Origin: Escherichia phage vB_EcoP_ZX5
Reading direction: 5' to 3' (one strand)
Length of the DNA: 39,565 nucleotides
Sequence record: MW722083.1
The notes beneath the pieces were generated by a model. The model did no database searches and had not been told where the DNA came from. It saw only the letters and a program-made list of their open reading frames with translations. Both the position numbers and the translations under genes were made by a program. Positions within the stretch are counted from its first letter, which is position 1, and each line of letters opens with the position of its first letter. Shown in pieces: positions 1-39,565 of this stretch.

Positions 1-61
1 AGGCCTGAGTTGAAGCTACCAGAGACAACAAAACGAACAGTGCAGCAAATGCTTTTTTCAT
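1..61 (-). CDS. 5' end of a small secreted-protein ORF (signal peptide MKKAFAALFVLLSLVASTQA); runs off the left edge and is in frame with 39465..39565 if the window is circular
   Basis: ATG at 61..59 on the minus strand; KK n-region, hydrophobic core and A-x-A type cleavage motif; weak Shine-Dalgarno. Confidence 0.3.
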   Translation of the reverse strand, partial: MKKAFAALFVLLSLVASTQA

Positions 62-130
62 TGTGAAATTTCCATCTATAAGCCACCTCAATGTGGCGTC
101 AATGAGTGTAGCACTGACTTTTGTTTCGTC

Positions 131-165
131 CATAAAAAAGCCCTCAGTGCGGGCTTACTTTTCTT
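131..165 (-). terminator. intrinsic terminator closing the leftward ant/accessory operon
   Basis: 6-bp stem 138-143/151-156 with 7-nt loop; A-run 134-139 gives a U-run on the minus strand; overlaps the stop codon of 155..703. Confidence 0.5.
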
Positions 166-703
166 CAGGTTTGTTGTCTTCAGATTTCTTCTTGATGCTT
201 GGTTTTTGTCTAAGAACGAAAATACCAGCCACTGCAACAACTGTACCGATCACTGTGCCAGCTAGAACTTCATGACCTGTTAAACCTAATAATGTTGCAC
301 AAGCTACTGTAAAAATAGTTGCACTCAGGCCAAACCGCTGCCCACGTTTATCTCTATTAATAGCCCCGTCAAGTGCCTTTTCCTCCATTTTCTGGCGGTG
401 AGCAAACTCCTTCTCCGTCAGCTGGAAGATGCGTTCGGGGGCATCAGGTAAAATATCCTGATACCCGCGAAGCAGATAGGGGGGAGGAAGCGGACCCTGA
501 AACGCATGGTGAGCGACAACTATCTCCTGAATTTCAGGGCGATCAAGAACTCTTGTGAAGGCATCTGGGTGTTGAATGATCTCGTTACTTAGCCCTTCCT
601 CAACTTCCTCGAACTCAGTTTCTTCGTTATCACTTGGTTGCCCAATAGATTTTTGCATATTTGTCGAAGGACATTCCTTTAGCTTCTGGTTTTCCTCTTG
701 CAT
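155..703 (-). CDS. membrane protein, DUF2335-like (acidic N-terminus, GPLPPPYLLRGYQDILPDAPERI motif, two C-terminal TM helices)
   Basis: 182-aa ORF; SD-like AGGGAA upstream of ATG 703; motif recalled from DUF2335, not searched; start at internal Met 658 is possible. Confidence 0.55.
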   Translation of the reverse strand: MQEENQKLKECPSTNMQKSIGQPSDNEETEFEEVEEGLSNEIIQHPDAFTRVLDRPEIQEIVVAHHAFQGPLPPPYLLRGYQDILPDAPERIFQLTEKEFAHRQKMEEKALDGAINRDKRGQRFGLSATIFTVACATLLGLTGHEVLAGTVIGTVVAVAGIFVLRQKPSIKKKSEDNKPEEK

Positions 704-956
704 TTGAGTTTTTCCCTGTCACTATTGCCCATTTTCCGCCAGCAGGCGCTGCAATTTTTTTTCCGTTCTTTACTATATATTCAGCATAAACACGATTTTC
801 TGACCGTCTGAGATCGTCTCCGACCATATTCATGTCTCTTGATATAACTTTGACGACAGAGTCTCGGTTTAAAGCCTTGGCATAGTTGGAGCCAGGAACG
901 ATACCCAAAGGGGTGCCAGACTCTATAGCCAGCTCCTTGACATATCTTCTGCTCAT
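630..956 (-). CDS. small basic hypothetical protein, first gene of a two-gene cassette
   Basis: 108-aa ORF from ATG 956 with GAGG SD 5 nt upstream; the track's longer start at 971 is TTG; overlaps the downstream gene by 74 nt. Confidence 0.5.
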   Translation of the reverse strand: MSRRYVKELAIESGTPLGIVPGSNYAKALNRDSVVKVISRDMNMVGDDLRRSENRVYAEYIVKNGKKIAAPAGGKWAIVTGKNSNARGKPEAKGMSFDKYAKIYWATK

Positions 957-977
957 ATGAACCTCAACCAATCGACT

Positions 978-992
978 TTACCAATCGGGTAA
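978..992. promoter_or_regulatory. palindromic operator-like site TTACCAATCGGGTAA upstream of the 630..956 cassette
   Basis: perfect TTACC-N5-GGTAA match between ant stop and cassette start. Confidence 0.45.
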
Positions 993-1077
993 TTTTAAAC
1001 ATGAGTATAATGCTTTTAACTGCAACGAGTGTAAACAATTATTGATAATTGTAGGCACATCCATGTGCCGCCGCTCG

Positions 1078-1773
1078 TCAGAAGAACCCTGCTTTGTCGT
1101 TGATGTACTCCGCGTGCGTCTGGATATCACGCAGGCATTTGCTCACACCGACGATGTAGCAGAACATGGTGGTCAGCTCCGCCGCCGCGCCCGATACGTC
1201 GTGCCCGTCTTCCTGTAACTGGTTCAGCAGATTCATCAGCAGTGAGTTCTCCGTCAGGCCGAGAACACCAGACGGCGAATGAATCAGGCTGCGGTAGCCG
1301 GGCTTCAGCGGGGCGCTGTAGGTTTTGTTCTCTATCTTCATCGCCTGCATTACTGCTGACGCCGTGGCGTTGGCTACCTGGTCGGCAACCATCTTTATGC
1401 GTTCTTCCTGCGGGAGCGAGTTTTTAATGTAACTTCCGGTGCGGCGGATCTGAGGAAGAACCTCACCTGTAACCCATTTACGAAAGCGGTAGGGGATAGT
1501 GCCTGGTGTCACTGCGTCGCGGCAGCGGAGGATCAGTGTGTAGAGGCCTGACTCGGAGATGATGATCGATTCTTGCTCACCGCCAGGGGTGTCGGTTGAA
1601 GCGACGCCCTTCTCATCATCATCAAGTTTTCGAACAGCATCTCGATGGTTTGCTATGCCTATAGCCCGACAAACATCTGAAGCGATAAACCATGGCTCAC
1701 CATTAATGACGATTACCCGTATATCGGCTTGGGATTCGAAAGAAAAAATGGACGTGCTTTTTGTAGCTGTCAT
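1078..1773 (-). CDS. ant: antirepressor (Bro-N type N-terminal domain plus Ant-type C-terminal domain)
   Basis: 231-aa ORF; N-terminus FSFESQADIRVIVINGEPWFIASDVCRAIG resembles Bro-N; AAGGTAA SD before ATG 1773. Confidence 0.8.
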   Translation of the reverse strand: MTATKSTSIFSFESQADIRVIVINGEPWFIASDVCRAIGIANHRDAVRKLDDDEKGVASTDTPGGEQESIIISESGLYTLILRCRDAVTPGTIPYRFRKWVTGEVLPQIRRTGSYIKNSLPQEERIKMVADQVANATASAVMQAMKIENKTYSAPLKPGYRSLIHSPSGVLGLTENSLLMNLLNQLQEDGHDVSGAAAELTTMFCYIVGVSKCLRDIQTHAEYINDKAGFF

Positions 1774-1929
1774 AGTGGTTACCTTTTAGTCTGGTTAATC
1801 ACCACTACCGACGCCAATCGGTTGGTGGTGAACTGTGCAGGGTTGGCGTAACCGGCTAAAAGGACCCGGCGCACCTTTCGGTGCCCCCACACAGCCCACC
1901 ATAATACGAATGTGGCCGTGCTATACGCA

Positions 1930-1950
1930 TAAAAAAACCGCTTGCGCGGT
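1930..1950 (-). terminator. weak intrinsic terminator or attenuator between the Ant-C paralog and ant
   Basis: 5-bp stem ACCGC/GCGGT 1937-1941/1946-1950; A7 run 1930-1936 gives U-run on minus strand. Confidence 0.3.
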
Positions 1951-2042
1951 GAATGCGCCTTTTAGTAATCCGGGACGCCAATCCCGGCACTGGATTTTGC
2001 CAGTGCTCGATTACTATGGCACAAGAGGAGTGCGTTGTAAAT

Positions 2043-2057
2043 TTACCGCAAAGGTAA
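2043..2057. promoter_or_regulatory. palindromic operator-like site TTACCGCAAAGGTAA upstream of ant
   Basis: perfect TTACC-N5-GGTAA match; extended near-palindrome AAATTTACC...GGTAAATAT. Confidence 0.45.
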
Positions 2058-2088
2058 ATATAAGCACTCCATTTGGTGATTGCAAACC

Positions 2089-2346
2089 TTATCTGGTTTG
2101 TTTTCGTAATTGTTCGGCACAATAGTCGAGATGTGTTTGCAGATCCTGCATAGACATCTGTGAGCTGGTGACGTAGTTAATCAGTGCAGTCAGTTCGGCA
2201 AGTGGGCCATCGACATTAAATCCATCCTTATCGAGATCCCGGAGTAATTTCATCAAGTGCGATCCCTCCACCAGTGACCTGACGCCTCCCGGCGTGTGAA
2301 TCCTTTCGGTAAATCCGTCTTCCAGTGGATAGTGATACTGCTGCAT
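2089..2346 (-). CDS. small protein paralogous to the C-terminal ~70 aa of the antirepressor
   Basis: 85 aa from internal ATG 2346 with GGAG SD; aligns by eye with Ant C-terminus (LMKLLRDLDKDGFNVDGPLAELT vs LMNLLNQLQEDGHDVSGAAAELT; DLQTHLDY vs DIQTHAEY); the track's longer start at 2469 would put an operator site inside the coding region. Confidence 0.5.
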   Translation of the reverse strand: MQQYHYPLEDGFTERIHTPGGVRSLVEGSHLMKLLRDLDKDGFNVDGPLAELTALINYVTSSQMSMQDLQTHLDYCAEQLRKQTR

Positions 2347-2422
2347 CTTATCTTCTCCATGCAATAACTGTATATTTATACAGTAGCAAATAATTTGTTT
2401 GCTATCCAGCACGTTTTGCAAA

Positions 2423-2437
2423 TTACCTGAAAGGTAA
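2423..2437. promoter_or_regulatory. palindromic operator-like site TTACCTGAAAGGTAA in the divergent region before the tailspike gene
   Basis: perfect match; 17-mer TTACCTGAAAGGTAATA identical to the copy at 22756. Confidence 0.45.
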
Positions 2438-2466
2438 TATCTATTCGTATTTACAGCCTTTCTATC

Positions 2467-2490
2467 CATATGTGGTTTTTCAGGTAATAG
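2467..2490 (+). promoter_or_regulatory. conserved promoter-proximal element CATATGTGGTTTTTCAGGTAATAG upstream of the tailspike gene
   Basis: 19 of 24 positions identical to 22812..22835 upstream of the head operon. Confidence 0.4.
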
Positions 2491-2541
2491 AATAACCAGA
2501 TATGCGGCGCAACGGGTGCTGCGACTATCTGGAGATTTAAC

Positions 2542-5500
2542 ATGACGGTCTCAACCGAAGTTGACCACAACGAATACACCGGTAACGGCGTTACGACATC
2601 GTTTCCGTATACTTTTCGAATTTTCAGAAAATCAGACCTGGTTGTTCAGGTGTCTGACCTGAACGGGAACGTAACAGAATTGGTTCTGGATACCGGTTAT
2701 ACGGTAACTGGGGCGGGCACTTATAGTGGCGGTTCTGTGGTTCTTCCGTCTCCGCTTGCTACTGGATGGCGAATTACGATAGATCGTGTGCTTGATGTAG
2801 TGCAGGAGACAGACCTTCGCAATCAGGGAAAATTTTTCCCCGAAGTGCATGAAGATGCCTTTGACTACCTGACGATGCTGATCCAGCAATGTTTTGGGTG
2901 GTTCAGACGTGCATTGATGAAACCATCTTTGCTTGCAAAATATTACGATGCAAAGCAAAACAAAATTTCTAACCTTGCAGATCCATCATTTGAGCAGGAC
3001 GCTGTAAATAATCGCTCAATGCGTAATTATGTCGATGCTGCAATCGCCGGGGTTGTTGGTGGTTTTGGTTGGTTTATTCAGTATGGTTCTGGGGCTGTGT
3101 ACCGAACGTTCCAGGATAAAATGCGTGATGCTATTAGCCCCAAAGATTTTGGAGCTGTTGGTGATGGTATAAATGACGATTCCACTGCAATAAGCGCGTG
3201 CCTTGAAGCCTCATCTCCAGGTTATAAAATTGACGGATTAGGGCTTACTTTTAAAGTATCAACTCTTCCGGATGTCAGTCGATTTAAAAATGCTCGTTTT
3301 TTATTTGAGAGAATACCGGGCCAGCCTCTTTTTTATGCTTCTGAAGATTTTATCCAGGGAGAGTTATTTAAAATTACAGATACACCGTGGTACAACGCCT
3401 GGACGCAGGATAAAACGTTTGTATATGACAATGTCATCTATGCGCCTTTTATGGCTGGAGACCGCCATGGTGTAAATAACCTCCATGTTGCATGGGTTCG
3501 CTCAGGAGATGACGGGAAGACCTGGACAACGCCGGAATGGCTTACAGATTTACATGAAAACTATCCCACAGTTAACTATCACTGTATGAGTATGGGGGTT
3601 GTCAGAAATCGCCTTTTTGCTGTAATTGAGACGCGGACCGTGAGAGGAAATAAACTGCAGGTTGCAGAGTTGTGGGATCGCCCAATGAGTCGCAGCCTTC
3701 GCGTTTATGGTGGTATAACGAAAGCAGCAAATCAGCAAGTCGCTTATATTCGCATTACTGATCACGGATTATTTGCTGGTGATTTTGTCAACTTCTCAAA
3801 CTCTGGTGTTACAGGTGTTACCGGGAATATGACGGTGACTACTGTTATTGATAAAAATACTTTTACAGTTACGACGCAAAATACCCAGGATGTGGATCAG
3901 AATAACGAGGGTAGATACTGGAGTTTTGGTACATCATTTCACTCGTCACCATGGAGAAAAACCAGTCTTGGAACTATTCCTTCTTTTGTTGACGGAAGCA
4001 CTCCTGTTACTGAGATTCACAGTTTTGCGACGATTAGCGATAACAGTTTTGCTGTTGGCTACCATAATGGTGATATTGGTCCACGCGAGCTTGGGATACT
4101 CTATTTCTCTGATGCTTTCGGTTCTCCTGGTAGCTTTGTTCGCAGACGCATACCTGCAGAATATGAGGCGAATGCATCTGAGCCATGTGTAAAATATTAT
4201 GATGGCATTCTGTATCTGACGACCAGGGGGACATTAAGTACTCAACCCGGTAGTTCATTGCACAGAAGCTCTGATTTAGGTACATCATGGAATTCTCTTC
4301 GCTTCCCAAATAATGTTCATCACTCAAACCTTCCTTTTGCCAAAGTTGGCGATGAGCTGATTATTTTTGGCAGTGAGCGCGCATTTGGTGAGTGGGAAGG
4401 AGGAGAACCTGATAACCGTTATGCAGGAAATTATCCAAGAACATTTATGACCAGAGTTAACGTCAATGAGTGGAGTCTGGATAATGTAGAGTGGGTTAAT
4501 GTTACTGATCAGATTTATCAGGGCGGAATAGTTAACTCTGCGGTTGGTGTTGGTTCAGTTTGTATCAAAGACAACTGGCTGTACTACATTTTCGGTGGGG
4601 AAGACTTTCTAAACCCATGGAGCATAGGGGATAACAACAGAAAATATCCTTATGTTCACGATGGTCACCCGGCTGATTTGTATTGTTTCAGGGTGAAAAT
4701 TAAACAGGAAGAATTTGTTTCAAGGGATTTTGTCTACGGAGCCACTCCTAACAGAACGCTTCCTACTTTTATGTCGACGTCAGGCGTGAGGACGGTTCCT
4801 GTACCCGTTGATTTCACAGATGATGTTGCCGTCCAGTCACTGACTGTCCATGCAGGTACATCAGGACAAGTTCGCGCGGAAGTCAAACTTGAGGGTAATT
4901 ACGCCATTATTGCGAAGAAAGTACCGTCTGATGATGTTACCGCTCAGAGATTAATCGTTAGCGGCGGTGAAACAACGTCTTCAGCAGATGGTGCAATGAT
5001 AACGTTGCATGGTTCCGGAAGCAGTACTCCACGTCGCGCGGTATATAACGCACTCGAACATCTTTTTGAGAACGGAGATGTTAAACCTTATCTTGATAAT
5101 GTAAATGCTCTTGGTGGTCCGGGAAACAGGTTCTCGACAGTTTATCTTGGCTCCAATCCTGTGGTTACCAGTGACGGAACATTAAAGACAGAGCCGGTCT
5201 CTCCTGACGAAGCATTGCTGGATGCCTGGGGTGACGTCAGGTATATCGCTTATAAATGGCTGAACGCTGTCGCTATAAAGGGGGAAGAAGGGGCGAGGAT
5301 ACATCATGGTGTAATCGCGCAGCAACTTCGTGATGTTCTTATTTCTCACGGACTCATGGAAGAAGAAAGCACAACATGCCGCTATGCCTTTCTTTGCTAT
5401 GACGATTATCCCGCAGTATATGATGACGTCATTACTGGCCAAAGGGAAATGCCGCTGACTGATAATGACGGGAGCATCATTGTTGATGAGGATGATAATC

Positions 5501-5661
5501 CAGTGATGGTAATGGAAGACATCATTGAGCGCGTTGAAATAACGCCAGCAGGATCTAGATGGGGGGTCAGACCTGATCTCTTATTCTATATCGAGGCAGC
5601 ATGGCAGCGCAGAGAAATGGATAAGATAAAAGAGCGGATTCAGTCTCTGGAAGAACGTTAA
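2542..5661 (+). CDS. tailspike: T7 gp17-like N-terminal anchor, pectate-lyase-like beta-helix signature, C-terminal S74-type intramolecular chaperone domain
   Basis: 1039-aa ORF with GGAGA SD; N-terminus GNGVTTSFPYTFRIFRKSDLVVQV; central DFGAVGDGINDDSTAI motif; C-terminal chaperone-like block. Confidence 0.85.
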   Translation: MTVSTEVDHNEYTGNGVTTSFPYTFRIFRKSDLVVQVSDLNGNVTELVLDTGYTVTGAGTYSGGSVVLPSPLATGWRITIDRVLDVVQETDLRNQGKFFPEVHEDAFDYLTMLIQQCFGWFRRALMKPSLLAKYYDAKQNKISNLADPSFEQDAVNNRSMRNYVDAAIAGVVGGFGWFIQYGSGAVYRTFQDKMRDAISPKDFGAVGDGINDDSTAISACLEASSPGYKIDGLGLTFKVSTLPDVSRFKNARFLFERIPGQPLFYASEDFIQGELFKITDTPWYNAWTQDKTFVYDNVIYAPFMAGDRHGVNNLHVAWVRSGDDGKTWTTPEWLTDLHENYPTVNYHCMSMGVVRNRLFAVIETRTVRGNKLQVAELWDRPMSRSLRVYGGITKAANQQVAYIRITDHGLFAGDFVNFSNSGVTGVTGNMTVTTVIDKNTFTVTTQNTQDVDQNNEGRYWSFGTSFHSSPWRKTSLGTIPSFVDGSTPVTEIHSFATISDNSFAVGYHNGDIGPRELGILYFSDAFGSPGSFVRRRIPAEYEANASEPCVKYYDGILYLTTRGTLSTQPGSSLHRSSDLGTSWNSLRFPNNVHHSNLPFAKVGDELIIFGSERAFGEWEGGEPDNRYAGNYPRTFMTRVNVNEWSLDNVEWVNVTDQIYQGGIVNSAVGVGSVCIKDNWLYYIFGGEDFLNPWSIGDNNRKYPYVHDGHPADLYCFRVKIKQEEFVSRDFVYGATPNRTLPTFMSTSGVRTVPVPVDFTDDVAVQSLTVHAGTSGQVRAEVKLEGNYAIIAKKVPSDDVTAQRLIVSGGETTSSADGAMITLHGSGSSTPRRAVYNALEHLFENGDVKPYLDNVNALGGPGNRFSTVYLGSNPVVTSDGTLKTEPVSPDEALLDAWGDVRYIAYKWLNAVAIKGEEGARIHHGVIAQQLRDVLISHGLMEEESTTCRYAFLCYDDYPAVYDDVITGQREMPLTDNDGSIIVDEDDNPVMVMEDIIERVEITPAGSRWGVRPDLLFYIEAAWQRREMDKIKERIQSLEER

Positions 5662-5687
5662 AAAAAAGCCCGCAATATTTTGCGGGT
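5661..5687. terminator. hairpin just after the tailspike stop (terminator-like; U-tract better on minus strand)
   Basis: 7-bp stem 5669-5675/5680-5686, loop TATT, preceded by A7. Confidence 0.4.
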
Positions 5688-5967
5688 ATCAAAAACGGAG
5701 TTGGTGAAAAGTTATCTTTGAATTCTATCATGAATCAGTACGTATTTTAAATACATGTTCAGGTTTATTACACCATAGCATTATTAAATACAAAATTAAG
5801 TCTATGGTTCCTGTACAACTGCCCCCACTCTGCTGGCTCGTTCTGTAAAATCATTAGTACTTTTATTGAGATATATGATATGGAACAATAATGATTCATA
5901 TATGGTTTACTATGCGGGTTTAGTCATCAATAATTGACTGGCTTATAGATAGTAAACAGGAGAAAGT

Positions 5968-6372
5968 ATGTCTGCTCAAGTAACAAGTGAGCAATTAAAT
6001 CAGTTGCTTAGTTTTGGTTCTCTTGCTGCGGTTATTGCAGGTGTCCCTCCGGAGGTTGCTTTAGGGGCTTTGGCTGGGGCGGTAATTTTTGTTACCTCTG
6101 CAGTAGAGTACCCCATCCGTCGCCGGGTGCTCCTGTCGATGCTCAGCTTTCTTTGCGGCCTTCTCTTTTACAAACCAGCAGCATCAATTCTTATCGGCAT
6201 AGCCAGCCTGATCCCTACCATCACGCAGGACTCTTTTGAAAAAGGGATTGTTTTCTCTGCAGGCGCATTCGTGTCAGCAATTGTCGCTGTGCGTATTGGT
6301 ATATGGCTCTATCACCGTTCCGATAATCCACGCGAGTTAATTCCGGGGAGAAAAGACGATGGTAACGCATGA
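5968..6372 (+). CDS. holin-like membrane protein (about 4 TM segments)
   Basis: 134-aa hydrophobic ORF with GGAGAAAG SD, immediately before the endolysin. Confidence 0.6.
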   Translation: MSAQVTSEQLNQLLSFGSLAAVIAGVPPEVALGALAGAVIFVTSAVEYPIRRRVLLSMLSFLCGLLFYKPAASILIGIASLIPTITQDSFEKGIVFSAGAFVSAIVAVRIGIWLYHRSDNPRELIPGRKDDGNA

Positions 6373-6667
6373 GTTTTTTTTGCTTATCACCAATGCAGTT
6401 ATTTGCACTGGCATAGCAATTCGCGTTGTCACATTCCGGCGTAACGGCTCTCAACATCGAAGGTGGGGAGGATGGCTTGCTTATTTCCTGATTGTTGCTG
6501 CGGCCAGTATTCCTGTTCGAGTCGCCTATGCAATCTGGTTACGTACGCCAATGGCTGTGGATTTATCTGAGGTCATTATCAACGCTGTCATGCTGGCTGC
6601 GGTTATTAAAACGCGCGGTAACGTCGTTCAAATTTTTAAAGTATCGAGGTCTAAACATGGAGATTAA
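6359..6667 (+). CDS. second holin/antiholin-like membrane protein (about 3 TM segments)
   Basis: 102-aa ORF with GGGGAGAAAA SD; overlaps upstream gene by 14 nt and endolysin by 11 nt. Confidence 0.5.
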
Positions 6668-7286
6668 ACAATTCCAGCGAGCTGCTGGTATCAGCGAGGC
6701 ACTGGCCGCACGCTGGTTCTCGCATATAACTTCTGCGATGAAAGAGTTTGGTATCAGCAAAGCAGAAGATCAGGCAATGTTTATTGCTCAAGTCGGGCAT
6801 GAGTCTGGGGGCTTCACCAGGTTGCAGGAGAATTTCAACTACAGTGTCAGCGGACTGGCTAACTTCGTTCGGGCTGGGCGTCTCACTCAGGGGCAGGCTA
6901 ATGCACTGGGGCGCCGTGCTGGTGAACCACCATTGCCACTTGAGCGCCAGCGCGCGATCGCAAATCTGGTATACAGCAAACGCATGGGGAACAATGCCCC
7001 TGGTGATGGCTGGAATTACCGAGGGCGCGGACTTATCCAGATTACCGGTTTGAATAACTATCGTGATTGCGGAAACGGTCTGAAGGTTGACCTGCTGGAG
7101 AGCCCTGAACTGCTGGCGCAGGACGGATATGCGGCTCGTAGCGCGGCGTGGTTCTTCGCCAGCAAAGGATGCATGAAGTATACCGGCGATATTGCACGTG
7201 TAACTCTGATTATCAATGGTGGCCGGAACGGCATCGACGACCGGCGAGCGCGGTACATCACTGCCAGTAAGGTGCTGGCGGTATGA
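6657..7286 (+). CDS. endolysin, glycoside hydrolase family 19 (chitinase-like) type
   Basis: 209 aa from ATG 6657 with GAGGT SD; motifs [12 protein letters not shown] and [12 protein letters not shown]; the track start 6492 is an unsupported 5' extension. Confidence 0.85.
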
Positions 7287-7765
7287 TCTGGGCATTCGTA
7301 AAAGCATACTGGAAACAGTTTCTTATCGTGGCAGTGCTTGCTGTTCTGGTCATATCAGGAGTGGTTGCCTGGAATATACACGGCAGTCGCCAGTACGATG
7401 CCGGGTATGCTCAGGCGGAAGAAGACCGCAAAGCCGAAGAAGACAAAGTTCGTCAGTACTACGAACAGGAGAAAGTGACCAATGAACGTGAAGCTCAGCA
7501 GAGGATCGACCAGGCGAGCAATGATGCTCTTGATGCTGCCGCTAGCGCTGGCCGGTTGCAGCAACAACTCTTTGCCATCCGTGAGCAGCTCAGGCAGTAT
7601 AACGCCATTGTCGGCGCTGGGTCGTCAGCCGCAGACACCGGAGTTTTGCTTGCCGACGTGCTCAGCAAATCTCTCGAGAGAAACAGACAACTGGCAGAGT
7701 ATGCTGACCGGGCAGCCGAAGCAGGAAGAGTCTGCGAAAAACAGTACGACACTTTGACCAGATAG
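7283..7765 (+). CDS. i-spanin (Rz-like), N-terminal TM plus coiled coil
   Basis: ATGA overlap with endolysin stop; N-terminal [20 protein letters not shown], charged periplasmic coiled coil. Confidence 0.75.
7521..7757 (+). CDS. o-spanin (Rz1-like lipoprotein) nested in the +1 frame of the i-spanin gene
   Basis: [13 protein letters not shown] lipobox, Pro-rich, wholly embedded in 7283..7765. Confidence 0.7.
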   Translation: MMLLMLPLALAGCSNNSLPSVSSSGSITPLSALGRQPQTPEFCLPTCSANLSRETDNWQSMLTGQPKQEESAKNSTTL

Positions 7766-7936
7766 CATGGCATTTTTCATGGTACTGATTTCCGGTGACG
7801 GTATATAAAACGGTACGGAAAAAATTGAGATTTGGAAAAATGTTATCACTCAATTGGTTATGGTTATCGTAAATAATTGAGTGGGAATGATTAACAGCTA
7901 ACTCATAGCAACTCATTCCTATTCAGATACTAATTT

Positions 7937-7969
7937 AACCCTCTGTTTTTACAGAGGGTTTTTGTTTTT
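7937..7969 (+). terminator. strong intrinsic terminator after the lysis cassette
   Basis: 10-bp stem AACCCTCTGT/ACAGAGGGTT, loop TTTT, followed by TTTGTTTTT. Confidence 0.75.
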
Positions 7970-8025
7970 ATGTATTCATTTCTATTCACTCTACACCATA
8001 TTTTTCGTCGGTACAGGTGACGGTA

Positions 8026-8040
8026 TTACCTTAAAGGTAT
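8026..8040. promoter_or_regulatory. palindromic operator-like site TTACCTTAAAGGTAT upstream of int
   Basis: one mismatch to TTACC-N5-GGTAA; abuts the second GGTGACGGTAT repeat. Confidence 0.35.
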
Positions 8041-8082
8041 ACTCTCATACCGTCATGAAAATGGTTTCTATACGGGTGAATT

Positions 8083-9333
8083 GTGCTTACCGATACAAAA
8101 TTAAAAAACCTCAAGCCGCAGGACAAACTGTACAAGGTCTCCGATCGTGACGGGCTGTATGTAGCTGTGCTTACGTCAGGTACGGTCTCGTTTCGCTATG
8201 ACTACCGTATCAACGGTCGCCGCGAAACACTGGTAATCGGGCAGTATGGGCGTGACGGTATCAGTCTGGCAGAAGCGCGAGAAGAACTGATTGCTGCAAA
8301 GAAGCTGCTTAAAGCAGGCCAGTCACCGGCTGCGGCTAAACGTGACGGTATCAAAAAGATTCGTGGTGCTGAGACGTTTGCGGTACATACCGACAGTTAT
8401 ATGAAACACGTCATCCTGGCTGACAGTACCCGCGCAATGAAGCAGGCGGTGATCGACCGTGACATACTTCCTGTTCTTGGCAACAAAATGATGGCTGAAA
8501 TTACCACATCGATGGTTCGTGATTTGTGTGACCGGATTGTCGAACGCGGTGGTCGGGCAACAGCAGTGCAGGCCAGGGAGATCATCAGCAGCGTATACCG
8601 TCACGCCAATGACCGTGGTCATGGTTTGTTTAATCCTGCGGCTGACATTAAACCTTCGTCTATCGCCATATTTAAACCACGAGAGCGAACACTGACACCA
8701 GAAGAAATTGGCCTGTTCTTCCGCACGCTGGATGCCATTGGTGCTATGGGCACTATGAAAATGGCTTTAAAGCTGGTGCTTATCACTATGGTTCGTAAAG
8801 GCGAATTCACCAATGCAACGTGGGACGAAATAGATTTTAAAAAATGGACATGGACAATTCCTTCAGACCGCATGAAGGGAAGCCGGGCGCACGTTATTTA
8901 CCTGCCTAAACAGGCACAGGATATATTGGTCGGGTTGCAGATGTGCGCTGGTGGAAGTGAATATCTGGTTCCTGGTCGTTACAACTTCCGGAAGCCATTA
9001 TCTAATGCCGCGCTGAACTCTCTGATCGACAGAACGGTGAAAATAATAAATGAAGATGGTGAGCATATTCAGGACTTCACTGTACATGATATGCGCCGTA
9101 CAGCCAGTACGTTGTTGCATGAGGCTGGTTATCCTTCAGACTGGATTGAAAAGGCTCTGGCACATGAGCAGAAAGGTGTGCGCGCCGTATATAACAAAGC
9201 GGAATACGCCAGACAGCGCGCCTACATGTTGCAGCAGTGGGCCGATATGATTGATTCCTGGATTAACGGGGAGCATACGGATCTGATTCCGTTCTCCCCG
9301 TCGAAGTTTGAGAAGTGGATGGCGGGGGAATAA
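8083..9333 (+). CDS. int: tyrosine integrase, P4-type
   Basis: 416-aa ORF with GTG start; N-terminus LTDTKLKNLKPQDKLYKVSDRDGLYVAV typical of P4-like integrases; C-terminal HxxR...Y catalytic region. Confidence 0.85.
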   Translation: MLTDTKLKNLKPQDKLYKVSDRDGLYVAVLTSGTVSFRYDYRINGRRETLVIGQYGRDGISLAEAREELIAAKKLLKAGQSPAAAKRDGIKKIRGAETFAVHTDSYMKHVILADSTRAMKQAVIDRDILPVLGNKMMAEITTSMVRDLCDRIVERGGRATAVQAREIISSVYRHANDRGHGLFNPAADIKPSSIAIFKPRERTLTPEEIGLFFRTLDAIGAMGTMKMALKLVLITMVRKGEFTNATWDEIDFKKWTWTIPSDRMKGSRAHVIYLPKQAQDILVGLQMCAGGSEYLVPGRYNFRKPLSNAALNSLIDRTVKIINEDGEHIQDFTVHDMRRTASTLLHEAGYPSDWIEKALAHEQKGVRAVYNKAEYARQRAYMLQQWADMIDSWINGEHTDLIPFSPSKFEKWMAGE

Positions 9334-9336
9334 CGT

Positions 9337-9531
9337 TTAATTATTCTGCTGATTTTCTTCCATCTCGGCTTCTGCTGCCAGTGATTCAATTTTATCTGCG
9401 AATATTGCTGACAGTGTTGCAAATTCAGCATCAGTGACAGCGGGAATTGGAACAAACCTGATCCCGCTGTGTGCAAGCATGTTTGCAGTTTCAAGGCATT
9501 TCCTTAAATCTGCTGGTGATGCCCGGTTCAT
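9337..9531 (-). CDS. small acidic hypothetical protein, translationally coupled to the methyltransferase
   Basis: 64 aa; its ATG 9531 overlaps the MTase stop as ATGA; acidic C-terminus. Confidence 0.4.
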   Translation of the reverse strand: MNRASPADLRKCLETANMLAHSGIRFVPIPAVTDAEFATLSAIFADKIESLAAEAEMEENQQNN

Positions 9532-10178
9532 GCTGCACGCTCCCGCCCCTGGTTGTCTGTTGGTGACAGCGGAGCATTGCTGAATGCATTTGTTAATCTG
9601 GCAATATCCAACGCGTATCCAGGGTGTAGTTGCACTGCCGGGTCTTCGCACTGATTACCCCAAACATCGAAGCCATGAGACGACTGGCGGGCGAACAGTT
9701 CAATGCGAGAAACATCGCCTAACAATTGCACAAGTTTTTCACGAACGACATCTGGTTTTCTTGAATGCTCAAGCCGCGGTGCGGTAAATGACTGAACGAT
9801 CCCTGCATTAATGCGCGGAGGTAGTTTTCCCTTTACTGCAAACAGGCAATCTTCACTATTGGCGCGAGTCATGTGACCCATACCCATAACCAGTTTATCT
9901 GGTTGTCGACTACCACATTTTATCCACGTGAATCCCTTCATGGTCATCAGACGGAATCCCCAGGCTTCAACAACTTTTAGTGCTTCGAGTGGTTGTGTTG
10001 GCACCCACCACATGGCCAACAGACAGTTTTCATCGGCCAAATCCCACACAGGAAGTCGGCAGATATCCAGCACACTCATAACCGGATATTTAAAACCGGC
10101 ACCGCGATTACCATCTGCGGCTTTGTCCCGGTATACCCAGGGTGGATCTGCATAGATTAGTGTGTATTTCTTAGTCAT
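9528..10178 (-). CDS. N6-adenine DNA methyltransferase, MT-A70 family
   Basis: YADPPW motif near the N-terminus (LIYADPPWVY); ATG 10178 after GGGGTGG SD. Confidence 0.8.
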   Translation of the reverse strand: MTKKYTLIYADPPWVYRDKAADGNRGAGFKYPVMSVLDICRLPVWDLADENCLLAMWWVPTQPLEALKVVEAWGFRLMTMKGFTWIKCGSRQPDKLVMGMGHMTRANSEDCLFAVKGKLPPRINAGIVQSFTAPRLEHSRKPDVVREKLVQLLGDVSRIELFARQSSHGFDVWGNQCEDPAVQLHPGYALDIARLTNAFSNAPLSPTDNQGRERAA

Positions 10179-10470
10179 AAACCACCCCACAACATCCTAT
10201 GCCGCTATAGTCGCCACGGCGAAGGCCGTTACCTTTTGTGATACATTGGTCCCTGCGAACCGCAATCCTTGCTCGCTCAACATCACCAGAAGCAACATCC
10301 ATACACTGAAGCCAAAGGTGAGCGGCAATGCGGAACTGCCCTTTTTTTTCTCTTTCAATCGCGCGTTTTTCGATCTCTATCGCCGCAGGAGTAACGGCGA
10401 CAATCTTTGACGGACTACGCATTGAAACCTTATTCATGTGATATTTTTCAAGTCGGCTTAACTTTCTCAC
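10171..10470 (-). CDS. hypothetical protein
   Basis: 99-aa ORF between the AlpA-like gene and the MTase; start uncertain (internal Met at 10437). Confidence 0.4.
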   Translation of the reverse strand: MRKLSRLEKYHMNKVSMRSPSKIVAVTPAAIEIEKRAIEREKKGQFRIAAHLWLQCMDVASGDVERARIAVRRDQCITKGNGLRRGDYSGIGCCGVVYD

Positions 10471-10579
10471 TTAATCCAACCCTCTCTGAAAATTAATGCC
10501 AGCAGATAAAGCCATGCTGAAACAGAGGCCAGGAATAAGTACCATCCTGACCATTTGCTCCAGTGCCTTAGCAGCGCAC

Positions 10580-10828
10580 TCATGCAGCGTTGCTCACGGG
10601 ACGATATACACGTTGCTGAACAGGAGGTTTTTTACCCTGGAACTCTGCCGGACTTGCTGCCTGACGTTCATCAAGCCAACGCTCAACTTCGTCACGGTTC
10701 CATGCGCAGCGTTTGTCAGTGATATACCAGCGTTTAGGAAATTCCCCTGCGCGCTCCATACGGTCGATAGTGCTCCATGACAGTGGCACCACCGCCAGGA
10801 GTTCCTTCTTACCTAATGCACCTTTCAT
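10580..10828 (-). CDS. AlpA-family HTH regulator / candidate excisionase
   Basis: 82 aa; LSWSTIDRMERAGEFPKRWYITDKRCAWNRDEVERWL matches the AlpA-type pattern; AGAGAGG SD. Confidence 0.7.
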   Translation of the reverse strand: MKGALGKKELLAVVPLSWSTIDRMERAGEFPKRWYITDKRCAWNRDEVERWLDERQAASPAEFQGKKPPVQQRVYRPVSNAA

Positions 10829-10850
10829 AAATACCTCTCTTGGTTGCAGT

Positions 10851-10870
10851 GCGGCGCGTGTGGCGCCGCG
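10851..10870 (-). other. GC-rich hairpin between recT-like and alpA-like genes (possible RNA processing or stability element)
   Basis: 7-bp all-GC stem GCGGCGC/GCGCCGC with 6-nt loop; no U-tract. Confidence 0.3.
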
Positions 10871-10877
10871 GTGGTGG

Positions 10878-11759
10878 TTACATAGATGTTTCGTTTAATT
10901 CTTCCCGACGAACGCTGTAAACGTCGGTTGCTTTTGCCAGCAGTTCGTCATCATCTGAAAGTTTTTGTGCAATGTATTTGTAAGCCTTATCCAGTTCGGA
11001 GACAGTGCTGTAATTCATCGCTGCGCTGGTAAAGGCCATCAGCATTTCTTCTGGATCACGGCTATCCGCTTTACGCGTTTGCTCATCAGGCTTTTTCACT
11101 GGTTTAGCGTTGATCAGACTGTTCATTCCCGCAGCAGTAGTTGTTTGCGGAGTAATGTCTCGTTCAACGCGCGGTGCCGTTTCCTGTAATTCGTCAGGGG
11201 TGTAAACACCGAGAAGTACATCAGGAGCGTGCAGGCGAGCCCATCGTTTCGTGCAAAGATAGGCAAGCTGCTGGCGAGGATCCTGTTCCCACAATGGAGA
11301 GTTACGCACTCCGGCTTGCGCCATACTGATGGTAAGCTCACGTGGTTCTGCTTCTCCTTTAAGAACTGCTGACACAGTTACCGTCAGATTCGGTGATTTA
11401 TCTGTTTTGCCGTTAACATTCGACCAGTCACCGCTCCAGCGATAATTCAGGCGTGTCGCCAGCAGGCTTGACGAGGATACGACCGCGTTTACCAACTGTG
11501 CTTCGTAGCCTAACGTTCCGTTTACCACATGCGTTTTCTGCGCCACGGCGAAAGGGTTCATTCCCCACTGTGCCGCCTGCATGGTCACCGCCAGGCAATC
11601 GGCAGGTTTGCCTTCAAGATGTTTCGGTACAGTCGCTTTGCTTTGTGACATCAACTCAGCGAAACGCACCAGTTGATTCATTCCCTCGGGGCTGAAGATT
11701 GCCGCAGCAGTGCCTACAGTTGCGCCTGGTTGTGATGTGATTGCGATATCATTGCTCAT
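10878..11759 (-). CDS. recT: single-strand annealing protein, RecT-like
   Basis: 293-aa ORF translationally coupled (ATGA) to the upstream exonuclease gene; family assigned by position and size. Confidence 0.6.
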   Translation of the reverse strand: MSNDIAITSQPGATVGTAAAIFSPEGMNQLVRFAELMSQSKATVPKHLEGKPADCLAVTMQAAQWGMNPFAVAQKTHVVNGTLGYEAQLVNAVVSSSSLLATRLNYRWSGDWSNVNGKTDKSPNLTVTVSAVLKGEAEPRELTISMAQAGVRNSPLWEQDPRQQLAYLCTKRWARLHAPDVLLGVYTPDELQETAPRVERDITPQTTTAAGMNSLINAKPVKKPDEQTRKADSRDPEEMLMAFTSAAMNYSTVSELDKAYKYIAQKLSDDDELLAKATDVYSVRREELNETSM

Positions 11760-12577
11760 ACGTACATATCCTGTTTACGTGCCCAGTCAGGGCGTTTAAT
11801 AATTTCCACTCCGCCCCACTCATCGTTGATGCGGCATTCGTGATAGGTATTCAGATCCCGGCGGAACAGAGCGTGCCCGGCATCGACATCCGGCGCATCC
11901 AGCTCGAACACGCGTACCGGATACCGACCACAATCAATGCTTTCGCTCACGGCAAGAAAGAAAAAACCATGCGGCTGACCAGTAACCCTCATTGCGCCTT
12001 CGCGGTACATTGCGTCCTGCACGTGGTAGCGGAATTCCTCGATGTGACGTGCAAAACGGTCCATATCTGCAACCTTTTTCACGTCGATGATCACGTTGTG
12101 CTCGTTCAGCCATTTGTCTGGACGAATTCGGCACAACTCACCCGTTTCTTCATCGTTCCAGTACATTGACGCTTCGCAGTAACCAGGTGCTTCCAACATC
12201 CAGCGTGCCGCCGGGTGAGCCATTGCGCTATCACGCATCAGCTCCAGTTTCCGCCACTGCTCGGCATCAAGTACCGTAATCCCCATATCCGCCACATCAC
12301 GAAGAAATGCCTCTTCGTCAGCTTTACCTTGTTTCGTCCGACGATCGAATTTCGGTGAAACAATGAAGCGTTTGTCGAACTCTCCAGGCTCCAGAAGCAG
12401 ACAGTGCAATGCGGTTCCCATATCCAGTGCAGACTTTTTCTCTTCGTCTTCTGGTGCTGCCTGAACCCATTTAAGAAGCGCCGGATTCTTGGCAACCATG
12501 TCCAGTTGCGACTTACTCACGCCGTCACCGGCGTGGTAGTCTTCGTTGCTGATGTCGAAATAAATTCCCGGTTTCAT
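11756..12577 (-). CDS. RecE-like 5'-3' exonuclease
   Basis: 273 aa; N-terminus GIYFDISNEDYHAGDGVSKSQL resembles the RecE nuclease domain; immediately upstream of the RecT-like gene. Confidence 0.6.
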   Translation of the reverse strand: MKPGIYFDISNEDYHAGDGVSKSQLDMVAKNPALLKWVQAAPEDEEKKSALDMGTALHCLLLEPGEFDKRFIVSPKFDRRTKQGKADEEAFLRDVADMGITVLDAEQWRKLELMRDSAMAHPAARWMLEAPGYCEASMYWNDEETGELCRIRPDKWLNEHNVIIDVKKVADMDRFARHIEEFRYHVQDAMYREGAMRVTGQPHGFFFLAVSESIDCGRYPVRVFELDAPDVDAGHALFRRDLNTYHECRINDEWGGVEIIKRPDWARKQDMYV

Positions 12578-12873
12578 GCCGCGTCCCTCTGTCCATCAAG
12601 CTGATCCGCCAGATCCCAGCGGGCGATAATTGCCATTGCCTCTCGCCGATAGGCATCCATCAGTTCTTCGAACTCAGGGCTGTCTTTAGCAGCCTCCAGT
12701 ACTTCCTGACGAACGCCTTTGCCTGTTACAACGTCGAAAGTTGAGGACAGTTGATGAAGTCGGATGCTCTCAATCAGTTCAACTTGTCGGTCATATAGCT
12801 GTTCTGACAGGCGGTAGTCCTTGTCGAATGCCAGCATGATTTTTTGAAGATTTTTCTGCTGATTAACGTTCAT
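12574..12873 (-). CDS. hypothetical early protein
   Basis: 99 aa from ATG 12873 with GGGAGGG SD; ATGA overlap with the RecE-like start. Confidence 0.5.
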   Translation of the reverse strand: MNVNQQKNLQKIMLAFDKDYRLSEQLYDRQVELIESIRLHQLSSTFDVVTGKGVRQEVLEAAKDSPEFEELMDAYRREAMAIIARWDLADQLDGQRDAA

Positions 12874-12878
12874 TATCA

Positions 12879-13028
12879 GCCCTCCCATATCTCGTTATCG
12901 TTGGCTACATCGCGAGCTTCTTTGCTGACGAAAGCCCACTTAATGCCTTCCTGTAAGGTGCGGAACTTCCAGCTCATGAATCCGCATGCAGTAACGCAGT
13001 ACCAACCGTTGATGATTTTCCACTGCAT
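12879..13028 (-). CDS. small Cys-containing hypothetical protein, first gene of the leftward early operon
   Basis: 49-aa ORF not in the track; ATG 13028 with GAGGT SD 8 nt upstream. Confidence 0.35.
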
Positions 13029-13047
13029 AACTTGCTACCTCGGTCTG

Positions 13048-13062
13048 TTACCGTTGAGGTAA
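13048..13062. promoter_or_regulatory. palindromic operator-like site TTACCGTTGAGGTAA (OL-like, proximal)
   Basis: perfect match 20 bp upstream of the first leftward early gene. Confidence 0.45.
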
Positions 13063-13109
13063 TAATTATGCGTATTTGGTTTGATGTCAATAGATATGAG
13101 TTAAAAAAA

Positions 13110-13124
13110 TTACCCATTAGGTAA
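13110..13124. promoter_or_regulatory. palindromic operator-like site TTACCCATTAGGTAA (OL-like, distal)
   Basis: perfect match between the repressor terminator and the leftward early operon. Confidence 0.45.
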
Positions 13125-13136
13125 TAGTATAGGCAA

Positions 13137-13160
13137 TAAAAAAGCCGCCAGAAGGCGGCT
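13137..13160 (-). terminator. intrinsic terminator downstream of the repressor gene
   Basis: 7-bp stem AGCCGCC/GGCGGCT, loop AGAA; A6 run on plus strand gives U-run on minus. Confidence 0.6.
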
Positions 13161-13181
13161 TACTTACTGAAAAGTATGATT

Positions 13182-13766
13182 TTATTGTTTGTTTTTTTCG
13201 TTCTGGTTGATGACAAATTCAATGTAACTTTCGATCTTTGCTTTCTCGGTTTCGGGTAACAATGCGTAGCGCGAGCGGTCATAGTTGATGGTCGCAGGGT
13301 CGTGCGGGTGAATCAGTAATTCATAGCCGTGACGCCCGAATGCGGATGCAACATTCTCCAGGGTGGAAATGGAAACGCTGACCTCATTGTTTAACAGGCG
13401 ACTGATTGTCACCTGGGCGACGCCGGATGCGCGGTGAAGTTTTCCCTGCGTTGAAAGGTCGCGGCTTTCGCTCATCCAGCGTTCCAGGTTGTGAGCCGCC
13501 AGCTGACCTATATCGCTCGGGCCGACAGGCTGAAAACCTTCCTGAGAAAGCGAGCGATCGATATCAAGCCAGTTACGTGGTTTATTGGCGGCAGCTTCAA
13601 TTTTTCGCGCAACCTGGTCGCCGATAACCTTCTTGCCAAGAGCCCAGCGGTTTACCAGATTTGCCTGAGTTCCAAGTTTTTCTGCCATCCGCGTCTGAAC
13701 ACCATTGAATTCACGGTCGATCAAGTCGTTGAGATTTTGCCTGCGGACGTCCTGGATACTTTTCAT
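13182..13766 (-). CDS. repressor with two helix-turn-helix motifs (tandem HTH)
   Basis: 194 aa; HTH-like QTRMAEKLGTQANLVNRWALGKK and SGVAQVTISRLLNNEVSVSISTLENVASAF; divergent from the cro-like gene across an operator-rich spacer. Confidence 0.65.
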   Translation of the reverse strand: MKSIQDVRRQNLNDLIDREFNGVQTRMAEKLGTQANLVNRWALGKKVIGDQVARKIEAAANKPRNWLDIDRSLSQEGFQPVGPSDIGQLAAHNLERWMSESRDLSTQGKLHRASGVAQVTISRLLNNEVSVSISTLENVASAFGRHGYELLIHPHDPATINYDRSRYALLPETEKAKIESYIEFVINQNEKNKQ

Positions 13767-13821
13767 TTTCTGGAAAATCGCCTCATATATGAATCAGTAG
13801 ATGATTCAATTTAAAGCAATA

Positions 13822-13884
13822 TTACCCAACAGGTAAATGCACCTCATAGGTAACTATCCTTGATTTTTGTTACCTTATGGGTGA
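13822..13884. promoter_or_regulatory. OR-like operator cluster of three sites between repressor and cro-like genes
   Basis: TTACCCAACAGGTAA 13822-13836; GCACCTCATAGGTAA 13839-13853; TTACCTTATGGGTGA 13870-13884. Confidence 0.5.
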
Positions 13885-13920
13885 ATATTTATTATCTGAA
13901 ATAAATATCAGGCAATAGCT

Positions 13921-14151
13921 ATGAGCGATAACGGACATTTCGATTTCAAAAAGCACTGGCTTGCACTTACTCCGGATGAGCGTGAAGCCTTCGCACAGGA
14001 AGCCGGAACGACGAGTCACTATATCCAGACTCACTTAACAGGTAAGCGCAAAATGCCAGGTAAAGTATTGATGAATGGGCTTTTTAAAGCCTGTAAAACA
14101 AGACAATGGCTGCGCTCAAAAGCAGAACTGGCATACTTCTTCTACTCATGA
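13921..14151 (+). CDS. Cro-like small DNA-binding protein
   Basis: 76-aa ORF divergent from the repressor; followed by a terminator. Confidence 0.55.
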   Translation: MSDNGHFDFKKHWLALTPDEREAFAQEAGTTSHYIQTHLTGKRKMPGKVLMNGLFKACKTRQWLRSKAELAYFFYS

Positions 14152-14173
14152 TATCCAGCTACAACCCTCTGTA

Positions 14174-14196
14174 GACCGCCATCCGGCGGTCTTTTC
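14174..14196 (+). terminator. intrinsic terminator after the cro-like gene (tR1-like)
   Basis: 7-bp stem GACCGCC/GGCGGTC, loop ATCC, then TTTT. Confidence 0.6.
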
Positions 14197-14206
14197 ATAT
14201 CTATTC

Positions 14207-14221
14207 GTACCTCAAAGGTAA
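14207..14221. promoter_or_regulatory. palindromic operator-like site GTACCTCAAAGGTAA
   Basis: one mismatch; between the cro terminator and the replication genes. Confidence 0.35.
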
Positions 14222-14299
14222 TAAAAAACCAAATCTGGTTGATCAAATTTTCCAATTGTGCAAAATAGCCAATATCAATAACAAAAAGGGGCGGAAAAA

Positions 14300-14512
14300 T
14301 TGAAGATAGTAACCAGAATGGAGGCCGCAAAAGCCGGGTTAAATCGCTATTTCACAGGAAAGCGGTGCCGTCACGGCCATCTCTCTGAAAGGTATGTTCT
14401 GAACGGAACATGTGTTGAATGTGCAATGAATAGCGCCAACCGCCATCGTAATGAATTTGCTTGTGCACTAAAGAGTGCAAGAGGGGAAACCTATGGCAAG
14501 CAGCTGGATTAA
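14300..14512 (+). CDS. small Cys/His-rich (zinc-ribbon-like) protein
   Basis: CRHGH...CVEC motif; start uncertain (TTG 14300 with AAGGGG SD, or ATG 14318). Confidence 0.4.
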   Translation: MKIVTRMEAAKAGLNRYFTGKRCRHGHLSERYVLNGTCVECAMNSANRHRNEFACALKSARGETYGKQLD

Positions 14513-15323
14513 GGTTGAAGTTATCACTCCTGATAAACCTGAAATTTTTCAGATAGCAGAAATTCTGGGTATTGATCCAGATGCTGTTCTTGGAAAGCTG
14601 GTTCGTATATGGGCATGGGCTGACCAGCAAACAATAGACGGTAACGCTGGCAGCGTTACAAAAGGAGTACTTGATAGACTCGCTTTTATTACAGGATTTG
14701 CTGACGCCCTCATTAGCGTCGGATGGCTTGCTTATCATGACGGCAAACTAATTCTTCCAAACTTTGAGCGACATAATGGAGAATCATCGAAAAAACGTGC
14801 ACTTACGAATAGAAGAGTGGCAGAGCATCGAAAACGAGTAACGCAAAAAGTAACGCCAACAGCGTTACAAAAGGAGTTACCAGAGGAAGAGGAAGAGGAA
14901 GATATATATAAAACCCCACACATAGCGCACGTGCGCGAGGGTGCTCCGACTAGTGAAGCGAACAGTACGCCGTTGCAGGTGGCAGAACCTGAATTTCTGG
15001 ATGGCCTGAGTGAACCCATCGGGAAATTTCCGATGACAGATGGCTGGCTACCGTCGCCAGATTTTCGGCGGCGTGCTGCGCTGTGGGGAACGGCCCTGCC
15101 GGAACCGGAATTTACACCTGCTGAACTTGCTGCATTCCGGGATTACTGGATGGCTGAGGGCAAAGTGTTCACGCAGGTTCAGTGGGAACAAAAATTCGCC
15201 AGGCACGTAAATCATATCAGGGGAAAATCAAAAAATGCCGGGAAAAGCGATGAGCTTGACTGGAATAACACTGACTGGATAGAAGGGGTGTGGGATGAAA
15301 TCAACTCCAGAACTTCTCAATGA
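14493..15323 (+). CDS. replication initiator (lambda O-like by position)
   Basis: 276 aa from ATG 14493 with GAGGGG SD; acidic linker (EEEEEE) overlying a repeat block; directly upstream of the P-like gene. Confidence 0.55.
   Translation: MASSWIKVEVITPDKPEIFQIAEILGIDPDAVLGKLVRIWAWADQQTIDGNAGSVTKGVLDRLAFITGFADALISVGWLAYHDGKLILPNFERHNGESSKKRALTNRRVAEHRKRVTQKVTPTALQKELPEEEEEEDIYKTPHIAHVREGAPTSEANSTPLQVAEPEFLDGLSEPIGKFPMTDGWLPSPDFRRRAALWGTALPEPEFTPAELAAFRDYWMAEGKVFTQVQWEQKFARHVNHIRGKSKNAGKSDELDWNNTDWIEGVWDEINSRTSQ
14838..14936. other. candidate origin of replication inside the O-like gene
   Basis: GTAACGC x2 at 14838 and 14850 plus inverted GCGTTAC 14862; (GAGGAA)3 14883-14900; AT-rich GATATATATAAAA 14901-14913; palindrome GCGCACGTGCGC 14925-14936. 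Confidence 0.35.
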
Positions 15324-16071
15324 GTACGATCGCTTACGTGAGCATGGTGTTGCTGTGCATGAAGAGCGGCGTGACAGCAATGGCAAAAAGGAGCAGGTTG
15401 CTAGAATTTTCAATGAACTATTTGTCCAGTTACAGGCTGCATTTCCTGCAAGCGTTTCGACCATAAGGGAGCAGAACAAACTTAATGAATTCCGTAAGCA
15501 ATGGATGCTTGCGTTTCTGGAGAATGGGATCACTACAATGGAACAGGTTAACGCTGGTATGCGCCACGCCCGCGCCAGTGAATCTCCGTTCTGGCCGTCG
15601 CCAGGGCAATTCATCAAGTGGTGCAAAGACAGCAAGATGGTTCTTGGCGTCACCATTGACGATGTGATGGCGGAGTTTCACCGGTACAGCAAGGAAAAAA
15701 GTTTATATCCTGGTGGTCCCGAAAGATTCCCGTGGCGGCATCCGGTTATGTACTGGGTCGTATGTGATACCCGTCGTGCAATGTATCAGCGCCAGCTTAG
15801 CGAGAGTGAGGTTGAGAAACACGCGCGCAGGCTGCTCGATGATTGGGCGAAAAAGGTGGCTTCCGGACAGCAGATACCCGATCCGGTGATCAGCATACAG
15901 GCAAAGCCAGAGCCCATGAGTACACCTCCGGACACAGGGAGAGACGTTTACCATCCACCAGGGCGAAGTTTCGGGTGCATGCCTAACGCCGCCACCCTTG
16001 GGGGAATAACACCGGCGCAGTGGCTGATGGAGGAATACAGGCGGGGAAAGGCGGCAGGATTTATCAAGTAA
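15295..16071 (+). CDS. replication protein P-like helicase loader
   Basis: block FPASVSTIREQNKLNEFRKQWMLAFLENGITTMEQVNAGMR...PSPGQFIKWC closely parallels lambda P as recalled. Confidence 0.8.
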   Translation: MKSTPELLNEYDRLREHGVAVHEERRDSNGKKEQVARIFNELFVQLQAAFPASVSTIREQNKLNEFRKQWMLAFLENGITTMEQVNAGMRHARASESPFWPSPGQFIKWCKDSKMVLGVTIDDVMAEFHRYSKEKSLYPGGPERFPWRHPVMYWVVCDTRRAMYQRQLSESEVEKHARRLLDDWAKKVASGQQIPDPVISIQAKPEPMSTPPDTGRDVYHPPGRSFGCMPNAATLGGITPAQWLMEEYRRGKAAGFIK

Positions 16072-16108
16072 TACCAGCGCGATAGCGCATTTTTTTACGC
16101 CTCGATAA

Positions 16109-16123
16109 TTACCTGTTAGGTAA
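16109..16123. promoter_or_regulatory. palindromic operator-like site TTACCTGTTAGGTAA
   Basis: perfect match downstream of the P-like gene. Confidence 0.45.
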
Positions 16124-16170
16124 CAAAATATTATAAACTCTATTGATTTCATGTCTTATGTGGTTTTTAA

Positions 16171-16185
16171 TTACCTCAGAGGTAA
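16171..16185. promoter_or_regulatory. palindromic operator-like site TTACCTCAGAGGTAA overlapping the RBS of 16189..16533
   Basis: perfect match; its GAGGT half doubles as the Shine-Dalgarno 3 nt before ATG 16189. Confidence 0.4.
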
Positions 16186-16188
16186 ATC

Positions 16189-16533
16189 ATGAGAAAACAG
16201 ATACAGGCTCTTGGTCGACTCAAAACAGGCCAGATGAACAAAACTGAATCTGCGTATTGCCAGCACCTTGAGCTGCGTAAACGTGCAGGGGAAATCGCCT
16301 GGTATCGATTCGAGGGTATCAAGCTGCGGTTAGCTGACAACACGTTCTATACGCCAGATTTCGCTGTGATGCTCGCCACCGGAGAGATGGAACTGCACGA
16401 AGTGAAAGGTTTCTGGACCGACGACGCCAGGGTGAAAACCAAAGTCGCCGCAGATCAGTATCCGTTCCGAATCATCGGGGTAACGGTTAAACCAAAGAAA
16501 GCAGGTGGTGGCAGGAACATCGAAGAGTTCTGA
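16189..16533 (+). CDS. DUF1064-like phage protein
   Basis: 114 aa; ELRKRAGEIAWYRFEGIKLRL...FYTPDFAV pattern recalled from DUF1064. Confidence 0.5.
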   Translation: MRKQIQALGRLKTGQMNKTESAYCQHLELRKRAGEIAWYRFEGIKLRLADNTFYTPDFAVMLATGEMELHEVKGFWTDDARVKTKVAADQYPFRIIGVTVKPKKAGGGRNIEEF

Positions 16534-16594
16534 ATCGACGATCTTTTTAGTTATCAATGTAATCAATAAGTTATGTGGATAAGCGAGGGTAAAG

Positions 16595-17158
16595 ATGGAA
16601 AGTAATATCAAAGGGTTAGTTGCCGCCGGGCATGAGATGGCTTCGGAACTGAAAGCAGAATGTGGTGCCGTTGATATGCGCAGTGTGGCAAAGCTGATCA
16701 GCGATTTGGCAACGCAACTGGAAGTGCAACTGGTGCGTGCTAATGCGCTGGCGGCGGAGAATGCACTTGCTCGTAAAGCTGTTCAGGCATTCTGTGAGGT
16801 TGTTGGCGACAACACTGAGATTATCTCCGAGTTGGTTGGGCAAGATGGCGTTCTGGTTATTTTGAAGGCCATGAAGGCAACAGGAAATATGTCAGCCACC
16901 GACGCTTTCCTGGCTGAAATACGTGCGGAGGCACGCAACGAGGGGATTAACTACACCGCAAGCCGTCTTGCTGCTGCGTTCAATCACGGATTTATCAATA
17001 AGTCTTTGCGTGAAGTTTTCGACGTTACACGCATGATTTTGTCAGCGAAAGAAGAGTTGGCTAATGAACCGCATCCGATTGATGGCCTGTCCGGTGAATA
17101 TGCGGAGAAATCCCTTGAAGAATGGGCGGAACAGATTCGCAAAGGAGTTCAGTCATGA
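16595..17158 (+). CDS. hypothetical early protein
   Basis: 187-aa ORF with GAGGGTAAAG SD. Confidence 0.55.
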   Translation: MESNIKGLVAAGHEMASELKAECGAVDMRSVAKLISDLATQLEVQLVRANALAAENALARKAVQAFCEVVGDNTEIISELVGQDGVLVILKAMKATGNMSATDAFLAEIRAEARNEGINYTASRLAAAFNHGFINKSLREVFDVTRMILSAKEELANEPHPIDGLSGEYAEKSLEEWAEQIRKGVQS

Positions 17159-17388
17159 GCATCCGAACTGAACATGGATTTGGTCCTTCAACGGTCGAAG
17201 TCGAATGGCTTGATGATTGCCCTAGGTGCCAGCACGGCAAAGCCAGGGTAACAGGATGGTCGGTAACCAAAGATTCTTTGTGGGCGGGTGATGAGGCCGT
17301 TTGTTCCAAATGCGGTCACAAAGGTGAAATCGATGCTGATGGAGAGAATGCCTGGGTGGAATGGGACGAAATCGAGGAGGCACAATGA
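17155..17388 (+). CDS. small zinc-ribbon protein
   Basis: CPRCQHG...CSKCGH motif; ATGA overlap at both ends. Confidence 0.55.
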   Translation: MSIRTEHGFGPSTVEVEWLDDCPRCQHGKARVTGWSVTKDSLWAGDEAVCSKCGHKGEIDADGENAWVEWDEIEEAQ

Positions 17389-18047
17389 GCAACATCGACA
17401 TCGACATCGACATCGACATCGACACACTGGCACTGCGTGAGGCGGCACAGAACGCGAAAGATTTAGGTGGGATTAAGAATTACAAGCGAGGTGAGCAAGC
17501 TGTTGCCGAATTTGAGTCCTTGATAACGCCACACATTGTGCTGGCACTGCTGGATGAGAACGAAAGCATGTGCCGCGACCTCATTGCTCGCAATGGTGAG
17601 ATTGAAGGGCTTCGAAAACTGGTTGCTGAACTTGAGGAGACAAAATCACAACTCAACGAGCAGCGTGAGTATTACGAAGGCGTTATCTCTGATGGGAGCA
17701 AGCGTATTGCTGAACTGGAGAAAAGCGAAGAGCAACTCATTAACGAGCGTGACCATGCTGAGTCTGCTTTAGCTGATATGTATTTTGCAGCAACCGGGGA
17801 TAGGCCTGAGTGGAGTAACTGGTTCGGTTTTTCAGATGCAGTAGATGCCGTAGTTGACAGAATTGCTGATTTAGAAGCTAAACAGCCATCGCCAGTAGTA
17901 CCTGAAGGACTGATTAAAGCGGTGCGTTTTTATGAGCAGGTAAAACGTGAGAACCCGCCAGTCGAAACCGGAGCATGGAAAGACGCTGTTGACTGGGTGC
18001 TCAAAGAGGCTTGCCAGGCTGTAAACATTGGCATCAAAGGAGAGTGA
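17385..18047 (+). CDS. coiled-coil protein with N-terminal (Ile-Asp)5 repeat
   Basis: 220 aa from ATG 17385; MSNIDIDIDIDIDTL. Confidence 0.55.
   Translation: MSNIDIDIDIDIDTLALREAAQNAKDLGGIKNYKRGEQAVAEFESLITPHIVLALLDENESMCRDLIARNGEIEGLRKLVAELEETKSQLNEQREYYEGVISDGSKRIAELEKSEEQLINERDHAESALADMYFAATGDRPEWSNWFGFSDAVDAVVDRIADLEAKQPSPVVPEGLIKAVRFYEQVKRENPPVETGAWKDAVDWVLKEACQAVNIGIKGE
17394..17423. repeat. hexanucleotide tandem repeat (ATCGAC)x5 within coding sequence
   Basis: five perfect tandem units read directly. Confidence 0.9.
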
Positions 18048-18048
18048 G

Positions 18049-18240
18049 ATGAACGGACAAATATCAATTGTTCGACCGGTAGCATGTGACGATAGCGAGA
18101 TACGAATGATTATTCGTCTGGCAATGGGGAAAACAATAACTGCTCTCATTACTCCTGAAAATCTCGCATTAGCGTTAACAGGAAAGTCAGACCTGCCAGT
18201 AGAGCTAAAGCTGCGAAATGTTGAGATTAAGGTGAAATAG
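18049..18240 (+). CDS. small hypothetical protein
   Basis: 63 aa from ATG 18049 with GGAGAG SD. Confidence 0.45.
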   Translation: MNGQISIVRPVACDDSEIRMIIRLAMGKTITALITPENLALALTGKSDLPVELKLRNVEIKVK

Positions 18241-18242
18241 CT

Positions 18243-18857
18243 ATGACCACTATTACCAAAGAACGTATCGAATTATTCATTAAAAATCCGCTTGATAACG
18301 GACTTACCCGTGGCGAACAAATGGAACTGGCACGAATTGCTCTGGCATCGCTGGAAGCAGAGCCGATAGGTTTCCGTTGCAGGCGCAATGATAACCTTGG
18401 TGATTGGAGTTACGTATATCATCGAGAGCCAGATGATTTTGAGCGCAAACATTTAGTGATAGAGGGCATTTACGCCGCCCCTCCAGCACCGGTAGTGCCG
18501 GATGAACGTGCAGCTTTCAATGCCTGGAACAACGACGAGAACCTACCCATAGCTGGTGTCGGCGCAAAAAACGCTGCCTGGTTAGCTTGGCAAGCCCGCG
18601 CAGAGTTGGGCCGCTCGTTAGCTGTAAACTCTCCGGGAACTCCGGATAGTTGGATAAGCTGTAGTGATCGAATGCCGGAAGACACCAAAATGTTACTGGC
18701 ATTTAGTCAAGGTGAAATCGTGGCAGCATATTGGAACTGGGTAATGAGTCCAATTGATTACAAAAAATATAGAGCTTTCACATATTTATCAGGAAATATC
18801 TTGGATGACGTAACCCACTGGATGCCACTACCGGAACCGCCGCAGGAGGCGAAATGA
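18243..18857 (+). CDS. DUF551-like phage protein
   Basis: C-terminal THWMPLPEPP motif typical of DUF551 as recalled. Confidence 0.55.
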   Translation: MTTITKERIELFIKNPLDNGLTRGEQMELARIALASLEAEPIGFRCRRNDNLGDWSYVYHREPDDFERKHLVIEGIYAAPPAPVVPDERAAFNAWNNDENLPIAGVGAKNAAWLAWQARAELGRSLAVNSPGTPDSWISCSDRMPEDTKMLLAFSQGEIVAAYWNWVMSPIDYKKYRAFTYLSGNILDDVTHWMPLPEPPQEAK

Positions 18858-19207
18858 TGGACTATTCACAGTTAAGTGATTTTGAAATTAACAGAATGGT
18901 AGGAGACATAATTTTTAAAGGCCTTTGGGCGTGTAAACCGGAAACATCAGGGAATAACACCAACAAATGGTATTACGGAAATACTGATACAACTTTTGAG
19001 CCATTAAACCCTTTACCTGACTACTGCAATAATCCATCGGATGCATGGCCTATTATTGTTGATAATAAAATCAGTCTAACCTGCCACCATTCTCGCGGTG
19101 AGTGGTCAGCTGTTTTTAATACCGAGAACATTTGCTTTCATGCGAATAATCCACTCAGAGCCGCCATGATTGTATTTCTCATGATGCAGGAAAATCAGAA
19201 TGGCTAA
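18854..19207 (+). CDS. hypothetical protein
   Basis: 117-aa ORF, ATGA overlap with upstream gene. Confidence 0.5.
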   Translation: MMDYSQLSDFEINRMVGDIIFKGLWACKPETSGNNTNKWYYGNTDTTFEPLNPLPDYCNNPSDAWPIIVDNKISLTCHHSRGEWSAVFNTENICFHANNPLRAAMIVFLMMQENQNG

Positions 19208-19538
19208 ATCAGCAGCAGAGCGCAAAGCCGCTCAGAGAGCCAGACAAGTTGCATCTGGTGTGCGTAAGCTGGAAATTGTGCTTGATGCTCAGGAAATTGA
19301 AATGCTTGAGCGTAACTGTGCCGCGCGTCGCCCCGGGCGTGCGCCTTACGAATTTGGTGAGTATATAGCGTTACTGATCCGCCAGGATGATGCACGCGTG
19401 CACGGGCGTATAAAATCGATCAGCAGAAAACGTTGCGGTAAGTGCGGCGAGAGAGTTCCAGTTAATTCATGTCCGTGTAATGGTGACTCACAATGCTGGG
19501 TGACTAAAGGCTGGCATGAAACGAAATTAATAGTGTGA
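19200..19538 (+). CDS. small zinc-finger protein, candidate late-gene regulator
   Basis: 112 aa; C-terminal CGKCGERVPVNSCPCNGDSQC; last gene before the terminator preceding terS. Confidence 0.5.
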   Translation: MAKSAAERKAAQRARQVASGVRKLEIVLDAQEIEMLERNCAARRPGRAPYEFGEYIALLIRQDDARVHGRIKSISRKRCGKCGERVPVNSCPCNGDSQCWVTKGWHETKLIV

Positions 19539-19546
19539 CATGTCAC
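19535..19546. repeat. 12-bp perfect palindrome GTGACATGTCAC (copy 1) overlapping the stop codon of 19200..19538
   Basis: exact match, one of three copies. Confidence 0.9.
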
Positions 19547-19587
19547 GAGTAGATTATGCATGATGAATTTGATGGGTTTTGAATACT

Positions 19588-19613
19588 GCCGCCAACTATG
19601 GCGGCTTTATTTT
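19588..19613 (+). terminator. intrinsic terminator between the early-right operon and terS
   Basis: 7-bp stem GCCGCCA/TGGCGGC, loop ACTA, then TTTATTTT. Confidence 0.7.
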
Positions 19614-19624
19614 GCATGGTACTA

Positions 19625-19639
19625 TTACCACAACGGTAA
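19625..19639. promoter_or_regulatory. palindromic operator-like site TTACCACAACGGTAA just upstream of terS
   Basis: perfect match inside a longer near-palindrome CATGGTACTATTACC...GGTAACTATTACCATG. Confidence 0.45.
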
Positions 19640-19647
19640 CTATTACC

Positions 19648-20253
19648 ATGGTGGTTATGATGCCTGCTGAACCTAAAACCTATAAACGCAAATCAACGCA
19701 ATTTAAGCCACTAACAGCAATGCAGGAGGCTTATTGCCAGTCATACATCAAAACGCCTGAAAACCAGACTCAGGCAGCGATTAACGCAGGATTCTCTCCA
19801 AATACAGCGGCAGTTAAAGCCAGTGTCATGATGCGCGATGAACGCATTCAAAAACGGATTGCCGAGTTGATGGAGGAGCGCAACAAACGAATGCGCGTCA
19901 GTGCCGATTACGTTCTCATGCGCCTGGTGGAGATCGACCAGATGGACGTGATTGATATCCTCAACGACGATGGGAGCCTTAAGCCAATCCGCGAGTGGCC
20001 GAAAATCTGGCGCACTACGCTTAGCGGCTTTGATCTGTCATCGACCATCATGAACATGAACGAGGATTCGATAGAGACAATCCTCAAAAAAATTAAATGG
20101 CCTGACAAGGTGAAGAACCTCGAACTGATTGGTAAGCACGTCGACGTCAACGCATTCAAAGAACGCCTGGATGTTAATGTGAATGTGACAATTGCTGATC
20201 GCATAGCGGCAGCCAGGAAGCGACTCAAAGAACGTCAGGATGGTAATCAGTGA
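19648..20253 (+). CDS. terS: terminase small subunit
   Basis: 201 aa from ATG 19648; the track start 19579 would span a terminator and operator; position immediately before the large subunit. Confidence 0.7.
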   Translation: MVVMMPAEPKTYKRKSTQFKPLTAMQEAYCQSYIKTPENQTQAAINAGFSPNTAAVKASVMMRDERIQKRIAELMEERNKRMRVSADYVLMRLVEIDQMDVIDILNDDGSLKPIREWPKIWRTTLSGFDLSSTIMNMNEDSIETILKKIKWPDKVKNLELIGKHVDVNAFKERLDVNVNVTIADRIAAARKRLKERQDGNQ

Positions 20254-21725
20254 CAGATACAGCGTTATCTCCTGAAGAGCAGTTGATCGAGGATATTGCA
20301 GGGTTCACTCACGATCCGCTTGGTTATGCCCTCTATGCGTTCCCGTGGGGGGAAGAGGGGACTGAACTGGCACATGCTACCGGCCCACGTCAGTGGCAGG
20401 CTGATGCGTTCCGAGAGATACGTGATCACCTGCAGAATCCAGAGACGCGCTATCAGCCGCTTATGCTGGCACGCGCTTCTGGTCACGGTATTGGTAAATC
20501 CGCATTCATCTCAATGCTGATCAACTGGGGCATGTCCACTTGCGAGGATTGTAAGGTCGTGGTGACCGCCAACACCGACAACCAGCTACGAACGAAGACC
20601 TGGCCGGAAATTATCAAGTGGTCGAACCTTGCTATCACGAAAGACTGGTTTACCTGTACCGCTACCGCGATGTACAGCAATGATCCTGGACACGACAAGC
20701 GGTGGCGAGCTGACGCAATCCCCTGGTCTGAGCACAACACTGAGGCATTCGCCGGACTACACAACGAGCGCAAACGCATCATCGTGGTGTTTGATGAAGC
20801 GTCGAACATTGCGGATCTGGTGTGGGAAGTTGCCGAGGGTGCGCTTACGGACGAAGACACTGAGATTATTTGGGTGGCGTTCGGAAACCCTACACGTAAC
20901 ACCGGGCGTTTTCGCGAATGTTTCCGCAAATATAAACACCGCTGGAAAACTGCGCAGATTGACAGCCGGACGGTGGAAGGCACTAACAAACAGCAGTTGC
21001 AGAAATGGGTTGATGACTACGGGGAAGACAGCGACTTCGTTAAAATCCGTGTGCGTGGCATATTCCCTGATGCATCTGAATTGCAGTTTATCCCTACCGG
21101 TCTTACTGACGAGGCAATGAAACGGGTGGTAACCGCTGCGCAGGTTGCACATGCTCCGGTGATAATCGGCGTTGACCCGGCATACTCCGGCGTTGATGAC
21201 GCTGTGATATACCTGCGGCAGGGGCTACACAGTAAGGTGCTGTGGACTGGCAACAAGACTACCGACGATCTGATTATGGCGAAGCGTATCGCTGACTTTG
21301 AAGACCAGTATCAGGCTGACGCGGTGTTCATCGACTTCGGTTACGGAACCGGTTTGAAGTCAATCGGTGACGGCTGGGGTCGTACATGGCAACTTGTTCC
21401 GTTCGGTGGCGCGTCTACTGACCCGCAGATGCTCAACAAGCGTGGGGAGATGTTCAACTCATGCAAGACATGGCTGAGGCTCGGCGGCATGCTGGATGAC
21501 CAGGAAACAGCGGACGACCTGTCGGCAGCAGAGTACAAAGTTCGAGTGGACGGTAAAATCGTTATCGAACCGAAGGAAGATATCAAAGAGCGACTTGGGC
21601 GTTCTCCTGGTAAAGGCGATGCGCTACTGCTGACGTTTGCGTTCCCTGTGTCGAAGCGTCTGCGAATTCCCGGTCAGCAGAACCAGCAAGGCAAGGCCAT
21701 TACAGATTACGATCCCTATGCTTAA
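20250..21725 (+). CDS. terL: terminase large subunit
   Basis: 491 aa; Walker A-like GHGIGKS and nuclease region; GTG start overlapping the terS stop. Confidence 0.85.
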   Translation: MTDTALSPEEQLIEDIAGFTHDPLGYALYAFPWGEEGTELAHATGPRQWQADAFREIRDHLQNPETRYQPLMLARASGHGIGKSAFISMLINWGMSTCEDCKVVVTANTDNQLRTKTWPEIIKWSNLAITKDWFTCTATAMYSNDPGHDKRWRADAIPWSEHNTEAFAGLHNERKRIIVVFDEASNIADLVWEVAEGALTDEDTEIIWVAFGNPTRNTGRFRECFRKYKHRWKTAQIDSRTVEGTNKQQLQKWVDDYGEDSDFVKIRVRGIFPDASELQFIPTGLTDEAMKRVVTAAQVAHAPVIIGVDPAYSGVDDAVIYLRQGLHSKVLWTGNKTTDDLIMAKRIADFEDQYQADAVFIDFGYGTGLKSIGDGWGRTWQLVPFGGASTDPQMLNKRGEMFNSCKTWLRLGGMLDDQETADDLSAAEYKVRVDGKIVIEPKEDIKERLGRSPGKGDALLLTFAFPVSKRLRIPGQQNQQGKAITDYDPYA

Positions 21726-21775
21726 TCCGTTAGCGGGGATAATGACGGAGATATCCTCTGGTGAGGATAAAACAA

Positions 21776-21800
21776 AGCCAGCTCATCGGCTGGCTGTTTG
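21776..21800. terminator. hairpin between convergent terL and the minus-strand moron
   Basis: 7-bp stem AGCCAGC/GCTGGCT 21776-21782/21789-21795; U-tract better on minus strand. Confidence 0.45.
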
Positions 21801-21811
21801 TGACATGTCAC
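21800..21811. repeat. 12-bp perfect palindrome GTGACATGTCAC (copy 2)
   Basis: exact match 5 bp past the stop of 21816..22154 and abutting the hairpin. Confidence 0.9.
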
Positions 21812-21815
21812 GGTG

Positions 21816-22154
21816 TTATTGCTCGCTTAACTTCTGCTTCAGCAAGTAACCTTCAAGCATCCAGATTTTGTTTACAGCATTCTGCCGGGCAATCTTCCGA
21901 CCAATTTCCGCATCAAAGTTTTCTGGGCTTGCACAGGCGCTCTCTCCGGTGACGGTGAAGCCATTTTGTAGAGTTAATACACAAAATGTCAGCAGAGCCA
22001 AACTGTCGTGATAGTCATCGCCAGTTGCAATAGCTCCATCAGCAGCAGTGAAGTACGTTTCCGCAAGAATAATGCTTTCGATATGGTCTGGCGTAACGCG
22101 CGGGGCGGCTAAACCTTTAGCCTGAATTTCAGATTCAATGTCTTTGTCACTCAT
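21816..22154 (-). CDS. hypothetical protein (possibly N4 gp49 / Sf6 gene 66 family), minus-strand moron in the late region
   Basis: 112 aa with AAGGTGA SD; family guess from recollection only. Confidence 0.5.
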   Translation of the reverse strand: MSDKDIESEIQAKGLAAPRVTPDHIESIILAETYFTAADGAIATGDDYHDSLALLTFCVLTLQNGFTVTGESACASPENFDAEIGRKIARQNAVNKIWMLEGYLLKQKLSEQ

Positions 22155-22170
22155 AGTCTATTCTCACCTT

Positions 22171-22193
22171 AAAAAATGCCCGGCGAACCGGGC
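22171..22193 (-). terminator. terminator-like hairpin immediately upstream of the moron RBS
   Basis: 6-bp stem GCCCGG/CCGGGC 22178-22183/22188-22193, loop CGAA; A6 on plus gives U6 on minus. Confidence 0.45.
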
Positions 22194-22270
22194 GAACTGG
22201 AGGCAATGAGTTATGCCTCCCGTGGCTGTACTGGTTTACAGCATGAAGTCATCGCAATGGCGTCCTGCTG

Positions 22271-22313
22271 TAAAAATGGCGGTGATAGTCCTTCAAGGGA
22301 AACCATCACCGCC
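22271..22313 (-). terminator. tRNA-trailer terminator-like hairpin
   Basis: 8-bp stem GGCGGTGA/TCACCGCC 22278-22285/22306-22313 with 20-nt loop; A-run 22272-22276 on plus gives U-run on minus. Confidence 0.4.
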
Positions 22314-22356
22314 AAGCCCCTGGAACTTCTGGCATCACGGTCCTTAGGCGTGATTC

Positions 22357-22433
22357 TGGCGTGGCATGCAGGATTCGAACCTGCGACCAACCGCTTAGAA
22401 GGCGGTTGCTCTGTCCAGCTGAGCTAATGCCAC
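22357..22433 (-). tRNA. tRNA-Arg (anticodon UCU), CCA encoded
   Basis: 77 nt; acceptor GTGGCAT/ATGCCAC, D-arm GCTC...GAGC, anticodon arm ACCGC-CTTCTAA-GCGGT, T-arm GCAGG-TTCGAAT-CCTGC, discriminator G, CCA. Confidence 0.85.
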
Positions 22434-22755
22434 AACGCTGAGAGCACTTAGCCTGTTAAGGCGCCACACTTTGTCGCGGCTCCATAAATGCTCTCATCGT
22501 TGTACCCTCGTCTCTTCCGAGGCGTCACACCGAATCGCCGGGATGGTGAATCCCCGTGCGCGGAATAAAACCGCTCGACTTGCACATTCCGGCTACCTGG
22601 TTCGTTTGCCCGAGCAAGGGAGGGTGCCCCTTAAACGTATCCAGACCGCTATCGGCGCATGTGCCATACGCCGTACTGCTCAAAATAAAAGCTCACTCCA
22701 CCTGTTCAATTTAACGACAAGCCAGTCAGGTTAGTAACCGGAATGAACTCTTTGG

Positions 22756-22770
22756 TTACCTGAAAGGTAA
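22756..22770. promoter_or_regulatory. palindromic operator-like site TTACCTGAAAGGTAA upstream of the head operon
   Basis: perfect match, identical 17-mer to 2423..2439. Confidence 0.45.
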
Positions 22771-22811
22771 TAATTTGTGCGTTAAATGTCAACTACCTAC
22801 GATAAATAAAT

Positions 22812-22835
22812 CATATGTGGTTAAATTGGTAATAA
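22812..22835 (+). promoter_or_regulatory. conserved promoter-proximal element CATATGTGGTTAAATTGGTAATAA upstream of the head operon
   Basis: 19 of 24 identical to 2467..2490. Confidence 0.4.
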
Positions 22836-22860
22836 TTTAATTGCGTACGGAGTCATTGAT

Positions 22861-23067
22861 ATGTGCATGGGTAGCTCACCATCAGTGCCTGCAACACCAG
22901 AAGTTCAGGCAGCACCACAGGAGCAGGATGCCGCCGTTGTTGATGCCCGCGACGAAGAAACTCGTCGCCGTCGCGCTGCTGCTGGTCGTAGTTCTACGCT
23001 GCTTACCGGTTCTCAGGGCGACACATCAACCGCTAATACCAGCGGTAAAACGCTGCTTGGTCAGTAA
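22861..23067 (+). CDS. small hypothetical virion-module protein
   Basis: 68 aa; ACGGAG SD; its RBS context GGAGTCATTGA is repeated before the portal gene. Confidence 0.45.
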   Translation: MCMGSSPSVPATPEVQAAPQEQDAAVVDARDEETRRRRAAAGRSSTLLTGSQGDTSTANTSGKTLLGQ

Positions 23068-23081
23068 CCGGAGTCATTGAA

Positions 23082-24761
23082 ATGGCGGAAACAACTAAAG
23101 AGCGATTGAACAAACAGTTCGCACAACTTGAAAGCGAGCGTCAGTCGTTCGAGCCGCACTGGCGCGAGTTGAGTGATTACATCAACCCGCGTGGTTCCCG
23201 CTTTCTGACTTCTGAGGTTAACCGTAACGATCGACGCAATACACGCATTATTGATTCGACCGGGACTATGGCGGCGCGCACTCTCGCCAGCGGCATGATG
23301 TCAGGCATCACAAGCCCCGCGCGTCCGTGGTTTCGCCTGGCTACGCCAGATCCTGAAATGATGGATTATGGCCCTGTTAAGTTGTGGCTTGAGGCGGTGC
23401 AGAACCGCATGAACGATATGTTCAATAAGTCGAATCTCTATCAGTCGCTGCCGCAGTTATACGGAAGCCTCGGCACATACAGCACTGGTGCAATGGCAGT
23501 GCTGGAGGATGACGAGGACATCATTCGCACAATGCCATTCCCGATAGGCAGTTACTACCTGGCTAACTCACCTCGTGGCAGTGTGGACACCTGTTTTCGC
23601 AAGTTCTCTATGACTGTTCGTCAGCTTGTTCAGGAGTTCGGGCTAAATAACGTCAGCGAATCCGTAAAAAGCATGTGGGAAAGCGGAACCTACGAGAAGT
23701 GGATTGAAGTGATGCATTCGGTTTACCCGAACATTGACCGCGATACATCGAAGCTGGATAGCAAGAACAAGCCATTCAAATCGGTTTATTACGAGGTTGG
23801 TGGCGATAACGACAAGTTGTTGCGTGAGTCCGGATTCGATGAGTTTCCAATTATGGCTCCGCGCTGGGAAGTTAACGGCGAAGATGTTTATGGATCATCA
23901 TGCCCGGGTATGCTGGCGCTTGGACCTGTTAAGGCATTGCAGCTTCTCCAGAAGCGCAAGTCGCAGTTGATTGATAAAGCCACCAATCCGCCGATGGTTG
24001 CTCCGACTTCCCTCAAGAATCAGCGTGCCTCCCTTCTTCCTGGCGACATCACGTATATCGATCAGATTACTGGTCAGGATGGTTTCAGGCCTGCTTATCT
24101 GGTTAACCCCAGTACAGCAGATTTGGTGGCAGACATTCAGGACACCCGTCAAATCATTAACAGCGCCTACTTTGTCGATCTGTTCATGATGTTGCAGAAC
24201 ATCAATACCCGCTCGATGCCTGTTGAAGCGGTGATCGAAATGAAAGAAGAAAAACTTCTGATGTTGGGGCCGGTTCTGGAGCGTCTGAACGACGAATGTC
24301 TTAATCCTCTCATTGACCGCGCTTTCTCGATGATGGTGCGTAAAAACATGCTGCCGCCACCGCCTGACGCGATGGAAGGTATGCCCCTGAAGGTCGAATA
24401 CATTTCCGTCATGGCTCAGGCGCAGAAGTCTATCGGCCTGTCCAGTCTGGCGTCTACGGTCAACTTCATTGGTCAACTTGCGCAAGCGAAACCAGAAGCT
24501 CTCGACAAACTCAACGTTGATCAGGCGATCGATGCATTCGCTGATATGTCCGGAGTGTCTCCAACCGTCATTGTTCCGCAGGAACAGGTTGAGCAGGCTC
24601 GCCAGCAACGGGCACAGCAACAACAGCAGCAACAAATGATGGCGATGGGGATGGCGGCGGCACAGGGTGCCAAGACGCTAAGCGAAGCTAAAACTTCGGA
24701 TCCGAGTGTTTTGTCAGCTATGGCGAATGCAGTTAGTGGTCAGGGTGGGCAATCACAATGA
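23082..24761 (+). CDS. portal (head-to-tail connector), T7 gp8-like
   Basis: 559 aa; Gln/Ala/Met-rich C-terminus as in T7 gp8 as recalled. Confidence 0.85.
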   Translation: MAETTKERLNKQFAQLESERQSFEPHWRELSDYINPRGSRFLTSEVNRNDRRNTRIIDSTGTMAARTLASGMMSGITSPARPWFRLATPDPEMMDYGPVKLWLEAVQNRMNDMFNKSNLYQSLPQLYGSLGTYSTGAMAVLEDDEDIIRTMPFPIGSYYLANSPRGSVDTCFRKFSMTVRQLVQEFGLNNVSESVKSMWESGTYEKWIEVMHSVYPNIDRDTSKLDSKNKPFKSVYYEVGGDNDKLLRESGFDEFPIMAPRWEVNGEDVYGSSCPGMLALGPVKALQLLQKRKSQLIDKATNPPMVAPTSLKNQRASLLPGDITYIDQITGQDGFRPAYLVNPSTADLVADIQDTRQIINSAYFVDLFMMLQNINTRSMPVEAVIEMKEEKLLMLGPVLERLNDECLNPLIDRAFSMMVRKNMLPPPPDAMEGMPLKVEYISVMAQAQKSIGLSSLASTVNFIGQLAQAKPEALDKLNVDQAIDAFADMSGVSPTVIVPQEQVEQARQQRAQQQQQQQMMAMGMAAAQGAKTLSEAKTSDPSVLSAMANAVSGQGGQSQ

Positions 24762-25054
24762 CAGATTACGAAGACGATCAACTGAAAGAAGAAAACGCCC
24801 GTAAGCAACGTGACATGGCACAGCGTGAAATTGATGACATTTGCTTTGTCATGAGCAGTGAACAGGGGCGTCGCGTTGTCTGGTCGGTGCTGGAGAAAGG
24901 CCGTGTGTTTTCCGCTATCTCACCGATGGACGCTATGGCAATGGCATTTAATGAGGGGCAACGCAATCTGGCGCTGGAACTGTTTCAGCGCGTTATGGCG
25001 CATTGCCCTGAACAGTATTTGAAGATGGCCAAAGAGGCCAGTGAACAGGAGTGA
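24758..25054 (+). CDS. hypothetical protein between portal and scaffold
   Basis: 98-aa ORF with ATGA overlap to the portal stop. Confidence 0.5.
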   Translation: MTDYEDDQLKEENARKQRDMAQREIDDICFVMSSEQGRRVVWSVLEKGRVFSAISPMDAMAMAFNEGQRNLALELFQRVMAHCPEQYLKMAKEASEQE

Positions 25055-25056
25055 TC

Positions 25057-25752
25057 ATGAATTTATTTGAGCGTTTGCTGTATCGCCGTCTTTGCAATGA
25101 GCAACCAGTCGATGGTGGAGCAGCTCCGGCTGCGTCAGAACCGTCAGCGCCTGCAGGTGATAACCCTGCTCCAGTTGGTGATCCATCACAACAGGAAGGT
25201 GATAAGCCACAACCTGTTGCTGATGGCGATAAACCTGCTGATGACAAAAAGCCTGAAAACGATAAGCATGATGAAAAAAAGGACGGCGATAAACCAGAGG
25301 GTGCGCCTGAAAAGTACGAGTTTCAGGCTGCCGAAGGCGTAGAGCTGGATACAGAAGCGTTGAAGGAATTCGAGCCGGTGGCGCGAGAACTAAACCTGAC
25401 CAACGAGCAAGCGCAAAAGCTGGTTGATGCTTATCCGAAGATTCTGGCAGGTGTTCAGCAGCGCCAGGCAGAAGCCTGGCAGAAAACAACCGAGCAGTGG
25501 GCTGCGGATGTAAAAGCCGACAAAGAAATCGGTGGCGACAAGTTGATTTCTAACCTTAGCGCCGCACAGCGTGCGCTTGACCAGTTCGGGACACCTGAAC
25601 TCAAAGAATATCTGAACACCACCGGGCTGGGTAATCACCCTGATCTGGTCAAAACGTTCGTGAAAATCGGAAAGGCGATGTCTGAAGATGGCATGGTCAC
25701 CGGTGGTAATGAAGGCCAGCGTAGTGCGGCCGAAGTGCTCTATGGCAAATAA
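25057..25752 (+). CDS. scaffolding protein
   Basis: acidic Pro/Ala/Asp/Lys-rich N-terminus, helical C-terminus; AGGAG SD before ATG 25057; between portal and capsid. Confidence 0.65.
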   Translation: MNLFERLLYRRLCNEQPVDGGAAPAASEPSAPAGDNPAPVGDPSQQEGDKPQPVADGDKPADDKKPENDKHDEKKDGDKPEGAPEKYEFQAAEGVELDTEALKEFEPVARELNLTNEQAQKLVDAYPKILAGVQQRQAEAWQKTTEQWAADVKADKEIGGDKLISNLSAAQRALDQFGTPELKEYLNTTGLGNHPDLVKTFVKIGKAMSEDGMVTGGNEGQRSAAEVLYGK

Positions 25753-25766
25753 GAGAGGAAATGACA

Positions 25767-26753
25767 ATGGCTGTTAAAGGCTTAACTGCGCTAACGCTGG
25801 CTGACTGGGGTAAGCGCGTCGATCCAAACGGGAAAGTCGATAAGATTATCGAGCTTCTCGGTCAAACTAACCCGATCCTTCAGGATATGCCTTTTGTCGA
25901 AGGGAACCTTCCTACCGGACACCGAACCACCATTCGTTCTGGTTTACCTTCAGCTACCTGGCGTTTGCTGAACTATGGCGTACAGCCAAGCAAATCAACC
26001 ACAGTGCAGGTAACCGATTACGTTGGCATGCTGGAAACCTATGCGGAAGTCGATAAGTCACTGGCTGATCTGAACGGCAATACCGCCGAATTCCGCCTTT
26101 CTGAAGACCGCGCATTTATTGAAGCGATGAATCAGCAGATGGCGCAGACGCTGTTTTATGGTGATTCCAGCGTTAACCCTCAGCAGTTTATGGGACTGTC
26201 CTCCCGCTATTCCAGCCTGTCTGCGGGTAATGCTCAGAACATCATTGATGCTGGTGGCACGGGTACAGATAACACCTCAATCTGGTTAGTGGTGTGGGGC
26301 GAAAACACCGTGCATGGCATCTTCCCGAAAGGGCAGAAGGCTGGCATCCAGATGGAAGATAAAGGCCAGGTGACACTGGAAGATGCTAATGGTGGCAAGT
26401 ACGAAGGCTATCGCACCCATTATAAATGGGATAACGGACTTGCTCTGCGTGACTGGCGTTATGTTGTTCGCATTGCAAACATCGATGTCAGCAATCTTTC
26501 AGAACCTTCCTCTGCCGCAAATATTGCGAAGTTGATGGTTAAAGCACTGCATCGCATTCCAAACCGTGGCATGGGCCGCCCGGTGTTCTACATGAACCGC
26601 ACTGTAGGCCAGGCTCTTGATCTGCAATCTCTGGAGAAAACATCTCTGGCTATCAGCGTAAAAGAGACAGAAGGCGAGTGGTGGACTTCATTCCGTGGTG
26701 TACCAATCCGTGAAACTGATGCGCTTCTGGAAACAGAAGCCCGCGTGGTCTAA
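25767..26753 (+). CDS. major capsid protein
   Basis: about 328 aa after the scaffold gene; AGAGAGG SD; size and position typical. Confidence 0.8.
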   Translation: MAVKGLTALTLADWGKRVDPNGKVDKIIELLGQTNPILQDMPFVEGNLPTGHRTTIRSGLPSATWRLLNYGVQPSKSTTVQVTDYVGMLETYAEVDKSLADLNGNTAEFRLSEDRAFIEAMNQQMAQTLFYGDSSVNPQQFMGLSSRYSSLSAGNAQNIIDAGGTGTDNTSIWLVVWGENTVHGIFPKGQKAGIQMEDKGQVTLEDANGGKYEGYRTHYKWDNGLALRDWRYVVRIANIDVSNLSEPSSAANIAKLMVKALHRIPNRGMGRPVFYMNRTVGQALDLQSLEKTSLAISVKETEGEWWTSFRGVPIRETDALLETEARVV

Positions 26754-26804
26754 CGCCTGTTATTAACCTGTGGGTCGTAACAGACCCACTAATGGAGAAA
26801 GAAG

Positions 26805-27242
26805 ATGATCACCGACAAACTGTTGATGTTCTCAGAAGCTCAGGCGGTTACGAATACCGCGGCTTCTACTGACGTAATCGATCTCGGTCCAATTGACGGA
26901 AAACGTCGTGATATCGGCGTGGGTTACCCGCTTGAGTTTTGGGCGCTGGTTAACACAGCCGCCGCAGCAAGCGGTGATGCAACTGTAAACATCCAGTTGC
27001 AGACGAGTGAGGATAACAGCTCATGGACCACTATTTATGATAGTGGTGCACTGGCAAAGACCGCCCTGACAGCAGGTAAACGAGTTGTTTCTGCAAAGGT
27101 GCCTGCCGGTGTTCAGCGATATCTGCGTGTTAACTACTCCGTCGCAACTGGCCCACTAACGGCTGGCGAATTCACTGCGGGTATCAGTCTTGATGTTGAT
27201 GCCAATACGCCGTATCCGATCCGCTCAAAAGTAACTGGTTAA
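26805..27242 (+). CDS. capsid decoration / accessory head protein
   Basis: 145-aa ORF after capsid with GGAGAAAG SD. Confidence 0.45.
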   Translation: MITDKLLMFSEAQAVTNTAASTDVIDLGPIDGKRRDIGVGYPLEFWALVNTAAAASGDATVNIQLQTSEDNSSWTTIYDSGALAKTALTAGKRVVSAKVPAGVQRYLRVNYSVATGPLTAGEFTAGISLDVDANTPYPIRSKVTG

Positions 27243-27252
27243 GGTGATATCG

Positions 27253-27582
27253 ATGTCAGGTGAGAAACCAAGATACCGCGTTCTGCGCCTCTCTCATATC
27301 CATAACACTCTGTGGCCGGAGGGGGCAGAAATCGAATACGAAGGTGAGCCTGGTAGCGCACTGGAACCTGTTAACGATGCAGCCAGACAGGCAAAAGTTG
27401 CAGGAAAGGTGTCAATGGCAGCAACCAGCACCAAAATCATCAACGATGTGTCAGATGATGGTGAACTGGATAAGCTCCGTGAAGAGTACGAATTGCTCTT
27501 TAACGAGAAGCCACACCATAACGCCAAAGCAGAAACGCTCCGCGAGAAGATCGCAGATAAGCGTAAAGAACTGGGCGTGTAA
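27253..27582 (+). CDS. small hypothetical structural-module protein
   Basis: ATG 27253 with AAGGTGA SD. Confidence 0.45.
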   Translation: MSGEKPRYRVLRLSHIHNTLWPEGAEIEYEGEPGSALEPVNDAARQAKVAGKVSMAATSTKIINDVSDDGELDKLREEYELLFNEKPHHNAKAETLREKIADKRKELGV

Positions 27583-27598
27583 GCCTCGCGAATCAGAC

Positions 27599-27620
27599 AA
27601 GGGGCTTCGGCCCCTTTATT
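27599..27620 (+). terminator. terminator/attenuator-like hairpin after the head gene block
   Basis: 7-bp stem AAGGGGC/GCCCCTT with loop TTCG followed by TTATT. Confidence 0.4.
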
Positions 27621-27632
27621 GCAGGAGTGTAT

Positions 27633-27956
27633 ATGGAACTCGTAAACCTCAAAACCGGCACTGACAGCTACCAGGATGAGAGCGGAGAAACCAGAACTCG
27701 CGATGAATACCCGTGGGGGCTGTGCATCACTCTTAATAACGACACATTGAATAAGCTGAAGGCGCAACCTCAGGGCGTCGGAACAGAAGTGATGATAACT
27801 GCAAAAGCTGTTATTCGAGGCCTGTCTGCCAGAGAAACTGACGATGGTGTTAATCGCAGCGCCGATCTGCAGATCACTGATATGGCGATCGCTCCTGTTT
27901 CCGGGGATGTAGAAAAATCAGCGGCTGAAACCCTGTACGGCAATGGGGGTGAGTAA
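27633..27956 (+). CDS. hypothetical structural protein
   Basis: 107 aa; AGGAG SD; TAATG overlap with the next gene. Confidence 0.45.
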   Translation: MELVNLKTGTDSYQDESGETRTRDEYPWGLCITLNNDTLNKLKAQPQGVGTEVMITAKAVIRGLSARETDDGVNRSADLQITDMAIAPVSGDVEKSAAETLYGNGGE

Positions 27957-28561
27957 TGGCCTCTGTAGTAGAGATCTGCAATCGTGCGCTGTCCAATATT
28001 GGCAACAGCCGCAGTATTAACAGCCTGACGGAAGCCAGCAAGGAAGCGGGGGAATGTTCGCTGCACTTTGAGGCCTGCCGTGATGCTGTGCTTTCTGATT
28101 TTGACTGGAACTTTGCTACCAAACGCGTGGCGCTTGCAGATACGAGCAATCCACCGCCTGACTGGGAATATGCGTATCAGTACCCGTCCGATTGTCTGCG
28201 CATTACTGAAATTATGCTTCCTGGTGTACGCAATCCAACAGCAGCAATGCGCGTTCAGTACGAAGTTGGTGCAGACACCAACGGAACAGGAAAGTTGATC
28301 TACACAGACCAGCCGCAGGCATGGCTCAAGTATGTCTCTCGCGTTTCAGATGTGAACATGTTTGATGCCATTTTTATGGAGGCGTTGGCCTGGCGTCTTG
28401 CGGCAGCTATTAACATGGCGCTGACTGGGAATGCAGACCTCGGTACGTTTGCCCTCAATATGTACAATCGCGTGATTCTTAGTGCTGGCTCGCATAGCCA
28501 GAATGAATCACAGGAACCACTGCCACCGGTTGACGAGTTTACCATTGCGAGGTTGTCCTGA
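27956..28561 (+). CDS. tail tubular protein A (T7 gp11-like)
   Basis: 201 aa; N-terminal pattern parallels T7 gp11 as recalled; precedes the gp12-like gene. Confidence 0.65.
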   Translation: MASVVEICNRALSNIGNSRSINSLTEASKEAGECSLHFEACRDAVLSDFDWNFATKRVALADTSNPPPDWEYAYQYPSDCLRITEIMLPGVRNPTAAMRVQYEVGADTNGTGKLIYTDQPQAWLKYVSRVSDVNMFDAIFMEALAWRLAAAINMALTGNADLGTFALNMYNRVILSAGSHSQNESQEPLPPVDEFTIARLS

Positions 28562-31032
28562 TGGCTATCAGTTGGATCCAGCCCAGCTTTGCAGGTGGTG
28601 AGATTGGACCGTCGTTGTACGGTCGTATTGACATGGCGAAGTACCAGGTGGCATTGCGCAAGTGCGATAACTTTATCGTGCGGCAGTATGGCGGAGTTGA
28701 GAATCGACCTGGTACGCGTTTTGTCGGTGCCGCCAAATACCCAAATCGGAAATGCCGCCTGATCCCGTTCCAGTTCTCGACGGTTCAGACTTATGCTCTG
28801 GAGTTCGGACACCAGTACATGCGCGTTATCAAAGATGGTGCGTTGGTGCTGAACAGCAGCAATGTTATTTATGAAATTTCCACGCCATATACTGAAACCG
28901 ATCTGTTCCGAATTAAATTCACGCAAAGCGCAGACGTGCTTACGCTGGTTCATCCGGCATACCCGCCGAAAGAGTTGCGCCGCTATGCGCATGACAACTG
29001 GCAACTGGTTGATGTGGTAACGAAGAACGGGCCATTTGAAGATATCAATATTGACGAGTCAGTGACGGTTTATGCCAGCGCCAGCACCGGGACAATTACG
29101 CTAACGGCAAGCGCCTCTATTTTTGGCGCGGAGCAGGTAGGCAAATTGTTCTATCTGGAACAGCCTGCAGTGGATTCTGTGCCGGTATGGGAAACCAGTA
29201 AGAGTACGTCGATTGGCGATATTCGCCGAGCAGACAGTAACTACTATCGCGCCGTTAAAGCAGGCAAAACAGGTACTTTGCGCCCTTCGCATACAGAAGG
29301 CACATCATGGGATGGCTGGGGCGGATCCGGTGATGATGATACTGGCATTGAGTGGGAATATCTGCACAGTGGTTTTGGCATTGCCCGTATCACTGCTGCA
29401 AATGGAACTACTGCAACTGCCGAGGTGATTTCCTATATCCCTTCGCAGGTAGTTGGCGAGGATAATGCCAGCTATAAATGGGCTAAATATGCCTGGAACA
29501 GTGTTAATGGTTATCCTGGCACTGTTGTTTATTATCAACAACGTCTTTACTTCGCCGCATCGACTGCGTTTCCTCAGACTATCTGGGCCAGCCGTACCGG
29601 GGATTATAAGGATTTTGGCAAAAGCAATCCTACGCAGGATGACGACAGAATTATCTACACCTATGCCGGGCGTCAGGTTAATGAGATCCGCCACCTGATT
29701 GATGTTGGTTCGCTGGTGGCGCTGACTTCCGGAGGTGAGTACGTCATCACTGGCGACCAGAACAAAGTGCTTACCCCATCATCATTTGCATTCAGCTCTC
29801 AGGGATCAAATGGCTCGAGCAATGTCCCACCAATTGCCGTGGCGAATATTGCTCTGTTCGTCCAGGAGAAAGGCAGTGTTGTCCGTGATCTGGCCTACTC
29901 ATTCGATGTTGACGGCTATCAGGGGAACGACCTGACCATCCTTGCCAATCATCTTTTTCAGAAGCACAGTATTGTTGACTGGTGCTTCTCTATTGTCCCT
30001 TACTCCAGCGCCTTCTGCATTCGTGATGACGGTAAATTACTGGTGATGACCTATTTGCGTGATCAGCAGGTTTTTGCATGGGCACCACAGTCCAGTACCG
30101 GAAAATATGAAAGCACATGCAGTATCAGCGAAGGAAATGAAGATGCGGTGTATTTCGTCGTTAACCGAACCGTTAACGGGCAAACAGTGAGATACATCGA
30201 GCGACTGTCCAGCCGTTTATTTACCAGCGATGAAGATGCTTTCTTTGTTGATTCTGGCCTTAGCTATGATGGAAGAAATACGTCTGACAGAACGATGACC
30301 ATCACTGGTGGTTCTGGTGAATGGGATTACCGCGCGGAATATACAATCAGTGTTTCTGGTGGTGCGTACTTCACCAGTAGTGATGTCGGCGCGCAACTAC
30401 AGTTCCCTTATACCGGAACTGATCCTGATACTGGTGATGAGGTGTCAAAAGAATTACGTTGCGACATTATTTCTGTAACCAGCAATACCGCTGTAGTGGT
30501 TCGTGCTAACAGGAACGTCCCGCCATCCCTCAGGAATGTGGCCACCACGAACTGGCAGATGGCGCGCCGGACATTTGGAGGCCTGTCTCATCTTGAAGGC
30601 CAGACCGTAAACATTCTCTCTGATGCGAACGTGGAACCACAGAAAGTGGTTTCCGGAGGTGCCGTCACGCTGGAATCTCCGGGGGCTGTAGTTCACATCG
30701 GCCTGCCAATAACTGCTGAATTCGAAACACTGGATATCAACATTAACGGACAGGAAACGCTGCTGGACAAAAAACAGGTGATCCCGTCCGTTACTCTGGT
30801 TGTGAATGCCAGCCGCGGCATCTGGGCGACTACGCCCGGCGGTAAATGGTACGAATATCCACAGCGTGAATTCGAGTTCTACGATGATCCTGTTGATGAT
30901 GCTACCGGAAAAGTAGAAGTGAAACTGGACAGTAACTGGGGCAAAAACGGACGTGTAAAAATCCGTCAGCTTGACCCGTTGCCGCTGTCTGTTCTTGCCG
31001 TTATTCCTCGCCTTACTGTTGGGGGATTCTGA
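28561..31032 (+). CDS. tail tubular protein B (T7 gp12-like)
   Basis: 823 aa; size, position and N-terminal pattern resemble T7 gp12 as recalled. Confidence 0.7.
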   Translation: MAISWIQPSFAGGEIGPSLYGRIDMAKYQVALRKCDNFIVRQYGGVENRPGTRFVGAAKYPNRKCRLIPFQFSTVQTYALEFGHQYMRVIKDGALVLNSSNVIYEISTPYTETDLFRIKFTQSADVLTLVHPAYPPKELRRYAHDNWQLVDVVTKNGPFEDINIDESVTVYASASTGTITLTASASIFGAEQVGKLFYLEQPAVDSVPVWETSKSTSIGDIRRADSNYYRAVKAGKTGTLRPSHTEGTSWDGWGGSGDDDTGIEWEYLHSGFGIARITAANGTTATAEVISYIPSQVVGEDNASYKWAKYAWNSVNGYPGTVVYYQQRLYFAASTAFPQTIWASRTGDYKDFGKSNPTQDDDRIIYTYAGRQVNEIRHLIDVGSLVALTSGGEYVITGDQNKVLTPSSFAFSSQGSNGSSNVPPIAVANIALFVQEKGSVVRDLAYSFDVDGYQGNDLTILANHLFQKHSIVDWCFSIVPYSSAFCIRDDGKLLVMTYLRDQQVFAWAPQSSTGKYESTCSISEGNEDAVYFVVNRTVNGQTVRYIERLSSRLFTSDEDAFFVDSGLSYDGRNTSDRTMTITGGSGEWDYRAEYTISVSGGAYFTSSDVGAQLQFPYTGTDPDTGDEVSKELRCDIISVTSNTAVVVRANRNVPPSLRNVATTNWQMARRTFGGLSHLEGQTVNILSDANVEPQKVVSGGAVTLESPGAVVHIGLPITAEFETLDININGQETLLDKKQVIPSVTLVVNASRGIWATTPGGKWYEYPQREFEFYDDPVDDATGKVEVKLDSNWGKNGRVKIRQLDPLPLSVLAVIPRLTVGGF

Positions 31033-31496
31033 TGATCGATGTTCGAATTATTCCCGCTACCGAAGAGCATCTTCAGATGATTTTGCCGGATGTTCGTCAG
31101 GCTGATATTGACGAACTGTATGCGGTATCGCTGATGACTACCGAAGATGCGCTGCGTGTTGGTCTGCGCACTGCGACTATGGCCTGGTCAGGGTTCGCGA
31201 ACGGAGAGCTGGTAACCATGTTTGGTGTATCTCCGGCGTCAATGATCGGTGGCAATGGTACGCCATGGCTGGTCGGGACCAGCCGTATTGAAAAATATCA
31301 GAAGACATTTCTGCGCCACTGCCGCCCTGTATTGCAGCAGATGCTGGCAGTTTATCCGCGCCTGGAAAACTATGTCGACGAGCGAAACCATGTTGCCAAA
31401 GCATGGCTGCACTGGCTTGGATTCAGGCTTGAAGAAGCCGCGCCTTATGGTGCTCTTGGTCTTAATTTCCACAGATTTCACATGGAGAGAAAATAA
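31032..31496 (+). CDS. hypothetical virion protein (internal virion protein A position)
   Basis: 154-aa ORF coupled by ATGA to the upstream gene. Confidence 0.45.
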   Translation: MIDVRIIPATEEHLQMILPDVRQADIDELYAVSLMTTEDALRVGLRTATMAWSGFANGELVTMFGVSPASMIGGNGTPWLVGTSRIEKYQKTFLRHCRPVLQQMLAVYPRLENYVDERNHVAKAWLHWLGFRLEEAAPYGALGLNFHRFHMERK

Positions 31497-32041
31497 TGTG
31501 CGATCCGGTTATTGCTGGTGGCGCAATGCTCGCCATGAGTGGCATTCAGGCATACACCCAGTACCAACAGGGAAAGTATGCCTCGAAGGTTGCAGAAGCG
31601 AACGCAGATATAGCCACAGCTCAGGCAAATGATGCAATAAACAGAGGTAACGCTGAAGCTGAGCAACGGCGCAGAGAGACCCGACAGCGGCTTGGTACAC
31701 AGGCGGCGACAATGGGGGCTACCGGCGCTGATTTATCTACAGGTAACGCGCTGGATATATTTGGCGACACTGCCCAGTTTGGCGCTCTTGATTCTCTGAC
31801 GACGGTGAATAACGCGCAACGCGAGGCTTACGGTTATCAGGTTCAGGCTGCCAACTATAAAGCAGAAGCCAGTTCAGCCCGTAAACAGGGGAATGTGGGA
31901 GCAGCAACAACATTGCTCACTGCGCCTCTGAAGGCATACGGTGCGTACCAGATGTTTGGTGGGACGTGGAGTCCGTTTACTCAAAGCACCCCTGCGCCAA
32001 TCGGGGCAGCAGCAGGAACCAGATTACCCGGAGGATTATAA
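31496..32041 (+). CDS. internal virion protein B-like (T7 gp14-like)
   Basis: 181 aa; begins MC, Ala/Gln-rich, similar size to T7 gp14. Confidence 0.55.
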   Translation: MCDPVIAGGAMLAMSGIQAYTQYQQGKYASKVAEANADIATAQANDAINRGNAEAEQRRRETRQRLGTQAATMGATGADLSTGNALDIFGDTAQFGALDSLTTVNNAQREAYGYQVQAANYKAEASSARKQGNVGAATTLLTAPLKAYGAYQMFGGTWSPFTQSTPAPIGAAAGTRLPGGL

Positions 32042-34554
32042 TGCCAGTCGTACCAACAGTATCCGGCCGTCAGGTTCAGAGCCGTGGAGTTCAGTCAGCA
32101 GGCTTGCAGACGTTTTCTCAGCCAGGTATTGGTGATGCTTTTGTTCGGGCAGGGACAGAGGCAATTGATGTTTTTGGTCAGGCAAAACAGCGTGCCAATA
32201 TCGCTCTGGCTCAGGAGGCATCTCTTAACCTCAGTCAGATAAGCAGTGATCTGCTGAATAATCCTGAAACAGGATTGCTTAACCTGAAAGGGAAAAATGC
32301 TATTGGAAAAGGTCAGGAGTATACGCAGCAGTTTGATGCTCAGGTCGAACAACTGGCTATGTCGCTGCCGGATGAACAGGCTCGTAATGCTTTCATGCAG
32401 CAGGCGCAGCAGCAGCGCATTCAGTTCACTACGCAGGCCGGGCGGCACGAGATAGGGCAAATAAATGCCTACGAAGAAGGCCAGTTTCAGGCTACGCTGC
32501 TGAACAATGGTAAAAATGCCGCAGCATTGTATGGCGACAACGCCGCATACGTATTGGCTAATAAGCAAACTTTCCAGCAAATTGAGGATTACGGCATTGC
32601 ACATGGCTGGAGTGACGAGCAAATCCAGGCCAAGAAAATCGAGTTTAAAGAGAAGGTTGCTGATGCTGCATTGTCCCAGTGGTCGGCAAACAATGCGACC
32701 GCATTCATCCAAAGTAATGGCGAGTTAAGTGATACTGCTGCTGGAGCTCGCCGTGCTGTAGCAGATAGTGACTCTTCCGAGCGTGCCCGTGGCATACGCA
32801 ACAATAACCCAGGAAATCTCGAATACAGCAAAACTAATCCGTGGGTAGGCCAGACCGGTGATGATGGTCGATTTGCTAAATTCGAAACACCTGAACACGG
32901 GATTCGTGCATTAGGGCGGAACCTGATGTCGTATCAGAGGCAGGGTATTGATACCGTCAGCGAGATAATTAATCGCTGGGCACCGCCTACTGATAAAAAT
33001 GACACTATGTCGTATATCAAAGCAGTGTGCGAACAACTTGGCGTTTCTGCTGATGAGCCTCTCGATGCATCTAATCCTGATACCCTGAAGGCGCTTTGTG
33101 CAGCCATTATCCATCATGAGAACGGTAGCCAGCCATACAGTGATCAGCAGTTAACTGCTGGTGTCAGTGCAGCACTTGGTTTATCAACAATTCCAACCAA
33201 CACCAAACGCTATACCGGTAATGCAGCATTCGATGCGGCATCTCCTGAGGCGCAGGCAAGTTTTATGCGACAGGCGGATCAACTGCGTCGGCAGCAGCAG
33301 GCTGAATATAAAACGATGATTGACAGCCAGGTTCGCGATGCGACAGCTGCGTATATGCGTGGCGTTGAATTTCCTAACCCACCTGGTGAGGCTGATTTTA
33401 TTGCAGCTTATGGAGTAAGAGAAGGAAACCTGCGATATACCGAGTTCAGAAATACGCAAATCGCCGGACAGTATATAGGCTCTTTCCGCAACATGCCGAC
33501 AAGCAGCATTACAGCATATGTTGAGCAATTACGCCCGGATACTGGTGAGACAGGGGAGGGTTATGCGGCACGAGCCGCTCTTTATGACAACGTTGTGTCG
33601 GCTGCAAGTCAGGTGATAAAGCAGCGACAGGCTGATCCTGTACAGTTCTCTCTTGCCGCCGGACAGGCAAAGCCTATCGACATGAGCAATAAGGATAACT
33701 TTGGACAGAGCGTTGCCTTGCGTGCTGCTCAGGTCAGTGACCTTGCTAAGTCATATGGCACTCCACTGACGTTCTTTTCCAAAGACGAGGCCAATCAGAT
33801 CGGTGTTTTCTTTCGTGATGCGCCCGTTTCCCAACAGGCAGCATATCTCGATACCATCAGGCAGAGCACTGGTGGTGGGCAGGTGTATATGTCAGCACTA
33901 CAGCAGATCAGTGCCAACGCTCCATCTGCTGCCGTTGCCGGGATACTGATGGATAAGCCAGGTGGTATTTTGGCAGAAAAAAACTGGTTTAATCCGGATG
34001 TTTCCGTGTCTCCAGAAACCGCTGCGCAGACAATTCTTGCTGGCGCGGCGGCTCGTAAAGGTACTGATGACGCGAAAGGTATTCCGATGCCTAAAGATGC
34101 TGATCTTCGCCTTGAGTTTTCTGACATGGTGAAGAATGCATTTGCTGGTGATGCTCAGGGGGCATCAATGGCATACGAGATCGCAAAGGACTATTACGCT
34201 GGTGTGATGGCGAAAAAAGGCGTGGTATCAGGCGAAATTGACAATGATATCTGGAAACAGGCTGTTAACGTAGCTACAGGTGGCGTGCATGACTATAACG
34301 GAATGGGGAATGTTCTTTTGCCGTGGGGAATGTCTGCAGAGCAATTCGATAAGCAGGTTAATCAGGCTTGGAATGAACAAGTTGTTGGCACAGGGATAAA
34401 AACACCGCCTGGTCAGTATGGTTTGCAAAGTTACGGCGATAGTCAGTACCTGGTGAAACTTGGTACTGGTTATCTGCTAAAAGATGATGGTTCTCCCGTT
34501 GTTCTTGATCTGACACAGAAGCGTCAGAGATTCTCCGGAGATATTCCGCAATGA
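32041..34554 (+). CDS. internal virion / ejection protein with a possible enzymatic domain
   Basis: 837 aa from ATG 32041 (TAATG overlap); RGIRNNNPGNLEY motif near nt 32790. Confidence 0.6.
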   Translation: MPVVPTVSGRQVQSRGVQSAGLQTFSQPGIGDAFVRAGTEAIDVFGQAKQRANIALAQEASLNLSQISSDLLNNPETGLLNLKGKNAIGKGQEYTQQFDAQVEQLAMSLPDEQARNAFMQQAQQQRIQFTTQAGRHEIGQINAYEEGQFQATLLNNGKNAAALYGDNAAYVLANKQTFQQIEDYGIAHGWSDEQIQAKKIEFKEKVADAALSQWSANNATAFIQSNGELSDTAAGARRAVADSDSSERARGIRNNNPGNLEYSKTNPWVGQTGDDGRFAKFETPEHGIRALGRNLMSYQRQGIDTVSEIINRWAPPTDKNDTMSYIKAVCEQLGVSADEPLDASNPDTLKALCAAIIHHENGSQPYSDQQLTAGVSAALGLSTIPTNTKRYTGNAAFDAASPEAQASFMRQADQLRRQQQAEYKTMIDSQVRDATAAYMRGVEFPNPPGEADFIAAYGVREGNLRYTEFRNTQIAGQYIGSFRNMPTSSITAYVEQLRPDTGETGEGYAARAALYDNVVSAASQVIKQRQADPVQFSLAAGQAKPIDMSNKDNFGQSVALRAAQVSDLAKSYGTPLTFFSKDEANQIGVFFRDAPVSQQAAYLDTIRQSTGGGQVYMSALQQISANAPSAAVAGILMDKPGGILAEKNWFNPDVSVSPETAAQTILAGAAARKGTDDAKGIPMPKDADLRLEFSDMVKNAFAGDAQGASMAYEIAKDYYAGVMAKKGVVSGEIDNDIWKQAVNVATGGVHDYNGMGNVLLPWGMSAEQFDKQVNQAWNEQVVGTGIKTPPGQYGLQSYGDSQYLVKLGTGYLLKDDGSPVVLDLTQKRQRFSGDIPQ

Positions 34555-36353
34555 GTTACTTTGGCCTTAATCCAGTAAACCAGAATCAGCAGCTTGACGA
34601 AGCAGCATCAAATCCAGTTGGCTTTAACAGCGATGTTGGTTTTTTCGACAATGCTGTAGGAGCGGCATTGTCTGGTTTGTACTCCGGGCTGGTGGCAAAG
34701 CCAGATCAGTTGCTATGGGCAGGGATGGATAAAATCGTATCCCCGATTGCTCAGCTTGTTAACGAAAACACCTCGCTCAATGACACTTCAGTTTCATACA
34801 TTGCTGAGCAGAGAAAACTAGCAGAGCAGCAGGTTAAGCGGCTGACGCCTGATGCCGCGACAACCGGAACCGCCGGGCAGGTCCTTTATGGGTTGTTCGA
34901 TATGGGCGGGCAGGCTGTTGTCGGTACAACGCTCGGTGGTCCGGTCGGAGGTGCTGCGGCGGTAACTTCTCTACAGGGTTTTTCTGAGTTTGAACGGTTG
35001 ACAGCACAGGGTGTTGATTTCAGGACGGCGCAGGAAGCGGGATTAGTGCAGGGTATTACTGCTGGTGCCGGAACACTGATCCCTATGAGCCTCGGGTTAC
35101 GTGCTGGTGGTGCGCTGGCGGAAGGTGTGGCGGCTCAGCTTGCGCGGACGGGTGAAAGTTCAGTGCGACGCGCCGCAGCAACAGCAATACGTGCAACGCC
35201 AGATATTGCCTATGCCGCAGGTACAAATATTGCGTTCGGTATGGCACAGCGTGGGCTTACTGCAAAAACGCTTCGTGATGGTGGCTATAGCGAAATGGCT
35301 AACCAGTATGATGTGTTGGATCGACAGGCAATTGCTATTGATGCTGTTCTTGGGGTGGCGTTTGGTGGTGTCGGCAGATTTATTAACTCTCGCGGCGAGT
35401 CTACAAGCGCACCAAATTTTTCACCAGTTGATATTGATGCTGCACTGGCGGCGAATGCCGCTCATCATGCTGAAATTGATATTGCTCCCGGCGTTCCGAT
35501 CAACGTGCTTTCGCGTAATTCGCACATTCAGGCTCTGCGAAAAGCCATGTCTGATGTTAGCCAGGGGAGACCTGTAGACGTTGCCAGCATTGTTGAGTCT
35601 GCATCTTTCAGTGAAATTCCTGGGCGCAAGAGTCTGCTGTCTCAGGCAGTTAATGAGGCTCTGTCATCTGTAGATGATGGAGTAACGGCGCGCGCTATAG
35701 AAAATCGGTTGCTTGAAGAACAGGCCGCGCAGCTTTTGTCGCGTGGCGATAGAAAGGTTTACCAGTCTGAAATCGCTAATAGCCAACGAATTATTGAAAA
35801 TCTCACTGAACAGCGCGCACAAATTCTTGCAGAAGAGCCAACCGGTAGCGGTAAGGCTTTATCTCGTGCTCGATCAGATAAACAGGCCAGACTTCGCGAT
35901 ATTGACCAACGAATCCGGCAGGCACAAGAACGCCTGGAATTTTCTCGTAACGCGTTGGCGCCGCACGAGCCTGGAGGTCAGTTTTTTGAAGCTCGAGCAG
36001 AACTGGCACGACGACAGCAGGCAGAAAGTGAACTTAATGCTCAGGCTGTTTCATTCTATAAAACAGCAGAGGTCAGGACGCCAGAAGAAGTAGCTCCTTT
36101 TGAGCCCGGTAAGATATTGCAACAGACAGAACAAAAAATGATGGCAGATCCGGCAGGAGATATTGATCTGCGCATAGCTGAAGACTCGCTGCTTGAATCA
36201 CCTGACATGATAATCACCGTGCTGGATGATGATGGTAATCCACAATCGCGCAGTGCGCGTGAAGCACTGGATGAAGCGAACAGGGAAAGTGAGCAGGCAA
36301 TACAGGATTCCAGCCTGTTTGATGTCGCTGTGGCGTGTTTCTTGAGAGGTTAA
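34551..36353 (+). CDS. internal virion / ejection protein
   Basis: 600-aa Ala/Gly-rich ORF coupled by ATGA. Confidence 0.6.
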   Translation: MSYFGLNPVNQNQQLDEAASNPVGFNSDVGFFDNAVGAALSGLYSGLVAKPDQLLWAGMDKIVSPIAQLVNENTSLNDTSVSYIAEQRKLAEQQVKRLTPDAATTGTAGQVLYGLFDMGGQAVVGTTLGGPVGGAAAVTSLQGFSEFERLTAQGVDFRTAQEAGLVQGITAGAGTLIPMSLGLRAGGALAEGVAAQLARTGESSVRRAAATAIRATPDIAYAAGTNIAFGMAQRGLTAKTLRDGGYSEMANQYDVLDRQAIAIDAVLGVAFGGVGRFINSRGESTSAPNFSPVDIDAALAANAAHHAEIDIAPGVPINVLSRNSHIQALRKAMSDVSQGRPVDVASIVESASFSEIPGRKSLLSQAVNEALSSVDDGVTARAIENRLLEEQAAQLLSRGDRKVYQSEIANSQRIIENLTEQRAQILAEEPTGSGKALSRARSDKQARLRDIDQRIRQAQERLEFSRNALAPHEPGGQFFEARAELARRQQAESELNAQAVSFYKTAEVRTPEEVAPFEPGKILQQTEQKMMADPAGDIDLRIAEDSLLESPDMIITVLDDDGNPQSRSAREALDEANRESEQAIQDSSLFDVAVACFLRG

Positions 36354-36358
36354 ATTAA

Positions 36359-38833
36359 ATGAGACAGGAATGTATACAAGCGGTTCAGCAGGCGGCGCAG
36401 CGCATGTTAACGGCGCGAGAAATACAGAACATTGAAGACCGCATTTATCGAAATATGCGCTCCATTGCTCGTGATGACCCTATGTCGTGGCGACAACTTT
36501 CCGAATCAGAGCGGCTATATCGAGCAGCACAATTGGCATCTGAAGAATTACAGCGAGAAGCGGCATTAAAGAAACGTCGTGTGGCCCTCACTATAGCCGC
36601 ACGTCAGAGATTGGATAAATTTATCAATAGCTATCAAGGGGCTGATGGGAAACTTGGCGCTCTTAACCGTACTATTGCTTTTAATGCAGACGGTAAATCG
36701 AATTTCCTCTCTGTTGAATCCAGAACAAAAGCCACTCGTGATTATGCATTGAGTCAATTGCAGGAGGCATTTGAAGCAGTTGATCCTCGCTTTTTTGGCC
36801 TGTTTGAAGATGAAGCTGGCGTGCGTGACCTGGTATATGAAATGCGAGGGCAAAATACTGGCAATGCTAAAGCAAGAAAAGGTGCTAAGGCGTGGAGAGA
36901 AGTGACAGAGCTACTGCGCCGCCGGTTTAATGATGCTGGTGGGGACATTGGCTATCTCGAAAACTGGGGGCTCCCTCAACATCATTCTATGGAAAAGGTT
37001 GGGGCGGTATCAAAGGATAAGTGGGTTAGCGATGTTATAGGTAAGCTGGATCGCAAATATTATACCCGAGTCGATGGACAACTGATGAACGATGCCGAGT
37101 TGTCTGCATTTCTTGGAGAGGCTTATAACACGATCGCTACTGGTGGGCTGAATAAGCTTACTGATACCGGAATGCGAATTTCCGGCGCACGTGCTAACCG
37201 GGGTAATGCATCACGACAGATACATTTCAAAGATGCAGATTCCTATCTGCAATATCAGCAACTTTATGGCGATCGCTCTCTATGGGAAATCATGGTCGGT
37301 CACCTGGAAGGTATCAGTAAAGATATTGCACTGGTGGAAACATATGGCCCAAACCCCGATCATGTTTTCCGCTCTCTTCTTGATCAGGTGAAGGCAGAAA
37401 CGGCAACAGCTAACCCGAGTAAAACCGGTAAAGTCGAGCGGCTGGCGAACAACACAGAGAATCTGTACAACTTTATTTCCGGAAAGACACAGCCTGTAGC
37501 GAATCCGCACATCGCGCGATGGTCTGACAATATCCGCAACTGGCTGGTTGCCAGCAGACTCGGATCCGCGTTGCTGTCATCGTTCTCTGATCTTGGAACC
37601 ATGTATCTGTCTGCGAAGGTTACCAACCTTCCAATGAACCAGTTATTCCGCAACCAGCTTGAAGCTATGGACCCAACGAACCGTACAGAACTTGCGCGGG
37701 CGCGCCGCGCTGGTCTGGCGATGGAATCTCTACTTGGCAGCGTTAACCGCTGGGCGATGGATAATATGGGGCCGTCTGTGTCTCGTTGGGCTGCAACGGC
37801 GGTAATGCGTGCCAGTGGGCTTACAGCATGGTCAGATGCGCACAAGCGCGCCTATGGCGTAACCATGATGGGAAGCCTGGGAGAAGTAGTGTCACGGACA
37901 CCAGACCTTCGTAGCCTCGATGATTCTGATTTTCGTATCCTGAAAAGCAAAGGGATTACTGACACAGACTGGAGCGTATGGAAGCTGGCGCAACAGGAGG
38001 ACTGGGGGAACGGTAATAATACGATGCTGACACCGGAAAGCATTATGCGTATCCCTGATTCAGCAGTTAAACATCTTGGTGAGCCTGAACGCGTGAAATT
38101 TGAGGCAATGCGTAAACTGCTCGGTGCCGTAACTGAAGAAGTTGATATGGCTGTTATTACACCGGGTGCACGTGAGCAACTGATAACCGGTTCTGGTATT
38201 CAGCGTGGAACATGGAAAGGTGAATTAACGAGAAGTGTTTTCCTGTTTAAATCGTTCCCTATCTCGGTGGTTATGCGTCACTGGTCACGCGCTATGGGTA
38301 TGCCGTCGGCTGGTGGGCGTGCGGCATATATTGCGACGTTTATTGCCAGTACGACCATTCTTGGCGCTTTGTCGCAGCAACTTAACGACCTTGCGTCTGG
38401 TCGTAATCCTCGCGAGATGACAGGAGAAGATGCTGCTAAATTTTGGCTTGGTGCTCTACTGAAAGGTGGTGGTCTTGGCCTTTACGGTGACTTTTTATTG
38501 TCAGATCACACTAGGTACGGAAGCGGCGCGCTGGCGTCGATGCTTGGCCCGGTAGCTGGTCTGGTTGATGACGTAGTGAAGATTGCTCAGGGCATACCGT
38601 TAAATGCTGTGGAAGGGAAGAATGAGCAGACTGGTGGTGATCTGGTTAAGCTGGGGAAAGGTCTGATGCCAGGTGCGAATCTCTGGTACTTAAAGGCGGC
38701 TCTCGATCACATGATCTTTAACCAGATGCAGGAGTATTTTTCACCAGGCTATTTGCGTAAAATGGAGCAACGTTCGAAGAAAGAGTTTAACCAGACATAC
38801 TGGTGGCGACCACAGGATGTCACTCCGCAATAA
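36359..38833 (+). CDS. large internal virion / ejection protein
   Basis: 824-aa ORF, last large gene of the late operon. Confidence 0.6.
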   Translation: MRQECIQAVQQAAQRMLTAREIQNIEDRIYRNMRSIARDDPMSWRQLSESERLYRAAQLASEELQREAALKKRRVALTIAARQRLDKFINSYQGADGKLGALNRTIAFNADGKSNFLSVESRTKATRDYALSQLQEAFEAVDPRFFGLFEDEAGVRDLVYEMRGQNTGNAKARKGAKAWREVTELLRRRFNDAGGDIGYLENWGLPQHHSMEKVGAVSKDKWVSDVIGKLDRKYYTRVDGQLMNDAELSAFLGEAYNTIATGGLNKLTDTGMRISGARANRGNASRQIHFKDADSYLQYQQLYGDRSLWEIMVGHLEGISKDIALVETYGPNPDHVFRSLLDQVKAETATANPSKTGKVERLANNTENLYNFISGKTQPVANPHIARWSDNIRNWLVASRLGSALLSSFSDLGTMYLSAKVTNLPMNQLFRNQLEAMDPTNRTELARARRAGLAMESLLGSVNRWAMDNMGPSVSRWAATAVMRASGLTAWSDAHKRAYGVTMMGSLGEVVSRTPDLRSLDDSDFRILKSKGITDTDWSVWKLAQQEDWGNGNNTMLTPESIMRIPDSAVKHLGEPERVKFEAMRKLLGAVTEEVDMAVITPGAREQLITGSGIQRGTWKGELTRSVFLFKSFPISVVMRHWSRAMGMPSAGGRAAYIATFIASTTILGALSQQLNDLASGRNPREMTGEDAAKFWLGALLKGGGLGLYGDFLLSDHTRYGSGALASMLGPVAGLVDDVVKIAQGIPLNAVEGKNEQTGGDLVKLGKGLMPGANLWYLKAALDHMIFNQMQEYFSPGYLRKMEQRSKKEFNQTYWWRPQDVTPQ

Positions 38834-38844
38834 AAGGAGATATG

Positions 38845-38967
38845 ATGGTTCAAATAACTTTTATTGTACTAATATGTGCAGCGTTTTTATGCTATTCATA
38901 CATTTTGATAAAAATGGGTTTCAATTGGAATCTCTGTTGCGTGCAGCGGCATGGTTCGGCTTTGTAG
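38845..38967 (+). CDS. small hydrophobic peptide (AT-rich moron)
   Basis: 40 aa not in the track; AAGGAG 38834-38839, ATG 38845 after 5-nt spacer; alternative overlapping 62-aa frame 38817..39005. Confidence 0.3.
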   Translation: MVQITFIVLICAAFLCYSYILIKMGFNWNLCCVQRHGSAL

Positions 38968-39052
38968 TATTCGGAATTGTATTGTTCGGAAGAATAATAA
39001 AATAACTAGTTAATTTGTGGATTGGTGCTGTTTTTCCATGATAGGGGTAATT

Positions 39053-39433
39053 ATGAGAAAAGTATTTTTGATTTTTGGATTTATGCTTCTCGTTGGATGC
39101 CAGTCAGCTGCACAGTTTGAAAGAAATATGCTTACGTGGCGCGGGCAGAGTATAGACGCAATGGTTCAGCAGTGGGGGTATCCTCAGGGAGAGCTTACAT
39201 CTCCAGATGGAAACAGAGTGTATGTTTACTCAAGCTCTGGTAGTTATAACGTACCACAAACCACAACGTATAATACTACGTCTAATCTAATTGGTAATAC
39301 TATATATTCAAACACATACGCAACAACTGATGGCGGTTATACACTCCATTTCAGTTGCTCTGTTTACGTTGAGTTTGGTGCTGATAAGATTATTAAAAAT
39401 GTTACATGGCGCGGTAATAATTGCGTTGCGTGA
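39053..39433 (+). CDS. lipoprotein, candidate superinfection-exclusion or surface-modifying moron
   Basis: MRKVFLIFGFMLLVGC signal peptide with lipobox; AT-rich relative to neighbours; followed by a terminator. Confidence 0.65.
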   Translation: MRKVFLIFGFMLLVGCQSAAQFERNMLTWRGQSIDAMVQQWGYPQGELTSPDGNRVYVYSSSGSYNVPQTTTYNTTSNLIGNTIYSNTYATTDGGYTLHFSCSVYVEFGADKIIKNVTWRGNNCVA

Positions 39434-39441
39434 CATGTCAC
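39430..39441. repeat. 12-bp perfect palindrome GTGACATGTCAC (copy 3) overlapping the lipoprotein stop codon
   Basis: exact match; abuts the terminator hairpin. Confidence 0.9.
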
Positions 39442-39467
39442 AGGCCGCTTTCGCGGCCTTGTTTTTA
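39442..39467 (+). terminator. intrinsic terminator after the lipoprotein gene
   Basis: 7-bp stem AGGCCGC/GCGGCCT with loop TTTC, then TGTTTTTA. Confidence 0.7.
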
Positions 39468-39565
39468 ACGAATGCCACCGCCACCCGGGCGGGAATCCGC
39501 AGAACGCCCACCGCAGCGGGAGCCGTCAGCGGCAGTATCGCTGTCGTGCTGACAACGACCGGCAA
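39465..39565 (-). CDS. possible 3' part of the junction-spanning secreted-peptide ORF (valid only if window end joins window start)
   Basis: frame continuous with 1..61 across the ends; stop TAA at 39467..39465 next to the convergent terminator. Confidence 0.25.
   Translation of the reverse strand, partial: AGRCQHDSDTAADGSRCGGRSADSRPGGGGIR

Follow-up and report, generated by a model that had tools for sequence, protein, structure and literature searches.

Two terminal open reading frames of the Escherichia phage vB_EcoP_ZX5 record read as a single 53-codon accessory gene

Morons are accessory genes with their own promoter and terminator that sit in the late-gene regions of temperate phages, lom and bor of lambda being examples. 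The closest described relatives of the genome analyzed here, that of vB_EcoP_ZX5, are the phages of the phiV10/epsilon15 group (Uetakevirus; TL-2011b, phiv142-3 and the O157 typing phages 9 and 10), to which most of its sequence is 95-98% identical at the nucleotide level; gene order, attP core and the guaA integration site are shared as well. For the small gene that is the subject of this work, the closest described family is PHROG 14503, named 'membrane associated protein' in PHROG and 'transmembrane anchored protein' by NCBI (WP_000708858.1, TL-2011b); the family is already named. The ZX5 product has 98-100% identity to E. coli prophage proteins of this family and is like them in its signal-like N-terminus, its two cysteines, its C-terminal core and its genome position. 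Nothing of substance sets the ZX5 gene apart from PHROG 14503, the ZX5 copy simply being cut by the ends of the sequence record.

vB_EcoP_ZX5 (MW722083) has been described as a temperate E. coli phage of 39,565 bp, phiV10-like and belonging to the genus Uetakevirus (PMC9782041). We analyzed the whole stretch of 39,565 nucleotides, referred to here as the window. The coordinates of Table S2 of the published report are the same as those of the window (ORF2 658..155, ORF4 1773..1078, ORF7 2542..5661, ORF12 8083..9333 and ORF52 39053..39433; PMC9782041), and 19 of the 22 published primer sequences were found at the expected window sites. phiV10 matches 96% of the structural half (98.3% identity) and 57% of the other half (95.5% identity). 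Two differences stand out: phiV10 lacks the accessory-gene cluster discussed below, having only a terminator at that place, and the ZX5 tailspike, unlike that of the phiV10 group, is an endosialidase. The tailspike gene (2542-5661, plus strand) encodes End_N_terminal, beta-propeller, beta-barrel and tail-spike domains and a Peptidase_S74 chaperone, with E-values down to 6.5e-233; this full endosialidase tailspike indicates that ZX5 is a K1-capsule-specific temperate phiV10-like podovirus, a capsule specificity that is likewise stated in the original description (PMC9782041). ARAGORN placed a tRNA-Arg (anticodon TCT) at 22357-22433 on the minus strand, a feature given as complement 14482..14558 in the text of the paper (PMC9782041); since the offset is exactly 7875, the published number must have been counted from the attP core, which makes a second numbering origin. 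The plus-strand ORF36 of the published table (22176..22427) covers part of the tRNA from the other strand and was probably called in error.

The initial annotation had proposed that the window is circularly permuted and that one small gene for an exported peptide is divided between its two ends. The parts of this gene and the features next to its stop codon are the following.

1..61, minus strand: 5' part of the split gene, with codons 1-20 (MKKAFAALFVLLSLVASTQA) and the first base of codon 21
39465..39565, minus strand: 3' part of the split gene, with bases 2 and 3 of codon 21, codons 22-53 and the stop codon TAA at 39467..39465
39442..39459, plus strand: terminator hairpin of the convergent lipoprotein gene, AGGCCGC-TTTC-GCGGCCT followed by TGTTTTT
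39053..39433, plus strand: putative lipoprotein, published ORF52, with lipobox LLVG-C and N-terminus MRKVFLIFGFMLLVG-C; PHROG 3716

On the minus strand, the ATG at 61..59 opens the first of these parts, and the frame, followed to the left edge, leaves a single base over at position 1. Joining the end of the window to its start (61..1 followed by 39565..39465, minus strand) restores a 53-codon gene with the product MKKAFAALFVLLSLVASTQAFAGRCQHDSDTAADGSRCGGRSADSRPGGGGIR (53 aa). Codon 21 straddles the join, position 1 and bases 39565-39564 together reading TTT (Phe21), and the record start falls between its first and second base; after it come 32 further codons and the TAA. Translation of the join agreed with every coordinate that the initial annotation had given for this gene, namely the minus-strand frame leaving the left edge from 61, its in-frame continuation from the right edge and its stop at 39467..39465. 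The stop was also said to adjoin the terminator hairpin of the convergent lipoprotein gene, and the two are indeed 6 nt apart. The 5' part agrees with the first 20 residues both of PHROG 14503 and of 53-aa homologues and lies inside published ORF1 (133..2), and the 3' part carries the two-cysteine core and equals published ORF53 (39563..39465). An open frame alone is not significant here, because a run of 33 open codons is met at about a third of arbitrary points in the window (32-38% of points and frames); at the right end, one more minus-strand frame is open (ORF 39308..39565). Homology across the join, rather than the open frame, is what we take to be decisive for the reality of the split gene.

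With an 800-nt query made of the last 400 nt and the first 400 nt of the window, single-piece alignments (800/800 nt at 99.0% identity) were obtained in five complete E. coli chromosomes, and many further chromosomes as well as several phage records also span the join. A shorter query of 202 nt, centred on the join and scored as contiguous when at least 80% of it was covered, was contiguous in 422 of 5,426 complete E. coli genomes, among them strain KC-Dl-1 with 100% identity over all 202 nt, and in eight Escherichia phage records with 99-99.5% identity. TL-2011b is one of these eight, and its feature is annotated 'putative transmembrane anchored protein'; the prophage of E. coli DLL7555 carries the gene as an intact 162-nt sequence that RefSeq annotates as WP_000708858.1. 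The join appears in independent relatives without indels. As judged by sequence comparison, these alignments demonstrate that the two ends of the window are contiguous in nature, and they bear out the circular permutation of the sequence record. In the ZX5 isolate itself, contiguity rests on the near-identical relatives together with integration via attP, which needs a circular intermediate and has been shown for ZX5 (PMC9782041). Terminal redundancy, which the initial annotation had named as something to look for, did not appear: the two window ends share no prefix or suffix of 8-400 nt. Such an overlap at contig ends, frequent in circular assemblies, is usually trimmed by assemblers or depositors, and its absence does not define circularity.

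The joined ORF aligned with PHROG 14503 over positions 1-53 of 53 (E 2.3e-40), and 57 homologue clusters cover both halves, many of them being exactly 50-55 aa long. C25, D30, A32, G35-C38, G40-S42 and D44-G49 are invariant or nearly so (alignments A1 and A3), and the N-terminal hydrophobic segment is followed by a conserved C-x12-C core (...DGSRCGGRSADSRPGG). The mature part is nearly invariant among E. coli, Klebsiella, Cronobacter, Pectobacterium and Dickeya. Over the 20 codons of the core DTAADGSRCGGRSADSRPGG, the pooled pS was 0.70 and the pooled pN 0.033 (pN/pS about 0.05), values that point to strong purifying selection on the protein sequence of the core.

The N-terminus of the product is of the signal type, with MKK, then AFAALFVLLSLVA, then A20-F21-A22|G23. 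A hydrophobic segment spans residues 1-21, and the basic n-region, the hydrophobic h-region and the small -3/-1 residues of a Sec signal peptide can all be recognized in the sequence. A cleavage pattern [A/V/S]-x-A|G, which here falls after Ala22, is kept across homologues (alignment A1), and Thr18-Gln19-Ala20 is not conserved as a cleavage site. Because of this conserved pattern and of the -3/-1 rule, the mature peptide is more likely to have 31 aa (GRCQ...) than 33 aa. Hence, of the 53-aa pre-peptide with a two-Cys mature part put forward in the initial annotation, the total length stands, as full-length 53-aa homologues exist, and the 33-aa mature part gives way to the shorter one. A Sec-type signal peptide would probably be cleaved after Ala22, releasing a peptide of about 31 aa to the periplasm. 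We rejected a lipoprotein reading of the small peptide, in which no lipobox is present: compared with the lipobox L-[AS]-[GA]-C, A22-G23-R24-C25 has one residue parting Gly23 from Cys25, and R or N stands between Gly and Cys in nearly all homologues. AlphaFold2, used with a 19-sequence alignment, modelled with confidence only an N-terminal helix at residues 2-22, and pLDDT in the mature part was 41-59. Cys25 and Cys38 would close a 12-residue Asp/Ser-rich loop; we conjecture that this loop might be held by a disulfide and might give the small peptide a binding function.

Which ATG starts the gene bears on whether the product is exported or anchored, and the sequence upstream of position 61 contains the following features.

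82..97, minus strand: short GC-rich hairpin GCCAC-ATTGAG-GTGGC in the presumed 5' leader, 3' of the TACACT hexamer
105..110, minus strand: candidate -10 hexamer TACACT, its TAnnnT invariant in the 16-sequence upstream alignment
138..156, minus strand: intrinsic terminator of the upstream DUF2335 gene, its T-tract running into the ATG at 133
155-703, minus strand: DUF2335 membrane protein, upstream of the small gene

In 16 of 17 Enterobacterales loci a TAnnnT lies 45-55 nt before the ATG. The leader hairpin is found at the same place in most relatives, the evidence here being the weaker kind of single-sequence folds and inspection by eye, and its arms carry compensating changes (GCCAC/GTGGC, GCCGC/GCGGC, CCACC/GGTGG and TTGCC/GGCAA; loci L003-L019). 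Sixteen of the 17 Enterobacterales loci have kept both the TAnnnT and a short hairpin, at 25-55 nt before the start codon. The promoter scanner called no consensus promoter upstream of the small gene, and RNAalifold returned no consensus structure on the 16 upstream regions, in which MAFFT had misaligned the short hairpin arms. A hand-picked promoter, TTGACG-16-TATAGA (minus strand, about 98-71), was discarded, as its sequence runs into the hairpin and relatives do not share it. From the conservation pattern, TACACT and the hairpin are probably the small gene's own sigma-70 promoter and 5' stem-loop. The DUF2335 ORF, taken from its first ATG (155-703), overlaps the next upstream ORF (630-971, minus strand) by 74 nt; its start is set at 658 in the published table (PMC9782041), as opposed to a longer form in RefSeq for the relative.

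The alternative that survives best concerns this start codon. Translation from the ATG at 133, which is in frame with the split gene, would add 24 cytoplasmic residues at the N-terminus, for a protein of 77 aa in all, and its membrane anchor would stay uncleaved. Such a protein would suit the NCBI name 'transmembrane anchored protein'; some automatic gene calls of 71-77 aa agree with it (P0001, P0003 and P0004), and in longer members of the family the motif does come after a true transmembrane helix. Against this, (i) the ATG at 133 lies within the T-tract of the terminator of the upstream DUF2335 gene, (ii) genera differ in the 24-aa extension and agree in MKK and the hydrophobic core, (iii) the conserved TAnnnT and hairpin would fall inside the supposed extension, in the 72 nt between the two ATGs, and (iv) both RefSeq and PHROG 14503 use the 53-aa form. 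We consider the longer protein very unlikely and retain the ATG at 61.

Still less probable, in our judgement, is that the record ends are the true physical ends of the virion DNA, with a fixed terminus within the gene, which would become whole only once the genome is circularised in the cell. We found nothing positive in favor of this possibility. Packaging sites are normally at or near the small terminase gene, and that gene (19579-20253) lies about 20 kb from the record start; the phiV10 record begins at window position 19539, at the small terminase gene. In addition, no terminal repeat or cohesive-end signature is visible in the window. A literature search on the genome ends of phiV10/epsilon15-like phages returned no paper. 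An arbitrary record start is usual when short reads of permuted or concatemeric DNA are assembled, and the start of the ZX5 record is arbitrary in just the way expected for a short-read assembly of phage DNA.

The initial annotation had also allowed for host flanks, that is, for the window being a prophage cut from a chromosome whose end ORFs run on into unrelated host genes. The features that bear on this point are located well inside the window.

7876..7892, plus strand: attP core ATTGAGTGGGAATGATT, 17 bp, the same as the last codons of host guaA and unique in the window
8083..9333, plus strand: tyrosine integrase (published ORF12) with Pfam Arm-DNA-bind_3, Phage_int_M and Phage_integrase

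The core has the lysis cassette on one side and on the other the integrase gene, which begins 190 bp downstream, and the same core at the same distance 5' of the integrase gene has been reported for ZX5 (PMC9782041). In a junction alignment with the DLL7555 prophage, which is inserted between guaA and yfgI at the guaA 3' end, the 17-bp core is found in the window as well as in both attL and attR; on its left side the window sequence agrees with the phage arm of attR, and on its right side with that of attL. The intact core at 7876-7892, flanked by attR- and attL-type arms, upholds the proposal of an integrase beside attP in a phage-form genome. As both arms are of the phage type, the window is the excised phage form and neither of its edges is host DNA; the same junction comparison detected no host sequence in the window beyond the attP core. 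In DLL7555 the region equivalent to the window ends sits contiguous in the middle of the prophage, the guaA/yfgI junctions being about 8 kb away, and the window ends are for this reason not att sites. The missing terminal repeat is the one observation that would suit host flanks, and it is set against the intact attP with both phage arms inside the window, the position of the junctions in the integrated relative, the contiguity of the join in the 422 E. coli genomes and the source of the sequenced DNA, which was purified phage (PMC9782041). Host flanks are excluded by the intact attP and by the presence of the join inside prophages, and we give this explanation practically no credence.

Equally negligible is the published model of two independent small genes, in which Table S2 lists ORF1 (133..2, minus strand, 132 bp) and ORF53 (39563..39465, minus strand, 99 bp) separately, each as 'hypothetical protein' (PMC9782041), since ORF1 has no stop codon inside the record, ORF53 begins with GCC though the table gives ATG as its start, the two share the frame of the joined gene with only the straddling codon 21 left out, and each homologue is a single protein spanning both parts.

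The overall explanation that we favor, and hold to be very probably right, is that the window is the complete excised ZX5 genome, whose arbitrary start splits a real 53-codon accessory gene. ZX5 would accordingly be represented by a complete unit-length genome in the attP-bearing form of a temperate phiV10/epsilon15-like podovirus, which the assembler would have linearised at an arbitrary point inside codon 21, so that the left end holds a 5' fragment lacking a stop codon and the right end a 3' fragment lacking a start codon. On the reading of the joined sequence, ORF1 and ORF53 are one 53-codon gene starting at 61, and the genome has 52 protein-coding genes, not 53.

The small gene lies between the gene for the last internal virion protein (36359-38833) and the genes for the BRO-N anti-repressor and the endosialidase tailspike. 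It is transcribed against the late operon and has terminators on both sides, the one at 39442-39459 being conserved in relatives. Other small accessory genes are found nearby, namely those for the lipoprotein (PHROG 3716), the DUF2335 membrane protein and a member of PHROG 10654. GC content is 0.69 in the part coding for the mature peptide, as compared with 0.40-0.45 in the neighboring genes and 0.49 in the genome. In phiV10/epsilon15-like prophages of Klebsiella and Cronobacter the small gene occupies the same slot with other neighbors, and in a Pectobacterium genome it lies beside other phage-type genes, for a tail-tip protein and a MuF_C-domain protein. With phage morons the ZX5 gene has in common a small exported product (predicted here), an orientation against the late operon, flanking terminators, a deviant GC content and presence or absence among otherwise near-identical phages; it differs in that its own promoter is inferred only from conservation. 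Taken together, the setting fits that of a mobile moron, which would occupy a variable slot with the internal virion protein genes on one side and the anti-repressor and tailspike genes on the other, flanked by two terminators and probably equipped with its own sigma-70 promoter and 5' stem-loop.

Next to the small gene, the slot of the Klebsiella locus (L003) holds at 6711-7094 a gene for a Rap1a-domain protein, which is type VI secretion immunity-like; the slot may thus be one that gathers cargo related to the envelope or to defence. Directly next to the terminator hairpin, and overlapping the ORF52 stop codon TGA, is a perfect palindrome of 12 bp at 39430-39441 (GTGACATGTCAC). The Klebsiella (L003) and Cronobacter (L005) loci have retained it despite a different adjacent gene; it might be a site of protein binding or recombination at the edge of the accessory slot.

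Relatives of the core extend well beyond these phages. When the profile was run against 1.8 billion representative proteins, 368 matches reached E <= 0.001; these matches and a separate genome scan place core relatives in Enterobacterales and also in Rhizobiales, cyanobacteria, Vibrio, Bacteriovorax and other groups (proteins P0059-P0203; loci L020-L063). The consensus of the core, of about 28 aa, is G-x-C-x4-D-x-A-x-DGSRCG-x-R-[SA]-[AS]-x-x-RPGG, and in nearly all relatives examined it comes after a hydrophobic segment. The core can stand alone as a peptide, follow a membrane helix as a C-terminal tail, or form an N-terminal ectodomain ahead of a membrane helix and a cytoplasmic part; fusion to a membrane helix, on either side, is frequent. 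The module of about 28 aa is sometimes present twice in a protein. Around the distant chromosomal homologues the neighbors (LysR, NHL, ImpA_N) are not phage genes and form no consistent context. One match of 805 aa (P0167) is a chitin-binding repeat protein and was set aside as a false positive of the profile.

Database searches matched the core to no described domain. The small peptide had no Pfam match even at E <= 1, Pfam scans of 20 longer motif-bearing proteins yielded no shared partner domain and no model on the motif, and NCBIfam and PDB sequence searches with the peptide or profile recovered no relative; the weak NCBIfam rows for HxsA3 and MarB (E 0.07-0.16) were far below the cut-offs and were dismissed. 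A literature search on the protein family (PHROG 14503/'transmembrane anchored protein') found nothing useful. The Excalibur calcium-binding domain (PF05901), with DxDxDGxxCE, bears some resemblance to D-x-A-x-DGSRCG: each is a small two-cysteine module outside the cytoplasm whose Asp-rich stretch ends in DG-x-x-C, and they differ in cysteine spacing. Membership of PF05901 was rejected on the Pfam result at E <= 1, and calcium binding by the ZX5 peptide would be speculation.

Lysogeny by ZX5 was reported to have no effect on growth, biofilm, stress response, antibiotic sensitivity, adhesion or virulence (PMC9782041), so that no phenotype can be linked to any of the accessory genes. Our best guess for the physiological role of the small gene is an envelope-acting function expressed in the lysogen.

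As a finding on the record, the split gene is an ordinary one, an artefact in an already published phage that matters as a small annotation correction. The gene stands in the deposited annotation as two separately counted fragments, and the record nowhere gives the full 53-aa product; those who use MW722083 for comparing gene content, or who work with re-circularised phage genomes, should rotate the start out of the gene. The wider interest lies in the two-cysteine core, which has no domain model and is widespread and strongly conserved. It is tempting to speculate, as a tentative and somewhat doubtful possibility, that this core is an undescribed extracytoplasmic mini-domain whose free-standing phage form acts as a lysogenic-conversion peptide on the cell envelope. 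If this were true, the peptide could bind a metal or an envelope component, or block superinfection.
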